Shown here piece by piece: positions 1 through 64,000 of a stretch of 64,000 nucleotides of DNA (its first letter is position 1; each line of letters starts with the position of its first letter). The DNA is from Podarcis cretensis (lineage: Eukaryota). The notes beneath the pieces were generated by a model. It made no database searches, had not been told where the DNA came from, and saw nothing but the letters and a program-made list of their open reading frames with translations. Where the stretch lies: contig OX638152.1 of NCBI GenBank assembly GCA_951804945.1, forward strand, positions 35,588,001 through 35,652,000, written 5' to 3'. A program made the position numbers and the translations under genes.

Positions 1-2239
1 CTGAACATTTTTAAACTATCGTTGTGAATTATAATATCTGCATATTATAATGAATAAAGGAACAAAGCACATCTGCCTTCCAGCTGGGTTAATGAAATCT
101 GTCTTCCATTAGAAAGCTGCAAGTGTTGAATGACTCAACACTTTAGAAGCTTGCAGTGTTACAACCTTGGCCCAGTTAAGTAAAAATTCTCACAGAACAT
201 TGCAGTATACCTAGAATTTTTAAACTATTTCCTGCTATGTCCAAAAAAAATCCATGAGATGTGCTGGAATGACCCCCATCTCTCTCAAAAGAGAATGTTA
301 AATTAACAAAGCATGTATCTGAAAAGCAAAGGTGAAATCAAATGCCACTTGAGGAGACTTCGCCTGTAAAATACAGCTTTCTCTTCTCCTATGGCCCCCT
401 GATCTGTCCCAGAGGACCTCCAAACCTCTGGAGCAGGTTGGGGGGGCATTTGGGGGGGACTGCAGGGGGCAAGAGAGAAGAAAGTAAGCCCCACCTCATA
501 ATGGGTTGAAGTCTGTTCTGCTTGCACATGGACAGCACTGGTTGCTGCCCAAAGCTATTTTGATCACTTACTAAAGTCTGGCCTGTGTCATGACATTTTG
601 ACAAGTGCCTCACTGGCTGCCCAATAGTTACACTGGAGTGCTTTCATGCTACAATGGAATATTGTCTGGATGCAATCTAACGGTCTCATTGACAGTGAAA
701 TGGGTTGGCCGTGTCCAGCTTGAAACATGAGAACTCTTTCTCTGCTTGTAATCTGGTGAAATGCCTGACCAGACTTGGTTGCAACAGGCTGTTCAAAAGC
801 ATCCTGAGGAAGACAATACATTTTGTAGGTGCAAAATGTAAGGTACATTTTGTAAGAGAGCTGATGCCACAGAAAATCACATTTTCAGAGAATCCTCAGA
901 ATTTTGATAGTTTATCTATGACAGTGGAGCTTGAAAATCATATGCACAAACACTTTTCAGTTAATTGTATTAAATACATTTAGATTTAATTTTGCTTGTA
1001 TGTTGATGTCGACATGTAACAATGAAAAGGCTTTTAGCATGTAAAGACATTCACAGTATATACCAGTGTGTAAATTTTCTGAGCTTTGTCATACTGAACA
1101 ATTTATACCAGTATGTTTTGCTTACATAGAGCATAAAAGCTAATTATGAGCATTTGGGGCAGGGAGACTAGTCTGCAGTAGGGTTATGTGTCATTTGGAA
1201 TATATATATATATGCAGAAATATATTTGGAATATATATATATATGCAGAAAAATTGTGGCATTATGTAGACTAAACAGGATCACAAAACTGTTTTGTCAT
1301 GGGGAAGGAAGAGTAAGTGTTAAAAGTACTCAAATTTACATAACAATCTGGTTCCTTTTCTATCACTGCATCCTTAAAATATGTGTTACATTTATATGAA
1401 CAGCTGTCAAATATGTAAAAGCCTGAGTTAAACTTTAATAAAGTCAAATGCCATCTTTGCATTAGCTGGTTCACTTAATGGTGAGGCTGGTTATGTCAGT
1501 GTGGTGTTTGTTGCAGGATGTCAGACTGAGAACTGGGAGAGGAAACAGGAAGAGCAACTTTTTTCTAGTTCTGCAGCTGCTCTGCTTTCTTGTGAATTAC
1601 CATAATTATAAAAGAGGAAAAGGAAATTGTGATGCACAGCAGCAGAAAGGAAGCTAGTAGTACAACTGGTGAAGGAGAGAATCTGAGAATATGGCCTATT
1701 GGTAATCATAGGTGAGTCAGTAGTTATAAACAAAGTAGGTTATATCCACCTCTGCTGTTCCACTTGTACAACAGACATCCTCCAAAATCTATTCCATTGT
1801 GTTGGCGGACCCTTTGGAAATATTGGGGGCAAGGGAGGAGAGGAAGGTTGAAGCCATGCTATGGAACTCTGCTTGTACAGTACAGCATTGGATACAAGCC
1901 TGCAATCTTGAGAGCACGTGGTCGAACACTGCTCTAAAACGAATAAAGGTTGTATCCAAGCTGCTGTTCCACTCATGCAAGACAGATGCTAAGACAATGG
2001 AACTTTCCGCACCCTTGCAAGCTCTCTGTGGAGCCTCAAAAATTTGCTCCAGATCCACTCCAATTTGTCTTCCAACTCTACAATGTGATTCGAGGAATAA
2101 CGATTACAGTACTCTCCTTTTGTATCTGGCTCCTCTAGCCCAACTCTGGGCAAATATAATCCGATTAAAATACAATTCAATTTTAACAGCGCTTTTAAAT
2201 TACAGGAAGCAGCAGTCTCGTGCATTTAATTTAATTCTA

Positions 2240-3230
2240 ACGGGGAGTGTGCTTAGCGCACTTCGCTTCGCTGCTCCCAAATTGCGAGCGCTTTCCGCTC
2301 GTCACGTTGCTTCCTAGTGACCTGACGGCGTCGAAGAGACCCCGCCCCAGATTCTCCCAGAAAACCAACCCGCCCCAGGCCCTTGCCCGGGAGGAGCAAA
2401 GCAACGCAGCGAGCAGGGTGCGAAAGAACCGCAGCAAGCCAGGCGACAGAGGCAGGAGACAGGCGCCGAGGCCAGACCGCAGTGCGGGGAGTGCACCGCC
2501 CCGCACAGCGAGGATGCAGCAAAGATAAGAGACGCTGCTGCTCGCCAGATGCCAGTCTCCCTGCGCGCGCACAGGAGCCGAGGCAAGGCGGGCAGGTGTC
2601 CAACGCGCCGAGCCAGCGAAAGGAACCTCGCCGCCCGCCGCGGTCGGGGCTGGGCGGACGACTTTCCTCCAGGGCGCGAGGAGGGGAGCGCGTCGCTATC
2701 TGCAAGCGACCCCCGCGAAGTAGCGGGCGGAGGCGGCGCCGGCGCTTCGTGAGGAATTCCCCTTTCCGCGGTGGTCTCGCCCGCCGAACCCTCCTCCGAG
2801 CGGAGGGCAGCCAATGGGCAGCTGCTGAGCACCCGAAAGAGGAGGTGGGCGACGCGGGAGGGGAGGCTTCCCTGGCAGTCGCCTCCCGTCGCTCAGGAGG
2901 GTCGGAGGGGCAGGGTCGCCGCGAGGCACGAGGGCCCTGGTGAGTGGGGATGTGGGGGGGGGGGGGTGTCGCGAAGGACTCAGACCTGCTGTAACCCCGA
3001 AGCCCCTCTTGCTCGGGGCTCTTTATTTCACGAGGGAAGAGCGCTCTACGTATGCTCTCCGAGGGGTTCCTTCGCTTGCTAAGGAGGGTCGGTTTCTGCT
3101 CGCTGACTGAGCTTGGAGGGGAAGGTAGTCCCTGCATGGGTCCAGCGTCGGTGTAACATATTCGGCCCAGCGGCGCGGGAAGAGAAGGAAGCACTTTATC
3201 ACTTCGGGCGGGACCGTTAGTCGGGCTGCA
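2240..3230 (+). promoter_or_regulatory. NXPE3: CpG island: NXPE3 promoter and non-coding first exon (donor CTG|GTGAGT after 2939)
   Basis: GC/CpG-rich block upstream of the NXPE3 coding exons; GC boxes, CCAAT at 2811, kB-type GGAATTCCCC at 2753-2762, consensus donor GT at 2940-2941. Confidence 0.8.
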
Positions 3231-3566
3231 GCGTTAGGATTTCTTGAAAGCTTTATAGCCCTATCCCAAGGTGTCAGCTTTATATAGCAAATAGATCATC
3301 CCTTTTTTTTTTTTTTACCCTCACGTCATTCCTGCAAGATAGTGCTTCCCTCCCCCTCCCTTGTTATTGTCTTACTGACATTTCTAGATAACATCTAAAA
3401 TAGTAGGAACTTGCAATGCATTAAAATGAAGAAGGAAAGGAATTGATGCAATGACTTGGCTAAAGCTTCATGGCTGAGCTGGGATTTGAATCTGATAACT
3501 GAAGGTTGAGCAATATATATGGCTGCAGGTTCTTTCTTTCCCCTGAGTTCACCTTTTCTGTTTTAG

Positions 3567-3819
3567 ATCTTGTTGACGTGCGAAGGATTTTTTGTACAGC
3601 TTCTGGAATTTGATCTGTTCCTTCAAAAGTTATTGAATGGTCTAGGGCACCTTCCGTGGCAATCTCTTATTGGATCCACTCACACCTTTCTGTTTTGCCC
3701 TTTCATGTAGGCCTTTTGGGGGCTCTGAACTTGTGGTCCTGGGGTCTTTAGCTCTTCCTCTGTGCTACCCCCTCCTAGCAGCTGTAACCCATAAGGCTGT
3801 GGTGGTGGGGATACAGAGG
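3567..3819 (+). other. NXPE3: candidate NXPE3 5'-UTR exon
   Basis: acceptor ccttttctgttttag at 3552-3566 and donor GG|GTATGT at 3820; no transcript evidence. Confidence 0.3.
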
Positions 3820-3959
3820 GTATGTGTATCCTTGTTGCAGACCATGTTTTTTGAATGTCCCCAGGTGGATACACAAAGATTGTAAAGAGGATTCTAAAGG
3901 TTTGGGGGCTGTACTACTCTTCATTTTATATCAAATTCTTCTGTAGCTAAATTCTGGCT

Positions 3960-5010
3960 AAGGAAGACCCTGAGAGAATCTTCCTGGATCTAGCCCAGCA
4001 TCTCTTTCCCACAGCTGTCACTCAGATGCCTATGAGAGGCTCACCAAGCAGAGTATGAGGGCAATAGCTGTCTTCCCACAGCAATTACGTAGTATTCAAA
4101 GCTATGGTGTCTCTGGTGCTAGAGGTAGTAAAAAAACAAAGGTGGTAAAGGACCCCTGGATGGTTAAGTCCAGTCGAAGGCGACTATGGGGTGTGGCTTT
4201 CAGGCTGAGGGAGCTGGCGTTTGTCCACAGACAGCTTTTCGGGTCATGTGGCCAGCCTGACTAAACTTCTTCTGGCACAACTGGACACAGTGATGAGTGC
4301 CAGAGCGCACAGAAACGATGTTTACCTTCCTGCTGCAGCGGTACCTATTTACTTGCACTGGTGTGCTTTCAAACTGCTAGGTTGGCAGGAGCTGGGACTG
4401 AGCAATGGGAGCTCATCCCGTCGCGGGGATTCAAACTACCAACCTCCTGATCAGCAAGCCCAAGAGGCTCAGTAGTTTAGACCACAGCGCCACCCATGTG
4501 GAGGTAGGATAGCTATGATGGTGAGGAGTTGCTGATAGCTTTCATGAGTTTGTCCAGCCCCATTTAAAACCACCTAAACTAGGGGCCATCACCAGATCTT
4601 GTGGTAGTGAATGGTATAATTGTGTGTGTGCTTCAGTACTTCATGTTGGCTGTCCTGAATCCCTCACTTTTCAGCTTCATTGGATGATCCCAGATTCTAG
4701 TATTATAAGAAAGGGAGAAAACCTCATGTTTATCCACTATCTCCATACCTTGAGTAATTTTCTACACCTTTATTATGACCCTTTACCCACTCGCTCTACT
4801 CCCTTATCAGTTTGGCTGCATTTTTTAAAATTCTGCAATATCTCTTTTTTTGAAATACAGCAACCAGAACTGTAAATGGTATTCCAAGTGTGGTCACACC
4901 ATAGATTTGGATAAAGGCATTATGATATTTGCAGTTCTGTTTTTGATCCCTTTGCTAATGATCTCTTACAGGGAAATTCCGTTTTTCATAGCTGGCACAT
5001 ACTGTCTTTG
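3960..5010 (-). mobile_element. old CR1 LINE 3' fragment interrupted by a Sauria SINE
   Basis: ctggatctagcccagcatc... 3'-UTR motif and caagtgtggtcacaccatagatttg ORF2 remnant typical of squamate CR1. Confidence 0.6.
4138..4498 (-). mobile_element. Sauria SINE
   Basis: aaaggt..taaaggacccctggatggttaagtccagtc ... gcggtacctatttacttgcac ... tttagaccacagcgccacc; flanked by gaggtag repeats. Confidence 0.85.
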
Positions 5011-6198
5011 CATGTCATGGTAAGCCATAGTTTATGGCTTACGGTGATTGAATAGAACCTATGATGAAGAACCTATAGTATCTGAGTAAGAATAGTAAAG
5101 CATGTGGGGTCCAGCTATGGCATCATTTGAACTTGTTTTCACAAACCTGCTGGCCTGGGTAGATTTGGCCACCCCTTTTTACACTGGATATTGCAAATTC
5201 TGACTAGAATCTGTAGCTTTGGGGTTCACTGAAGAGTTGTTGTTTTTTCCTGCTAGCAGATCCTAATTATTTATTTCTACTCCAAATTAGGAACTGCATT
5301 TAGATAGAGCTCTTAGAATGCTATATCCCAAGAGAAGGTCTGAGGACCCCACTCCAAACTCTTTATATGGGGCTCTTTCTAGCTTCAGCCTCGTTCTTCA
5401 GACTGCTAATTTAACTGGCATTTTAGGCATGCAGAGTTGTTATTGAACATGCAGAACTATCCCATTTGGATTCCCACAGAGTTAAAGGCATCCAAAACTA
5501 TAGGCAATTCAGAAAAGAAACCCGCTGAAAAGATTGTTTTTAAATTCTCTCTGCCAGTTCTGTACTGATGGTAGTTTGCTGGTTGGAACTTAGAAAGTTA
5601 CTAAGGGTTGTATCCATTGGATCCATGGAAATTTATGAACCTAAGTAGTCAGTGGAATTACTCCATGGAGTAGCCATAAGGCAGTATCTGTATGTGGTTC
5701 TCAGTATTCACACACAACTAGATCAGAACAGTGGTAGAATATGAAAATCCACATACAGTTACTAGCCTAGACTACGTCCAAGGGGACATAGCAAGTTGGA
5801 GGTTTCTGAATCCGCCTCCAAGGAAAAGTCTTGGCTTCTCCCCCCCCCCCCTCAAACAAGCACTTTGAGAATTGGAATTTTGCTTTGAGACTTGAGGCCT
5901 TTGAGGGTGGAGTGTTTAGTATCACTTGCTAATTTGAAACCCACCCATGGGAAAGTTAGGTTTACTGATTGGCTCCAAATCTGGGGTTCACAAACTGTGG
6001 CTGGCAGTTAGATGCTCCCGGCTACTTGTGATTTGTAAAAATGCAATTAAAAACAACAGAACATCTAACACAGTGCATTACAATTGCTACAACAGGCAGA
6101 AGAAAAAAAGTAAGTGAGCCGTCCTCATAAATGTTCATGTGGGGCGCAGGCTGTTTGTATGTGGAGACCACTGCTCTAAATAAACCAGACATGTTTTA

Positions 6199-7194
6199 TT
6201 TATTTTTTTATTTTTTTTATAATATTTATTAAATTTTAGTTTAACAATAAAATACATAGATAATAACACAATCTTTTCCAATATCCACATTTCATATTCA
6301 TCTTTGGACTTCCTCACAGCCCTTGTTCCTGCTTTCTAAACTCATAAATTTTACCAGCAAATTATTAACTTGGTTTAATTCATATAATATAATTTTCCAA
6401 TATTAATATCTCAAATTTTGGGATTTAACATACTCTTATTGAAACTTAATCATAAAATGTTACTTATCCAAAATTTATCTTTTCGTCTTCCAATTAAATT
6501 TAAATTTATATTCTTTATACCTAGTTTGTTGAAGCTATGTTTTTGCTAATCTTACATCTTTCTTAACATTCATACAATTTACAATGTTTTTGTAGATAGT
6601 CCTTAAATTTCTTCCAGTCTTCCTCCACCAGTTCTTCTCCCAGGTCTTGGATTCTGCCAGTCATCTCCGCCAATTCCATATAGTCTATCAGTTGCATCTG
6701 CCATTCTTCCAGTGTGGGTAATTCTTTAGTTTTCCAGCTTTTAGCGATGAGTATCCTTGCTGCTGTTGTAGCATACATAAAAAAGATTCGATCCTTCTTT
6801 TGCACACTCTGACCAACAATGCCTAAGAGAAAGGCCTCTGGTTTCTTAAGGAAGATATACTTAAATACCTTTTTCAGTTCATTATAAATCATTTCCCAGA
6901 AAACCTTCACTCTAGGGCAAGTCTGTCCTGTGCCCATTTTATCATTGCTGATTTAACCGTTTCATCCTGTGTATTCCATTTTAACAGCAAGTTATACAGT
7001 CTTGAAAGTATCTTAGAGCTGGGTTCTAACAGTTCTGTTTCTAGCTTTGATTTTTCCACCTGGAATCCTATCTTTTTGTCCAACTTAAAAACTTCTTTAA
7101 TCTGAGCATAATGTAGCCAATCTCGCACTTTGTCTTTTATTTTCTCCATACTCTGCAACCTCCAGTTATCTCCATCTTTTTCTATTATTTCCCA
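6199..7194 (-). mobile_element. 5'-truncated L1 LINE (ORF2 C-terminus, 3' UTR, A-rich tail)
   Basis: ORFs 6563..6937 and 6907..7257 resemble L1 ORF2 C-terminus (TCPRVKVFWEMI..AARILIAKSWK..W); 13-bp TSD cagacatgtttta at 6186-6198 and 7195-7207. Confidence 0.9.
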
Positions 7195-7965
7195 CAGACA
7201 TGTTTTAAAGGGTGGGGGCAGAAGAGGGAGCATGTTCCAATAAAAGGGTTTTGCCACAGTGAAAACCCTATCTGCCTCTCGATGATAGTAGAAAGTAGGT
7301 CATGTTGTCTGAGTGCAGGAGGTCCCTGTGGAAAGATTCCACTAAGTGGTGTTTAATACAGACTGGCCTTGCACTATTTGACATAAATCTTAAGCAAGGC
7401 ATTATGTGTTTTGCAGGAGGGAAGAAGAGGAAAGCCAGCTGCAGATGGAACAAATAGCACCTGTAGTGTCGTGCTGCTCCTGGCTACCTTTGTTTTTATT
7501 CTTGCACAGCAGTCTGAACACATCTCTATAACCAAGAGTGCCTGGATCTGAAATGACCACCCTTCTTGGACCTTGCAGCTTGTTTATTCATACAAATAAA
7601 ACAGTAGGATTCCCCCTTTTACTCTTATTAATCTATTCTCAAGCATGTGTTCCCCCTTATAATGTGGAGTCATCTTTCAGAATTTCATATGATCTCTGTA
7701 ATCCCTTTATATAATCTGTGCAATGATTAACACGTGGTCTCTGCACTGCAGGAGCACGGATTATTTTTAAATATGTATCTGTGTGGCCATGTTCTGCTTC
7801 ATAGCATTAATTTTGTAAGTGCTTACTGTGTTATTAGGATTCGCTAGCTAATTAGAATTCATTCTCTTACATAATGGAGTGAAGTGAAAGCACATTAACA
7901 GAAACCCATCCTTACTGGAATAGTTCACAAAATGCAGCTTGTTTCATAATGTGTCCCTGGAATAG

Positions 7966-8125
7966 TTTTCTGGAGCATAAACAGGAATAATTGAATCAAT
8001 TTACAAGACCCTGAAAGAAGGCAAAGGTCAATGGAAGCAGCAGCCTTCAGATGATCGTTGTTAAATATTCAGTGCCGTATAATGCAAGCACCAGCCGAGT
8101 CTTAAAACTGCAGAGTTTATTCAGA
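7966..8125 (+). other. NXPE3: candidate NXPE3 5'-UTR exon
   Basis: strong donor AGA|GTAAGT at 8126, weaker acceptor AG at 7964-7965; no transcript evidence. Confidence 0.3.
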
Positions 8126-9115
8126 GTAAGTCTCTCTGTCTTTTAATTTGTTTATTTCAGTGTATTCTTAAATATAATTTCACAACCATCTTCCACTGAG
8201 TAGATTCTATATTGCCCAGCTAGCAATATATTGTATGTGTTGGGCTGCATTGCCAATTGTGGTGTTCAGAAAGAACCGAAAGAGGAAAAAGAATAATTCA
8301 GTTTCCTAAATTAAATCTAGGATCTTGAAATTCATGTAGCTTTCTTAAAACAGGAGATTTCAAAGTGATGCTGAAAGGCTAAGAATTACGTGCTGTTGGC
8401 CATCCATTAGCTGAACTGTGCTGAAGTTCTAGAATGCTCACAGATATTCTAACTGCTCTGGCAAACACAGCAATTAGTTTATTGCCTGTTTAGCTACAGA
8501 AAGGGAAGTGAAATGTTAGTTTGAGTCGTAACACATCTTCACATAGGGCTTAAGGACAAGAGAAGCTATCAGCAGGGAGATGGAAAAGAAGAAATGGGGA
8601 TGTCAGGCAGTTGGGAAGTGCAGGGAAGAAGGATGAGAAGAAGGCTGAGGTGTAGAGGGAGCTTGAAATAATAGGCATTGGGCTGAGGGAAAACTATGAA
8701 AAGAGTGAAGAAAAGGAGGAAATAAAAATAGGTCTTCTGGTATTATGTCCGTATACTGTAAACCACTTGCTGAATTAGCGGCTTTCTAGAGAAGAAATAT
8801 CCCACCTCTGTCATGGACAAAGGCACCATAGGGTAGAATGGAGAGGCCCTTAATCTGGTAGTGTTCTCAGGACGGCTGGACTCTGAAAAAATCCATTCAG
8901 GTAAATTAATTAATTTCACTGGGGATTGGTTACAAATTCTGGTGCAAGACTTATTATCTGTTTCTTTTACTATTGGTGTAGCCAAAAGCAACATTGAAAA
9001 GGTATCTTTAATGCTAAACAGCCGTTCTGCCTCAGCTGAGATATAATGAGGATTTTCCATGCCATTATCTGTTTTTCTTTCCGGTTCCCTTTTTAAAAAA
9101 ATAATTGCTTGATTT

Positions 9116-9367
9116 AGAGAGCCAGTGTGGTGTAGTGGTTAAGAGTGGTGCACTCGTAATCTGGTGAACCGGGTTTGCTTCCCCGCTCCTCCACATGCAG
9201 CTTGTTGGGTGACCTTGGGCCAGTCACACTTCTCTGAAGTCTCTCAGCCCCACTCACCTCACAGAGTGTTTGTTGTGGGAGAGGAAGGGAAAGGAGAATG
9301 TTAGCCGCTTTGAGACTCCTTCGGGTAGTGATAAAGCAGGATATCAAATCCAAACTCTTCTTCTTCA
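9116..9367 (+). mobile_element. tRNA-derived SINE (Squam3-like) with (TTC)n tail
   Basis: A box tggtgtagtggtt, B-box-like gggtttgcttccc, about 250 nt, (TTC)n end. Confidence 0.8.
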
Positions 9368-9601
9368 TCTTATGCTTCTAACACTCCTGAATGTCATGTG
9401 GGAAACCCATTTTTTATTACTTTAGATGTATTTTAAGATCTAACTGGAAGCTTTTAAAAATGCATTTGCAGGAAGAGGAAATGCAGCGGAAGCCTCCGGA
9501 TGAGATTTCCTGTGTAACACTGAGTAACAATGACACTGGCGCCTGTGGGATATGGGCAACATGGCAGCATCTTACGTGGGTGAGAGAGAGATGAAGGGAT
9601 C

Positions 9602-19167
<9,566 letters not shown>

Positions 19168-19555
19168 TTCACTTACGGACACGTTCTGCACTAGTTGTTT
19201 GTTGCTGATTTCGGGTGCCCCTAACCTGCATCTGATTCTCCAAGCCTGCACTGTAGCATACATAATTCATACTTGGAATGTCTGGGGACTGGTTGTTTTA
19301 ATTTTTAAAAAAGTAAGACTATATGTGTGGATACCTCTTTACAATGCACACCTGAGAATGAAGGTGTCCACAGCTCCACTTGCCATTCTCACTACAATAA
19401 ATGTTCTGCCACCATCTGGTAAGATAATGAAAGTATTCGCAGCAGCAGCAGCAGCCGCCTCCTTCAGCTTGGAGCTAGGGAGAGAGGCCACAGCACAATG
19501 CCAGAGCACATGTTCGAGATACTGAAAATTCCAGGTTCAGTTGTCAACATTTTCA

Positions 19556-19911
19556 TAATAATAATAATAATAATAATTTATTATTTATACCCCGCCCATC
19601 TAGCTGGGCTTCCCCAGCCACTCTGGGCGGCTTCCAAAAAAATACTAAAACACTGCAATACATCAAACATTAAAAGTTTCCCTAAACAGAGCTGCCTTCA
19701 GATGTCTTCTAAAAGTCTGGTAGTTGTTGTTCTCTTTGACATCTGGTGGGAGGGCATTCCACAGCGAGGGCGCCACTACCGAGAAGGCCCTCTGCGTGGT
19801 TCCCTGTAACTTGGCTTCTCACAGTGAGGGAACTGCCAGAAGGCCCTCGGTGCTGGACCTCAGTGTCCGGGTAAAACGATGGGGGTGGAGACGCTCCTTC
19901 AGATATACTGG
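19556..19911 (-). mobile_element. L2-clade LINE 3' end with (AAT)n tail, in or near the NXPE3 3' UTR
   Basis: (aat)n-ttattatttataccccgcccatct..; reverse complement of the copy at ~26850-27180. Confidence 0.75.
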
Positions 19912-20012
19912 TTAAAAGAATGCCGTGAATGTCTAGCTTGTGGGTCTCCCTGTATTACTATTGTTATAAATTTATTCATACCCCTGATGGGACTCAAGGC
20001 AACGTACAGGTA

Positions 20013-20304
20013 CAGTGGTGCCCCGCAAGACGAATGCCTCGCAAGACGGAAAACTCGCTAAACGAAAGAGTTTTCCGTTTTGGAGGTGCTTCGCAAAACA
20101 AATTTCCTATGGGCTTGCTTCGCAAGACAAAAATGTCTTGCGAGTTCCTGCGGTTTTTCCCCCCTCCCCCCCTTTTTCTAAGCCGCTAAACCGCTAATAG
20201 CGCTAATCCGCTAAGCCGTCAATGGGCTTGCTTCGCAAGACGAAAAAACCGTTAGACGAAGAGACTCACGGAACGGATTCTTTTCGTCTTGCGAGGCACC
20301 ACTG
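20013..20304. mobile_element. Tc1/mariner MITE with internal cgcaagacg repeats
   Basis: TIRs cagtggtgcc / ggcaccactg, TA TSD; CpG-rich, so probably young. Confidence 0.85.
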
Positions 20305-20884
20305 TATATATATATATGGACCTGCTAAAAACAGGAAAACAACAAACTGTTTGGCCACTGTGAGAACAGGGTGATGAACTAAATGGCCATTTGGCTAGCT
20401 CCAGCAGAGTTTTTCTCATGTAGCAGAGCTGGAAGAAAACCTTTCCTGAGACCTTAAGAGAGAACTGCTTCAAGTCCCACAATACTGCCCTAGATAGATT
20501 GTTTGATTTAGGCTATGTACACAGGCAGCCTCTGAAATGTGCAGGAGTTGTTTTTCCAGTGTACACACCTATGCACAATAACAGCATCTAAACCAGCAGC
20601 TACTACGAGGGATGTCTGTACACACAGGTGGGCTTATTTTCAAACTAGTACACAATAGTGTTCTCCATTGCCTTCCATTCAGTTAGTGGTTCCGCTGAGT
20701 TTTTGCAAAACAATATATATATATATATTGCAATCTTTCCAAAGAGAGGGTCTCTTTCCAAAGAGAGAGCCCAGCAGAATGGGCTTTAATTGGACAAATA
20801 GTGTGGAGCAGGGACAACATGGGGTGATGTCATTTGTCCAGCACTCCCCAAAGGTGCTTACATCCTGCACTGAATGCACAACAT

Positions 20885-21185
20885 ACATAGGAAGAGGCCC
20901 ATCTAGTCCAGCATCCTGTTCTCTCAGAGGATGAACAGTTGCTTGTGGGAAACTAGCAAGCAGAATATGAGCACAAGAGCATTCTCTCCTCCAGTGGGTT
21001 CCAGCAACTGACATTCAGAAGTGGTACTTGCCTCCAACTGCGAAGGCAGAGCATAGCAATTGCGACTAGTAGACATTGATAGCCTTACCCTCATGAATTT
21101 GTATAATCCATCTAAGTTGGTGGCCGCCACTACCCCCTGCAAGATTGAGTTCCATAGTTGAACTCTGCGTGGCATGAAGAAGTGT
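20885..21185 (-). mobile_element. CR1 LINE 3' fragment
   Basis: ccatctagtccagcatcctgttctc motif; same family at ~29330-29460, 32322-32600, 44165-44420 and 49475-49600. Confidence 0.7.
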
Positions 21186-22723
21186 GTGCATGCCCTTAAT
21201 GCACATTTACATCCATATTTGCTAGCTCTGCTGCTTGAAATTCTTTTAACTGGAGATGCTGGGGATTGAACCTGAAGACAATTATTTCCAAAAAATAATC
21301 ATAATTGAAATATGAAAAAAGGGAGGAACTAAATCCAAATTAACTGAATACTAATGAAAGTTTTACAAAAGAAAAGAATTACCAAAACATTTGTAAATCT
21401 AAAAGAAGAAAAGTAACCATTTTCCCGGTGCACACCCCTACCACCCCATCTCTTTATCTCCCCCTGTTTTGGTGCCCAAGACATCTGCATGCAGGACACC
21501 CACTTTACTAATAGTTGGAGTGTTTTAATAAATTAAACATTTTGTATGGCTCGGTGGCTACCTCCTGAGTTATTCGATACTTTCCAAGGGAAAAATCTAA
21601 ATGTCACCTACACTGGTATAAGTTTTAAGATCTTAAGACTGATTTGCTTTCTTTGTGAACTGCATGCTTTCAGGGGGCTTTTTGGTAGGTGACATCTGAA
21701 CTGCAGGTAGCAAAAAATGATGCTTGAGATCGCAACAAACAAGTCTGAAATGTCATTGATTCCTGATTTTTTTCCTTTTTAAATAAAAGTCTAAGAGCTG
21801 TTTTGAAGACAAACTTGCTATTTAACATTTTGTTTCACTTCAGTGATGTGCCTGGGTACAGAAGGCAGACTTGACATGGTCCTCACCTAGAGGGGACTTG
21901 TAGATTACAGTAGATGGAACAAGACATGGATTTGGATGAAGCCAAAGATGTATTGGCAATAGGCCAGGGGAAAGATGGAGGGGCAGGAAAGTAAAGCTGG
22001 TTTGAGTAAGGGGTGGGATGGTTCAAGGGAACCTGTCTTGCAGGAGATAGAGGTTTGATCAGAAGAAGGCACGGCATCAGGCAGACGAGATGGGAAGGAG
22101 GCTAAAAGACATTTGGGAAACAAGCATGTCTACCAGTTGTCTAAGCTCCTGCAAGCCCACAAAGAATGTACAGAAATTATCCAGTCGTTTAAAAACTGTT
22201 GCGTGTAAAGTAGGCCCAGAACATCTTACCCACTGAACCATAAAGAAACTGAATTTCAAGTTTTGTTTACTCTGAACCTGTTTCTGTTGATATCAAAGAA
22301 GTCTACACCAATACCTGTGATTAAACTATTTCTCTATCCACAATCCCTTCTCATGTGTATGTTTGGTGCTGTTACTGTGACAGCTTTTTAAAATCACCAA
22401 ATCTATCGCCACGTCTTTCTTTTCATGGCCAGCTGAAAGGATGGCAGTATATTTGACTATAAAGAAGGGAAGGACTTGACTGTTGGATTTGTCACCTTTG
22501 ATGTTTCTGTTGTTGTTCGTTCTACTTCTGATACTGACAAGTGGCATCTATTTACAATTTCCCAACATTTCATCTCACACTCTGACTAACAGTTTCAAGC
22601 ATCCACATAGGCTAGTGTTTGGACCAAGACTTTACTACTACAGTACAAGTAAAATGCAACTGCATGGCTAGGCATCTAGGAAACTTGGGACATGATTAAC
22701 TGTTTACTATGACACCTTCCAAT

Positions 22724-24155
22724 CAGCGGTGCCCAAACTTTTCTCAAAGAGGGCCAGATTTGATGAAGTGAACATGTGTGAGGGCCGACCATTTTGCTTG
22801 ACGTTCTTTGAACCATTAAAATTAAATGCAAATTATATGCAAAGTAAATCAAATACAAATTAACTATTTTATGCAAAGTTCATTGCAAACGACATACTTT
22901 TCATTCCGTCACATGGATGACAAATCTAAACAGGTGTTAAATCACTCTGCCTTTCATATCTGAAGGCCAGATAAAAAACCAAAACCAGGAAGCTGAAATA
23001 TATGTCAGGAAGATTGTAAAGTGGATTAAAGCTTGTCTGTCAACTTTTAAGTTCAAAAAATATGAACAGCAACATAACACCAGATATACATGTGTCCAAA
23101 TATATTTATACCTGATTTAGACCAACTGACATTAACTGAAATTTGACAATGTATTCATCTCAATTCAAAACAAACCTTGCCTGCACTAATGTGAAGGGTG
23201 AAACTGAGATCTGGACTGCAGCATCACATAGGCTAGGTCTGGTTCAAAGGTAGTGGTCTTGTCCTCACATGGTTCTTGTTATAAACAGCCACAGTCTCTT
23301 GGCATATCAGACACACACAGTGATTCCGTATTTCAGTAAAGAAATATTCCACTTTCCACCTGTCCTGGAAGCAGCAGCCCTCACTGTCAACTTTCCTTCT
23401 CTTATTTACAGTCACCATTTTAAAAATTGGCCAGAAGGGGAAGAGATCATGTGAGCAAAGTGCCAGAGGTTTTGGTCCAAGTGTGTTTGCCCAAGCCCAA
23501 ATGAATCCTCAATAAAACATTTGTCAACAGATTTGGCCAGCTCGTTCCCACCAGGAAGAAAATATTTCCCCTGCAAATGAAAGAAGAAGGTCTCGGGAGT
23601 TGATTTGTCAGAGCATAGATCTTTTCCGCAGTCGACAGCTTGAGGAGACTGCATGGATAGAACTGCTATTTTCCCTGATGGCGCAACGAAACCAGATGTT
23701 ATCTGTGTTAGAACAACCAAAGGTACCATGTGCCTATTGCACCAAACAGCTACAGCTCCCAAAATACATATGAGGAAATAGCTATTGAACCCACAAGTTT
23801 GCAAGAAATGCAAATGTAGGCTTTCAGAAATCTATGGGACTTCATGTTCAGGAAGATGGGGTTATGAAACAAAGACTGCTGTCCCAGCGTTATCCATCAA
23901 CCCATCTTTCCATTTTTGTCCCACCTGTCTCCAAGGAGCTCAAGGCAGTCTATGTGGTTCTTCTCCCCTGCCCTCACTTTAACTCTCACAGCAGCCCTGT
24001 GAGGTGGGTTAGGCTGGGAAAAAGTGACTTCCCCCTAAACCACAGCAGTGAGTTTTAAGTAAGAGTGGCAATTTGAAGATGGTTCTCCCCCAGGCCTCTA
24101 ACCACTACATCACAATGGCTTTCAAACTTCTGAAAGGAAGGAAGATATGAGTAGG

Positions 24156-24206
<51 letters not shown>

Positions 24207-24614
24207 TACACACACAAACACATGCGGTGGGAAAGAACATTTGAATACTATAAATATGCACACAATTGGGCGTTTCGCAGCATAAAAACACAATATAAAA
24301 ACAACGCATAATGAAAATAGAAATAAAAACAAGAGCAACCCAATCATTCCACCACACATTTTAAAAGCACCCACTGGAAGAGCAACATCAGCCAAGCGAC
24401 CAATCATGCAGTGCCACTGCCGAAGATGCACCAATCGCAGCCTGCCTTGCCCGCCTCTAACCTTCCTTGGTGGAGCGTTGGCTCCAGGGGAGAGCAAAGC
24501 AGAGCAGCAGGCGCTCAGGGGCCGCAACAGATTGATTTCTACAAATTGCCTGTGGGGCCATTTTAAACCAGGCTGCGGGCTGCAATTGGTCTGCGGGCCG
24601 GACTGTGCACATGG
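22724..24614 (-). mobile_element. internally deleted hAT-Charlie DNA transposon with transposase N- and C-terminal remnants
   Basis: left end cagcggtgcccaaac; KRRKVDSE..FQDRW..YFF..CVCLIC..VAV (23280-23418) and TTTFEPDL..QFHPSH* (23186-23260); right boundary uncertain (6/8 TSD match). Confidence 0.75.
24157..24203. repeat. (GT)n microsatellite
   Basis: read directly. Confidence 0.95.
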
Positions 24615-26799
24615 CTTACAAGGTGTCTGGCTGGGTGCTGGCAAATGTATTCAGGACCGAAATGCCAATTTTGGTTGTTGTCGACTGACAACAGTAAGGA
24701 ATTCCATGCTAAAAATAGGTTCTTAAATGTAGATTTATTGAGCTTACTCAGGACAGCTAGTGGTAATAACCTTGAACAAATTTATACATAAAATTTGGCA
24801 ATTCCCACCAAATCATGCTTTACCCACATCAGCCAGACACTTGCATTGAGCACACAGGTGCATTGGCAACCTTTTTTTTTATTAAAAAAAGGAAGCCTGA
24901 TTTATTATACGCAAAAACTATGTACAATATACTTATAAAAGAGTAAAGTCCCATTAGTTGCTCTATTTCCGTAGCATAATTTTATAAATTAATATACAAG
25001 TATACTGCATTTTTATACAACTTTATGCATTGATGTATGTATCTGTTTATCTGCTGATCACTTTAGGAAACTTGGAGTGTACAGTATATACATATAATAT
25101 GTTTATATTAAATGTATAAGATGCAGTCATGATTTTTACTTTTAGCAGAACCAGTAAAAAATATCTGCGTTTTGTCAAGGTCAAGATTTTCAGAAAATTT
25201 CATTCCTAAGTGGAAACTAGGAAAAACCAGAGTTGGCTCATGAAAACATATATACTCAGTAATAGCTGAACTAGTAAGAATGAAAGGAATGTATAAATGA
25301 AATATAAAATGGCAGCATAAAAATAAATTGTAAAAAAGAATTTGAGATAACGTGTACTATATGGGTGGTTATGGAAATGTGGAAAAAATCCTGTAAATAA
25401 AGAAACAATTGAAAATTAATCTGAAGGACAATATTAATCACACAAGAACAATTAGCTAACGGAAACAGGCTGATAACTTCCAATAGAGCACATTTATTTT
25501 TGATCCTTAAATTGCATCATTTCCCTAAAATTCTCACTAGTCTAAACTGGTTTTTTTTAAATGGGAGTTTCCCACCTATTCAGCAATTTAATTTAATGAT
25601 TAAACAGGTGAGGGAAAGAATTATAGCTATCAATCGAAAGCTGGGATCCGAGGAACAGGTTTCTGTGGATTTAGGGTGGAAAGCAAGAGAGATGAATCCA
25701 GGAGGAGCCAAATGGAAAATTAGTTCAGGTAGTAACAGAGAGGAAATATCTAAAATGGGAGAGTGGAGTCTGAGTCTCACAAGGTGATAAAGGAAAAATT
25801 AAAAATCTAGCATGAACCATTGAAACAGCCCAAATGGGAAAGTATCAAACATGCACACAGTTGACCCACTTCTCCAAATAATCTGTAAACAGTAATCTGG
25901 ACAGCATCCATGAAAAATTTAGTAGAAGACGCCATAGTATGATACTATGAAATCTGGAGGTGGAGCTTCACTTTTTGTAAAATACTGTAATAACAAAATA
26001 GTGACCCATAATAAGTCTGCAGTACTTAAACAAGTGGGAACCACTGCCTTATATCCCTTATATGAATTTTATTGCTATATTTCTGTTGGCTACCTCAGTC
26101 TACAAAAGCAGATAGATATTAAAAAACAAACTTTGTAGGAGTCCTATGCAGTTTTGATGTGGCCACCCCACTTCAGAAGTCTGAGTAGAGAAAACAATTT
26201 GATTTCTTGCCCATTCATTAGTTCTCCAGCCAAAGGCCTAGACACAGAAATCAAGATGTCCAAATGCATGACAATATCTTGAACTGGGGTCAATGTTAGC
26301 AGTCTGAATATTCTTTTGAAATGAGATATAAGAACAATCTAGCAGTAAAAAAAAAAATGTACACAAATGAACATAAGTTATGCAAGCAAAGAATTAAAAG
26401 GTTGAAATCGGAAGGCTATTATTTTTTTCTCTTAACATGTAGATTTACTTTACAAGGTTTCCTGCAAAAGTAGAAACCCTTTTTTGAAAGAAAACAGTAT
26501 TGCTTTGGGCATAGTTTAAGATCCAGCTGCAATGGTGGATATCAAGCAATTACCTGCAATCTTTACTACCTCTCCAGATTCACCGTACCATAATTTTTCA
26601 ATGCTTAATATTGCAAGAGACACACCTTGTTCTCCTCTCATTGATTACCATGATGCAGAACACCACAGTCCCTAGCAATTAACTTGTTTTGAAAGTTTGA
26701 TCATTTGCTGAAAGTGATTCCCATAACCGGAAAAGTGAGTGATGCAAATTTCAAAAGTGGCAGAGCGATCAAATCATTGCCTTTCAATTTTATAACTAA

Positions 26800-27180
26800 G
26801 GGTTTGGCCCTGAGTACTCTTGGACGTTTTAATCTGATACCGTGTAATACGGTATATCTGAAGGAGCGTTTCCACCCCATCATTCTACCCAGACACTGAG
26901 GTCCAGCGCCGAGGGCCTTCTGGTGGTCCCTCACTGCAAGAAACCAAGTTACAGGGAACCAGACAGATGGCCTTCTCGGAGTGGCACCCGCCCTGTGGAC
27001 ATCAGTTGTCAAGGAGAACTACCAGACTTTTAGAAGACAACTGAAGGCAGCCCTGTTTAGGGAAGCTTTTAATGTTTGATGTATTACGGTATTTTAATAT
27101 TTTGTTGGAAGCCACCCAGAGTGGCTGGGGAAGCCCAGCCAGATGGGCGGGGTATAAATAATAAATTATTATTATTATTA
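26800..27180 (+). mobile_element. L2-clade LINE 3' end with (TTA)n tail
   Basis: inverse copy of the 19556-19911 element. Confidence 0.75.
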
Positions 27181-27390
27181 TACGCTTCAGGTTACAGACT
27201 CCGCTAACCCAGAAATAGTGCTTCAGGTTAAGAACTTTGCTACAGGATGAGAACATAAATTGTGCTCTGGCGGCGCGGCGGCAGCAGGAGGCCCCATTAG
27301 CTAAAGTGGTGCTTCAGGTTAAGAACAGTTTCAGGTTAAGTACGGACCTCCGGAACGAATTACAGTAAGTACTTAACTGAGGTACCACTG
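27181..27390. mobile_element. Tigger-like MITE, left end missing
   Basis: near-identical to 33562-33803; right TIR gaggtaccactg-TA. Confidence 0.8.
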
Positions 27391-27677
27391 TACATTTATT
27401 CAAGTGCTGCTTGTCTTCAAATTTCCCATGTTTATGTTTCGTTTCGCCTGTGCCTCCTGCTTTTCTCCATCCTCCAGCAAAATATATGATGCTCATACCC
27501 AGATATGCTTGTTTTCTACCTGGCTTGTGGTGATGGTAATAACAATGATCGCACTTTCTTCTTTATGGCTGTGCATCTGTGTACCATACAGCCTGCTGAG
27601 ACACAATTTTTTGTGGCTCTAAGACAGTACAAAAGAAGATATGCATGAATGAAAAATGATGATGAAAGGAACTGACA

Positions 27678-27767
27678 CATAGCTGTCAACATTTTCCCTT
27701 TTTAAAGGGAAATTCCCTTATTCCGAATAGGATTTCCCTTAAAAAAAGAAAAAAGTTGACAGCCATC
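27678..27767. mobile_element. short MITE (TIR catagctgtcaac)
   Basis: imperfect TIRs, direct repeat aactgaca on both sides. Confidence 0.7.
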
Positions 27768-27844
27768 AACTGACAGGAAAAGCTTTCAGGAAGTTCTATA
27801 CAGGTTGCACGCACACTATATCTTCAAACCACATTCAGATTTTT

Positions 27845-28248
27845 TTTTTTGTTTGCTTAATATACTGCCCTATACCCAGAGGTCTCAAGGCAGTTCACAA
27901 AATAAAATCAAAATATAAAACTGCACAATACATAATCAAAATAAAAACAATACCCCCCCCAAAAAACACACATTTTAAATTGCCATAGGATGTAAATCAG
28001 AACAACCAAAGGCCTGGTTAAAAAGGAACGTTTCTGCCTGGAGCCTAAAGGTGCATAATGAAGGTGCCAGGCAAAGTCCCTGGGGAGAGCATTCCTCAGA
28101 CGGGGAGCCACTGCAGAGAAGGCCTGTTCTCGTGTTGCCACCCTCCAGACCTTTCGTGGAGGCACACAAAGTAGAGCCTCAGAAGATGATCTCAGGGTCT
28201 GGGTAGGTTCATATGGAAAGAGGTAGTCCTTGAGGTATTGTGGTCCTT
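27845..28248 (-). mobile_element. L2-clade LINE 3' fragment
   Basis: ORF 27908..28348 contains GPQYLKDYL..Y.P...LRSS...L.VP...AFSAVAPRL.NALP, typical of an L2 ORF2 C-terminus. Confidence 0.8.
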
Positions 28249-28602
28249 CAATGGATTTCCCTTGAATAATTCTAGACATTATAGTTCCCCCTTCACAGAG
28301 TTCCAAGCAAGGAGGAGAAAAAAAAAAGTGTCTCAAAAGTACTTGCAATACCTAAAATTAGCCACTAGATGGGGCGGTATGGCAATCTTTTTTTATTTCT
28401 TGGTGCTTTGTTGACAACATTATTGTACTGTTTAGATAAAATCAAACCTATATTCATTTAAGAGTCACCCAGCAATCAGTCGGTGATGGAAGAAAGTGCC
28501 CAAAGTTTGAAGGATATAGTATTTTCAATTTACACCTTCCTGTCAATCCTGATATTTGCAAACAAAAGTTATACAGCCTGATCAATGAGGATAATACTGT
28601 AT

Positions 28603-28735
28603 ATGTTTGATGAAATGGACTCTAGTCCATGAAAGTTTATCCTATAACACATTTCTTAGTCTTTAGGGAGCTTCAAGGCTTGTTGTTGTTGTTGCTGCTG
28701 CTGCTGCTGCAGAGTAATGCTGCTACCCCTCTAGA
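28603..28735 (+). mobile_element. old Penelope-like terminal repeat with decayed hammerhead motif
   Basis: tTGATGA-a-atggactctagtccat-GAAA-gtttat followed by ttagtcttta..gctacccctct. Confidence 0.6.
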
Positions 28736-29139
28736 ATATTTTAAGAATCCTTCCTCGGATCAGACTGAATCCAGACAATATTGATTTCAGCAGGAACTAA
28801 CTTTTCACAAGGTGATTTATTTTCAACCGCCTTAGGTTGTGATGATATACATACATACTTGTAAGTCCCATTGAACTCACTGGGGCTTAATTCTGAGTAA
28901 AGATGCGTAGTTAGTCAAGTTCTAACCCATTACATGTTGCTCTGATTCTTTTTGAAGACCACTTTTGTTTTACAAAATGAAGCTCCTGAACCTTAAATTT
29001 GTATGTGTGTATGGTGGGGGGGGGGAGGGGGGAGGTTCTTAACTTTTCCCCATCAGGTGTGTCAACAGAACTTCGAATGCTCAGTACACAATATGTGGAT
29101 TGGACCCTCCACTCTATTAACAAAAGAGGATCCAATTTG

Positions 29140-29178
<39 letters not shown>
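29140..29178. repeat. (AATC)n microsatellite
   Basis: read directly. Confidence 0.95.
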
Positions 29179-30829
29179 GGCATACAGCATGTCTTATGCA
29201 GATGTGTATCCTCTTTTGCAGATGATGTGGAGGGTCCAAAAATAAATCAGGGGCCACACACAAGTAATAAAAAGTCTGACAGAGTTTTATTAACAGGTGA
29301 CACTTTCCTTATAATTTAGAAAATAGAAACCTAAGAAGACTGCTGGTTCAGGCCCAAAGCCCATCTAATCCAGTTTCCTGTTCTTTACAACAACCAACTA
29401 GATGCTCATGGGAAGCCCGCAAGCAGAACATGAGTGCAACAGCACCCTCCCCACCTGTGAGAAAAACTTTCATGAGTCATGAGTCTCATGAATCACAAAC
29501 CAGTTATGTTACTGTAGGTCTTTTATTGATTGATCTTAGGCTGACAGTACTACATTCAGAGCACTACCAAGAGTAGAATTTCTGCTTATGAGGTGGGGGA
29601 GGGGGCTCCCAAGAGATTTAAGATTTACAGCAACCAAATCTGGGATGCCCATGAATGGATAAATCCAAGATTAACCCTGTTAAATAGCAAGCAGTGTATT
29701 CCAGCAACATTTGTTGTGTGGTTCTCCTAATAACTGCAGCAATATTATCATCACAGGTCAAACAACGTTCCCTTTCCTCCTTGTGTTTTGGATTTGAACC
29801 ACCAACATGAATACACAGTATTATGCATTCATTTTTAGGGCTCGTTCATATCTGGTTGAGCTTAAATAGGCTTTAAGTAGTTAGCGCCAAGGAGAGTTTT
29901 GCATGTCTGAACTCAGCAGAACATCGCCCTCGCACCCACTCATCTAATCCCAACTATCTCGGTTCTAAATTTCTTCATCAGCGTGAATCACCCTTGTCTT
30001 TTGCATGCCCTTTCTTTCTGCCTGGTTCAGCTTTAGGAAGAGAAATTAAAGAGAAATTAGCTGCTGGTCTTCTCTATCCCCCCCCCCCCCCAGTTTCTGT
30101 CATTTTTTCCTGACTGGTGCTTTCCACACACAAGCTCTTGCGCTATTTTCATTATGTTTCTCTTGGCACTGGAAGTGTGAAAGGAGAAAGTATAAGTAAT
30201 TTTGAAGCAGCCGTTCACAGAAATGAAGTATGAAGGATTTATAAAAGCGTCAAGTAGGAGGCATAAATGGGTAACTCTTATACACACACATTGACAGGCA
30301 GGAGAGAAATCCAGAAAGGTTAGCAACGTTCCCACCACTCTTGCCAAATTTTGCAGCTACGTATGAAAGGTGCTTTTGTCTTACAGGTCAGGTACTTTGT
30401 CATACTTAACAAATTCTTACCACTTGAAATAAGGAAGATTTTTCCACAGCTGCAAGCACTCAGGCGGAGTTGGATCGAGGAGTTATGGCTCTGCCACTGT
30501 GCTGCTTTCATGATTTTGAGTGTTCTCTTTCCCCTCAGTTCTTTCTCAAGATCTTTCCTTGCTCCGTAGAAAACATAATTCCAAATAGTTCTGCCACCTT
30601 GTGCTGCGACTCTGCCTCCTGCTTAGCATAGAGTAGAGCAGTTGACATGGTGCCATTCAGATGTGGTGGACTACAAGTCCCAATCATCTCTGGCCATTGG
30701 CCATGCTAGCTGGGACTGATGGGAGTCGGGAGTCCAGCAATATATGGAGGGCACCATATTGACTACTTGTGGAGCAGAGTGAAGTTTTTTTTAAAGACAG
30801 CAATCCTATGGTCACTTACCTTGGGTGTG

Positions 30830-31150
30830 GTAAAGGTAAAGGGACCCCTGACCATTAGGTCCAGTTGTGACCGACTCTGGGGTTGGGATGCTCATCTCGC
30901 TTTATTGACCGAGGGAGCCAGCGTACAGCTTCCGGGTCACGTGGCAGCGCACGGAAACGCCATTTACCTTCCCGCCAGAGCGGTACCTATTTATCTACTT
31001 GCACTTTGACGTGCTTTTGAACTGCTAGGTTGGCAGGAGCAGGGACCGAGCAACGGGAGCTCACCCCGTCGAGGGGATTCGAACCACCAACCTTCTGATT
31101 GGCAAGTCCTAGGCTCTGTGGTTTAACCCACAGAGCCACCCACGTCCCTT
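30830..31150 (-). mobile_element. Sauria SINE with internal deletion
   Basis: gtaaaggtaaagggacccctgacc...; 10-bp TSD cttgggtgtg at 30820-30829 and 31151-31160. Confidence 0.9.
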
Positions 31151-32859
31151 CTTGGGTGTGAGTTGCACTGAAATTGGTGGGCCTTAGTACTCAGCAAAAC
31201 ATAACACATGGAGTCACATCATCGGTCCATTGAGTGGGCACAATACTATTGCCTACTATTACAACTGACAGCAGCTCTTCAGACAGAGGCCATCCCACCC
31301 CTGATCCTAAAGCTCCTTTGAATCAGAGATACCTTGGACATTCTGCATATAAGGTATCTGCAAGACCCCTAAGCTATGTCCTCTCCCTAGCATTTTAACT
31401 TCACAGAGCATGAGGCAGGGACCTGAGTTTGAAGGCTGACAGCTAAAACGCTAATGAGAGCACCAAGGCTAAGCTATGCAACCAGACAGCTGAGGCAAGG
31501 GCTGTATCATTTGACACTGTGGACTGTTGCTACTCCACCACAGATAAAGGCAGGCTGTGCTTCCTCAGGTGTTGTTGAGATGTCAGCTCCCATTGCCCAT
31601 ATTGCCTGGGGCTGATTGGAGGAGAAAAGGAGAACGCTACTTGCCTGTGTTCATCTTTGAAATCCAATGGGTACAAAAAGCTAACATGATAACCAGTTTT
31701 CTCAACACATTTAAAAGGAAGGTTCTGTTGTGCATTACCTTTGGTGCATCTGGATATGCCAGGGCAAATGCATACAACAAAATGACTGTTTTGATAGGTT
31801 TGGGAATTTTAGGGTCCCTCCAGACTGTTATGTTTTTTGCAGGAGGGATTCAAGTGCATACCAACATATTTAGGTTTGCACAATGAAAGTGGATTAAAGT
31901 GCCCTGTTGCTTTAGCTCATTCCCCCCCCCCTTTACCAGACTTTTTTAGGGTTTGGAAAGGAAAAGCAAAATGCATTCAAAAGTGTGGAATAAACGAAAG
32001 ATTAATGGGGAGATATATGAACAGCCCACAAGCAAGTCAGCATGCTTGAGCATAATAAATGCTAATTGTTATACAACTTCCCAGAAGACATATCAGAATG
32101 AATAGTCAATCACAACCATATTCAATCAAACCTTGTGCAAGCATGTGATGAATGCTCAATAAACAGATCCCCTGGAAGAGCCCTTAACTGGTTTGGAACT
32201 GCCCAACTGGGCACATTGTGTTCTGCTCTCAGAATTTGATTCACAGCCCCCAACACATATTCTTCCCAGTCACTGTATTGATTAATACTCAATGGGTAGT
32301 CATTTTAGATCCTTCCTGGCTCATAAGAATGTAAGGAGATCCTGCTGATCAGGCCAATGGTCCATCTAGTTCAGCATCCTGTTCTCACAGTGGCCAACCA
32401 GAAGCCGATGGAAAGCTCACAAGCAGGACATGCGCACCAAAGCCCTATCCTCTCCTGTGGTTTCTAGCAACTGGTATTCAGAAGCATTGATGCCTCTTAC
32501 CATGGAGGCAGCCATCGTGGCAAATAGTCATTGACAGTCTTATCCTTCCTGAATTGGTCTAATCCCCCTTTAAAGCCATCCAAATTGGTGGCCATAGCAA
32601 ACACACTTATTTCAGGATCTGCCTTTAACATGTGTAATGTACTCTTGTAGTCTAATCCTTTCTGTATTTCCTTTACTGAGCTCGAAGCTTACTCCCACAA
32701 TAACGTGTGCAGGATTGTCTTGAACATTTTAATCCTGTGTAGAGCAAGGCATCCCTAAGGCAGTTGACTTCAGTGGACAGGCACACCTAGCTGCATAGGA
32801 CTGGACTGCAAATGATGAAATGTATCTGCTCCTTGGAACAAGTAGCTTAAAGCGATTAA

Positions 32860-33380
32860 GGCCGGCGGTGTTGTGCATCGACACAATCCGATGATGTAAT
32901 TATATAGCATCTCTCGAGAGAACGGGAAGGCTTCACCCACTCAGCGTTTCCTGGCTACATGGAAAGTTTCAAAACGATCATCTTTGCGAAGGGGTAGCAG
33001 CAATCTTGGGCATCTTTCCGCTTACTCAGACAGGAGAGGGCAGAGGTTCACACACGCTTGCTTCATGCCCACAGTATCTGCTGTAGGCAGTGCTGAGGCA
33101 GGAGGCGGAGGGAAGTCCCGGGGAAGAGGCTCCACAATGAATTCATGCATCTGCCTCTGGCATCTGGCGCTGGCGCTCGTTCTGCAAAAACAGGCTCAGG
33201 AGATGTATGCAAGCCTGTGTAGATGCTAGTAGGCTGTAAAATTCTGTGGCTGCTTTCTCAAGCTGGTATGGTACACCCTGACGTAAGTGCGATTATGCAC
33301 ACGTATACCCCAGTTGCCATGGGTATTTTATCCAGTATGCTTTGAAAACCATGTTGCTGGAAATCTTCATACTTTTAACT
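32860..33380. promoter_or_regulatory. candidate inflammatory enhancer
   Basis: GGGAAGTCCC 33110-33119, GGAAAGTTTC 32961-32970, TGATGTAAT 32892-32900, TGACGTAA 33279-33286, X-box-like GTTGCCATGGGTAT 33313-33326; locally raised CpG in non-repeat DNA. Confidence 0.45.
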
Positions 33381-33561
33381 CTAGCTTTAATGTAAACTGA
33401 TTGAAGATTTCAGTCACTGGCAAGTGCTTGGTTGTGCGAGTCTAATATGCCAATCCTTTCCTCATCACTGACTACTGCTTAAACCCATCTTGAAACGACA
33501 TAGGATGGATAAGGTGAGATATAAATATACCGTACTTAATAAATAAAATTAAATGAGTGTA

Positions 33562-33803
33562 CAGTGGTACCTCAGGTTGCATATGCTTCAGGTTACATAC
33601 GCGTCAGGTTACAGACTCCACTAACCCAGAAATAGTGCTTCAGGTTAAGAACTTTGCTTCAGGATGAGAACAGAAATCGTGCTCCGGCGGCGCAGCGGCA
33701 GCAGGAGGCCCCATTAGCTAAAGTGGTGCTTCAGGTTAAGAAGAGTTTCAGGTTAAGAACAGACTTCCAGAACGAATTAAGTACTTAACCCGAGGTACCA
33801 CTG
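33562..33803. mobile_element. Tigger-like MITE
   Basis: TIRs cagtggtacctc / gaggtaccactg, TA TSD. Confidence 0.88.
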
Positions 33804-34597
33804 TATCAATTTCCCCAGCTCTCTAGCACACACATCAGACATTTTCATCCATTCAAACCTACTGGCTCCAATCCAGCGCTCATGAATATTTTCCCAGAGG
33901 TACAGAACTGCTGATGGAAATGTAGGCAGATCTGGCCTCCCTGGGGCAGAACATCCTGCTTGGTAACTGCTCTGGAATCTAGAGAGCTAAGTTGGAGATA
34001 GATTTGTGATATCCACCAACTCAAAATGAGTCAGATCCCCTAAGCCATGCAGGTGCCTTCAACGGCTGAACTTTTAAGAAAGGGCTCGTGTTTCTTGCGC
34101 TGTTTATCTGAGCCCTGTGACGTGGAATGCCTTTATGGTTGCCTGCATGTCACTGTCCGGTTGAGAGAAGGGAACAAAGCACCCCAGGACATCATTGCTG
34201 CCGTACTGAGATTGGGAATGACCGTCAGTACGGCTGGGCCCGAGTCTTGTGGTACAGGAACTGGGCCCATCCACACCTGTCCCTCTTCCTGTTTTGGTGG
34301 TAACTTCATAGTGCACTGGTCTTTCCTGCCATGCTCTGAGGGAACTGGTTCCATTATTTCTCCTGCCACATCCTCATCCCCAGTCCTGGCTGGCTATCTG
34401 TCAGCTTCTGTACAAGGCTTCTCAGTGTTATGAACCCTTAAAGGAGAGAGGGGGACTACTTAGATGAAAAGCCCAGTGGGTCGTAGAGATGTGCTGAATT
34501 TTATACAGAAGTGTAAAGTTATGAATGAGAGAGCACCATATATCGCAAAGTACTCCAAAGCAACACTTGACCACACTACACGTAGGTGGCTTTAGAT

Positions 34598-34733
34598 CAG
34601 TGTTTCCCAACCTTGAGTCTCTAGCTGCTTTTGAACTACAGTTCTCACCATCCCTGACCACTGGTCTTGCTAGCTAGGCGTGATGGGAGTTGTGGTCCAA
34701 AAACAGCTGGAAACCCAAGGTTGGGAAACACTG
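34598..34733. mobile_element. hAT MITE
   Basis: TIRs cagtgtttcccaaccttg / caaggttgggaaacactg; 8-bp TSD ctttagat. Confidence 0.9.
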
Positions 34734-35189
34734 CTTTAGATAGATAAGACAGCTAGATAGAGGCAATTGCCCTGAAGAAAATGATCATAACTTTCTTTTA
34801 TCTCCTGTTGGGCCAGGTTTTGTCACTGCCAAGGTCAGAGTTACTTTATTTTAGTTTCAAAAATCAAACGGAATATTTACAGGATACCACTTCTTGCTCT
34901 GCAAGCATTTTCTCAAAACCAGTAAATGCACTCGCTTCTCCTTTTTTTTGCTCACTCTGACCAGCCTATTGACCATGTTGACAACCTTGGCTGGAGAGGA
35001 GAGACATTCCTAAAGACCCAGTGGATCCTTGCTGGCACGCACACACACACACACACACACGCCCGGCCTAGGAAAGTTACCATTCCCACAGAAAGCAAAA
35101 GTCCATCCAAAATGGAAAGCGAAAGGACTCCGGTTTTCATAAAGAACTTCGTGCAGGTCTCTAAAAACAAACAGATCTTTTGACTGCCT

Positions 35190-35790
35190 TTAACGACCGG
35201 TGTGCAGCGCTATTTGCATCGAGGACAACAACAAAAGCACCCCTGGAGCCTTGACTAGCAGTCCTCTCCGTCGTCAGGGCACCGGTCCGGGTTTTCCGGC
35301 AACTCAGCGGGGTGGGGAACGTCCCGGTGACCGGCTCGCCCAGCGAGGGAATTTCCTCCATGCCGAAAAAGTCCGAGCTGCAACTCTCGTCCCTCCACCC
35401 CGACTTCCTCTCTCACGTCACGACATTCCCCTTTCACCCCTCCCCCTTTTAACCATTGCAACACCAACCAGGCAACTCAGGACTGAATCACAGGCGATAA
35501 GGATATCGGGGCGTGCGGGGGGTGGGGGGGGGTGGGGGTGGGGAGGAAAGAATCCCCGAAGACCTCGAGCTTCGTTGTGAAACTTTCCCTTCTGGCTGGA
35601 GAGGCAGCGCGTGGCGGTGACGGGTTTGGGGCGGGGGGAGCTTCTGCCGGCAGAAATTTTAAGCCTCCGAGGGAAATGTTCGCTTTGCCATAGAGACGGA
35701 GCGCATAAGCAGCTGAGGACCCGTTAAGCAGCCGGGAAAACCATCTAGCTCGTTCCCTGAAACCTAGCTTCACTCCCGAGACATGAAGGT
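35190..35790 (+). promoter_or_regulatory. NFKBIZ: kB-rich CpG island, probable distal NFKBIZ promoter and non-coding first exon (candidate donor AAG|GTATAT after 35788)
   Basis: GGGAATTTCC 35347-35356, GGGGAACGTCCC 35314-35325, GGGTTTTCC 35289-35297, GAAACTTTCCC 35579-35589, CRE-like TCACGTCA 35413-35420; about 22 kb upstream of the ATG. Confidence 0.65.
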
Positions 35791-36449
35791 ATATAAATAT
35801 ATATGTTTCCTTATCCTTTAAAAAGGCGAAACCGTGTGCTTTTCACACAAAAACCATTTCTATTGGGGTGAGAGGAAGAGGCTTCCTTACAGGTGCACGG
35901 CAGACAGACTTGGCATGGAGGTTTTCACCAGCTGAATTTCTGTCTAAAACACTTTTATTGCCCATTCCGGGTCGCCCAACCACTATCATAGTGTCCTTTC
36001 TCTTGGCAGATCAAGATGAGCAGGTGACAGCAAAGGTTGCAAAGTTTTTAGCTGAGGCAATCAGAATAAGATCCACTATTTGTCTATTGATTCAAAACCC
36101 TAAAAAGTATTTTATATAATTGACTTTTTATTTCTATTCTTTGTATATCGTATTGTTGTTTTATTGCTATGGCCGATGGCTGACGCAAATAAAGATTCAT
36201 TCGTTGTTCGTTCTGTTAAAAACACAGAGGTTCTGTCAACAAACAAACAGCAAGCCTGGTTTAAGTTTTGGAAACTTATTTCATGTTGTTATTGTTATTC
36301 CTGTTGGACCAGATGGCCCTCGGGGTCCCTTCCAACTCTGCAATTCCATTATTCTTTTATTTGCACGTGGGAAATCTGAGGTTTGTGGGGCAGGGAGGGG
36401 AAAGGGGGTTTGTTGCCTCTCTGGTTATTGAAAGCCAACTTTTAAGGAA

Positions 36450-36494
<45 letters not shown>
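36450..36494. repeat. (CA)n(GA)n microsatellite
   Basis: read directly. Confidence 0.95.
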
Positions 36495-36496
<2 letters not shown>

Positions 36497-36715
36497 TGGC
36501 TGGCTGCACATGCGCACCTGCTGGCTCCAAATAGAATTAGTTGTGCTTAACTGCCAGTAAAAATCATTAGATGAGTTGGTCCTGACTGACAAGTCGTCTT
36601 GAACTGACAGGAACTTCAGTGTCAGTCAATGGAGCTGGATTAGGGTGTCTAAGTATGAATGAAATAAAAAAATTCCTTCCAGTAGCACCTTAAAGACCAA
36701 CTAAGTTAGTTCTTG

Positions 36716-36753
36716 GTATGAGCTTTCGTGTGCATGCACACTTCTTCAGATAC
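36716..36753 (-). ncRNA. minimal type I hammerhead ribozyme motif (inverted copy)
   Basis: exact reverse complement of the core at 36765-36802; 4-bp stem I. Confidence 0.7.
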
Positions 36754-36763
36754 GACTTCTTCT

Positions 36764-36803
36764 GGTATCTGAAGAAGTGTGCATGCACACGAAAGCTCAT
36801 ACC
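36764..36803 (+). ncRNA. minimal type I hammerhead ribozyme motif
   Basis: GGUAU-CUGAAGA-A-GUGUGCAUGCACAC-GAAA-GC-UC|AUACC: stem I, conserved core, palindromic stem II, loopless stem III; predicted cleavage after 36798. Confidence 0.75.
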
Positions 36804-38532
36804 AAGAACTAACTTAGTTGGTCTTTAAGGTGCTACTGGAAGGAATTTTTTTATTTTGTTTTGACTATGGCAGACCAACACAGCTACCTATCTGTAAGTA
36901 TGAATGGTAATGATGGACAGTTGAGATGGCAAGGTAGTGTGGACGAGCAGCTATTTCTGGCTTAGAGCAAACCCAACATGGAGTGTGGTACTTTTAAAGC
37001 AAACATGTTTATTGTGGCACAAGCTTTTGTATTCTAGAGTCCATATTATCAAATCAGACTCAGGAAGTGTTATCCTAAACTGGCAGGTGTGTGTGTTTGA
37101 AATAAATCTCTATCTGTAAATAAACACACACACACACATACACGCAAGAAGTGAGGTCAGGAGGAAATGAATGCAACAAACAAGGCTCTGATAATCATGT
37201 GTAAAGCTTAAATGTATGTAAAATATAAATGATTACAGTGACCACCCTAAATCTACGTTGATAACACAAACATCCACGTAATAACCTACCAGCTAATTTA
37301 CAGGGCTCAGAAGACACTTTCTGTATGAACTTGTTTGCTATCTTGGAGCCTCTGTTTCAGAGAATTCTGGGAACTGTTCTGCTGGCTCTTCAGGAAGCTG
37401 GTACCCTCCAGATGTTTTGTACTGCAGCTTCCATCAGGCAAGCAAAGGCTGTGCCGCACCATAACTCTATTAGCACCCCAGGATAGCAACAGGGGAGAAA
37501 AGTCTATCTGCTGCACATGGGCAAGCCCACCACTGGACCAGTTAATGGGTTGAGGGCCCATTTCCATCTCTGGGTTCCTCTGAGCCATCCTTAATGGAGA
37601 GAGATACTGGAGCTTGGGGAAGTAGGTGCTATTTTCCTCCTGCATCCTAGTCCAGACAATGCTTAATGCTGAGAGGGTCCTGGAGAAAGATGACTTTGCT
37701 TCTGCTGACACCAACATAACCAACTTGCCATTCCTGTTTTGCTTGGAGAGAGACAAACCAGGAAGCTTGAGCTCATACTTGCTTCCCTGTAGTAAGAATC
37801 CGTATGGCATGGGGTGGAGTGGCAAAATCAGAGAGTTCTGAGTTTTGTTGCAGCTGCAGAGCTGGCCTCGGCACCATGGGGTGAGTTATAGAGTTGATAG
37901 AAATTTGGACAGAATATAGATAGAGCTGATAGAAATTTGGTGGCCTCAGTTGCCATCAGCAAGTTGACATGCTTTGCTGTCTCTCTAAAGAAAGGGTCTG
38001 TTTTTCTGTGTGCTTTCTTTTATATATGTCTTATGAATATGAATGAGAGGGTTACTCTATGTCTTTTGCTTTCAATTTCTTTTTTGCTTCTCCTTCTTTT
38101 ACCAAACCAATAAACATATTCAGAACACGAAAAATCCTCTTTACTGTACAAAGGGAGAAATCAACTTAATATGTCAGAAGTTTTGAGAAATATTAACAAA
38201 GTTAAAATTTTCCAGTTTTGAAAACTACTTTGTGTTTAACTTTAGTTATTCCAGAAGAAAATAATTAACTGTTTATGGGCTTTTGTATTACCATTCTGAC
38301 CAGCATTATATTCAACAAAGGATTATTGAATGTTTGAACACAGGTAAAATGCATAGTTGATTTTATTCTCAGCTTTATATTACTTCAGCAGAAACGATGT
38401 GCTGCATTTCCTGCTGAGATTCATTTCATTCCTCTGATCCTAAACTGAGTATTCCCACTGCATTTCTGTGGGGTTTAAAAAGAGCAGTGCATTAACTACA
38501 GTGTAGGTTTATCCAGGAACAAAGTCAAACAA

Positions 38533-38611
38533 TGCAATCCTATACCTGCTTAGAAAAAAGCCCAACTGAGTTCAATGGGACTTACTCCCAGGTAAATGTA
38601 TATAGGATTGC
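38533..38611. mobile_element. short palindromic MITE-like repeat (gcaatcctat...ataggattgc)
   Basis: terminal inverted repeats; decayed relatives at ~28840-28910, 43105-43170 and 62280-62362. Confidence 0.6.
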
Positions 38612-39180
38612 TACCTAACTTATTTTCTGCTGTTTGATGAGTTCAGTTCAGTTTTAAGAAATGAATTCAAGATAATAGTTCAGTTTCAAGAAATGAATTC
38701 CTGCTTACATTTAATTCTCGAACTTCTTTGCCGCACGCTTTAGAATCAAGAAGAGAAAAGTGAAAATCAGTATTGAAAATCATAATGTGCCTGCTTTATT
38801 TCATACACATTTTCTTGTCTTTAGCTAATTTTTTGAAATTGGAGATATCATATGTCATGTCACCAGCTAGTCAATGCTTTGTTTGGAAAAAGGGCCAGCT
38901 AAATACCTTTGGACACCTTAGAAACTGAGGACACGTCAACAGTGTTTTTGTGTTGTTTTCCCCTCCATCATCTTGTACTGAGAGAAAGATTGCAGGGGAA
39001 AGGGTATATGTTATGTATGGTTTTGTTTTGCTTAATTTTTTACATTTATATCCAGTCTTTCTTCCAAAGAGCTCAAGGTCGTTGACAAGGTGTCTCACTC
39101 CCCACCACACACCACTATACTGTACCACACTGGTTGTAGTAGGGAAGTAGGGAAAAAGTGAGTGATTATCTTATCCATTT

Positions 39181-39333
39181 ACAGATAGGTAGCCGTGTTG
39201 GTCTGCCATAGTCAAAACAAAAAAAATTCCTTCCAGTAGCACCTTAAAGACCAACTAAGTTAGTTCTTGGTATGAGCTTTCGTGTGCATGCACACTTCTT
39301 CAGATACACATCTTAGATCAGATACAGATACAG
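39181..39333 (-). mobile_element. Penelope-like element remnant, same family as 36662-36894
   Basis: near-identical to the reverse complement of 36765-36894; 12-bp direct repeat atcttatccatt at 39168-39179 and 39334-39345. Confidence 0.85.
39270..39307 (-). ncRNA. minimal type I hammerhead ribozyme motif (third intact copy)
   Basis: identical core GUAU-CUGAAGAA-GUGUGCAUGCACAC-GAAAGCUC-AUAC. Confidence 0.7.
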
Positions 39334-39976
39334 ATCTTATCCATTGTTTGTGTTTGTTTGGGTCCTTTGGTTGTACCAGCCCTATATTTGTGATTGACAA
39401 TTGAGTTATTTGTTCCGCATGCTGGTTATGTCCTGCTTTTAGATTGTAGCAGAATTGTGGTGTTGGTTGTGTTGTGCTATGTGGGGATGTGCCTGATATC
39501 AAGCATATTGTTATGAGGTTGTGGGTTTTTTTGGAGGGGGGTCAGACTCCCCTAAATCTCTGGATTCAGTAAAGCATTAGAATTTAAGCATACCTCTGAA
39601 TTCTTGGTGTCAAAAATAACACAGACCAGCTTCTTCATGAGGTCATTACTTAGTAATGGCCAAGTTGCTGACCTAACAAATGGCAGGATGATGGGCCGTT
39701 AAGCTAGATGGCTCTTGGAAGCAGCCCCTGCCTGAGCTCAGAGGGAGATAGTTGGCAGAGACAAGGAGAGTTTAGTTTTAGGACTGAAGTTTGCCTGATG
39801 TGGGCTGGAGGAAAATTGTTTTGGTCTGTTAAACACAGCAGGATGGAGAACTGGGAGGGGTGGGGATAGTCACAACACAATGTGGGCTGACGGTTCGACT
39901 CCAACATGGCAGCCATGCGACAAACAGGACCCACACAGAGTGTAATGATAGGAACCTCTCTATACTAGGCTCAGGT

Positions 39977-40015
<39 letters not shown>
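39977..40015. repeat. (TA)n(TG)n microsatellite
   Basis: read directly. Confidence 0.95.
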
Positions 40016-40019
<4 letters not shown>

Positions 40020-42016
40020 AAACCCTATATCATAAAGATACCACAGTCTCCACTGTGCCTCATTTCCAAGGAAAGCATGAATCCTGGGTAAGTGCCTGGA
40101 CCCCTGAAATCTTGCACCGCTTGGAGATTTGGATGACATGTAACAATGCAATCCATGGACAGAATCATTTTCAAACAGAAACGAAGGGTTGCCATTAGTG
40201 GCTTAAAATGCAGCAAAGTGATCCCGTCCCCCTGCATTGCAGGTTACATTTGCATGGAGTCGTTTCACATCAGAGAGGGGACAGGGATTTCTCTACCTGA
40301 TGCACAGGACATTTTTGTTTCCCCACCTCTGCAACCCCACAAACTTATACTCATTAAACTGTACTCTGTGCCTGTGTGATGGCTGCTGGGTATGTTCACT
40401 TTGCTGCTTGCACTGCATCCAAGTTTTCTAATCGGAGTGAACCTGGTTTGAGGGGGAAAATAGCAGTATTTGTCAAGAAACTGCAGGATCAGTATGGATT
40501 GTGGCTAACATTGTGTGAATGAGGCTTTAAGCATTAGCTGTAGGAGGGCACTGGATGTGGAGCCTGCAATAATTTGAAAGCCACTCATTTAAATTTAGGG
40601 GCAGGCAACCCAGACAACTGCCTAGGGTGCTGAGCAGACGGGGTGCCTGTCGTGGGCCTATCCGCTCAATAGCTGAAACAATAATACAGACAGTTCATGA
40701 TCACTGTTATAAAGCTGGCAACACAAACCTGCACAGTCATGATTTCATTACAACTCTTTTTTATTTCAATCCATGAGAAATGTGCATCTATGCCCATTAA
40801 AAAAAAAACTGTGTGAGTCATCTGTGATCAGATCCTTTCCTGCAAATTTATTGTCAATGATAAATGATGTCTACAAATGGTGCATCAAATTTATTAAACA
40901 GGCAACAAATGCATTGAAAGAAGGTATTCAGAAAGGCACACCAAATCTGTTTCTTTACCAGGGTACCATTTAGTCTAGGACTGGCCCAGTCTGCGGATGG
41001 AATGGCTTGGTGGCAGTAAACTTGCAAAAACCACAAATACTAGCTCAAAAGGCTGCAAAGAACTTTTGCACTTAAGCAGAATGAGGTGGTAGTGTTCACT
41101 AGATATGTCCTTTGAGTCTCAGGGTCTGAGCTGCAGATGACCTGGCAATCCTAAGGCATGAATGTTTTTCAGAAGAACTTGTTCAACACTGTTTATCTTG
41201 TCTGTGAAGAACTCCTAATTAGCCTCCTTGGACTGTAATTTAACACCCACTAGTTTAAACTTCACTGTGTGATCTGCATGGGGATATTATTACAATTGAA
41301 TTACATGGTGTACTTAGGGAGATTTTCCTCCCACTGTCACCTTCCTTGCACTGAGAGGAGAAGAAAGAGGAGGAAGTTTTGTTTTTTATCATTACATGTA
41401 AATGTGAGGTTTCATTTCATTGCAGTAGATGAATGAGCTGTGAGGTAATGATGTTACAGTGTATTGCACACAGACTAAAATAAACCCATAGTCTTAAAGG
41501 AAAACCTGGCATGGATTTTGAGAAGAGCTGGCATTTGACATGGCATGCTTGAGCAGTCTTGTCTATTACCGCCCAGGAGATTAAATCAATGTCTTTTCCT
41601 GTTTTGTTTTGTTTTTTGCTTCTAATGAACATATGTTAGTTCATGCACATTAGGCTCTTGAGTAATTCTATGCACATGAAATAATAAAAAGTAAAGTATT
41701 GATTTCTTGTTGAATAAAATGTTATTTTAAAGAGAATAAAATGGCCTGGCATTTTGATAGTTTTAAAAATGTGTGTCATGTGGATATGATAAGTCAAGAT
41801 GGAGTTAAGAGATTTTAACTCAATTTGGTATGTAGGAGAAGGAAAAGCAACTTCATTTTTGGCAGAAAAGACACAGTGGGAAAAGGTGGTGGTGGTGTTT
41901 ATTAAGATAATTTTGGTAGGGATTTTTTTTTTTGGGGGGGGGGTAAATTTCTTGGAAACTAATGCTCTGATAGTCCCCATAGCTCAATGATGTGTCTCAA
42001 ACACTTGGTAAGTTAG

Positions 42017-42517
42017 GGTCTTCCTCTGCATGCAAAGACAGGCTCCAGCAGGTTGAGCAGACGAGACCAATTGTGGGTCCAATGGTCAAGAAGGCGGTTT
42101 CTGCATGTGCTATACAGGGAAAGTGAGGGCAGATAGGGTTCTCCAACTTGGGAAAGTAGCCCATCTAAGAGAAGGAAAACTCTGATCCTAAACCTCTGCT
42201 GCCTTGTGGGATATCTTCAGGAGAAGAAAAGGCTAAGGAGTAAATTCTACACAAATCTGGACGGTTAGATGGAGACTTGTTTGCCTCCTTCTGGCAATTC
42301 CTGCAGCCAAGCTGGTGCCAGACATATAGCTCTGCTTTCCTTTGGACCACATCAGGGAGTCATAGAGGGGGGACTTGTTGTCTGGGCAGCCCAGGACCTC
42401 CATAGACAACACCTAGGCTTGCAGCCCCGGGAGGTCACTTTGGTGTTGCTAACACAGCTGTTTGACCTCACCCCTGGAGGCACACTCCATTGTCTCTTGA
42501 GACAGATGGATACCAAT
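42017..42517 (+). mobile_element. RTE-related non-autonomous retroelement fragment
   Basis: gaaggaaaactctga..taaacctc motif recalled from RTE-clade 5' regions; family assignment tentative. Confidence 0.45.
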
Positions 42518-42862
42518 AATGCTCTGATTGAGGTGAAATATCATACACAGTATGATGTGCCGTACAAAGCTCTGTAAAGATGAAATAAATCAACTGTTCT
42601 GCTATGGCGTTGTACTGTTTGCATCAAAATGCTGTAATTGACAAGGAAACTTCTTGATTTCCCAAAACAAGAAAGAGAAACAAAGATCCAGTCATTGCAT
42701 TGTTTAGGGAAGTGTTGATGTTGCCATGGGGAAACTAGCTTTTTAACTGGGAAATTATTTTAATTTCTTAAACGGTAAGCCTGGAGTATCATAAAAAGTT
42801 TTCCAAGCAAATATACAGTAGTTCAATACATCACAAAATCTCCATTATAAATGCAGTTTTAT

Positions 42863-42956
42863 CAACATAAACAACAGAGACTCTTGTGGCACCTAGAAGA
42901 CTGATGACTAATGTTGTATGGCATAAGTTTTTGTGGACTACAGTCCATTTCTACAG
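42863..42956 (-). mobile_element. old Penelope-like terminal repeat with decayed hammerhead motif
   Basis: - strand ctgtaga-a-atggactgtagtccac-aaaa-acttatgcc...ggtgccacaagag. Confidence 0.55.
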
Positions 42957-44859
42957 TTGCACGAACCCCTGATGTTGTGGGTGATATTAGGTCCGGTAAC
43001 AGTGCTGCCAGAATAGACATGGAGACAGAATTGGCCTGCTCTTCCTGATGAGTAGCCATTTTAGTTTGGAGGGCCAAGGGGGCTATCTGTAAATGTCTGC
43101 CAGTGCAATCCTATGTTTATTCAGAAGCAAGTCCCACTGAGTCCTGGGAGACTTAGTCCTTAGTGCGTATTGTTATGCTCACTCTCTTTCACGAACAAGA
43201 AATTTCTGGGGTGCAGTACTCACCCAGGATTGTTTTTTAGGGGGAGGAGATCACTGGAGGCTTATAGTGTTGTATAATATTTGAGTTTATATTCAAATAT
43301 ACATATTGAATAGATTAAATATTCCAGCGAACAGCCAAATCCACTGCCTCATATCAGATTTCTGGTGGAAGGTAGCCAGTACCCCAAAATGCTGCTGGCT
43401 TAAAGAGCCAGGGAAAAAAATCTGCTTTCTCTCTTAGTCTGTGTCACACTTGGAATCTGCAGAAAATTGGCCAGCTTTCCTCCTTGCCCTGATTAAAGGG
43501 AACAAGGATAAGTCATCTTCTTCAATCTTTTCTTAGCCTTCTTAGGCCATTTATCAGTCTACAGTCAGTTCCCATAGAGACATACATCGCCTGTAATTTC
43601 CTGAACAAAAAATGTGCCTGACAACTTTCCCAGAACTTTTAAGGGAGTCGCCAGCAGTATCTTCTGCTCCATTAACTCTATTCTGTACAGACTTCCAATC
43701 TTACACCAATTCAATATATTTGTGTGACACGCCTTGAGGTCAACTCAGAAGGCTGGTAGATGGCACAAAGATGGGCCCGCCATTTTGTCTAGAACAGCAC
43801 AGTAGGTCATTTTTTTGCCCATATTCCACAATCCCTTTATGCCCCAGAGGATGTTTTCTTCCATGCAGGTTAGATACCAGAACTCAAAGTTGAAGCTGTG
43901 TCATCAGGCCTAGACATTAGAGACTCACCATGGTTATTTAATGGTGAGGGAAATTCATCATGTCCCTGCCCAAAGGTCTTCTGTGTTGGTTCTACTTCAC
44001 ATCTTGCAGGATAGAAAGTGGCACTGGAAAAAGCCCCAGAGCCAAGCCATGGTTCAAATGAAACACTGCTGTCATGACAGAACAGTCCCTTAGTCCCTTC
44101 ACAATCACTGCCCCCCCCCGGTGACACTTGTGCAAAATCACAGCCAGCTTTATGATGGCCTAATACCACAAGAAGAGCCCTGATGGATTAGGCTAAAATC
44201 CATCTGCTCCACCATTCTGTTCTCACAGTGGCCAGCCAGATGTCTATGGGAAACCCACAAGCTGTATTTAAGTCCAGCAGCACTCACCCCTCTTGCACCG
44301 GTATTTGGAGACATACTCCCCCAGTACTGGAGGTAATTCACAGCCATCATGGCTAGTAGCCATAGACAGACTTATACTCCATGAATGTCTAAACCTTTTA
44401 AAAACCGTTTAGGTTTGTGGCTTATAATTTCCTGGGTTCCTTTTTTTAAAAAATGGTTTTACATTAGCCCCTTTCTAATTCTTAGGCATGGAGGACAACT
44501 GTAGGGATAAGTTCCATATCACATTAGAACACTTGGGTAGATGCCATGTAGACCCGGCAATGTTAGTTTATCATTGGAAGCACATTACACATAGGTGAAT
44601 GCCCTCAAAGCCTCTCCATTCTTTCCCCAGACATGCTGTGAATCATGTGGGTGTTGATTTGTTGCTTATCATTTACTGATTCGATTCTCCTTCCTAGAAG
44701 GAAGCCTGCTGTTGGCATGAATCTGTTCCGGTTGTTGCAACAGTTTTGGCTGCCCTAGACAGGTGGCTTGAGGCAGATGTGACCATTAAAATGTATTACA
44801 GTGTTTGCTAGGGCAACTGGTGGCTTCCCTCAAACTGAATTGGAATTCATTTTAAAAGC

Positions 44860-44909
44860 TCTTCTTCTTCTTCTTCTTCTTCTTCTTCTTCTTCTTCTTC
44901 TTCTTCTTC
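44860..44909. repeat. (TTC)n microsatellite
   Basis: read directly. Confidence 0.95.
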
Positions 44910-45829
44910 AAATATAGCAATGGATTTGATGTGGGGTTACTTACTTGCTCCTACAGTAGGGATGAACTGAAGGAGATATGCTAGGTCTCCTTGGAGCCTC
45001 TTGCTTGCAACTGTTGCTCTTTCCTTGGAAAGCATCCTTAAACTGTCCTCTAGAAATGCCACCTACAAAACTGCATCCTTGTAAAATCAAGCGAACAGAA
45101 AAAGGATCACTATCATATTCATATTTCAAAGTTCCACAGAGTAGTAGTACTGATGACGACAAAAATCCCAAAAAGCATCTTGGGACACTTTAAAGTCTAA
45201 TAGTTTTATCGCCAACACACCTGAGAAGACTTGAGACAATAAAGATGAGTAACTGGTTATATTTATTAAGATATAACAACGAAAGAATCTCCCTATCAGG
45301 ACAATTAAACCAAATTAACCAAAACTGATGAGGTCTGGGTGGTTAGGTGGACTGATGGGATGATTTCAACTATCCCATCTCCTAAGCCAACTGCCAGCCA
45401 CACATGAGATTATGCAGCAAGGCTTGAAGAAACTCCTTCCTCTTCAATGTGTGCTGTTTGGGTATATGAACCTGACACGTACACTGTGGTTCCATTGGCC
45501 AACATTAACCTCAATGAGAAGAGGGGAGAGGGTGGGGTGGAGTGGGCTTAAATAGCCTGTTCTCCCTGATATGGCAAATTGCCCCCATATTGTTGCCCAT
45601 GTTACCCCTGTGGGAGAGTCCCATCTATTCTCCTCTTGCATTGGGTTTTGTAGCTCAAGTCCATGAGAACTTGTGACAGAACAAAAATTAGTATTTGATG
45701 TGCAAAAAGGGACTTTTTGCACTTCATACTGGCAATCTCACTAGCCAATGGATGCTAATTCAAATAAAGAAAATATCCTCACTTTTTTGGAAGACAGATG
45801 AAAAGAGCACTAGGCCCTATAAGTTATAG

Positions 45830-46900
45830 AAGGTTCTATCCTCTCTCCCATGTTATTTGATATCTACATGAAACCACTGGGAGGTGTCATCTGGTAATTC
45901 GAAGTGTGGCATTACCAGTATGTGTATTACGCTCAACTCTCTTGCTCCACACTGTCCAATTCAGGAGAGCCTGTGCAAGTCCTCAGCTGCTGTCTGGAGG
46001 CAGTGATTGGCAGGATCAAGGTCATTAAACAGAAGCTGAATCCTAATAAAGGTAGCAGCTTTGTGGGTTAGTGATTCCCAGGTCTTAGAATTCGATATAT
46101 GACATATTAATAACAGGGAGGCAGTTTCCCTTGGAGAACAGGTGCATAGTCTAGGAATACTCCTAGATTTCAAATTGTCACAGGTAGTGCATGTGGCCTC
46201 AGTGGCAAGAAGTTTATATCCAGCTTCTGCTGGTTCATCTGCTAAAACCAGTCTTGGACTGGGATAACTTGGTTGCAGTAGTGTATGCTCTGATAACTTC
46301 CTGATTGGATTATTGCAATGCACTCTATGGGAACTTTCTTTGAATACTGTATGGAAGCGGCAGCATTACAGAATGCTGCTGCCCAATTTCTGAATAGGTC
46401 CTTTAAATGGAATCCCAGAACACCAGTCCTGAAAGCAATGCACTGGCTGCCAGCGAACTACCAGGCCCAATTCAAGATGTTGGTACTGATCTACAAGGCT
46501 GCAAATGGCTCAGGAGGACCCAATTACCTGAAGGAGTGCCTTCCCCAGTACCAACAAACTTGGATTTTAAGAAGAGTAGTTGACACCCGGTCAACACAGC
46601 ATGGGAGCTGCTATACAAGGCAAGGCCTTCTTAATGGTGGCACCCTGACTTTGGAAATCCCTCCCTGTTGAGATCACGGACACGTTCCTCCACATAATTT
46701 TCACTCATGCAACACCTTAAGATTCATTTGTTCCAGCAAGCCTTTTGATCATAAAGGGAGAGTCAACATGCATAATTTAAAGTTGGCTCTTATATTTTAC
46801 CTTATACTGTATGGTGTTTTGTGCTGTGGTTTCATGTGTGTGTGTGAATTTTTCATGTTAGCCGCCTTAAGTTCTCAAAGGAGGAAAGGCAAAGAACGGA
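45830..46900 (+). mobile_element. old L2 LINE ORF2 fragment
   Basis: ORF 46318..46671 LQNAAAQFL...TPVLKAMHWLP....QFKMLVLIYKA.NG.GP.YLKE. Confidence 0.8.
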
Positions 46901-47214
46901 AACAACAAAATCAACAACATCACTTTTATTATTGGTCGGCACTAATAAGTGATAAGGATAGGGCAGCTGCTTTTGTGTAAATTAACCTAGACTTCTACAG
47001 TGTTACTTTATTCTTGTTTGTGGAGCAGGGGAGAGCGGATTGACATCAGTGGCAATCACTTTGGTACAGCAAATATTTGTGTAGATAATGCAATGTTTGC
47101 TAATTATAAACTGTCTACTTTGAGAATGTTCTTGCAACCAGCTTCCTGTATGGTGTCAATAAAAGAGTCTTATCAGTTAATTTATTTAGCTGTTTTTCTG
47201 TTAGTTCAGTGATA

Positions 47215-47555
47215 GTCATCTTCAAATATCTAAAAGGCTGTCACATGGAAGATGGAGCAAGTTTGTTTTCTCCCGCTTCAAAGGGTAGGACCCGAACCAA
47301 TGGCTTCCAACCAAGCCAAAGAAACCAAGGGGCATTCTGACTAAACATCTGGAAGAACTTTCTGACACTAAGAGCTTTTCAACAGTGGAACAGACTTCTT
47401 TAGAAGGCGATGGATTCTTCTTCATTGGAATTTTTAAAGTAGAGGTTGGATGACCACCTGTCATGGATGCTTCAGTTGAAATTATTGCGTTGCAGGGGGT
47501 TGGACTAGATGGCCCTTGGGGTCTCTCCCAAATCAACAGTTCTTTGATTCTATGA
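47215..47555 (+). mobile_element. CR1 LINE 3' end
   Basis: ttcaaatatctaaaaggctgtcac...gttggactagatg...gattctatga tail. Confidence 0.85.
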
Positions 47556-47989
47556 CAACCTTCATTGAGGAGAGGAAATGTAGCACATGCTGTTCAAAGG
47601 GGCAGACTGAGTAAAGTTAACTTTTATCCTTCTGCTGGGCCTCTTGGACACCAAGGTTGCAATCCGATGCAGCTACTTGTGTTGCAGCTAGATGTGATGT
47701 TAGTCACCTGGATGCAGTTAACGTACACATATTTTTGGGAGTCATATGAGCAACAACCTGAGCAATCTCCATAGTGAGTGGTAAAGAGAGGCAGTTGTTC
47801 CTCTATTTTTCTCTCTGCCAGGTTCTTGAGGAAAACCCCCCTCTTCAAGGCTATCTGCATTTCAAATGAAGCCTCCACTGGCACCAATGGGAGCTTCCCT
47901 TGAAATGAAAACAATAACTTCAAAGGGGTGATTTTGCTGGGAACCCGACAAAGAGAGAAATAGTTGAACTTTGCCTCTCCACCAACATT

Positions 47990-48262
47990 CTTGGGGATCC
48001 TGCCATATCAGCATATTCTTCTTCATCACCATCCATTCTATGTACATGACCAAGTCAGCGTAATAATCGCTGGAGACATGCTGGGAATGTGGGCTTGGAC
48101 GATCACATCTTTGAGAGTGTCTTGATGTAGGACATACGGAAGGCATTGAGGTGTTGTTCCCGGCAGTTGTAAGTTGCCTCTGTCTCACTTCCATAAAGCA
48201 GCATGCTCAGCACGCAAGCTGAGCATCCTATCTTGTTGAGCAGTGTGAAGAGTCTATTTCTG
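47990..48262 (-). mobile_element. RTE-clade LINE ORF2 fragment
   Basis: ACVLSMLLYGSET..TY.....HLNAFRM in ORF 48103..48369, with a GHVHRM remnant downstream. Confidence 0.75.
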
Positions 48263-50645
48263 CTGACAAGTTCAAGGTCTATAAAGGGGCATTTCTGCTC
48301 TCGACATTCCTTCTGCAGCAGGCACAGAGAGAAAATCCTGTTGACACCTGAGCTATAAACAGTCCCCATAGAAACACAAGTTTGTAGTTTTCTGGACTGA
48401 ACATTATCCTTGGCTGTTCAGCTAATGGCTGTCATCCAATGCATCTTTGCCCAAATTAGACTTATGTGCCAGTTACACCCATTCCTGAAAACTGCAGATT
48501 TGGCTGTGATGAGACGTTTTAGTTACATCCTGTCTGGATGTAACCACACACAATTGTTTTATTAAATAAAAACAAATCCGATCAGGCTGCTCAGCTGCTT
48601 CTGCATGGACACTTTTCTAAGAACCTAAACCCTAGGGTCCACACAGCATTGCTGTTTCACAGTTACTGGTCCCTTCCCCATTTACATATCAAACAATGGT
48701 TTAGCATGAACAGCATCACCTGCACAACTGTCTCAAGGTCTCTTTCTCTTCTGTGCTCTCCCACACACCTGGTCGAGCACTAAAGTGTACAGTGGTGAGC
48801 ATGGGAACCTCCTATGCTGTTCTGCTCACGGAATTGAAAAGGTACCATTTTTTATTGGACAAATGTGTATTGCAAGCATGGCCATTTTTGTGATGCTCCC
48901 ATTTCAGTAAGACTTAAAATTTGCAGGCAAATGTCCTTTTAAGTTATGGCCTTGATTAATCATTAATCATTTCCACAAACAACTGTCTCCTTGGATTCCT
49001 TGCTGCGTTATGTACGGTGATCTATTAAGGCCAAGTTTTTCCGCTCTGGGAATTTTCTCCTGGCCTTAGAGAATCTATAAAATGTTGATGGTCAAAAAAT
49101 GTTTAATTGGCACTTTTAAAAGTTATTTTGTAATACAAGAAATGAATGGTTAACTTGACGGGCACAGCTATAGTGATTTTAAGTTTCACTTTCTCTTGTG
49201 CAGATGATTTCTTTTCTTTACCAGTTTTTGTGGATATCTGCTTGTATCAATGGTGGTTTTGTGCTTTGTATGCATACAGGGCTAGGCACCTGGCTTTCAT
49301 TTATCCTCCCCCATCCATTGCAACCCCCTGATGGTTGGGAGACCCTCCAAAACAGTATGCGCAGAAGGCTGTAGCAGGGGCTAGGATTGGTAAAAATTGG
49401 ATGCTCCACCTTGCACAAGCGCAAGTACTTTCTGCTTCCAAAGCCACCACTGGATACAACCCAAAGCTACTCTTCCATTAAGAAGAGCCCTGCTGGATCA
49501 CACCAAGTCCTCATCTACTCCAGTATCCTATTGTCAGAGTGGCTAACCAGATGTTTATGGGTTCCTGATAAGCAGGGCATGAAAGCAACAATACTCTCCC
49601 CATTCATGCTAATGGGCTGCATTTGTGATATGAGCAGCATAGTTACGACACTTTCATAGGACCCACAGGCACGTAACTGCGCACAATATGACAGCCTTTG
49701 TTTTCTAGGTCTTAGTTGGTCATAGTTATTCCTTTTTAAACAAGAATGATTAGTGACTGCTGTATGTTTTTTGCCAGCCGCATTTATAGCTAGTGAAATG
49801 TGCAAAAAGCTCCGAGGACTGATGTGAACAAAAATCTGTTTATATTGTTTTCCTTTATTGAAGAAGTTTTGTGTGACAAAAACATCATACCTCTGCCCTA
49901 TTTGGCAGGTTGGGGCTGAAAGACAGGGACTGGCCTGTTGTCATCTGGGAACTTCCTTGCTAAGTATGGATTTAAACCCAGCAGTTCTCCGTGGGCAAAG
50001 CCCCACTGCTCTATCCACTACAACACTTTGGCTCAATGTGTGGCTTTAATTAATTCCTCTTTAGCAAACCAGCATATAGAGCTGGACTGATTATCAGCTA
50101 AGGTCTCACCAGGCATTCTGTTAATGCCTTAAGAGGGGTTTGTGGGTAGATGAGTGTGCTCCCCCTTCTTCACCATTTAAGCCACCCAGTTCATGGCGGG
50201 GGACCTACTGAAGTGTGTGGGGGGGATCCTCCTGTACTCACAGAGGCTTTCTGCACATGAGAACCACATCGGGGTTCTAAAATCAGAATCTGGGGGTGAG
50301 TGGAATAGTTATACTACTGTGCTTGTCCCTGTGGCTCCTCTCACATGATGACATGCTATTTGGCTGCCTGAAGAAGGCTTTGATTAAAAAACAACAGCAA
50401 CAACCCTGGCCAGAGAGACCCCCCACCACCACCTCATAACCAGCACATGCAATGCTGTTTGGATATTTTCAGGACACTCAATGAAATAATATCACTCAGT
50501 TCCTTTAGATAACAATGTCTGGTATTTATACAGAACTTTTTCTAGAAGCTACATGTGTTTCATATATATTATCTGAGTATTCCTCACAGCAACCTTGCTA
50601 TAGTGGCCAGGATCATTAACTCATGTCCATAGTACAGATGGCTTA

Positions 50646-51030
50646 GGTAAAGGTAAAGGTAAGGTAAAGGTCTCCTGGATGGTTAAGTCCAGTCAAATGT
50701 GACTATGGGGTTGCAGCGCTTGTCTCGCTTTCAGGTCAAGGGAGCCGGCGTTTGTCCAGACAGCTTTCCATGTCATGTGGCCAGCATGACTAAACGGCTT
50801 CTGGCACAATAGAACACCACGACAGAAGCCATAGCACATGGAAACGCCGTTTAACTTCCTGCCGCAGCGGTACCTATTTATCTGCTTGTGCTATTTATTT
50901 ATCTAGTTTCAAACTGCTAGGTTGGCAGGAGCTGGGACCGAGCAGCGGGAGCTCACCCCAGATTTGAACTGCCGACCTTCTGATCGGCAAGCCCAAGAAG
51001 CTCAGTGGTTTAGACCACAGCGCCACCCGT
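50646..51030 (-). mobile_element. Sauria SINE
   Basis: (aaaggt)n tail; body homologous to 4138-4498. Confidence 0.88.
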
Positions 51031-52036
51031 TTACCTTGATGGCAAAATGAAGTGTTAAGGCTGGGAAACTGGCCTTTGGCTAGGCACCAATGAATGAGTA
51101 CATGCTGTGATTTCAACTGGGGACTTCCAGCTCATGCTTCTAACTACTACAGTTCCATTCCTCTGCATGACTCAGTGGGAAGAACTACATGTTACATAGG
51201 GATGGGAAAAACAGCAAAATTCCAGTTTATGATTATATCCATAACTAATTTTTTGTAATTAACCACACAAGCATTCACACACAGCAGGAATATATTTGCT
51301 TATGTGCCATCCACAATGAAAAAAAAGCCAGTATTTGAGAATCCAGTGCATAACAACTTATTTGGTGCTAGCAGTGGCATTAGGAGAAAGACAGGAGGAC
51401 ATCCTGGAGAACTTTAAAATTTAGATGGTAGCTGAGATTTCTGCTAAAATAATCAGATAAAACAATCCTATTAGAGATCTGATGAAACACTGTAGGGCCA
51501 TATTATTTTGGCAAACTACTTGGAGATGGGTCTCCACCTTTTCAATCTAAGGTTGAGTCACCTACTCTGAATTGCCCAGCCCTGTAATCCCTCCCACTCA
51601 TCTCACATCATGTTAAGAACCTGATTTTAAAAATTCAGAAGTGCTTTGGAAACCTTGATAATGTCCACTAGGCCCAACTGTTGAAGAGGAAATAGGTTTT
51701 GTCCAAGGAGCAGGTGGCAGGGGGAACAACCTAGCTTCTCATCTCCTTAAACAGGAAAAAGAGAATTGGTTGATCCATTCCCAATGGGTGTTAAGGTTAC
51801 CAGACTAAAACATCAAAATGAAAGGGGGAAAGAGCATAAGGCTGGAATTATGATACTGATAGAATCACTTGGCTTGTATTCACAGATGTGCACTTTGGTC
51901 TTGGGAGTAGATCTCTATCCTCCCATTGTTTTGATCTGTACTTCCTCTGATGTGACTCTGTTTTTAAGCAGAGATTAATCACATTTTATGTGAGGGTTTG
52001 GTTGCAAGAGTTATGCGTATAAGCAAAAATCACGTA

Positions 52037-52043
52037 CAGTGGC

Positions 52044-52080
<37 letters not shown>

Positions 52081-52625
52081 TATTTATATCTCGCCCATCT
52101 GGCTAGGTTTCCCCAGCCACTCTGGGCAGCCACTCTGGTACCTTGGTTCTAAAACTTAATCCGTTCTGGAAGTCTGTTCCAAAACCAAAGTGTTCCAAAA
52201 CCAAGGTGCACTTTCCCATAGAAAGTAATACAAAATGGAACAATCCGTTCCAGACCTTTTAAAACGTCCTCTAAAACAGCAATTTAATATGAATTTTACT
52301 ATCCCATTGATCCATAAAATGAAAGCAGTAAACAATGTACTAGTCACACAATCAATCAATTAGTAGCTGAACTGGGTTCCACAGAGTCACAAAAAAGAGC
52401 CACAAAAACAAAAATGCAAAATAAATAGCAAAAACAGACAGACCTCACCTCAGCGTACCACTCGAAACGGAAGTGTGGCACTCTAATCGGAAGCGTGACA
52501 CTCAAAATGGAACGCGTTCAACTTCCGGAAAAAGTTTGCAAAGCGGTACACTTACTTCCGGATTTGCAGTGTTTGGGTTCCAAGTTGTTTGAGTACCAAG
52601 GTGTTTGAGAACCAAGGCACCACTG
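52037..52625. mobile_element. Tigger-like MITE whose left TIR is split by a short L2 3'-end insertion (~52043-52134)
   Basis: TA-cagtgg|(aat)n L2 tail|..taccttgg ... ccaaggcaccactg-TA. Confidence 0.7.
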
Positions 52626-55507
52626 TACTGTACAGCCAAAATGACACTTGAAGCCGCTCTGTGGCTAGCCAGCCCACCTTCTATAAGGCAGCTGATCAGA
52701 GGTAGGAGGAAGCTGAAAACCCAAAGTGGACCTCGCAAGAAGAGAGCTTTAAACCTCTCTGCCTTTCCTCTAGGCAAGTGCTGTGTGCTACTTCTGGGAG
52801 TGGTGGGGAAGTCAGATCGGCTCCCCCCCCCCCTCCACTGTGTACTGTCAGAACGTCATGCAATGGGACAAGAGGGGAGATTGTTCTGTCTGGCAAGCTT
52901 GCACTGACAGAACAATCAAATTACCAAGACACCGCATTCCATGATCCACATTTATATATACCTCAAAGTTAATGAGATTTAAAAGTTCTTTTAACTCTAC
53001 CTTGGAAATCATGGAACTTTAATATTCCTATCTTTGGCTGTGCTGTCTGTGTGTCTGCATGACCGGATGACCAGTACTATTTAATTAAGCTGGTGTTCCT
53101 TGTCAAAATGGGACAGCTGGAGGATTTCCTTCAGAAAGCTCTCATTTTAGCTTGAAAAAATTTCCATATAGAGGCCCATAGATCTGGAATGTCAATGACA
53201 ATACAATACCTAAAGTTTTGGTGTGTGTGTGGGGGGATTATCTGTTTAGTGCCATCAGTTTCAAAGCTCAAAAAGTTGTGCAATTAACTGACAAATCATG
53301 ATGCAGATTAAAACCTTTAGAGCATGACTGTTTAGTTTTCTCACACTTGGAAAACACTTTCACTTTTTAAAACTCCTCCATTTTGTGTTTCAAGTTTATG
53401 AATTCATGGAATGAAAGGAAAACAGAAAAAGAGCAATCTATTTGACACAGTAAGCTATGTGAACAGATACTATGTGCAATTTCAACTGATACTACTACTA
53501 CTACTGATACTGGTACTACTACTACTGCAGTACTGCTTTTTATCCAGAGTATCTCGTGATCTACTGGTCGATTGCGAGACCCCCATCTCCCCCCCCCCAA
53601 AAAAAAACCCTCAACAACTTTGGCTGATGGTCCCCCCCAAAAAGCTCAACGACTTTGGCTCATCCTCCCCCCTGCAAAAGCTCAACAAGAGAAGTTTGGC
53701 CTCAGTAGATTCGAATTGTGAAGTAAATGTTGAGCATACTGGTGGGTTTCAGCTGCGGGTGTTTAGGACTGCAGGGTGGAAGAGCCTGTTTCTGTGATAC
53801 GCTGGTCTTCATTTGGTAGCACTTCAGTGGTATTTGAGTACTACTTATAGTTCTGCTGAAGATGTCCATGCCACACAGAATTTCTGTAGGTAACTGTAGC
53901 AAGAAATGGAGCATTCATTTCAGGATATTCCCTCCTACTCAATTTTTTTAGATTTCATTTATATTTTTTTCTGTCCAGATGAAGAGTTTTACATTTTAGA
54001 GGGGTTTCTGCATGTGACTGTAGGCTATGCTAATTAGGTGATCACTTTAGGCTACCCTGGAGGAGGGACTGTCTTGCCTCTTCATTCCCTTCAAATAAAT
54101 TCTCAGCTGTAGGAGTCTGAGAGAGCAGTGCACAAGTAAAAGAAATCTTGGCTTGTGTAGACCTTATGAAGGAATGTTAAACAATTTTTGTTCCTGGAAA
54201 GGCTACTGAAGGCCTTTCTATGACAGCAGCACATCAGAATGCACAAAGTAGAATCACTTCTTCAGAAACACATCCATGTTTAAAAATCCCCACAGTGGAG
54301 TAAGACGATTCCATCTTGCTCTTTCTCTGGTTTCCAGAAGACCACCTATGCTGCAACAACAGCCTATGATCAGCAATAATGTTGTGAAATCCCACAAGTT
54401 CAGGATACAACACAAGCTCTGCTGTTGCTTTCAGAAACTCCAAAGGGGAACAAGCACATAAAAATCTTATTGTGTTTGTATTGGTTGCTGCTTGGGTAGA
54501 AATATCAGTACGTATAAGGATTGGTTTCCCAAGGTCTCGCAGCTCCTGTTACTAGAGAAACTTATGGAACACCACAGTTCTAGCAGAGGACCTAGAGTGA
54601 AGGACAAATTCAGAGATTCTTGGGTGCTTTTCATAAAGTACTCCAGCATCAATCCTGCTTTTGGTGCATGGGGAGACATAGAGCTGTAGATTTGGCAATG
54701 TTTTAACGTCTTGCAGCGGAAGTGCGAAATCAGAGAGGAAATTGAGTAATGTGGGTAATACTAGTACTCCAGTGTTTCTTAAAACTGTTGGTTTATTATC
54801 GTTGTAATGGAAAATAAACCACTTCTTTTAAAAAATGTAGTGAGCCAGCATAATGATGATTAAAAGTGCTAGAAGAGGGATCCCTCCCAGTGTTTAATGC
54901 GTCTGCCAGCCACTGATGGAAACAACAAACATACATGGGCCAACTCACAGAAGGATTCATCTAATAATATAGTAAGGCTCAGATACTGCATAAGGAGAGA
55001 GAGGACCAGGGCAATGCAAGGAATATTTGATGGTCCCAGGCACTCTATATTCCCCATATGGAAAAGGTGTTGCACACAGTATCCACTAGGTTGTCCCCTC
55101 CACAAATGTTCATGCAGTGGCAAAATTATTGCTTCAAAATTTAAACTGCATGAACATAGTTTTATTTTAGTTGCTAAAATGAATAATGCACAACTGTGAA
55201 GCAGGAAGATCTTGCTAACCTTTAGAATGCTGCCCAGAACTTTAGCAAACCAATGAAAATGTGCCTTCTTCAACAACCTTGAATAATATATATATGCAGT
55301 TTGTTTGTTTTTAACAAAATTTAGGAAAATACATGCCTGTATAAAAGGGATAATGTATCAGTTTTCAGCATTTTAAAATTTGGTGTACCTTTGGCAATTT
55401 ATATTTTATCAGTGAGGAACATTCATAACCCTCATTAGGTAGATCATGTACATCATGTTTCAATTTATTAGCTTAATAAATTGAACATTTATTTATAAGG
55501 TATAGTG

Positions 55508-55814
55508 CAGGGGTGTCAAACTCAAATTCATCGGGGGGCCGCATCAGCAGTTTGGTCACCCTCAAAGGGCCGGTTGTATCTGTAGGACTATGTAAAGTGG
55601 AGGTTTCCTGTGTAGAACGGCCAGCGCCGCTAGAGGGCAGACGTTCTCTGGCTTGTAGGCTGCTGCGCATGCGGTGAAGAGGCGGCTTTCTTGTGTAAAA
55701 AAAAAAAAAGCGAGAATAAAAGGTGAAGGCTGGCGGCCGGTGGCGGCTACACGGGCCACATGACGAGGTCTGGCGGGCCGGATTCGGCCCGCGGCCTTGT
55801 GTTTGACACCCGTG
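55508..55814. mobile_element. hAT-Charlie-type MITE, CpG-rich
   Basis: TIRs caggggtgtcaaac / gtttgacacccgtg; 8-bp TSD gtatagtg. Confidence 0.9.
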
Positions 55815-55903
55815 GTATAGTGTTTGGAAGCTTGTAATGGTGGAGGCTTTTTTTGTTACCTTCGCTAAAGGCGCAATCCTGTACCCTTTTAATTATGGCA
55901 TGT

Positions 55904-56041
55904 CAGGGATGGGGAGCCTGTGGCCCTCAAGACGTTCCTGGACTTCAACTCCCATCACCCATGACCTTTGTCCTTGATGTTTGGGATTGATGGGAGTTGT
56001 AGGCCAACAATATCTGGAGGCCACCAAGTTGGAGAAGCCTG
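55904..56041. mobile_element. older hAT MITE
   Basis: cagggatgggga..caactcccatca..tgatgggagttg palindromic body. Confidence 0.65.
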
Positions 56042-56415
56042 GTTTATGCCAGAATATATTTGGAAACAGGCTGATAACAGATAACCAAGCTAAGGGTTGA
56101 CAGTGAGAGCTGCGATGGAGTTTCATCATCTGAATGGGATTGCTTGGGTTAATAGTGCTAATTTATTATTATTATTATTATTATTAACAATAAATGCAGG
56201 TAGGAATTGCAGACAAGTGGAAGTAGTCACGCCTTCTATGAAGACAGATTAATTCCCAGCTCAGACCATACCAATGCAAATGGGATGGCTAATCTCATTG
56301 TCATCCATCTTGCGGAAATAAATTCCATAGTTCGAGGAGAGGTACATTCTTTGTCCTTAATTTCCCACTGTTCAGCTTCATAGGAACACTCCCAAAGGTT
56401 AGCACGGATCTACAG

Positions 56416-56550
56416 CAGTGGTGGCCAAACTTGGCCCTCCAGCTGTTTTGGGACTACAATTCCCATCATCCCTGACCGCTGGTCCTGTTAGCTAGGGATG
56501 ATGGGAGTTGTAGTCCAAAACAACTGGAGGGCCAAGTTTGGCCGCCACTG
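56416..56550. mobile_element. near-palindromic hAT MITE
   Basis: TIRs cagtggtggccaaacttggccctccag / ctggagggccaagtttggccgccactg; TSD atctacag/atctagag. Confidence 0.9.
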
Positions 56551-56619
56551 ATCTAGAGGGAGAAGCAACCATGCTTAATTTTCATACGTCTCGGTCATAT
56601 CCCTTGGTTTAGGAAAATG

Positions 56620-57200
56620 TTAATTGGAGCAACAGGGACACGGGCATCACCACCAACTTCATCGGACAGAGCTGCGCCCGCCCAGCCGCCTGGTCACGCA
56701 CAGGGCATATGTGAAGAGACCACCCTAGCTGCCGAGGTCTTCCCCCGTGGCCCATCTCCTCAGCGGGACACGGCGCCGATGAACCCGAAGCGGCGGCAAG
56801 CCGCCTCTCTCTGAGCGCCGGGGAAATTCTCCAAACCGTTCCCTTTCCATGCTCCCGCTGCAGCCGCCGCCAGGTGCCCAATGGCGCGCCACGGCGGGCC
56901 AGGCTGCTTCGGGTTGCTTGGAGGCAACTCCTGAGCCCACCCCTCCTGCCATGCAGTCAGGCGGCGAGTCACGAGAGAGCCGGGAGGGCTGTTGACAGAG
57001 GCCGGCGACCTACTTACTGGAAGTGCCGCTTGCAGAGACGCAGCCGCGCCCCGCCCCGCCTCGTCGCCGGGGCGTGGAGGCGCTATAAGAGCCGTGGCAG
57101 CCGCCTCCGCCTCCCGAGCCCTTTCCCGTCCCCGTCAGCGCACCGGCTGAGCTCAAGCAGCCGCCTGCCTCTTCTTCGCCATTCGCGCCACACCAGCCGT
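56620..57200 (+). promoter_or_regulatory. NFKBIZ: NFKBIZ proximal promoter / CpG island and 5' UTR
   Basis: kB-like GGGGAAATTCTCC 56820-56832, STAT-like TTACTGGAA 57014-57022, GC boxes ~57047-57060, TATAAGA 57084-57090. Confidence 0.85.
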
Positions 57201-57201
57201 C

Positions 57202-57451
57202 ATGATCGTGGACAGCAGCCGCGACGAGCTGCCGGACGGCGGCGGCGTCGACGGTTCCATCAGCAGCCCTTTTAACCTGGCCTTTTTTTATGGAGCTTCT
57301 CCCCACTCCAGCGAGGGGAGCTGCTCGCCCACGCACTCCTCGCCGGGGTCCCCGGGGTCCGACTCGGGCCATAGTAGCGGAGGCGGCGGAGGCGGCGGCG
57401 ACTTCGGCGCGAGGCGCTATTCCCGGCGCGGCGCGCGCTCAGCCGGGGAAG
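57202..57451 (+). CDS. NFKBIZ: NFKBIZ first coding exon (long-isoform N-terminus)
   Basis: ORF 57202; donor GAAG|GTATAC, phase 1. Confidence 0.9.
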
Positions 57452-57635
57452 GTATACAGATTTCATACATCCGTCGCGCGCGCAGCCCCAAAAACAAACC
57501 TTCGGGGCGGAGGGATATCTACGCCGCTTCTTCTACGAAGCGGTCTGAGGCGGCGGGGGGGGGGGGCGTTCAGAGGGTGGTGTCGCCGGCCCGTCGCGTT
57601 TAGTATTCCGCCGCTTTTCCTTTCTTTTTTATGTC

Positions 57636-57691
<56 letters not shown>

Positions 57692-60600
57692 TCTCCTTTG
57701 CGCCTTGGCAATCCCGCTCTGGGCGGTGAGAGCGCGCTCACGCTCCGCGGCACTTCGGTTGTTTGGCTAGGTTTTGGGCAAGGAGAGGATAAGGGGGCTG
57801 CTTGGAAAGGGTGAATCCGGATTAAATGACGAGCGAGAGAAAGTGTGTGTGTTTGTGTTTGTGCGTATTCGTATGCATATGCATGCATATCCCACCAGGT
57901 CCCAATAAAACAAAGACTGTTACAAAAACAAATAATACCATTCCACCCTCAAAGCCGTATAGAAGTTGATGCCAATTGCGTTGCGTGGCCGCTTTGGAAA
58001 ACTTGGAACAGTTGAGTTTCCAGCATTGCAGGGGGTTGGAATAGATGAGCATCGGGTTCCAGGGTCATTCCAACTATTCCAAAAACAAACTTTCGGGGCA
58101 CGAAACCCAGGATCATAGTCTCCTTCAGGGGGCTAGTTTCTGAGTTCCTTTCCCTGCCACCGTGTAGCTTTACTCAGCGCTGTTGAAAAAGATGGCTTCT
58201 TTGGTTAGGCACTAATTCGCCCTTCCGAACTGCATGGCTTCCTGTTTGTATGTTGCTGCAACATATGCCATAGCTGTCAACTTTCAGATTTGAAAATAAG
58301 GGATCAGCAGCCTCACCTGTCCTGGGGACAGTCTATGGGATATCTAACAATCCGGGATAGCAGTGGGAAGCAACGGGAAACAGCACTGGAATAAGGGAAT
58401 TTCCAACAAAAAAAGGGAAGGTTGACAGCTATGAACATATGCAGCTGCACAGCTCAAAGTACCTCATTCCGATTTGCAAGTTAGTGCAGAGTTGCTTGTT
58501 ATTGGTAGGCAAGGGGAGCGCTTTGCACGCGAGTGTGCACACAGACACTCAAACAAAGAGAAAGCACATCAGTGGCTGAAAAGGTGAAATACACACAAGT
58601 ATTTCAGTATGCCCAAGCATAACGTGGGAAGTGACCATTACTGTAAACCAGCCTAGGCTCCACCAAGTGCATTGAATGTATTCTGGGCTCCATAATGAAA
58701 AAGGTCTATGGATTTTTAGTACAGTATGGTAAACATATGTCCAAAGTCACCTTGAGTTTCCTATCTCAAGTTGCAATACACTTTGCACCTGCACATCCCC
58801 CAGTGCTGCTCTGTTGGTGAAAGGGTTTTATGAAGGTTGTGGAAGTTGCTTTGGGTGCTTATTGTGAGATCAGTCTCGCTCATACTTGAGTGCATGGGCA
58901 TCAAAATGCAACTCCCCCCCCCCATTGGTCTAGATTCACCCTTTGCATGGAATATCCCAATAAATGAAAGAAACTTGTTGCCGTCAACCCGTTTGCAATA
59001 TCTGAACGATGCAGTTGTAAAAGAAGCACTCTTTCCCTCTTTCCCCAAGTGCACAACACGGCAGGCTGCTGAAGTGCCAGCAGTTTGTATCCATTTCGTG
59101 AAGAAACTGAAAAAATGTAGTTAAGGTGTCTTATATCAGTTAGTTTGGAATTCACCAGTATTTTCAGGTATGAAATGTCCTTAAGCTTTTAGGTAGAATT
59201 AAGCAGCGTGTAAGCAGGATACTACAGTCATGCCAATTACTGTGGGTCTGAGGCGAGTTTATCCTACTGACCCTTTCTGGTGAGGTAGAATCTTCTGTCA
59301 ATTATTTCTCGTGTGTGTTTGTGTTCAGGAAGTGCAAATTTGCAAAATTCTGGCTTGTATTGACTTTTCATTATAGTTGTTTAAATCTCAATAGTATTTG
59401 CCGTATTGCTGAGGGAGAAATCAAATAATTTGTTAAGCACATTAGTGTGATTTGCAAATAAAGATCAATTAAAATTGCAGATACTGGAAAATAAAATAGA
59501 TCAGTGTGGTTCCCCTAATTTAATTGGAAAAGAAAATGGCTAAGTCTGGTAACTTTTCTGAAATGACTCATATTCAAGCTTTTGAATCGTTTGAATCTTC
59601 ATGAAAGTTGAAAGTTTTGTATTGATTTGCTAACACAATTCATTATGTAGAAAGATTTCACTTTTATTTTTTGTACAACATGTTGCGTGGAGTGAACAAG
59701 GACAAAGCTATCTATACCAAATATAAATAGGCAGAGAGGCACAATTTATTTAAACAATGTAATATTTTTTATTTCCAAATAGTGCTTCTTATAGCTGAAA
59801 TGGCTTTTGTTTCTTATGCACTGTTGCAGTTGAAATGGTATACAGTTAAGAACCTCAGTTGTCTTTTTATATAATTTCATGGTGTTTTTAGTGCTGAAGT
59901 TGCTTCCACAAATTTTCTTTCATTCAGGAATTATCTTAAAAGGTAGCATAACAATATCGGTTGTGTGTATCTTCATAATATTAAAATAGTGTGATGATTT
60001 TATTTCTCTGGCCAGTTTGATCTTTTTCCATAAGAAAACTATTGTTGTACTATATTTTTTAATTTACATTGGTTTGTATTTTCTACAAGTAATAATCTGA
60101 AGTAGTTTATTAATTGAAATATTTTGTTTTGTTTTTGATTGCTTTCACAATATTTTCTCAAGTAGACACCAGTTCTGTCTTGAAGGATACAATATAAGGC
60201 AATTTAATGAAGGACAATTAATTGCTTTCAATAGGCATACCTGTAAAGAGGAAATCATTTGCCCATAAAGTGGGTTGGGTTTTTTTTTCTAGACAGAAAT
60301 TCCAGTTCTCCAGCAATTGGTTTTTCTGATTATTTAAATGTAGTGTAAACCGCAGTGCTTCTATATATAAAGTTGGAAGGGTTTGTACTTTTTAAAATGA
60401 AGTCACAACTTCTCTCTTGGATAGCATTACAGTACATTGTTGTTTCCTCTTTTCACTTCTGTTTTTTCACCTTCAGAGTAGACTATGTTAAAAGGAATGA
60501 TGGCATAAGAGAATGAATGTAATATTTGCAATTCATCTCTTTTGGTTGCACATTTTCTTGGACAAGTGGATTCATTATGGAGGTGACAGGCACAAGTAAT

Positions 60601-61602
60601 TCTGAAAATTCTTTCACGTAAAGCCATGTTAATGCTAAAATATCCTTTATATGGGACTGGTGTGTCCCTGCTTCTAACCTTCCTTTCAAATTGGGCTGGG
60701 GGGAAGAGAGAGAAGTTTCTTTTGTGTTTGTGACAACAAAGTTGACAAAATATCTTTTGTACATACTTTTAAGGTTTTGTGTAATTAATTTAGGATTAGC
60801 TATGTTTGTTTCTTGGCTAAAATTACGTACAAATCCACCCTCTTTTAAAAACCTCAACATTCTGTTTAATTGTTATCAGTGTTTTTATTTTATTTCTCAT
60901 TGTTTGTGTCTCAACAGTTGAGCAACGTATGGGGGGAGGAAAGCAACAAAGAGGACCTTTTCAAGGTGTTCGTGTGAAAAATTCGGTGAAAGAGCTGTTG
61001 CTGCACCTCAGAAACAGCAAGCAGATGTCCTCAGACCATGGTGCAGATGAATTAAAGGTGCGGAACATTACTTTTCTTTTAAAATAATTTTATTCAGAAT
61101 CATAAATGGCACAGTCTCTCATCTTTTAAAATATCAGTAGCGTACAACTGTATACAGGGCATAATTAGCACATGGAATTAATTCCTGTTAGGTAGGGTAA
61201 TTCACGGCAGCTAGCTTGCCTGCCTTTGAAAATTTTTTTTGTTGCGCCTCAATTTGTCGGTGAATATAAGATTTGATAGCTAAAAATGGAATGTTCATAA
61301 TTTCAAAGAAGTATGGCAGATGCTGGAATCGTAAAACTAGCACTTTCTGCAGATGTATAGTCTGTTGGTGAGCAAACGTTCTGCTTGGTAGAGCTTTGGT
61401 CTGATCTAAAATGGCAATTCTTATTTTCATAATCAGTGATTCTGTGTTTTGTTTTCCCTGAGAACTTTACCCCTCCCCCTTCTGCATGGTTAAACTTTAA
61501 ATTTTATATCATTTGTTTTAGTCCTTTAAAATTGTAAATCAGCCTTGGCAGAAAGTCAGCATATAAATGCTGCTGCTGCTTCTTCTTCTTCTTCTTCTTC
61601 TT

Positions 61603-61633
<31 letters not shown>

Positions 61634-64000
61634 TGGCTTGTGCTGTTTTAGCTACAGAAGGGCCAGCAGTTGCACAGTAAATTCATTATTGATATGTACG
61701 AAAAAAGTTTTAGAAAACAGCAATATAAAAATTTCATTATTTAGGGTCCTCTTGATACAGCAGTTCTGTGTACCAGTTTAAGCATGTATCTGCAGGTGCT
61801 ACAGATTTTAGAATTAGCAAGTTCTACAAACTTATTCATACATTCCTTGAATTGTCTTGCAAATATATAACTGTATGATTAAGCTATAATGACAAAACAA
61901 CATCATCTGGAAATATTTAAGATTCTGAAAATGCATATACTTTTGTGATATTATTGGCTCGTTCACAGAGGTAATGCTTTCCAAACAAAGTAAGAATCAG
62001 AGATCAGTTTGAATAACAATATTTTCAGAAATTACCTGCACACATGCAAATTTTTCAGTCAGCTACTCTTCACATTTATGAGTAATATGTTGAAATGCTT
62101 GGAAGATTAACTGTAAAAGCCATTTTCCCACCACATTTTGTTTTGTTAAAATTATCCTGACCCAACTGGAGTAGTAGATAACATAGCAGATTGAAACTCT
62201 TAGTGAGTTTGCTTGGCTTTGTTTGGATGAAACAGAATACATTGTGAAAGCTGCAACTAATAATGGAGTTTTAGGACAGTGCAGTCCTATGCATATCTAC
62301 TCAGAAGTAAAGCTCATTGAGTTCCATGGGTCTTATTTCCAGGTAAAGTTATAAGGATTGTAGTCTGAATCTGATGGGTTTCTTCTCCAAACATTCCTGA
62401 AAATATCTAGAGAGTACTGATTTTTCAGAACATTTTAGTGTGATTTTAGAACTTAATTAATATAACATTAGAAAAAGTTAGCATGGTTCCTCTTGTCATT
62501 AGAGCTGCCTTAAGACTATATTATAAATAATTCCATTTTTTAATTTTAAAAAACAGGTACAAGGAGGATTACCAAATTATGACCCATACACAGGTACCGT
62601 GTTTTACTTATATCCTTTAAGTACTTTAGATGTGTTAGTATTTAGAAAAGCATACTTGAGAAGCAGGGTACAAACTGAAACTTAGCATTTTAAATTTTTT
62701 TTTCATTAGAGTTGAAGAACATATTAACTAATGGTCGAAAAAGAAAAGCTCAGGACTCATTTTCAGATGTATCCTGTTATAAAAGAACAGCTCCTTTCCA
62801 ACCTCACCTCCTGGTATGTATTTCTGTAGTCATTACTCACATTGAAACACATTTCTCACCTGCGCAGGATCATTCAAAATCTGCGTGCTCTTATTTTACA
62901 GACACCTCCACAGACACCAACATCAATGGATAGCAACATGGAGGACGCCCATATGAATGATCCGAAACAAGACAGCAGTTGTGATATGCTGCAGAACATT
63001 ATGAATATTAAGAATGAATCCTGCCCAGTTTCTTTGAACACAGTGCAAGTGAGCTGGCTTCACACCATGACTAATCCTAACTCTCCAGGGGAACAGTATC
63101 AAGAGATGGTTGGAGCACAAGCTTTGTCACCTCCTCAAAGGTACCAAGCATTTCAAGCAAGCAGCCCCTCACCGATGATGGAGCTACCCCAGAATTATCA
63201 GTTTTCTTCCACACAGACCCAGAACTTGTCTCAGCATTACAATCCCCTTATGGATTGCAGGCCGCACTCCACTAGCAGCCAGTCCTCTGACTATCAGCAT
63301 GTTTTTGAAAGCCAAGAACTGCAGTATTGTCCTACTCAAAGCTTCGCTTCTCTCTTAAGCGATTCAGAAGGGTCGGACATCTCTGCCCCACTCCCTCAAC
63401 CACTTCCTCAGCAAGCTGATGTCAGCAGCCACCCTCAGAATTTCAGTCAGCTACCCAGTAATTTCTGTGGTGCTCTTGAAGAACATGGTGTACCATTGGC
63501 TACTTCAAATATGTCTGTGCAACATCAGGGTATCGCCAGGAACACAGCGCAGCTGGGCAAATCCTTCTTCCAGTGGCAAGTGGAACAGGAAGAAAGCAAA
63601 CTGGCCAACATCTCTCAAGATCAAATTCTTGCCAAAGATGCTGATGGTGACACGTGAGTATTGTTCATGTTGTTAACCAGTACTAAAATGGAGATAATAT
63701 GCTTGCAATAAGACACCTCTCTCATTAATTGTCAATTATTGCATTGTGCATTAAAAAAAAATATGTCACACAGATTTCTATGGCTGCCCTTCAAAATGTG
63801 ATTAAATTGAGGTGTGCATTCAACAGTGTAATGATATATTGTTTCCCTTGCAGTCTGCAAGTTCCATAAATTGTTTGGCATTTAGGATATTTTTAAGGGA
63901 AGGGGTTTTCATAACACCTTAAACACATGTGCTTTTTCAATATTAAAAAGGAAACAAACACAGTATTTATTCCCCACAGGTTTCTTCACATTGCAGTTGC
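57202..64000 (+). CDS. NFKBIZ: NF-kappa-B inhibitor zeta (IkB-zeta), 5' part: join(57202..57451,60918..61057,62557..62593,62710..62813,62902..63653,63980..>64000)
   Basis: MIVD start, SPFNLAFFYGASP, RGPFQGVRVKNSVKELLLH, KRK NLS, FQWQVEQEESKLANISQDQ..KDADGDTFLHIAVA (start of ankyrin 1); all junctions GT-AG and in phase. Confidence 0.96.
57637..57691. repeat. (TA)n(GA)n microsatellite in an NFKBIZ intron
   Basis: read directly. Confidence 0.95.
58269..58433. mobile_element. MITE (TIR catagctgtcaac) in an NFKBIZ intron
   Basis: perfect 13-bp TIRs; 9-bp TSD aacatatgc at 58260-58268 and 58434-58442. Confidence 0.88.
60918..61057 (+). CDS. NFKBIZ: NFKBIZ exon with OCA motif; internal ATG 60929 corresponds to the short-isoform start
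   Basis: tctcaacag|TT; VEQRMGGGKQQRGPFQGVRVKNSVKELLLHLRNSKQMSSDHGADELK; AAG|GTGCGG; not in the ORF track. Confidence 0.95.
61568..61632. repeat. (TGC)n(TTC)n microsatellite
   Basis: read directly. Confidence 0.95.
62557..62593 (+). CDS. NFKBIZ: NFKBIZ 37-nt micro-exon (VQGGLPNYDPYT)
   Basis: aaacag|GTA ... ACAG|GTACCG; needed to bridge phase 0 to phase 1. Confidence 0.82.
62710..62813 (+). CDS. NFKBIZ: NFKBIZ exon with bipartite NLS (RKRKAQDSFSDVSCYKR)
   Basis: tttcattag|AG ... CTG|GTATGT. Confidence 0.93.
62902..63653 (+). CDS. NFKBIZ: NFKBIZ large exon (Q/S/P-rich transactivation region up to the ankyrin start)
   Basis: ttttacag|ACA; ORF 62842..63657; AC|GTGAGT. Confidence 0.96.
63980..64000 (+). 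CDS. NFKBIZ: NFKBIZ next exon, truncated by the window end (T-FLHIAVA)
   Basis: tccccacag|G TTT CTT CAC ATT GCA GTT GC. Confidence 0.9.

Follow-up and report, generated by a model that had tools for sequence, protein, structure and literature searches.

EN+ Penelope-like elements (PLEs) encode RT together with a GIY-YIG domain at the C-terminus in one ORF, form partial tandems with a hammerhead in the pseudo-LTR, and are associated with a head-to-head inverted, 5'-truncated copy, a one-sided tail of 30-40 bp and a short target duplication (PMC8557442, PMC3846280, PMC2377424). In the parts of these accounts available to us, the inverted structure is either left without a defined origin or ascribed to self-priming, and the tandem and inverted arrangement is reviewed as the product of undefined steps (PMC8557442). 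The hammerheads of metazoan PLEs are of a minimal type I (Cervera and De la Pena 2014, PMC4209133), and opposite-strand pairs 100-700 bp apart were reported in Schistosoma and motifs in turtle and snakes in the same work. For the Poseidon element PAc of Anolis carolinensis, the protein, modelled as a dimer, cuts and extends both target strands on uncut RNA, whereby two internal RNA start sites bound the tail (Frangieh et al., PMC11167929); the available sections of that report do not discuss inverted insertions. Two further systems are close in part. During L1 twin priming, both sides of a staggered break prime cDNA, the internal joint is made by end joining, target duplications measure 12-18 bp and an extra G marks capped 5' ends (PMC11702581). 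Non-LTR retrozymes, found in non-avian, non-mammalian vertebrates, are small non-coding hammerhead repeats derived from PLE pseudo-LTRs (bioRxiv 10.64898/2026.07.22.740005).

The window analysed here, a stretch of 64,000 nucleotides from Podarcis cretensis (contig OX638152.1, positions 35,588,001 to 35,652,000), holds a hairpin left by a young Penelope-like retrotransposon as a two-armed insertion; at least 980 such insertions with two hammerheads set back to back are present in the genome. Positions refer to the window, and element positions are numbered from q1, the first base of hammerhead helix I at window 36765, with q0, q-1 and so on denoting the upstream bases of longer copies. The perfect 92-bp stem (36662-36753 against 36765-36856), the 11-nt loop and the flanking 12-bp direct repeat described in the initial annotation were all recovered, the arms being exact reverse complements up to the point where pairing ends, and the hairpin region folded at -184.3 kcal/mol (z -25.7), a value reached by none of 200 shuffles. 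What had been missed is that the arms are unequal, the right arm running 41 nt further into the element 'tail' and first codons for a total insertion of 233 bp. Its final 3 nt (TAA) are common to the target duplication, a 3-nt overlap, and the last two loop bases are TG, a dinucleotide frequent before q1. Contigs of three other samples begin inside the tail and continue into the right flank, and the hairpin is probably carried by these samples too.

Table 1. Features at and around the hairpin locus (window positions)
Feature	Position	Strand	Details
Presumed distal NFKBIZ promoter and exon 1	35347..35790	+	kB-type site 35347; donor-like GT 35789
Left target-site duplication, 12 bp	36650..36661	+	family duplications mostly 12-15 bp
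Short arm, q1-q92	36662..36753	-	outer end in the 'short' class (q79-103)
Minimal hammerhead core of short arm	36720..36749	-	motif scan; predicted cut after 36720
Junction (loop)	36754..36764	.	second copy of q7-q14, antisense, over 8 nt
Long arm, q1-q133	36765..36897	+	outer end in the 'long' class (q122-139)
Minimal type I hammerhead of long arm	36765..36802	+	helix I 36765-68/36799-802; core 36769-75; extra A 36776; helix II palindrome 36777-90; GAAA 36791-94; AGCU palindrome 36794-97
Unpaired part of long arm	36857..36897	+	'tail' plus codons 1-10 of the element's ORF (ATG 36867)
Right target-site duplication, 12 bp	36895..36906	+	
One-armed family insertion	39168..39345	-	arm 39179-39309; 12-bp duplications 39168-79 and 39334-45

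The Penelope-like origin proposed at first was borne out, the arms corresponding to the pseudo-LTR and ORF-start segment of an element with an intact RT and GIY-YIG ORF. In the full-length copies L159-L162 this ORF is open over 910 aa from the ATG equivalent to that of the window copy, which encodes the first 10 codons only, and Pfam recognises RVT_1 (E 9e-12) and GIY-YIG (at the curated cut-off). L159 is a 3,011-bp tandem of 99.97% identity, as expected of a pseudo-LTR, and L160-L163 carry inverted arms with the inverted truncated copy and one-sided tail, the two arms of L160, of roughly 2.9 and 3.3 kb, standing head to head. Upstream, longer copies continue into a promoter-like stretch and then into the GIY-YIG C-terminus. 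The single RT and C-terminal GIY-YIG ORF, the pseudo-LTR tandem, the inverted copy, the tail and the duplication of EN+ PLEs are all present in the family. A CX4CxxC motif upstream of EN in the translation points to the Neptune or Nematis clade, since a CX2-5CxxC linker is a trait of these two clades and is absent in Penelope/Poseidon; Poseidon, our first guess, was rejected on this motif. PAc differs, being a Penelope/Poseidon element whose ORF starts in helix II, whereas the ATG here lies 68 nt after the cut (PMC11167929). The nearest named proteins are unclassified ORFs of turtles (65-70%) and of Zootoca vivipara (82% over part).

The family is abundant, with 10,554 exact genomic matches to one 24-mer and 980 pairs of back-to-back cores no more than 30 nt apart (control 0). 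With the long arm as query, 806 candidates were obtained, 40 of which were scored; nine of these, counting the window copy itself, showed no difference over 133 nt. A third family copy, overlooked in the initial annotation, lies 2.3 kb downstream of the hairpin on the minus strand, its inner junction being a run of repeated short pieces of element and target. As this insertion is absent from samples X1, X3 and X4, whose contigs join 39167 to 39334, the element is young and probably active.

It is scarcely credible that such hairpins represent a MITE, a non-autonomous family of hairpins that propagates itself, or an error of assembly. The small size and inverted repeats would suit the first two, as would a complex junction common to two loci in each of three pairs. 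A MITE would present equal TIRs, a fixed short duplication and uniform copies, whereas the ends here are unequal, the duplications vary from 9 to 18 bp and the arms are continuous with the RT ORF. The window junction, moreover, is a single occurrence genome-wide and the junction of locus L094 occurs only twice, counts on which we rejected the idea of hairpins spreading as a family of their own. The target duplication and the contigs of other samples speak against an artefact of assembly. Non-LTR retrozymes share the small, pseudo-LTR-derived hammerhead unit; they consist of at least two head-to-tail units with same-strand ribozymes (bioRxiv 10.64898/2026.07.22.740005), whereas the arms of the window locus stand head to head on opposite strands.

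A hammerhead in each arm, as initially annotated, was found by the motif CUGAAGA-A-helix II-GAAA-GC-UC, which begins at 36769 on the plus strand and at 36749 on the minus strand. Its assignment to the minimal type I also held, with the core CUGANGA/GAAA, a UH cut site, an extra base at 9-10.1, a G10.1-C11.1 pair, a 4-bp helix I and a palindromic loopless helix III, features set out for metazoan PLE hammerheads (PMC4209133), and we likewise place the predicted cleavage after C36798. The motif departs from those described there in that helix II is itself a 14-nt palindrome (in the monomer, 5 bp and a 4-nt loop), and from the Schistosoma pairs in that the cores lie 0-30 nt apart. A check against hammerhead models failed to recognise it: among 32 Rfam matches up to E 10 there was no hammerhead family, only sub-threshold matches to miRNA hairpins. 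The miss is likely due to the loopless helix III, which would fall outside hammerhead models; a miRNA identity was rejected, the matches being below threshold and reflecting the hairpin.

With arms on opposite strands, every transcript carries one sense and one antisense copy, as had been stated, and the 92-bp duplex also proposed is the likely RNA fold according to the folding calculations. The pairing probability of the ribozyme helices fell below 1e-18 in the full element, compared with 0.74-0.96 in a lone arm, and growing-chain folds likewise lent no support to cleavage during transcription. Since the antisense arm is always transcribed first in a head-to-head layout and the ribozyme helices are gone in the full fold, self-cleavage at the locus is unlikely, including the co-transcriptional route suggested in the initial annotation. 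The duplex would be expected to form in a host transcript and to keep the ribozyme from forming, and the hairpin is predicted to bury it in transcripts from either side. PLE hammerheads are said to cleave as dimers, a result attributed to Lunse et al. in 2017; the dimer envisaged for this locus does not hold for its two motifs, which cannot dimerise together because they lie on opposite strands. Dimer folding paired the two helix II palindromes without forming the AGCU helix III and so lends no support to an active dimer. Helix II (36777-36790) being a perfect 14-nt palindrome, two RNAs can pair via helix II and helix III. Some insertions, that at locus L055 among them, have their joint exactly at the centre of the helix II palindrome.

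Inverted truncated copies, one-sided tails and opposite-strand minimal hammerheads are already described, and the locus adds another example. Relative to the EN+ PLEs in the available sections of their descriptions (PMC8557442, PMC3846280, PMC2377424), what differs is the commonest product in the lizard, a minimal one with two arms of ~90-135 nt both stopping at helix I, of which there are about a thousand exact ones. The ends of the arms were sampled from the first 100 matches of the 24-mer on contig C1, that is, on one chromosome. Outer (3') ends were bimodal, 52 of 100 falling at q79-103 and 48 at q122-139 with none at q104-121, the lowest short-end values being underestimates because of a variable T tract. 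One short and one long end were found in 28 of 28 minus-then-plus neighbour pairs (a 29th, which joins two separate insertions, was excluded), in 25 of 26 back-to-back hairpin loci, four of which overlap the 28-pair set, and in all four long two-armed elements L160-L163, selected for their ORFs. The sole exception has both arms cut at q38-39. The long arm bears the tail and the short arm is without it, and the window insertion, with a short left end at q92 and a long right end at q133, fits the rule. Target duplications measured 9-18 bp with a mode of 12 and 65% AT (24 pairs, after exclusion of 5 complex, spurious or low-complexity ones) and reached at least 12 bp in 25 of 29 neighbour pairs. 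Target and element overlapped by a mean of 1.1 nt at the short end (n=22) and 1.4 nt at the long end (n=19), with a control of about 0.4.

The reading that we favour, and consider probable, is that both sides of one staggered cut prime RT on element RNA and that the two cDNAs are joined head to head. The short class (about q85-103) and the long class (about q122-139) would then mark two internal RT start sites, one per target strand, and these would be the sites that bound the 'tail' in the anole element; with one start site per strand, a short and a long end in every insertion would be expected. PAc, a Poseidon element and thus of another clade than the one to which its biochemistry is applied here, likewise shows two classes of ends, separated by about 35-40 nt and situated just within the region where the ORF starts (PMC11167929). 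As in L1 twin priming, both sides of the break would be extended, with duplications of similar length; the L1 cDNAs cover adjacent, nearly non-overlapping RNA (PMC11702581), whereas here both cover the same RNA, so that the product is a long inverted repeat. The broader proposition, that obligatory two-strand priming by a dimeric enzyme, with one cDNA from each internal site on opposite sides of the break, yields the inverted repeats and one-sided tail of PLEs at large, is advanced tentatively and at somewhat less than even confidence.

Self-priming, whereby an antisense RNA or cDNA folds back at a palindrome and is extended while endonuclease resolution of the ends leaves the tail on one side, has been proposed on an antisense template by Arkhipova et al. 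(PMC3846280), with the tail attributed to endonuclease resolution in PMC8557442. It agrees with the many joints in palindromic words, with the 17 non-majority variants common to both arms across the 28 pairs, and with the TG before q1, which would be a 2-nt snap-back on helix I. Self-priming of one cDNA, however, cannot extend the short arm beyond the 5' end of the long arm, yet the short arm goes further 5' in 14 of the 28 pairs (long arm further in 11, tie in 3), by 470 nt at locus L030. The short arm is therefore often not derived from the cDNA of the long arm, and simple copying of one arm from its partner does not account for either. Target overlap is above control at both outer ends, and in the anole work the tail is tied to two sites on sense RNA at which RT starts (PMC11167929). 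We regard self-priming as unlikely, less firmly so in its antisense-RNA version. The 5' extents of the two arms correlate within pairs (rho 0.53), and arm divergence is 0.97% within a pair against 1.49% between loci. The correlated extents and the shared variants suggest that both arms derive from one RNA template.

The inner (5') ends were sharply placed, 26 of 100 lying at q-2 to q1 and 35 at q-2 to q5, with only 2 at q31-39 around the ribozyme cut. Arms opening with a non-template base numbered 2,402 at q1 genome-wide, compared with 57 at the cut site q35 and 91 at the control position q46, the match being inexact in that the base excluded was T at q1 and C at q35 and q46. A further 3,557 arms continue upstream, T occupying q0 in 98 of the first 100, while the base before q1 in the first 100 stopping arms was G in 71, A in 21 and C in 8 (hand count). 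T precedes the extra G in 55 of 100 (hand count); the G also lengthens helix I, as cDNA snap-back would give, and it equals the partner arm's base in about 16 of 100. Automatic duplication searches on extra-G loci mostly failed, with a few one-armed cases readable. Upstream lie TATA-like words at q-32 and q-30, the q1 stop being 31 nt behind the latter, a CCAAT at q-86 and an acceptor-like word ending at q-1. Under two-strand priming, q1 would correspond to a capped 5' end, the RNA being uncut and its start lying ~30 nt behind a TATA-like box of the pseudo-LTR, extra G being the mark of capped ends in L1 insertions (PMC11702581), and the short arms would be run-off products akin to retroviral strong-stop DNA. 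With start sites just ~100-135 nt from such a capped start, most events would yield strong-stop-like run-off cDNAs set head to head. That the short arms are run-off cDNA from RNA starting at the ribozyme has, in our estimate, about even odds.

The same priming on both strands could instead be halted at q1, whether by a bound protein, at a splice acceptor or by the fold of the ribozyme, with the G coming from snap-back, a conceivable if doubtful variant. The acceptor-like word and the enrichment of T before the G are in keeping with it, as is the D. virilis element, in which an intron ends at helix I (PMC4209133). Transcription of that element begins about 120 nt upstream of its ribozyme from a TATA-less promoter (PMC4209133, PMC2377424), a point against a capped start at q1 in the lizard. 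Against these points, four spliced joins built on guessed donors occurred in none of the loci collected, and the RNA-read joints listed included no splice joint into q0. RT would also meet the fold from its 3' side, and halting after crossing it is not expected, whereas the TATA-like spacing suits a start at q-1/q1.

RNA of a related organism (four runs, 6,129 reads against the full-length unit) neither showed nor excluded a start at q1. Loose read ends at q1 (58, 59, 64 and 43 reads, with low agreement) occurred in all four runs, so that the break in the relative's copies falls on the same base. Neither at q1 nor at the cut did starts or ends of molecules pile up in the four runs, a weak test, as 67-85% of reads continued into unlike sequence, and this lack of a start pile-up leans towards a non-capped stop. 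The reads stemmed mostly from copies transcribed passively, and hardly any covered the 5' part of the ORF. Counted without matched DNA, A>G/T>C places numbered 67-84 per run, close to the 55-68 for C>T/G>A, and carry no information on editing. In runs X21 (7 reads) and X22 (12 reads), q191 was joined back to just before helix I (L159:2432 to 2239), a 194-nt unit holding the hammerhead, which may stem from a genomic tandem resembling a retrozyme, or from circular RNA, in the related organism.

Joints within the family display microhomology at palindromic words and re-copied pieces. Re-copied inserts at joints are a typical trace of end joining by polymerase theta; alternatively, the telomerase-related RT may have copied such pieces reiteratively. 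Under head-to-head joining, two identical cDNA tails would be united via microhomology at palindromic words, often after short pieces had been copied again, and the result would be the loop.

In the literature searched, which misses most subscription papers, neither the strict end rule nor the helix I stop nor a two-strand run-off model was found. The short-plus-long rule, the sharp q1 stop and the unused cut would make a concrete model of integration out of the two start sites found in vitro, and the same pattern argues against the hammerhead defining the template end, in line with PAc, for which the ribozyme cut is not used as the template end (PMC11167929). Taken alone, the locus is ordinary. 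Of more weight is the pattern of the family, which provides a testable model for a step of Penelope transposition that is still open. If the model is true, such events have seeded the genome with perfect ribozyme hairpins, about a thousand in number, comparable in a reptile to the duplexes of inverted Alus. In L159-L162 the 910-aa ORFs are intact and near-identical and offer good material for the biochemistry of a Neptune-type element, in which the model is directly testable.

NFKBIZ was confirmed downstream of the hairpin by an ankyrin exon matching PDB 9bor (E 9e-31), and an NXPE-family gene (Neurexophilin PF06312) lies upstream of it. The position given for the distal NFKBIZ promoter and exon 1 (Table 1) is plausible, as it combines a kB-type site, a donor-like GT and the spacing of the two human NFKBIZ promoters, which are ~20 kb apart (PMC6176600). 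The hairpin is predicted to be a passenger in the presumed first NFKBIZ intron. Two MITE-like elements with TIRs (33564-33806 and 34593-34738) lie upstream of the presumed promoter, and at 38156, 17 letters present in all four DNA runs are absent from the window.

There is no support for a special link with NFKBIZ, given 980 such pairs genome-wide. The chance of finding one within the 21.8-kb interval is about 0.014 for a back-to-back pair and about 0.15 for any match to the 24-mer. With 980 pairs and 10,554 matches, the position needs no special cause, some pairs being bound to adjoin notable genes, and the placement is probably due to chance. That the element acts on NFKBIZ pre-mRNA as a regulatory ribozyme or dsRNA is very unlikely in our judgement. 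Its motif is intact, its position is likely intronic, the hairpin is probably present in three other samples, and a 92-bp duplex could serve as an ADAR substrate; such a duplex, nuclear, is also the RNA form to be expected at this locus from the folding predictions. Set against this are the 980 equivalents, the youth of the copy, identical over 133 nt to at least 8 other loci, the predicted burial of the ribozyme fold, and the absence of the sole nearby same-strand partner from three samples. A lone minimal hammerhead, in addition, showed no cleavage in vitro (PMC4209133), and the anole hammerhead required its own protein (PMC11167929).

Finally, an identical complex junction is found within each of three pairs of loci, L094/L108 (G000:C1:4513967, 5381193), L065/L067 (C1:1697470, 1741950) and L126/L127 (C1:21440935, 21509141). 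The members of a pair lie 44-870 kb apart with different flanks, and in all three pairs the two members carry the long and the short end on opposite sides of the junction, possibly as a result of repair or conversion of the fragile hairpin centre from a nearby copy.
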